DNA of 14,114 nucleotides from contig CAYVSA010000036.1 of NCBI GenBank assembly GCA_964454175.1, positions 1-14,114 of the forward strand, in the 5' to 3' direction. The notes beneath the pieces were generated by a model, which saw only the letters and a program-made list of their open reading frames with translations, was not told the DNA's origin and did not search any database. Source of the DNA: an uncultured Pseudomonadota bacterium. Lineage in GTDB: Bacteria; BMS3Abin14. Every line of letters begins with the position of its first letter. The stretch's first letter is position 1. Positions 1 to 14,114 of this stretch are shown one piece after another. The translations under genes were made by a program, and so were the position numbers.

Positions 1-786
1 GTTAAAGCCCATGGCGTATGCGATGAGCTCCGCGATCTTCTGGATGGCGGCATTCTCGATATCAACCTTGGAAACCTTCCTGATGATCTGAAAGACAATG
101 ATCATCAGTGCCGGACCAGAGCAGAAGGCCGATGCTAAAAATCGCGGTGCCAGGATGGAAGCGTTCCAGAATGGCCTTGCAGGAAGACCGTTGTACAGGA
201 AGGCCGTCACAGTGTGGATACTCACAGCCCAGGGTATCGATATGATCACCAGGGGCTTAACGACCGCCATGCTGTATTCCATATTGTGGGCTATCCTGTA
301 CATTACGTACAGGACGATGGTCAGGTTCAAGAACAGATATCCGTTAAGGACGATAACATCCCAGGCCAGCAGCGATGATGGGAAATTCATCGTTCCTAAA
401 AACGGCAGCAGATGCCATGCCCTCTCAGGCCGCCCTATATCCACAACGATGAAGAGTATGCACATGGAGATGGCGGTGATGGCCATGATCTCACCGAAAA
501 GTACGATCTCCTTGATGGGCTTGAAATTGTAAATATACGCTGGGATGACGAGAAGGACAGCCGCAGCGGCCACTCCCACCAGGAACGTGAAGTTCGACAG
601 GTAGAGGCCCCAGGAGACCGGATCCCTCATGGCCGTTACAATGAGGCCATTCTTGAGCTGCATTACATAAGTGCCCGCCCCGACAAGTATGATAGTGGAA
701 AGGAATCCCACCCATAAATAGTAATTTCGGGAACCCTTCACGACCTCTCTGGCGGTGATCATAAAATTCTTTATCAGATAAAACAT
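1..786 (-). CDS. NrfD/PsrC-family integral membrane quinone-interacting subunit, DsrP/CbcU-like (3' end runs off the window)
   Basis: Not in the ORF track because it has no stop in the window. Manual translation from ATG at 786 is open to base 1: MFYLIKNFMITAREVVKGSRNYYLWVGFLSTIILVGAG...MRDPVSWGLYLSNFTFLVGVAAAAV...DIGRPERAWH...SLLAWD...SIPWAVSIHTVTAFLYNGLPARPFWNASILAPRFLASAFCSGPA. WGLY, DxGRPxR and WAVSIHTVTAF..RFLASAF are NrfD/DsrP-type motifs. AAGGGG SD lies upstream, and the gene follows an Fe-S partner. Confidence 0.92.
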   Translation of the reverse strand, partial: MFYLIKNFMITAREVVKGSRNYYLWVGFLSTIILVGAGTYVMQLKNGLIVTAMRDPVSWGLYLSNFTFLVGVAAAAVLLVIPAYIYNFKPIKEIVLFGEIMAITAISMCILFIVVDIGRPERAWHLLPFLGTMNFPSSLLAWDVIVLNGYLFLNLTIVLYVMYRIAHNMEYSMAVVKPLVIISIPWAVSIHTVTAFLYNGLPARPFWNASILAPRFLASAFCSGPALMIIVFQIIRKVSKVDIENAAIQKIAELIAYAMGFN

Positions 787-801
787 AAGCGACCCCTTAA
801 C

Positions 802-1734
802 TCACGTTGCGAAGAAGTAGTAGAATTTGGGATTAGTGCCCACATCTTCCTTGAGCCTGAAAACGCGCTTGTTCTGGATGCAGTACCTGATCTCGCTGTT
901 CGGGTCCAGAAGGTTTCCGAACTTCCTGGCGCCCACAGGGCAGATCTCAACACAGGCTGGATACTGCCCGTGTTCTTTCCTGGTCCTCTGTATGCAGAAC
1001 GTGCACTTTTCAACTACACCCTGCATCCTCGGGCGGTTTCCAAGATAGTGTGTGTTTGTGTTGATCTCCTCGTCGGATATATTGGGAGCCGCCCAGTTGA
1101 AATGCCTCGCCCCGTATGGGCAGGCAGCCATACAGTATCTGCAGCCGATGCACCAGTTGTAATCGACGACGACTATCCCGTCGTCTTCCTTCCAGGTGGC
1201 GCGGGTGGGACAAGCTCTGACGCAGGGCGGTTTTTCGCACTGCTGACACTGGGTGGGCATGTAAAAGTGCTCCTCTTCAGGAACAGTTTCAGGATTGTAG
1301 TACTTGTCCGCATTTTCGAGGTCACTAACCCACTTGCCGCCCTTCTTGAACTGGAGCACCTGTATCCAGTGGACCTGGGGGTCCCTTGACTGATTATTTT
1401 CCTTTACGCATGCATACACACATCTTCGGCATCCTATACACCTGGAAATATCAAGGCCGTAGCCGAAAAGCACTCCCGGAGTCGGGCCTTCGGTGCCCAC
1501 CTTGAACTCTTTTCCGTATTTTTTCGAGTACTCGCCTTCCAGCCTTTTTATTACCGCATCACGCTCCCCGGCATTCATCTCCGTGAAGTGCTTCTGGAAG
1601 AAGGCTTCCCACACAGAGGCAGCAGCATCCTTCGCTGGAACCGACAGTGCGGCCGCACCCAGGGCTGTACCCTTCAGGAATGACCGCCTGCTGAGTCTGT
1701 TCCCACAATGCTGTGGATCGCTCTTTTTTTTCAT
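802..1734 (-). CDS. Tat-exported 4x[4Fe-4S] electron-transfer subunit (NrfC/DsrO/CbcT-like)
   Basis: Twin-arginine signal SRRSFLK plus a hydrophobic stretch. Four Cys groups: CIGCRRCVYAC, CQQCEKPPCVRACP, CIGCRYCMAACP, CTFC...PACVEICP. C-terminal GTNPKFYY is typical of the family. Confidence 0.95.
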   Translation of the reverse strand: MKKKSDPQHCGNRLSRRSFLKGTALGAAALSVPAKDAAASVWEAFFQKHFTEMNAGERDAVIKRLEGEYSKKYGKEFKVGTEGPTPGVLFGYGLDISRCIGCRRCVYACVKENNQSRDPQVHWIQVLQFKKGGKWVSDLENADKYYNPETVPEEEHFYMPTQCQQCEKPPCVRACPTRATWKEDDGIVVVDYNWCIGCRYCMAACPYGARHFNWAAPNISDEEINTNTHYLGNRPRMQGVVEKCTFCIQRTRKEHGQYPACVEICPVGARKFGNLLDPNSEIRYCIQNKRVFRLKEDVGTNPKFYYFFAT

Positions 1735-1747
1735 ATTATTGGAACCT

Positions 1748-2302
1748 CTACTTTATGTATGCGGGTTTGATGGGTGGCGGCATCGGTTTGATAGGCTTGA
1801 AGCGCGGCTGATGGGGATAGTGACACTGTACACACAGTCTGTAGAGCTTCTTGCCGTTCCACTCACCGGTCCTTTTGCCGTGGATGCCGGCCTTCCAGTC
1901 CCTGAATATGGTACCGTGGCACTGACCGCAAAGGAGATACGACTCCTCGAAACTGATCAGTTTGCCGCTAGCAAGACGGAGCATGTCTCTGTTGTCGGGG
2001 TTATGGCAGTCAAGACACCATCTATTCTCCTCGTCATGATTGACAAGTTTTATCTCTTCGTGAAACTCGGTGAGTTCGCGTCTCTCTGGATTGACATCCA
2101 TATCGTCGTGGCAGTCTGAACAGGGGAATATGTCTTCGGAAAAAGGCGGGGGGGTGACGAAAAACTCCGGGATCTTGTGTTTGATGATCGCTACTTCAGA
2201 TTTCCCGCCTGACTTCCCCTTCTCATGCTGGGCCAGTGAGGGTGAGGAGACAACCATGATCAAAGCCATGGCTGTGTATACTGCTGCTGACAACTTTTTC
2301 AT
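1748..2302 (-). CDS. Periplasmic tetraheme c-type cytochrome (CbcS-like position in the module)
   Basis: Four CxxCH motifs (CSDCH, CLDCH, CGQCH, CVQCH). Start moved from 2392 to the ATG at 2302 (MKKLSAAVYTAMALIMVVSSPSLA-Q, a Sec signal peptide), which is preceded by GGGGAAGGAG. 184 aa. Confidence 0.92.
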   Translation of the reverse strand: MKKLSAAVYTAMALIMVVSSPSLAQHEKGKSGGKSEVAIIKHKIPEFFVTPPPFSEDIFPCSDCHDDMDVNPERRELTEFHEEIKLVNHDEENRWCLDCHNPDNRDMLRLASGKLISFEESYLLCGQCHGTIFRDWKAGIHGKRTGEWNGKKLYRLCVQCHYPHQPRFKPIKPMPPPIKPAYIK

Positions 2303-2317
2303 AACGCTCCTTCCCCG

Positions 2318-2336
2318 AATCATTATGATAATAATC
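2318..2336. promoter_or_regulatory. Fur-box-like (nAT)n operator just upstream of the cytochrome RBS
   Basis: AATCATTATGATAATAATC matches the 19-bp Fur consensus GATAATGATAATCATTATC at 13/19 and contains the palindrome ATCAT-T-ATGAT. Confidence 0.35.
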
Positions 2337-2425
2337 GGCATTGCCGTAGGTATCAGAAAGGTTGAATTGATAAGTTGTTTTACCACGCCCAACCGTAAAA
2401 TACAGGCCTATTTTCCAAAGTGCGT

Positions 2426-2454
2426 ATCTTAAACTTGACCAAATTAATTGTAAA
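2426..2454 (-). promoter_or_regulatory. Sigma70-type promoter for the cytochrome/Fe-S/NrfD module
   Basis: Minus strand TTTACA (2454-2449), 17-nt spacer, TAAGAT (2431-2426), with a T-rich UP-like tract upstream. Confidence 0.6.
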
Positions 2455-2490
2455 GAAAAAATTGGGTGGAGAGGCAGAGGATCAGATAAA

Positions 2491-2600
2491 GTTCCAGGTT
2501 CCAGGTAAAGTTGAAAGTTCAAGGTAGAAAGCTGAAAGATCTGGGCCTTGGGACCTGGGACTGAAGCAAAGCGACAAAGGACTGGAGCAAAGCGATACCA
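2491..2600. repeat. Heptamer-periodic intergenic array A, including a 15-bp hairpin stem and a 21-nt-period duplication
   Basis: GTTCCAG x2, then 13 consecutive in-phase 7-mers starting with G from 2510: GTTGAAA GTTCAAG GTAGAAA GCTGAAA GATCTGG GCCTTGG GACCTGG GACTGAA GCAAAGC GACAAAG GACTGGA GCAAAGC GATACCA. Confidence 0.8.
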
Positions 2601-2622
2601 TAAACCAGGTAGAATATCAGAC

Positions 2623-4389
2623 CTAACTCTCTTTACGATGCCAGCGCCCGAGGATCACGGAGCCCAGCGCGGCGGCTATTCCAAAGGAAAGGACCGAGAG
2701 GACGAGTGGCACACCGCTGGCGCTTAACAGGTCTATGAGGAATACCTTCAGGGCTCCGATCACAGTCACCAGTATGGCGACCGATCTGATCTCGTAGTCT
2801 TTCCTCGAATATGCCTTCAGGATCAGCCCTACTGCCCCAAGGTTGATAATAATGGACTGAGCGCAGGTAAAAGCGTTGGCAATGTCCCCCTTCATCCCGG
2901 AAAGGATCCAGTAAACACCGGTCCTTGCCGTGAAAAAGGCGCCAAGGAGGGAGGCGAAAAGGACAAGCAGGGCACTTCGGTCCCTTTTGTCGAAACGGAC
3001 GAAATATCCTGACTGCGCTGCTGGAGGACGTCTGCGGCTGAGCTTGAAGTGCGAGAATGTCACTACAGTGAAAAGACCTGCGGAAACCATCCCAACCGGT
3101 AATGACATTCCCTTGACTGAAAATACGCCAATGCCCGCAGCAGCGATTATTACCGTAATTTGTATCAGATAGGATGTGATCCTGACTGCATCTTTATCCC
3201 ATTTCCCTGACAGCATCAGGTATCCCAGCCCGAGCGCAGATATTACCGGCAGTGCGAATAAAGCGTCACTGAATACAAGGGGCAGGGACAGTGCAAAAAG
3301 ACAGGCAGCGGGGAAGGCAAAACTGTTAACACCCTCGCCTTCTGTCTCCGTTCGCATGGCCAGAAATACTGCGACAGCAGATAAACCTGCCCACAGGATG
3401 ATCCCGGCTGCTCCGAGCACGACAACCCTTCCACCCGAAGAAGCAGCGACAACCCAGGCAAAAATGAATATCAGAACTGAAGCGAGGGTAGGCAGCAGAT
3501 CGTTGTAGAGGCGCGCATTTTCAGGCCTGAACCGGATGGTGGAAAGGAGGGCGGTGGAAATGTAATAAACCAGGAAAAGCACGAGGATAGGGAAAAACCA
3601 GCCGATATAAAGCGCTGCAGGAACATCATCACCCCGTCTCAGGACAACGGAGAGCTTGAATGCCCAACTGCCCATAACGAATATTGTCACGAAAAAGGCA
3701 AAGATCCTCAGCCACCAGCACCTGGAAATGTTCAGGGCTGTGTAAGTAATAACATTGACAAAAAGGAGTACGAGACACAGGTAGGGTATTATCGGGTCTG
3801 GAAAGTCAAGGGGAAGTGCAGTGACTACAATCCCGAGAGCGGCAACAGTCACCGGCACCGCTACTTTCTGCCACCTGCTGACAGTGGTTAGAACAGTTCC
3901 TGCTATCATCAGCATGGGATAGGCGGTCAGTGATGAGAGGGCACCGAAATGGGCGTGAGTCTCCAGGACTACGGTAAAGAGCAGAAGCGCTCCGCTGATG
4001 GCAAATATGGGGGCTGCCGGACTGGACCTTCTGTAAAGAAGCCAGCCCCCGGCGATCAGGATCCAGGCATAGCTGATCCCCAGCACGGAACCGAACTGCA
4101 TTCCAACGAACCCATTGTCGGTAAGTGTTCTGAGGATCAGGGCAATAACCAGGAGAAAACAGATTGTTGCAATGCGGGACAGGATGGCCGTCATGCCCCC
4201 CATGGTCCAGAGTCTCTCTCGGGGGTCTGCTTCTCTTGATCCCCGCGTGCTCCGAGGACTCTTACCAGCTGTTTTCCCCTGAGCCAGGCCAGGGGAGGAT
4301 TCGAGAACATCCACACGACGCTTGAGAGTCCTTACCTGGGAAGCAAGTTCTTCGACCTTTGTCTCGAGGCCCTTTCTCTCGTCAACCAA
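2623..4389 (-). CDS. Polytopic membrane protein, DUF2339-like (~18 TM helices, N-terminal coiled coil)
   Basis: 588 aa. N-terminal heptad segment LETKVEELASQVRTLKRRVDVLE, a low-complexity linker, then about 18 hydrophobic segments counted by eye. The C-terminal LKVFLIDL motif is typical of DUF2339. TTG start with GGAG upstream. Confidence 0.75.
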   Translation of the reverse strand: MVDERKGLETKVEELASQVRTLKRRVDVLESSPGLAQGKTAGKSPRSTRGSREADPRERLWTMGGMTAILSRIATICFLLVIALILRTLTDNGFVGMQFGSVLGISYAWILIAGGWLLYRRSSPAAPIFAISGALLLFTVVLETHAHFGALSSLTAYPMLMIAGTVLTTVSRWQKVAVPVTVAALGIVVTALPLDFPDPIIPYLCLVLLFVNVITYTALNISRCWWLRIFAFFVTIFVMGSWAFKLSVVLRRGDDVPAALYIGWFFPILVLFLVYYISTALLSTIRFRPENARLYNDLLPTLASVLIFIFAWVVAASSGGRVVVLGAAGIILWAGLSAVAVFLAMRTETEGEGVNSFAFPAACLFALSLPLVFSDALFALPVISALGLGYLMLSGKWDKDAVRITSYLIQITVIIAAAGIGVFSVKGMSLPVGMVSAGLFTVVTFSHFKLSRRRPPAAQSGYFVRFDKRDRSALLVLFASLLGAFFTARTGVYWILSGMKGDIANAFTCAQSIIINLGAVGLILKAYSRKDYEIRSVAILVTVIGALKVFLIDLLSASGVPLVLSVLSFGIAAALGSVILGRWHRKES

Positions 4390-4419
4390 ACTCTATTCTC
4401 CAATTCCCAATGCTCTAAT

Positions 4420-4482
4420 GTTCCCTGCCTCTTGCCCATAGCCCCTAGCCTACAGCTTACAGCCTATAGCCAGTCGCCTGCC
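4420..4482. repeat. Heptamer array C (GCCTAYA-like)
   Basis: GTTCCCT GCCTCTT GCCCATA GCCCCTA GCCTACA GCTTACA GCCTATA GCCAGTC GCCTGCC, all in 7-nt phase. Confidence 0.8.
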
Positions 4483-4518
4483 CTGAGTCACGCCATAGGC
4501 GTGATCGAAGGGCCTTTT
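4480..4518 (+). repeat. REP-like palindrome/hairpin immediately after the large cytochrome stop codon
   Basis: GCCCT-GA-G-TCACGCC-ATA-GGCGTGA-T-C-GA-AGGGC: a perfect 7-bp inner stem and a 5-bp outer stem joined by tandem G.A pairs, followed by CTTTT on the + strand. Confidence 0.7.
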
Positions 4519-4520
4519 GT

Positions 4521-6371
4521 CTAATTAAACTCATGACAGTCAGCGCAGAAATCGCCCGCGTTGTGGTCTTCCTTGTCATCGTGGCACTGGTAGCAGGTCT
4601 CCCGACTGTCAACGACCCAGCGGTGCCTGACGTGACAGGTGGTGCAGTCCTCCCCGGCGTGGTCTTCTACCTCGATATGAAGACCGGTCAGATCATCGTG
4701 ACACTCCGTACAGTCAATAACCGGTCTGACTTTCTGCTCGTCAAGATGGCAGTCGTAGCAGTCGAAAGTACCCATTCCAATATCAGAAGGATGGCCGCCG
4801 TCCTCGACACCTTTTTCCTCATGACAGGTCCCGCAGTCTTTGGAGGGCGGTATCCCGCCGGAGTGACACCTGCTGCAGTTCATTTCGGCGTGTTTTCCCT
4901 TCAGGTCCCAGGGGTGGAAGGATTCCCAGTTCTCGCCTTCCGGGTACCCCTCGGCCCAGTGTTTGGATGGTCCCCTCTCGGGCATCGTGTGGCAGATCAC
5001 GCATTCACGCCTGATTGTCTTTCCATCCTCACTGACATGCCTGCCGTCGTGGCACCTGAAGCAGCCGGGAAAGTCACGATGACCGATATTATCGGGATAC
5101 TCCTTCCACGAAACCTTCATGTCCGGGAAGAAGTTTTTACTGTAGATATGCTTGATCATATCAACCGCTTTGTCGATATCCTTGATGCGGCTCACTGCCA
5201 ATTCCGGGTAGCTGCTCTTATAGAAGTCCTTTATACTCTTCTCGATAGCAGCGTAGGCACTCTCCCTTGACTCGTAATCTGCTACCAGGACGTTGACACC
5301 GATCTTCTTTATATAGGGTAATGATACATCTATGACGCCTTCAAGAAGGGCCCTGTCCATGCTCTCCTGAGGTGACCTGTAGTTGTGCGTCGGCCTGTTG
5401 TGGCATACAACACAGTCAACCAGCCGTGCGTCTTCGGACTCATGGCCCCCTTCGAGCTCCCCTTCCCAACCCTGAAGCTTGTATTCTATGACTTTGCCAT
5501 CGGGAAACTCCTCCCAGACGAAGGGAATTACCTGAAGACCGGGGTCAGCTGCCGCAAAGGTGACATTTTTTTCCGCCAGCATGTGCCAGTGGATGCCCGA
5601 ACCACCCTCTTCGGTATCGTCGCCTCCACCGATCTTTACGAGCATCGAGATGTCATGGGGCGTGTTTTTCTCGTCAAAGCTGTAGTGGGTCTTCACCCTC
5701 AGCTTGCTTCCGTAGAACTTGGCCGGCCAGTGACACTCCTCGCACGTCTCCCTGGCGGGCCTCAGGTGCTGAATCGCGGGAGGTATGGGTTTAGGGTAGC
5801 TGTTGAGCAGCACAGCGAACATCTGCCGCGTTCCGGCAAGCTTCGATTTCACGTACCACCCGGCCCCTGGTCCAACGTGGCACCTTGCACAGGTCACACG
5901 GGCGTGGGCGGAGTTCTGCGAGGCGGTGGCCTCGGGCTCCATGACCGAGTGGCAGAGTTCGCCGCAGAAGGTCAGGGATTCAGTGAAATGATATGCCTCA
6001 TAAGCAATAACAGTCAGGAGGAGCGCCGCTACGACCATCGTCGCCACGAAAATAAAGAACCGCAGTCTATGGACACCCAGATTGAGGTCAAGGATCGGAA
6101 ATCGGGGAATATCGGCATCAATGTGCTTCCTTCGCCTGTTGTGTTCATCCCACATTCCCCAGGCAAAAAGTAAAAATCCTGCCATGAAAAATATTGGCAG
6201 GATGAAGAACAGCAGCACCCCCAGATACGGTGAGTGCGTTGTTCGAAGCATGTCGATTATCAGCAATACTACAATGAAAAGTGCCGTCAGCGCGGACATA
6301 CCCAGACCGAGGTAACTCAGCGGGTTGCGCCACAGGCCCCGTTGAATAAACCGTGTCTTTTCGTCGGTCAT
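4521..6371 (-). CDS. imcH: ImcH-like inner-membrane multiheme cytochrome c (NapC/NirT-type quinol dehydrogenase domain) with a C-terminal multiheme extension; 13 heme motifs
   Basis: Three N-terminal TM helices. NapC/NirT motif FCGELCHSVMEPE...SAHARVTCARCHVGPGAGWYVKSKL and LRPARETCEECHWPAKF resemble Geobacter ImcH as I recall it. One CX3CH plus 12 CxxCH. Start placed at the ATG at 6371 (MTDEK), after a strong AGGAGGGGGG SD. 616 aa. Confidence 0.85.
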   Translation of the reverse strand: MTDEKTRFIQRGLWRNPLSYLGLGMSALTALFIVVLLIIDMLRTTHSPYLGVLLFFILPIFFMAGFLLFAWGMWDEHNRRRKHIDADIPRFPILDLNLGVHRLRFFIFVATMVVAALLLTVIAYEAYHFTESLTFCGELCHSVMEPEATASQNSAHARVTCARCHVGPGAGWYVKSKLAGTRQMFAVLLNSYPKPIPPAIQHLRPARETCEECHWPAKFYGSKLRVKTHYSFDEKNTPHDISMLVKIGGGDDTEEGGSGIHWHMLAEKNVTFAAADPGLQVIPFVWEEFPDGKVIEYKLQGWEGELEGGHESEDARLVDCVVCHNRPTHNYRSPQESMDRALLEGVIDVSLPYIKKIGVNVLVADYESRESAYAAIEKSIKDFYKSSYPELAVSRIKDIDKAVDMIKHIYSKNFFPDMKVSWKEYPDNIGHRDFPGCFRCHDGRHVSEDGKTIRRECVICHTMPERGPSKHWAEGYPEGENWESFHPWDLKGKHAEMNCSRCHSGGIPPSKDCGTCHEEKGVEDGGHPSDIGMGTFDCYDCHLDEQKVRPVIDCTECHDDLTGLHIEVEDHAGEDCTTCHVRHRWVVDSRETCYQCHDDKEDHNAGDFCADCHEFN

Positions 6372-6385
6372 ATTACCCCCCCTCC

Positions 6386-6505
6386 TGGAGTAACTATTCA
6401 CAAGTTAAAGCTTTTTAATATGGGACTTGATCTGTGCTATTTTGCACAATACTTCGACTTCGTCAAGTATAATCATGGCAACAACAGTAGAGAAGTTTTT
6501 CACAA
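6386..6505. promoter_or_regulatory. Three Rex/CRP-like 18-bp operator boxes plus a putative sigma70 promoter upstream of the imcH-like gene
   Basis: 6386-6403 TGGAGTA-ACTA-TTCACAA, 6432-6449 CTGTGCT-ATTT-TGCACAA (core palindrome TGTGC-N6-GCACA) and 6488-6505 TAGAGAA-GTTT-TTCACAA, compared with Rex consensus TTGTGAA-N4-TTCACAA. Minus-strand TTGACG-16-CAAAAT overlaps the middle box. Confidence 0.5.
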
Positions 6506-6645
6506 GCTCCATATACGCTATTTTTCTCTATTTTTTGGGGATTTTTACAGATACACACCTTTAAACAGGCATTAAAAGTGTATTAAGTGAAAATCAACAG
6601 GTACTGAATAATTGTCAGTTTACAACCCTACATCTATTAAAAAAA

Positions 6646-6792
6646 GTTGAAAGTTGAAGGTTGAAAGTTGAAGGTTGAAGGTTAGGGCCTTGAACGGAGT
6701 CCCGGGACCCATGTCCCATGAACAATTGTCAATAATCCAATATCCAAATCGATGGTTGACCTTGGACCTTGGACCAGGGACCTTGGACACCG
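6646..6792. repeat. Heptamer array B (GTTGAAR x5 ... GACCTTG-like x5)
   Basis: GTTGAAA GTTGAAG GTTGAAA GTTGAAG GTTGAAG GTTAGGG (6646-6687); GTCCCGG GACCCAT GTCCCAT GAACAAT (6699-6726); GACCTTG GACCTTG GACCAGG GACCTTG GACACCG (6758-6792). Confidence 0.9.
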
Positions 6793-6807
6793 GCATAAGA
6801 CCGGCAG

Positions 6808-6840
6808 GCGAGGGATCGAACCAGGATCCCTGCATTTTTT
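6808..6840 (+). terminator. Intrinsic-terminator-like hairpin oriented on the + strand
   Basis: AGGGATC-GAACCAG-GATCCCT is a perfect 7-bp stem (6811-6831), extendable by GC/GC, followed by ATTTTTT. The U-tract is on the strand opposite to all flanking genes. Confidence 0.55.
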
Positions 6841-6883
6841 GTATCTCTTACCTGAATATCACCAACTAATTGGGAGATGATCC

Positions 6884-6950
6884 CTAATTTCTAATGCTCC
6901 AATTTCCATTTTCCACTTCACCACCCCGACACTCCCTTACCCCCTTACCT
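6884..6950. repeat. Hepta/octamer array D directly after the cimA stop
   Basis: CTAATTT CTAATGC TCCAATT TCCATTT TCCACTT, then 8-mers CACCACCC CGACACTC CCTTACCC CCTTACCT. Confidence 0.6.
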
Positions 6951-8562
6951 ACAAAACCCTCCCCGCCTCTTCCTCTCTGAGAAGCTTGTACTCAATGGAA
7001 TCAACCAGTGCCTGCCAGGAGGCTTCGATGATGTTGTCAGACACACCCACGGTCGACCACTTACTATCCTGGTCTCCCGACTCGATGATGACCCGGGTCA
7101 CAGCTGCAGTTCCCTTGCCCTCTGGCAGAATCCGGACCTTGTAATCGAGGAGCCGGATATCGTCCACAACCGGGTAGAACTTGGTAAGGGCTTTTCTCAG
7201 GGCCGCGTCCATCGCATCCACCGGGCCCTGGCCTACAGCAGCCGTGTGCTCTGTATTCCCATCCACGACAACCATGATCGTAGCCTCAGCGAGGGGGGGC
7301 TTGTCCCACTGCCTCTTTTCATCGATCACCCTGAAACCTTTCAGTTCGAAGAAACGCCGGTGCATCCCCAGTGCTTTTTTCAGAAGAAGCTCAAAGGAAG
7401 CTTCGGCCGATTCGTACAGGAAGCCCCTGTTCTCCAGGTCCTTTATCTGCTCCAGAACTTCTGCTATGGCGGGGTCTTTCTCATCAACCTCCACGCCGAA
7501 CTGCCTGGCTTTGTATATGACGTTGCTCCTGCCGGAGAGGTCGGAGAGGAGGACTCGCGTTGCATTGCCGACCGTTTCCGGCCTGATATGCTCATAGGTC
7601 TCTCTGTTCCTCTGCATAGCTGAAACATGAACACCGCCCTTGTGGGCAAAGGCGCTGCGCCCGACGTAGGGCTGGTGAGAATACGGTATCATGTTGGCTA
7701 TTTCTGCGATATTGCGGGACACCTCCCTCAGCCTGGCCATCTGCTCGCTGCCGATGTTGGTCGTAAGTCCCATTTTCAGAGAGACGGCCGGTATTATGGA
7801 ACACAGGTTCGCGTTGCCGCACCGCTCACCCCAGCCGTTAATGGTGCCCTGTACGTGCCTTCCGCCCAGTTCCAGGAGCACGAGGGAATTGGCTACCGCG
7901 CACTCCGAATCGTTGTGCATGTGGGCACCGATCTGCGAATCGGGAAGCTGTTTATTGACCGCATTAACTATCTCCAATATCTCTCCGGGCATGCAGCCGC
8001 CATTTGTGTCGCACAGGACGAGACAATCAGCACCGGCTTCGTCCGCAGCTTTGAGCGTATCGATGGCGTAATCGGGATTATCCTTATATCCGTCAAAGAA
8101 GTGCTCGGCATCATAAAACACCACATCTGCGTTCGCTTTCAGGAAGGCAACAGAGTCGTTGATCATCTCGAGGTTCTCCTCGAGAGTTGTCCGCAGCGCC
8201 TCGGTGACGTGAAGGTGCCAGCTCTTGCCGAAGATCGTCACGACCTCGGCAGCTTTCAGGAGCGCCTGGATCTGGGGATCGTCTGCGGCCTTGATCCCTT
8301 TTCGGCGTGTAGACCCGAAAGCGGCGATCCTGGCGTTGGACAGGGAAAGCCTTTTGGCTTCATCGAAAAAATCCATGTCCTTGGGGTTGGAACCGGGCCA
8401 TCCGCCCTCAATAAAGTCAACTCCAAGCTCATCAAGTCTGTGGGCAATGGTGACCTTGTCGGCAAGCTGAAGGCTGATCTCCTCAGCCTGCGTCCCATCC
8501 CTGAGTGTTGTATCGTATATGACGACTTTTTCCCTACCCGCTGATTTTTTTCTGGCAACCAT
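6949..8562 (-). CDS. cimA: Citramalate synthase (bacterial type; LeuA/CimA family)
   Basis: [49 protein letters not shown] and AFAHKGGVH motifs, plus a C-terminal regulatory domain ([33 protein letters not shown]). Adjacency to lysC is typical of this subfamily. Confidence 0.92.
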
Positions 8563-8597
8563 TTTATAACCTGCCTGTCTTTTCCGTTAATGGACCC

Positions 8598-9083
8598 TCA
8601 GACGGTTTCAGCGCCCAGGTCGAAGGTTTCGTGCAGGATTCGCACTGCAAGCTCCGTGTACTTGCTCTCAATTATGCAGGAGACCTTGATCTCGGAGGTG
8701 CTTATCATCATGATGTTGATCCCCTCACCGGCAAGTGCCTCGAACATGGTGGCTGCTATGCCCGAATGGCTTCTCATCCCTGTGCCCACAATGGAGACCT
8801 TGGACACCTTGTCATCAGTAATTATCTCCTGAGCCTCGATGTCTTTGCTGACTTCCTCGATAATGTCCACGGCCCGGGTGAGATCCGATTTGGTCACGGT
8901 AAAAGTAAGGTCCGTGAAGCCATCAACACTGATATTCTGTATGATCATGTCGACATTGATATTAGCAGCTGCGATGGGACCGAATATCTTGGCAGCTATG
9001 CCAGGTTTGTCGGGAACTCGGAGGATAGCCACTTTCGCCTCATTCTTGTCGTAGGACACTCCCGAAACCTTTACCTTCTCCAT
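8598..9083 (-). CDS. lysC: Aspartate kinase beta (regulatory) subunit from an in-frame internal start at Met247
   Basis: AGGGAGG-AAAATTCC-ATG lies inside lysC exactly at the kinase/ACT boundary (...[13 protein letters not shown]), giving 161 aa. The same arrangement is established for B. subtilis AKII and C. glutamicum LysC. Confidence 0.7.
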
Positions 9084-9821
9084 GGAATTTTCCTCCCTTG
9101 TCACCCATGTTCCCTCGTTGACTGAAAATGTGGAACGCACGTGTATGGGGACATCATAGTTTTTCGCAAACTCAACGGACCTGATCTGCAGGACTTTTGC
9201 GCCAAGACTGGACATCTCGAGCATCTCGTCATAAGAGATCCTGTCTATCTTCCGTGCTGAAGGAACGAGGTTGGGGTCTGTCGTAAAGATACCTTCAACG
9301 TCAGTGAATATTTCGCAAACATCCGCGTTCAGGGCAGCTGCCATGGCAACTGCAGAGGTATCCGACCCTCCCCTGCCCAGAGTTGTTATGTCTCCCTCGT
9401 CGTTGACGCCCTGGAAACCAGCTATTACAACCACCCTGCCGGCTTTCAGGTGCCCCAGGATCGTCCCGCTGTCTATTTTCCTGATACGCGCCTTCTCGTG
9501 GGCTGAGTCAGTGTAAACCGCAACCTGAGGCCCCGTCATCGAAACTGCATCCACACCCATGGATTTTAGAGTCATGGCCAGGAGGCCGATGGTTACCTGT
9601 TCACCTGTGGACACCACAACGTCGTATTCCCTGGGATCCGGCCTGGGGGTGATTGATGTGCAGAAATCCACCAGTTTGTTGGTCTCGCCAGCCATGGCCG
9701 AAACAACAACTACAATGTCGTTTCCTTCGTCACGGCCGCTTTTTATCCGTTCGGCGACCGTTCCAATCATTTCCACATCGGCAACGGATGTTCCACCGAA
9801 CTTTTTGACTACCAGTGCCAT
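8598..9821 (-). CDS. lysC: Aspartate kinase (monofunctional, two ACT domains)
   Basis: [33 protein letters not shown] and ACT repeats ([27 protein letters not shown]). Confidence 0.97.
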
Positions 9822-9870
9822 TACGACCCCCGTTGATGTCCTTGTTGAAAAAGTGTTTTCGGCTCACACT

Positions 9871-11136
9871 TCAAAAGTTAAAGTTCCAGTTTATAAGGCT
9901 CCCCATGAGTTCGTGGCCCTTTGGATATTTGATCCCTGTGAGCGCAGCGTTACTTTCTGAATAGGCCAATCCGGAGCCCGCCGCCTTCGAGGATGTGTCC
10001 AGCGCCGCAAAGGGAACAGGCTCATCAGAATGTGTTTTTATCTCCAGGGGAGTGGCGTGGTCGGGCAGCACCATCAGCCTGCATCGACCCGCCCTGGGAA
10101 GACCTTTCAGAACCCTTCCTACAACCATGGAGTCAAAATCCTCGATGGCCTGTATTTTATCCCGGAGCGAGCCGCCGTGAGACGCCTCATCCGGTGCCTC
10201 TACATGAACGTACACAAGGTCAACTTTCTCCAGAGCTTTGAGCGCCGCATCCGCTTTACCCTCGTAATCCGTGTCCAGATAGCCGGTTGCGCCGGGGACA
10301 TCTATCACATCCAGGCCCAGAGACACGCCTATCCCCTTCAGCAGATCAACTGCCGTGATGATAGCTCCGGTTTTGCCGTAGCTCTCGGCAAAGGAAGGGA
10401 GTCGCGGGCGCTTACCCTGGCCCCAGAGCCAGATGCAGTTAACAGGAGGCCGGCCGTTTTTTTTCCTTACTCTGTTCACGGGGTGATCTGCAAGCAGTGA
10501 CACAGCTCTTTCCATGAGGCCAATGACTTTTCCAGACGCGGGCCCCATGGGCCAGCCCTCACCAATGGCCCGGTCAGTAAGGTCATGGGGCGCCTCAACC
10601 GTGAGGTTCTCATTACCACCTCTCCAAACGAGCAGGTGTCTGTACGACACCCCGGTGTGGAGCTCGACACCCTCTGAGGCGAGTCCATCAGCCAGTGTGT
10701 CAACGATAGATCTGGCCTCTTCATCGGATGGGTGGCCTGCAGCAAAATCAACCATCACGAGATCCTGCTTCAGTTCGTCCGCAGGTATTTCGGTGATAAT
10801 GGAGCTTCCATTACGGACCCCCAGTGTAACGAGGTTGCACCTGAATGCTACATCGTCTGCAGCCATGCTGACACCCATCCCGGCCGCCTCCAGGGGGGAC
10901 CTGCCCGTGTATATGGCAGCGGGGTCATATCCCAGGACCGACAGGTTAGCTATGTCGCTTCCCTTGACCATGCCATCCGGGATAGTTTGAGCAAGGCCCA
11001 GCACTCCGCCAGAGGAAATTGTGTCCATATTGGGCGTCTTTGCGGCCTCAAGGGGAGTCCTGCCGGAAAGGTCAGAAAGGGGCCTGTCAGCCATACCGTC
11101 CCCCAGCAGTATCAGGTATTTACAACTGCTGCTCAT
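9871..11136 (-). CDS. apgM: Cofactor-independent phosphoglycerate mutase family protein (ApgM type; proposed homoserine kinase subfamily)
   Basis: GDGMAD, TPLEAA.TP.MD, GSDIANLS (Ser nucleophile), GRSPLEA, GATGYLDTDY, HVEAPDEASH and PDHATP motifs. Start placed at the ATG at 11136, overlapping the hom stop (ATGA). Confidence 0.9.
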   Translation of the reverse strand: MSSSCKYLILLGDGMADRPLSDLSGRTPLEAAKTPNMDTISSGGVLGLAQTIPDGMVKGSDIANLSVLGYDPAAIYTGRSPLEAAGMGVSMAADDVAFRCNLVTLGVRNGSSIITEIPADELKQDLVMVDFAAGHPSDEEARSIVDTLADGLASEGVELHTGVSYRHLLVWRGGNENLTVEAPHDLTDRAIGEGWPMGPASGKVIGLMERAVSLLADHPVNRVRKKNGRPPVNCIWLWGQGKRPRLPSFAESYGKTGAIITAVDLLKGIGVSLGLDVIDVPGATGYLDTDYEGKADAALKALEKVDLVYVHVEAPDEASHGGSLRDKIQAIEDFDSMVVGRVLKGLPRAGRCRLMVLPDHATPLEIKTHSDEPVPFAALDTSSKAAGSGLAYSESNAALTGIKYPKGHELMGSLINWNFNF

Positions 11137-12455
11137 GTGATCTCTTCCCACGGGATCATACGCATGAGAAAACTGCCGCCCAGTACTGCGTCGTTTGTAT
11201 CTATTTCCTTGAGAGCCTCCACCATGGAGGAAAAAGCAGCCTCATGTGTCAGCATGAAAAGGGGAACTCCCCTTCCCTCTTCACCCTCTCTACCCCTCTG
11301 GATCACTGAGGCTATACTGATGCCGTGGGCTCCGAGGATCCCTGATACAGATGAGAGAACCCCCGGCTGGTCGTGGGCATTTATCCGCACGTAATACTCA
11401 CTCAGGGTGTTCTCCACCAGAGATAGTTCTTTTCCGTTATCTTTACCCTGCATGAAACCAGCTACCGGTACCCGCCCTACTGCACCAGAAAGGATGTCCC
11501 GGGCACAGGATATTATGTCTGCGACCACCGCACTTCCCGTGGGCATGCTTCCCGCGCCGCGTCCATAGTAAAGTGAAGGCCCCAGATTATCGTCCTGGAC
11601 GTAAACTGCATTGAACACCCCATCCACTGCACTGAGGGGGTGGCCATAGGGGACCAGGGTCGGGTGTACCCAGGCTTCAACACCCTCCTTCACGCGGGAC
11701 GCCGAAGCAATGAGCTTGACGCAATAGCCGAACTCATCCGCCATTTCCAGGTCCAGAGGCGTGATGCTCGAAATCCCCTGATAGGGGAGAACGCCCGGCG
11801 AAACAGGCGCGTTAAAACACAGGTTAGCCAGTATGGACAGCTTCTGGGCCGCATCAGTACCCTCCACATCCATAGATGGGTCCGATTCTGCGTAGCCTTT
11901 TTCCTGGGCCTCCTCCAGCACCTCGCTGAACTCCTTGTTTTCCCGTTGCATGCGCGTCAATATGTAGTTGCACGTACCGTTGATTATTCCAGTGACGGAC
12001 TTGATCCTGTTGGCCACCAGGCCCACCTTCAGGGTCCTGATCAGCGGGATGCCGCCGGCGACACTCCCCTCAAATCCCAGAACGACCTGTCTGTCCTCTG
12101 CCGCACTTACGATCTCGGACCAGTGAGCAGCAAGGAGGGCCTTGTTGGCGGTGACGACATGCTTGCCAGCTCCCATTGCCTCCAGTATGAGGCCTCGGGC
12201 CGGCTCAATGCCCCCGATGAGTTCCACGACTATCTCCACCTCGGGATCATTCACCACATCCTCGGCCTTGGTGGTCAGGACTCCCGACTCCAGGCCCGAG
12301 GACTTGAGACGGCCCTCATCGAGGTCAGCAGCACGCACAACCTTAATGGGCGCGCCAAGGCGGCTCTCCAGAAGGTTCCCGTTCTCCTTCAGGATCCGGA
12401 GTGTTCCATTGCCGATGGTGCCGAGACCTATGATCCCGACCCTGACAGGTCTCAT
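11133..12455 (-). CDS. hom: Homoserine dehydrogenase with C-terminal ACT domain
   Basis: GLGTIG Rossmann motif, VVELIGG, HVVTANKA, EGSVAGGIP, GIINGTCNYIL, GYAESDP..DVEG.DAAQK, YGRGAG..PTGSAV, and ACT domain DQPGVL. Confidence 0.97.
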   Translation of the reverse strand: MRPVRVGIIGLGTIGNGTLRILKENGNLLESRLGAPIKVVRAADLDEGRLKSSGLESGVLTTKAEDVVNDPEVEIVVELIGGIEPARGLILEAMGAGKHVVTANKALLAAHWSEIVSAAEDRQVVLGFEGSVAGGIPLIRTLKVGLVANRIKSVTGIINGTCNYILTRMQRENKEFSEVLEEAQEKGYAESDPSMDVEGTDAAQKLSILANLCFNAPVSPGVLPYQGISSITPLDLEMADEFGYCVKLIASASRVKEGVEAWVHPTLVPYGHPLSAVDGVFNAVYVQDDNLGPSLYYGRGAGSMPTGSAVVADIISCARDILSGAVGRVPVAGFMQGKDNGKELSLVENTLSEYYVRINAHDQPGVLSSVSGILGAHGISIASVIQRGREGEEGRGVPLFMLTHEAAFSSMVEALKEIDTNDAVLGGSFLMRMIPWEEIT

Positions 12456-13546
12456 CAGCTTACCTTTCCAACTCCTTCAGCCACAAGATCGCCCATGGCT
12501 GAGCAGGAGACCAGACTGCATCCTTCACTCATGATGTCACCCGTGCGGTAGCCATCTTCCAGTACATTTTCCACAGCCTTCCGGACGGTTTCGGCGGCTT
12601 TATCGGCACCACAGGTTATCTCCAGCATCATGGCAACAGAAAGGATCGTCGCCAGTGGATTTGCTTTATCCTCACCCGCGATATCCGGTGCGCTCCCGTG
12701 GACCGGCTCATACATGGCACACTGCTCCCCCAGACTGGCCGATGGCAGCATTCCGATAGACCCGGTCAGCATGGCTGACTCGTCGGAGAGGATGTCGCCG
12801 AACAGGTTCCCGGTGAGGATCACGTCGAATTGGGACGGGTTCCTGATAAGCTGCATGCTGCAGTTGTCTACGAACATGTGGTTGAGCTCGATATTCGGGA
12901 AGTCCGCAGCTACTTCAAGGACAACTTCACGCCACAGACCGCTCACCTCCAGAACGTTAGCTTTGTCTACGGACATGACCTTGCCCCGTCTTCGGCCGGC
13001 AGCTTCAAAGGCCACCCTCGCCACCCTGGCGATCTCGCCTTCTGAGTAGAACATGGTGTTGAAGCCTTCACGACCCGCATCGGTGGTTCGCCTGCCCCTG
13101 GGCTCACCAAAGTAGATGTCCGATACCAGCTCCCTCACAACCAGGAGGTCTATTCCGGAAACCACTTCGGGCCGGAGAGTAGATGCATCAACGAGGGGTT
13201 TGTGAACCTGGGCCGGCCTCAGGTTTGCGAACATATCAAGTATCTGTCGCAGGGCGAGGAGGCCCTTTTCCGGACGCTTGTCTGTGGGCAGGTCGTCCCA
13301 CCTGGGACCGCCAACAGCCCCGAGAAGTACCGCATCTGCCTCCCTTGCAGCCTGAATAGTCGCCTCTGACACCGGAGAACCCTCTGCTTCGATCGCAGCC
13401 CCGCCTACGAGGGCCTTTGAGAGTTTGAACTCGTGTCCGAAAATATCGCCGACTGCAGCAAGCACTTTCACTGCCTGGGCTGTAACCTCGGGGCCAATAC
13501 CATCGCCTTCCAGTACAAGTACGTCAAAGCTGTTTCCTGCGCTCAT
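12455..13546 (-). CDS. leuB: 3-isopropylmalate dehydrogenase
   Basis: [64 protein letters not shown] overlap with hom. Confidence 0.97.
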
Positions 13547-14046
13547 TTACCGGTCTCCTTAAGTACATAGGGTATCAGCCCTCCTGCTTCGATAAGCTCC
13601 ATCATAAAGGGAGGGAACGGTTCTGCCTTGTGCTCTGAGCTTCTCGTAATATTCCTGATCACACCAGATGAAGCGTCCACTTCCAGTTCGTCACCGGTGG
13701 TGATCTCTGCTGAGGCCCGGGCAGATTCAAAGATAGGAAGACCCATGTTAAAAGAGTTGCGGTAGAAGATCCGCGCAAAAGATGCCGCTATCACGCAGGA
13801 CACACCTGCCGCTTTGATGGCTATTGGTGCGTGCTCCCTGGAGGATCCGCAGCCGAAGTTCTTTCCGCCAACGATAATATCCCCGGCAGAAGCCCTGGAG
13901 GAAAAATCAGGATCAGCGTCTTCCATACAGTGTTTTGCCAGTTCGCCCGGATCGGATGTATTCAGGTACCTCGCCGGGATGATGGCGTCCGTGTCCACAT
14001 CGTCCCCGAAACGCCAGGCGCGGCCTTTGAATTTTGCTTCGTTCAT
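13543..14046 (-). CDS. leuD: 3-isopropylmalate dehydratase small subunit (short, type-2 LeuD)
   Basis: [38 protein letters not shown] and GGL motifs. AAAGGAG SD. ATGA overlap with leuB. Confidence 0.95.
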
Positions 14047-14114
14047 TTAATCTCCTTTGATTCCTTACACCCAATACAATAAATCATTCATTTCCTGTCC
14101 CGCAGGGTAGTCCC

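Follow-up and report, generated by a model that had tools for sequence, protein, structure and literature searches.

The window, a 14,114-nt stretch of DNA from an uncultured Pseudomonadota bacterium, carries on its minus strand five open reading frames in the same orientation (4521-6401, 2623-4389, 1748-2392, 802-1734, and 1-786), spaced by 131, 320, 13, and 15 bp across the block that runs from an ImcH-type cytochrome to an NrfD-family protein (Table 1). Together they encode 17 c-haem motifs (13 + 4), namely, 16 canonical CXXCH and one CX3CH (CGELCH), as well as four cysteine groups (16 Cys) in the Fe-S protein, so that the five same-strand genes, the haem count, and the four Fe-S clusters described in an earlier sequence-only reading were all borne out. 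Base 1 is the end of the contig, and the NrfD gene is thus truncated. The locus carries on to contig C107 of genome G000 (115-bp overlap, 97% identity), where the rest of this gene occupies positions 2-598. This adjoining contig and a single-contig relative (G001) gave the order of the cluster as a 13-haem ImcH-type cytochrome, a DUF2339-like membrane protein, module A (tetrahaem cytochrome, DsrO-like Fe-S protein, and DsrP-like NrfD protein), a repeat protein, and module B, which on C107 consists of a membrane-anchored tetrahaem cytochrome, an Fe-S protein, and an NrfD protein. The genes beyond base 1, whose inspection had been proposed, therefore supplied a second cytochrome/Fe-S/NrfD module and no catalytic enzyme. 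Of the two types of quinone-linked system recognized earlier, NapC/NirT and NrfD, both are present, but the systems total three. In G001, a gene of the histone-deacetylase family comes after module B, as does one resembling ComEA; as had been claimed for the five genes, no Mo, Ni, or flavin subunit was found in the cluster or immediately downstream of it in this relative.

Table 1. Features of the cluster and its intergenic gaps in the window.
Feature	Position	Strand	Basis or content
NrfD-family DsrP-like membrane subunit, module A, N-terminal 262 aa	1..786	-	PF03916, E 2.7e-37
TAT-exported NrfC/DsrO-type protein, module A, 310 aa	802..1734	-	Fer4_11 + TAT_signal
Tetrahaem cytochrome c, module A	1748..2302	-	ORF + RBS; Pfam Cytochrome_C7, Paired_CXXCH
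Gap before tetrahaem gene	2303..2622	.	320 bp; heptamer arrays GTTCCAG, AAAGTTG; one promoter-like site
DUF2339-like polytopic membrane protein, 588 aa	2623..4389	-	Sub-cut-off PF10101 + AlphaFold2 model
Gap between ImcH-type and DUF2339-like genes	4390..4520	.	131 bp; (AGCCTAC)n heptamer array at 4447-4471
13-haem ImcH-type inner-membrane cytochrome	4521..6371	-	ORF + NapC/NirT Pfam match + homology
Gap between citramalate synthase and ImcH-type genes	6372..6948	.	577 bp, AT-rich

The 131-bp and 320-bp gaps permit separate transcription. The gap upstream of the ImcH-type gene contains heptamer arrays of AAAGTTG, GACCTTG, and AATTTCC and one promoter-like site (6466-6439). Promoter-like sites were not in excess (7 found versus 6.0 +/- 2.5 in shuffles), and no Rfam family was detected within the window.

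The ImcH-type gene likely starts at ATG 6371, which is preceded by AGGAGG and coincides with the end coordinate given in the sequence-only reading, yielding a protein of 616 aa; the frame is open to GTG 6401. The product has three transmembrane helices (hydrophobic segments at 27-56, 55-85, and 108-137), a CX3CH motif adjoining TM3, and 12 CXXCH motifs, and its haem motifs are invariant (13/13) among 22 aligned homologues. It scored 28.7 bits against the Pfam NapC/NirT family (cut-off, 24.1), and residues 109-249 match NrfH (2j7a_C, E 7.3e-5). Residues ~20-516 align end to end, and residues ~5-516 share 41-43% identity, with Geobacteraceae proteins of 494-520 aa (those of Oryzomonas japonica, Geomonas oryzae, and Geobacter sp. 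OR-1 measure 494-510 aa) that carry one CX3CH and six CXXCH, and all seven haem motifs line up. Judged by this alignment, the first 516 residues are homologous to Geobacteraceae ImcH-type proteins. Residues 517-626 form an acidic C-terminal hexahaem extension (6 CXXCH in 110 aa) that is also present in ImcH proteins of Acidobacteriota, Deferrimicrobiaceae, and Polyangia MAGs; the homology and the six extra haems together uphold the earlier designation of an extended ImcH. The suggestion that this acidic tail docks the basic, Pro-rich C-terminus of the tetrahaem cytochrome fared worse. The "tail" is a haem-dense domain, and docking is disfavoured because the tetrahaem motif P[RKH]FK[PS][IL]xPxPPPxxP, present in 13 of 13 orthologues examined, is equally conserved beside short 7-haem ImcH proteins that have no extension.

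The module A tetrahaem cytochrome (184 aa) likely starts at ATG 2302, preceded by GGAAGGAG, and combines four CXXCH motifs with a Sec-type signal-peptide-like N-terminus that holds its sole hydrophobic segment (residues 6-24). Its Fe-S partner has four [4Fe-4S] motifs, scored 185.9 bits against the NCBIfam DsrO model (cut-off, 200) and 160.5 against QrcC, and matched an ArrB-type chain (6cz7_B) and PsrB (2vpw_B) in the PDB. The DsrP model matched both parts of the split NrfD gene (325.9 bits for model positions 3-233 on C36, 130.5 bits for 197-343 on C107), and the full-length NrfD_A orthologue of G001 reached 428.8 bits, above the cut-off of 350. Among solved structures, NrfD_A comes nearest to the ActC chains of ACIII (6f0k_C, E 2.2e-10). 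In module B, residues 6-31 of the tetrahaem cytochrome form its anchor, from which a linker leads to four CXXCH motifs. These results establish the domain make-up of the cluster and periplasmic targeting by TAT, Sec, or anchor.

Because its match to PF10101 is both partial, spanning only the last ~110 residues, and below the cut-off (28.9 versus 33.6 bits), the protein between ImcH and module A is best worded as DUF2339-like. Its AlphaFold2 model (pLDDT 81.2, pTM 0.73) opens with a helix at residues 2-31, has a disordered linker at 34-66, and contains 18 long transmembrane helices, confirming the ~18 helices attributed to it earlier. Fifteen homologues were found, and R87, T88, E143, D470, N516, and D553 are invariant in 19 sequences, among which no conserved His or Cys was seen. 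A fold search with this protein returned no specific match.

The units are recurrently co-located. Among 15 relatives sampled from the family of the window, 12 carry the DUF2339-like gene, with the units together where contigs allow; across the loci of 11 relatives, DUF2339 is followed by module A in eight and adjoined by ImcH in seven, three more being cut by contig ends. At 78 ImcH loci outside the family, we found a module-B-type Fe-S/NrfD pair in 14 (FeS_B identity, 42-49%), a DUF2339-like gene in 9, and module A in 5 (FeS_A identity, 55-67%). The Geobacter-family sample (121 genomes) contained ImcH in 81, the NrfD_B type in 62, a DUF2339-like gene in 52, and a DsrP-like protein over the cut-off in 28. 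Genomes with the DUF2339-like gene also had NrfD_B (49/52) and ImcH (51/52), and every DsrP-like genome had the DUF2339-like gene (28/28). Among same-contig pairs in this family, no more than 300 bp separates the DUF2339-like gene from NrfD_B in 26 of 39, all 43 pairs of this gene with ImcH fall inside 10 kb, and 45 of 46 pairs of NrfD_B with ImcH fall inside 15 kb; these counts overstate independent support because the sampled genomes are related and alignments A2 and A3 include Geobacter-family rows.

Linkage of the units is nevertheless lineage-specific, since in an Acidobacteriota order, where 28 genomes combine ImcH with the NrfD_B type, the two share a contig in only 3 and lie less than 15 kb apart in only 2. 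The proposed neighbourhood conservation thus held for the family relatives and the Geobacter family and largely failed for this order. At Geobacter loci, ImcH is divergent from the modules, and order and orientation vary by lineage. The NrfD_B type is missing from 21 of the 81 ImcH-bearing Geobacter-family genomes. In five ImcH-bearing genomes of this family that lack the cluster, the NrfD_B profile gave no match in two and one weak match each in three (E ~4e-11); in the two of these three examined for context, the match was to an NrfD gene whose neighbour encodes a large protein with no CXXCH. No DUF2339-like match was found in five genomes carrying the 13-haem ImcH form. Genome G051, from an unrelated family, carries tetrahaem, Fe-S, NrfD, and DUF2339-like genes as an isolated four-gene set flanked by housekeeping genes.

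We consider that the cluster, which includes no catalytic subunit, probably specifies three oxidoreductases, built of cofactor-carrying subunits only, that connect the menaquinone pool with c-type cytochromes of the periplasm. The ImcH-type protein would take electrons from menaquinol at an NrfH-like site adjoining haem 1 and send them down its 13-haem chain. In each NrfD module, four Fe-S clusters and four haems would carry electrons between a quinone site and cytochromes of the periplasm, a transfer that may be coupled to protons. The DUF2339-like protein, which has no redox-cofactor ligands, may assist the NrfD_B-type module, ImcH, or both as an accessory partner in the membrane. Three such routes could differ in potential, partner, or direction when periplasmic or extracellular acceptors are respired; we infer by analogy both which way the electrons flow and any role in extracellular electron transfer. 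The background of G000 comprises 27 ORFs with at least four CXXCH, and 11 of the 20 ORFs scanned gave DmsE/MtrA-family matches, every one under the cut-off.

The same genes could instead be independent respiratory modules that are merely adjacent, a co-inherited or horizontally moved quinol dehydrogenase island without coupling in which the DUF2339-like protein is a passenger. The distinct intergenic gaps and variable gene order agree with this, as do the Geobacter-family genomes with ImcH and no modules, the units left unlinked in most genomes sampled from the Acidobacteriota order, the 13-haem forms without a DUF2339-like match, and the set in G051, a module of the B type plus the DUF2339-like gene with no ImcH nearby. 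Module A is moreover 62-67% identical to Geobacter MAGs and ImcH only ~42%, which suggests transfer of parts. However, the tight spacing of the DUF2339-like gene to NrfD_B and ImcH, and the recurrence of its association with a module in an unrelated family, make mere adjacency rather unlikely. Another reading, which we regard as unlikely, has the NrfD modules working in reverse, as in Desulfovibrio Qrc, with periplasmic cytochromes reducing menaquinone and ImcH re-oxidizing it in a redox loop, which the sequence-only reading had posited as an alternative to potential switching; the cytochromes would draw electrons from H2, formate, Fe(II), or a partner cell. NrfD complexes with cytochrome c partners do run in either direction (Qrc and ACIII), and a P-side quinol oxidase is co-located with NrfD modules here. 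Sulphur oxidizers, according to the accessible text of PMC13047784, also possess DsrOP-homologue and tetrahaem loci. Against a loop, ImcH is reported, in the accessible part of its description, to be electroneutral (10.1101/2023.05.03.539133), and its linkage to the modules is not universal.

Module A might also represent the JOP part of DsrMKJOP, acting in dissimilatory sulphur metabolism, as its top NCBIfam matches (DsrP and DsrO) and the full-length orthologue above the DsrP equivalog cut-off would suggest. Yet G000, which is 98.5% complete, had no dsrA match, and its best scores were 19.1 bits for dsrB (cut-off, 341.5) and 64.6 for DsrK (cut-off, 400). Furthermore, the cytochrome has four haems and no DsrJ match, DsrO falls slightly under its cut-off, and 28 of 121 Geobacter-family genomes carry the same module with a score above the DsrP cut-off. 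With no DsrA, DsrB, or DsrK above cut-off, this highly improbable assignment was rejected as stated, barring genes in the unassembled ~1.5% of G000.

The cluster, read as three quinone-linked oxidoreductases, assembles known types of parts in an apparently undescribed arrangement. The claim that the locus is undescribed stands for the clustering and the DUF2339 link, on which our literature search found no publication, and not for ImcH, the DsrOP-homologue and tetrahaem locus, or the build of Cbc4, all already known from the accessible parts of the sources cited below; the DUF2339-like 18-helix membrane protein is unstudied.

ImcH of Geobacter sulfurreducens (GSU3259) is an inner-membrane protein for high-potential extracellular acceptors. 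It is described, in the accessible text, as a menaquinol oxidase in extracellular electron transfer (10.1101/2023.05.03.539133). The window protein shares its published features, namely, three N-terminal TM helices, a CX3CH that adjoins the TM domain, and NapC/NirT-like TM3 and first haems (PMC6295460), which also resemble NrfH. It differs by having 13 haem motifs instead of 7, beyond the range of 6-10 in a 2018 survey (PMC6295460), and by the 110-aa extension; the identity above was taken to Geobacteraceae proteins of ImcH size, not to GSU3259 itself. DsrMKJOP, Qrc, and ACIII share with the modules an NrfD-family membrane subunit, a periplasmic four-cluster Fe-S protein, and a c-type cytochrome. 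Unlike them, the cluster has no DsrMK or DsrAB and no molybdopterin-like subunit of the QrcB/ActB type, its Fe-S protein being only 310 aa, and its QrcC and QrcD scores are far under the cut-offs.

Closer to module A is the DsrOhPh-tetrahaem locus, found in cable bacteria among others and proposed in the accessible text as a link between the quinone pool and periplasmic cytochromes (PMC13047784, 2026). Both combine homologues of DsrO and DsrP with a periplasmic tetrahaem cytochrome c, apart from dsrMK and in organisms without Dsr genes, a likeness of architecture. Module A lacks the TMH1 gene and has as its neighbours ImcH, the DUF2339-like gene, and a second module; the accessible part of that paper mentions none of these three. 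Module B matches in architecture the three-part build of Cbc4 from G. sulfurreducens (CbcS/CbcT/CbcU, GSU0068-0070), a membrane-anchored tetrahaem, a four-[4Fe-4S] protein, and an integral membrane subunit thought to form a quinone:cytochrome c oxidoreductase whose role is given as not known in the text available (10.1101/2025.04.14.648717); the locus numbers of cbc4 and imcH are widely separated there. Finally, SirCD of Shewanella oneidensis, an NrfC/NrfD-type quinol dehydrogenase, resembles the modules, by its description, as an Fe-S/NrfD pair that brings no catalytic subunit of its own, whereas the dedicated tetrahaem cytochrome of the modules has no counterpart in the accessible account of SirCD (PMC11434368). 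As reported there, SirCD can replace the NapC/NirT-type CymA, a precedent for NapC-type and NrfCD-type routes that run side by side.

All long open reading frames of the window lie on the minus strand, with housekeeping genes on its high-coordinate side, then a 577-bp AT-rich gap and five genes encoding an ImcH-type multihaem cytochrome, a DUF2339-like membrane protein and a tetrahaem cytochrome/Fe-S protein/NrfD set (module A). Among the housekeeping genes, citramalate synthase alone was scanned with a profile (TIGR00977, 776.5 bits), the leuD, leuB, homoserine dehydrogenase, phosphoglycerate-mutase-like and aspartate kinase genes being named by reading their translations. The ImcH-type gene most likely starts at ATG 6371, downstream of AGGAGG, which is also the end coordinate proposed from the sequence alone, and the tetrahaem gene of module A most likely starts at ATG 2302, downstream of GGAAGGAG. 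The five genes are separated by 131, 320, 13 and 15 bp, and only those of module A look like a tight operon. Scans of the window for promoters and terminators gave candidate sites no more often than in shuffles, an Rfam scan of the window returned no family, and no RNA sequencing runs covering window positions 1-6400 were found. Tandem arrays of the heptamers AAAGTTG, GTTCCAG, AGCCTAC, GACCTTG and AATTTCC fill all three intergenic gaps of the locus. A role for these repeats as a locus-specific regulatory site was rejected because they are a genome-wide feature: TRF reported 1083 arrays at a score of at least 30 across the genome, 377 of them with period 7 and built from 122 different units. 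We take the arrays to be an STRR-like feature of the genome; to our knowledge, such repeats are unusual outside cyanobacteria.

Extracellular electron transfer in Geobacter is gated by three inner-membrane quinol oxidases, ImcH among them. The published description of the family gives three N-terminal transmembrane helices, a CX3CH motif beside the membrane domain and 5-9 CX2CH motifs, with Geobacter forms of 495-519 amino acids, seven haem motifs in ImcH itself and 6-10 across the homologues surveyed in 2018 (PMC6295460). The window protein, numbered here on the open reading frame from GTG 6401, has hydropathy segments at residues 27-56, 55-85 and 108-137, corresponding to three N-terminal helices, and a CGELCH motif at residues 146-151, directly after the third helix, that aligns with the CX3CH of Geobacteraceae proteins. 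NapC/NirT homology covers the third helix and the first haems (PF03264, 28.7 bits versus a cut-off of 24.1), residues 109-249 match NrfH (2j7a_C, E 7.3e-5), and a PDB search with the protein gave nothing beyond NrfH. Proteins of Oryzomonas japonica Red96, Geomonas oryzae S43 and Geobacter sp. OR-1 (494-510 amino acids, one CX3CH and six CXXCH) align to residues ~20-516 with seven motifs in register. Identity to Geobacteraceae proteins of 494-520 amino acids, which have the same motifs and fit the published ImcH description, is 41-43% over residues ~5-516, the set compared consisting of Geobacteraceae proteins other than GSU3259. An extension follows, and the last 110 residues hold six CXXCH motifs with 28 acidic and 8 basic residues. 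The description of this gene as an extended ImcH in the sequence-only reading is supported, and its count of 17 c-haem motifs was borne out: the large cytochrome has one CX3CH and 12 CXXCH and the small one four CXXCH, so the 17 are 16 canonical motifs and one atypical.

An alignment of 22 homologues shows no variation at any of the 13 haem sites of the large cytochrome. Its last 196 residues contain eight other invariant His and one invariant Met, which we infer would be enough distal ligands for nine haems; the AlphaFold2 model of this segment was unusable (pLDDT 45.4). The hexahaem extension is common to forms from MAGs of Acidobacteriota, Deferrimicrobiaceae and Polyangia, and 114 of the 120 best protein-cluster matches are full-length (597-629 amino acids), so the 13-haem form is common in metagenomes. 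Residues E127, K173 and Y188, described as conserved in an ImcH preprint (10.1101/2023.05.03.539133), may correspond to the invariant E141, K187 and Y202 here, a guess based on their constant offset; where Y202 stands, the aligned Geobacteraceae rows have W, F or Y. At one relative's locus (L019), ImcH-type residues 423-626 alone adjoin the DUF2339-like gene and the NrfD of module A is reduced to ~60 residues, suggesting either that the locus was rearranged or that the assembly is faulty.

Module A had been read as carrying four Fe-S clusters and an NrfD-type membrane subunit, and both features were found, the Fe-S protein having a TAT signal and four Cys groups and the last gene of the window belonging to the NrfD family (E 2.7e-37). 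This gene is cut by the window start, which is the beginning of contig C36. The first 115 bases of the window match the end of contig C107 of the same genome at 97% identity, the NrfD reading frame runs on into C107, and positions 3-233 of the DsrP model are covered on C36 and 197-343 on C107. Moreover, the locus and the C107 genes stand in one row in a relative in which they lie on a single contig (G001). These results show that C107 continues the locus. It adds the rest of the NrfD gene, a repeat protein and a second set, module B, comprising a tetrahaem cytochrome with a membrane anchor at residues 6-31 and four CXXCH, a TAT Fe-S protein whose best NCBIfam match is TtrB (215 bits versus a cut-off of 416) and an NrfD of 406 amino acids; in G001, a histone-deacetylase-family gene and then a ComEA-like gene come next. 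Given this content and these next genes, the absence of a catalytic subunit noted in the window extends past base 1, while the two quinone-interacting systems recognised there are both present but become three with the second NrfD module.

The repeat protein between the two modules contains six or seven W[LV][LF]xS[ED]xLxEE[PQY] repeats. It is conserved in six genomes of the window's family (30-38% identity), absent from 80 ImcH loci of other lineages and gave no Pfam or NCBIfam match. Among variants of the modules, a Syntrophus MAG encodes a module-B-type cytochrome of 253 amino acids with eight CXXCH instead of four, and in a member of the window's family (G003) ~1.9 kb of additional sequence separates the Fe-S gene of module A from its NrfD gene.

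Locations of features in the window, its genome (G000; contigs C1, C68, C83 and C107) and homologous loci (L-numbers)
Feature	Location	Strand	Basis or remark
NrfD gene whose orthologues pass the DsrP model	window 1-786 with C107:2-598; L018:12837-14117		NCBIfam DsrP
Repeat protein, 227 aa	G000:C107:1046-1729	+	orthologue L018:14460-15059
NrfH-like/11-haem pair and ResA/thioredoxin-like multihaem proteins	G000:C1:29307-33013; C83:5371-6981; C68:4666-6405		
Heptamer arrays	window 2491-2538, 4447-4471, 6643-6683, 6758-6788, 6886-6915		tandem repeat search
C-terminal tail of the module A tetrahaem	window 1748-1810		
Partial ImcH-type gene beside DUF2339-like gene	L019:11337-11945		genome G002
Insertion within module A	L023:5262-7207		genome G003
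Eight-motif module-B-type cytochrome	L084:15349-16110		Syntrophus MAG

The protein encoded between the ImcH-type gene and module A does have the ~18 transmembrane segments ascribed to it, its AlphaFold2 model (pLDDT 81.2, pTM 0.73) showing 18 long helices preceded by an N-terminal helix and a disordered linker. Its PF10101 match reaches 28.9 bits, under the gathering score of 33.6, and covers only the C-terminal ~110 residues; the precomputed PF10101 label is found in 12 of 15 homologues, and the nearest ESM Atlas cluster is 67% PF10101. Across 19 sequences, no His or Cys is conserved and the invariant polar residues are R87, T88, E143, D470, N516 and D553; haem or Fe-S cluster binding appears unlikely. 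No PDB entry matched the model at E <= 0.001 in a Foldseek search, and a wide fold search with VIA ranked designed helical-repeat toroids highest (Z 16.8, rmsd 12.4 over 394 residues). These generic matches lie in the usual range for helical repeats and give no ground for assigning the protein a fold or for calling its fold new. A search for fused or longer forms found none, which is weak evidence, and a complex prediction pairing residues 63-588 with the module B NrfD (406 amino acids) scored 0.00, a result that gives no verdict and is evidence neither way. None of 12 papers mentioning DUF2339 appears to deal with respiration. Our best guess, drawn from gene neighbourhood only, is that this protein is an accessory membrane partner of the module-B-type NrfD, of ImcH, or of both.

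The DUF2339-like gene was found in 12 of 15 other genomes of the window's family and in 1 of 45 genomes of other families. Among 11 relatives' loci examined, it is followed by module A in eight, six of which continue with module B, and another relative (G005) lacks module A but carries ImcH, DUF2339 and module B. ImcH adjoins the DUF2339 gene at 7 of the 11 loci, three more end <500 bp from that gene, and a single-contig relative (G010) has no ImcH within 20 kb. Synteny at family depth alone proves little, because the aspartate kinase and citramalate synthase genes are also syntenic there. A scan of genome contigs for ImcH gave 597 relatives, of which the best 80 were kept. The 78 ImcH loci outside the family are a best-scoring subset, many of them cut by contig ends, and contain a module-B-type Fe-S/NrfD pair in 14 cases (Fe-S protein 42-49% identity), a DUF2339-like gene in nine (36-39%) and module A in five (Fe-S protein 55-67%), in records labelled Geobacter/Geomonas, Syntrophus, "Deltaproteobacteria" and Acidobacteriota. 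Among the strains, Geomonas oryzae S43 and Geobacter sp. OR-1 carry a module-B-type unit next to imcH. In a genome of an unrelated family (G051), a chorismate-binding enzyme gene and relA/uvrB flank an isolated set of tetrahaem, Fe-S, NrfD and DUF2339-like genes.

Linkage was further counted in a sample of 121 genomes from the family of one Geobacter MAG, which carry ImcH in 81 cases, the module-B-type NrfD in 62, the DUF2339-like gene in 52 and a DsrP-like gene over the cut-off in 28. Genomes with the DUF2339-like gene also have the module-B-type NrfD in 49 of 52 cases and ImcH in 51 of 52, and all 28 with the DsrP-like gene have the DUF2339-like one. Of 39 same-contig pairs of DUF2339-like and module-B-type NrfD genes, 38 lie within 10 kb and 26 within 300 bp; the DUF2339-like gene is within 10 kb of ImcH in 43 of 43 pairs, and the module-B-type NrfD and ImcH are within 15 kb in 45 of 46, counts in which related genomes are not independent and for which the profiles include Geobacter-family rows. 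The module-B-type NrfD is missing from 21 of the 81 ImcH-bearing genomes; when its profile was run on five of these, two gave no match and three one weak match each; the two of these examined in context were a distant NrfD gene beside a large CXXCH-free protein and an Fe-S protein. In an Acidobacteriota order of 101 genomes, ImcH occurs in 86 and the module-B-type NrfD in 30, and among the 28 that carry both, the two genes share a contig in three and lie within 15 kb in two. Five genomes carrying the 13-haem form gave no match to the DUF2339-like gene. Order and orientation of the units also vary between lineages. The clustering proposed from the window alone therefore holds in its own family and in the Geobacter family, whereas the units are mostly unlinked in the Acidobacteriota order, making the linkage strong but lineage-specific. 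Since module A shares 62-67% identity between this lineage and Geobacter MAGs and ImcH only ~42%, the comparison suggests that parts of the cluster have moved horizontally.

How these parts might work together was weighed against the same data. The sequence-only reading had the acidic tail of ImcH dock the basic, Pro-rich C-terminus of the module A tetrahaem. All 13 orthologues compared, which come from the window's family, Geobacter MAGs, a Syntrophus MAG and an Acidobacteriota MAG, retain this terminus, with the pattern P[RKH]FK[PS][IL]xPxPPPxxP. Docking is nevertheless disfavoured by these comparisons, because the acidic tail forms a haem domain in its own right and the basic tail is just as well conserved beside short ImcH forms that lack the acidic extension; module A may be at least as likely as ImcH to supply the partner. 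A broader proposal would make ImcH, the two tetrahaem/Fe-S/NrfD modules and the DUF2339-like protein one respiratory unit, either a supercomplex or an obligate menaquinone-pool redox loop, with the 18-helix, cofactor-free helical-repeat protein as a new scaffold or ion-conducting subunit. We consider this unlikely; if true, the well-studied ImcH pathway of Geobacter relatives would have unrecognised partners. Extracellular respiration is compatible with, though not demonstrated by, the multihaem content of the genome, which has 27 stop-to-stop open reading frames with at least four CXXCH in 2.17 Mb; of 20 scanned, 11 match the DmsE/MtrA family at E <= 1e-8, none at the cut-off (best 163.7 bits versus 192.2). 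Elsewhere in the genome, another NrfH-like membrane cytochrome, carrying 10 CXXCH, adjoins an 11-haem protein, and two multihaem proteins have an N-terminal ResA/thioredoxin-like domain.

Taken together, the observation of the sequence-only reading was confirmed and its interpretation partly supported: the cluster combines known module types with an uncharacterised membrane protein in an arrangement that is conserved, and a function can be proposed for it from homology and gene neighbourhood. We know of no membrane partners of ImcH, nor of an assigned role for Cbc4-type and DsrOP-homologue modules. The occurrence of imcH beside one or two such modules and the DUF2339-like gene, seen in the 121 Geobacter-family genomes and again in a deep lineage unrelated to them, provides concrete, testable candidates for ImcH partners and places one DUF2339 subfamily in a genomic context for the first time. 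In the collection of papers searched, none was found linking ImcH with DUF2339, with DsrOP homologues or with 13 haems, although the figures and supplements of PMC6295460 and PMC13047784 may show such neighbours.

The family matches of module A raise the question of DsrMKJOP. Its Fe-S protein best matches DsrO (185.9 bits, under the equivalog cut-off of 200), and the full-length orthologue of its NrfD in G001 passes the DsrP equivalog (428.8 bits versus 350), as do those of 28 of the 121 Geobacter-family genomes (425-474 bits overall); the window gene, split over two contigs, scores 325.9 and 130.5 bits. However, membership of DsrMKJOP was rejected, as the genome (98.5% complete) lacks DsrA, DsrB and DsrK above cut-off: dsrA gave no match, dsrB at best 19.1 bits (cut-off 341.5) and DsrK 64.6 bits (cut-off 400). 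The module A cytochrome gave no DsrJ match and has four haems versus three in DsrJ. The NCBIfam DsrP model is thus passed in an organism without Dsr genes, and automatic annotation would probably call these orthologues DsrP wrongly.

Closer counterparts of the three quinone-linked parts are found in the literature. According to a 2026 paper on cable bacteria, DsrOP homologues occur with a periplasmic tetrahaem away from dsrMK, also in organisms without sulphur metabolism (PMC13047784). Module A has the same build, its genes lying at 1748-2302, 802-1734 and 1-786 (the last continuing on C107) with 13-bp and 15-bp gaps and apart from dsrMK, and by architecture fits this DsrOhPh-tetrahaem kind. 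PDB searches with the tetrahaems gave nothing significant, nor any CbcS-like chain. Module B is likened, by architecture, to Cbc4 of Geobacter (GSU0068-0070), which comprises the tetrahaem CbcS with a 29-residue anchor followed by a linker, CbcT with four [4Fe-4S] clusters and the membrane protein CbcU, and whose role is unassigned (10.1101/2025.04.14.648717). Finally, the window protein differs from the ImcH family as described in the 2018 survey in its 13 motifs, six of them in the C-terminal extension and the total outside the surveyed range of 6-10 (PMC6295460), a form common in Acidobacteriota and Deferrimicrobiaceae MAGs.
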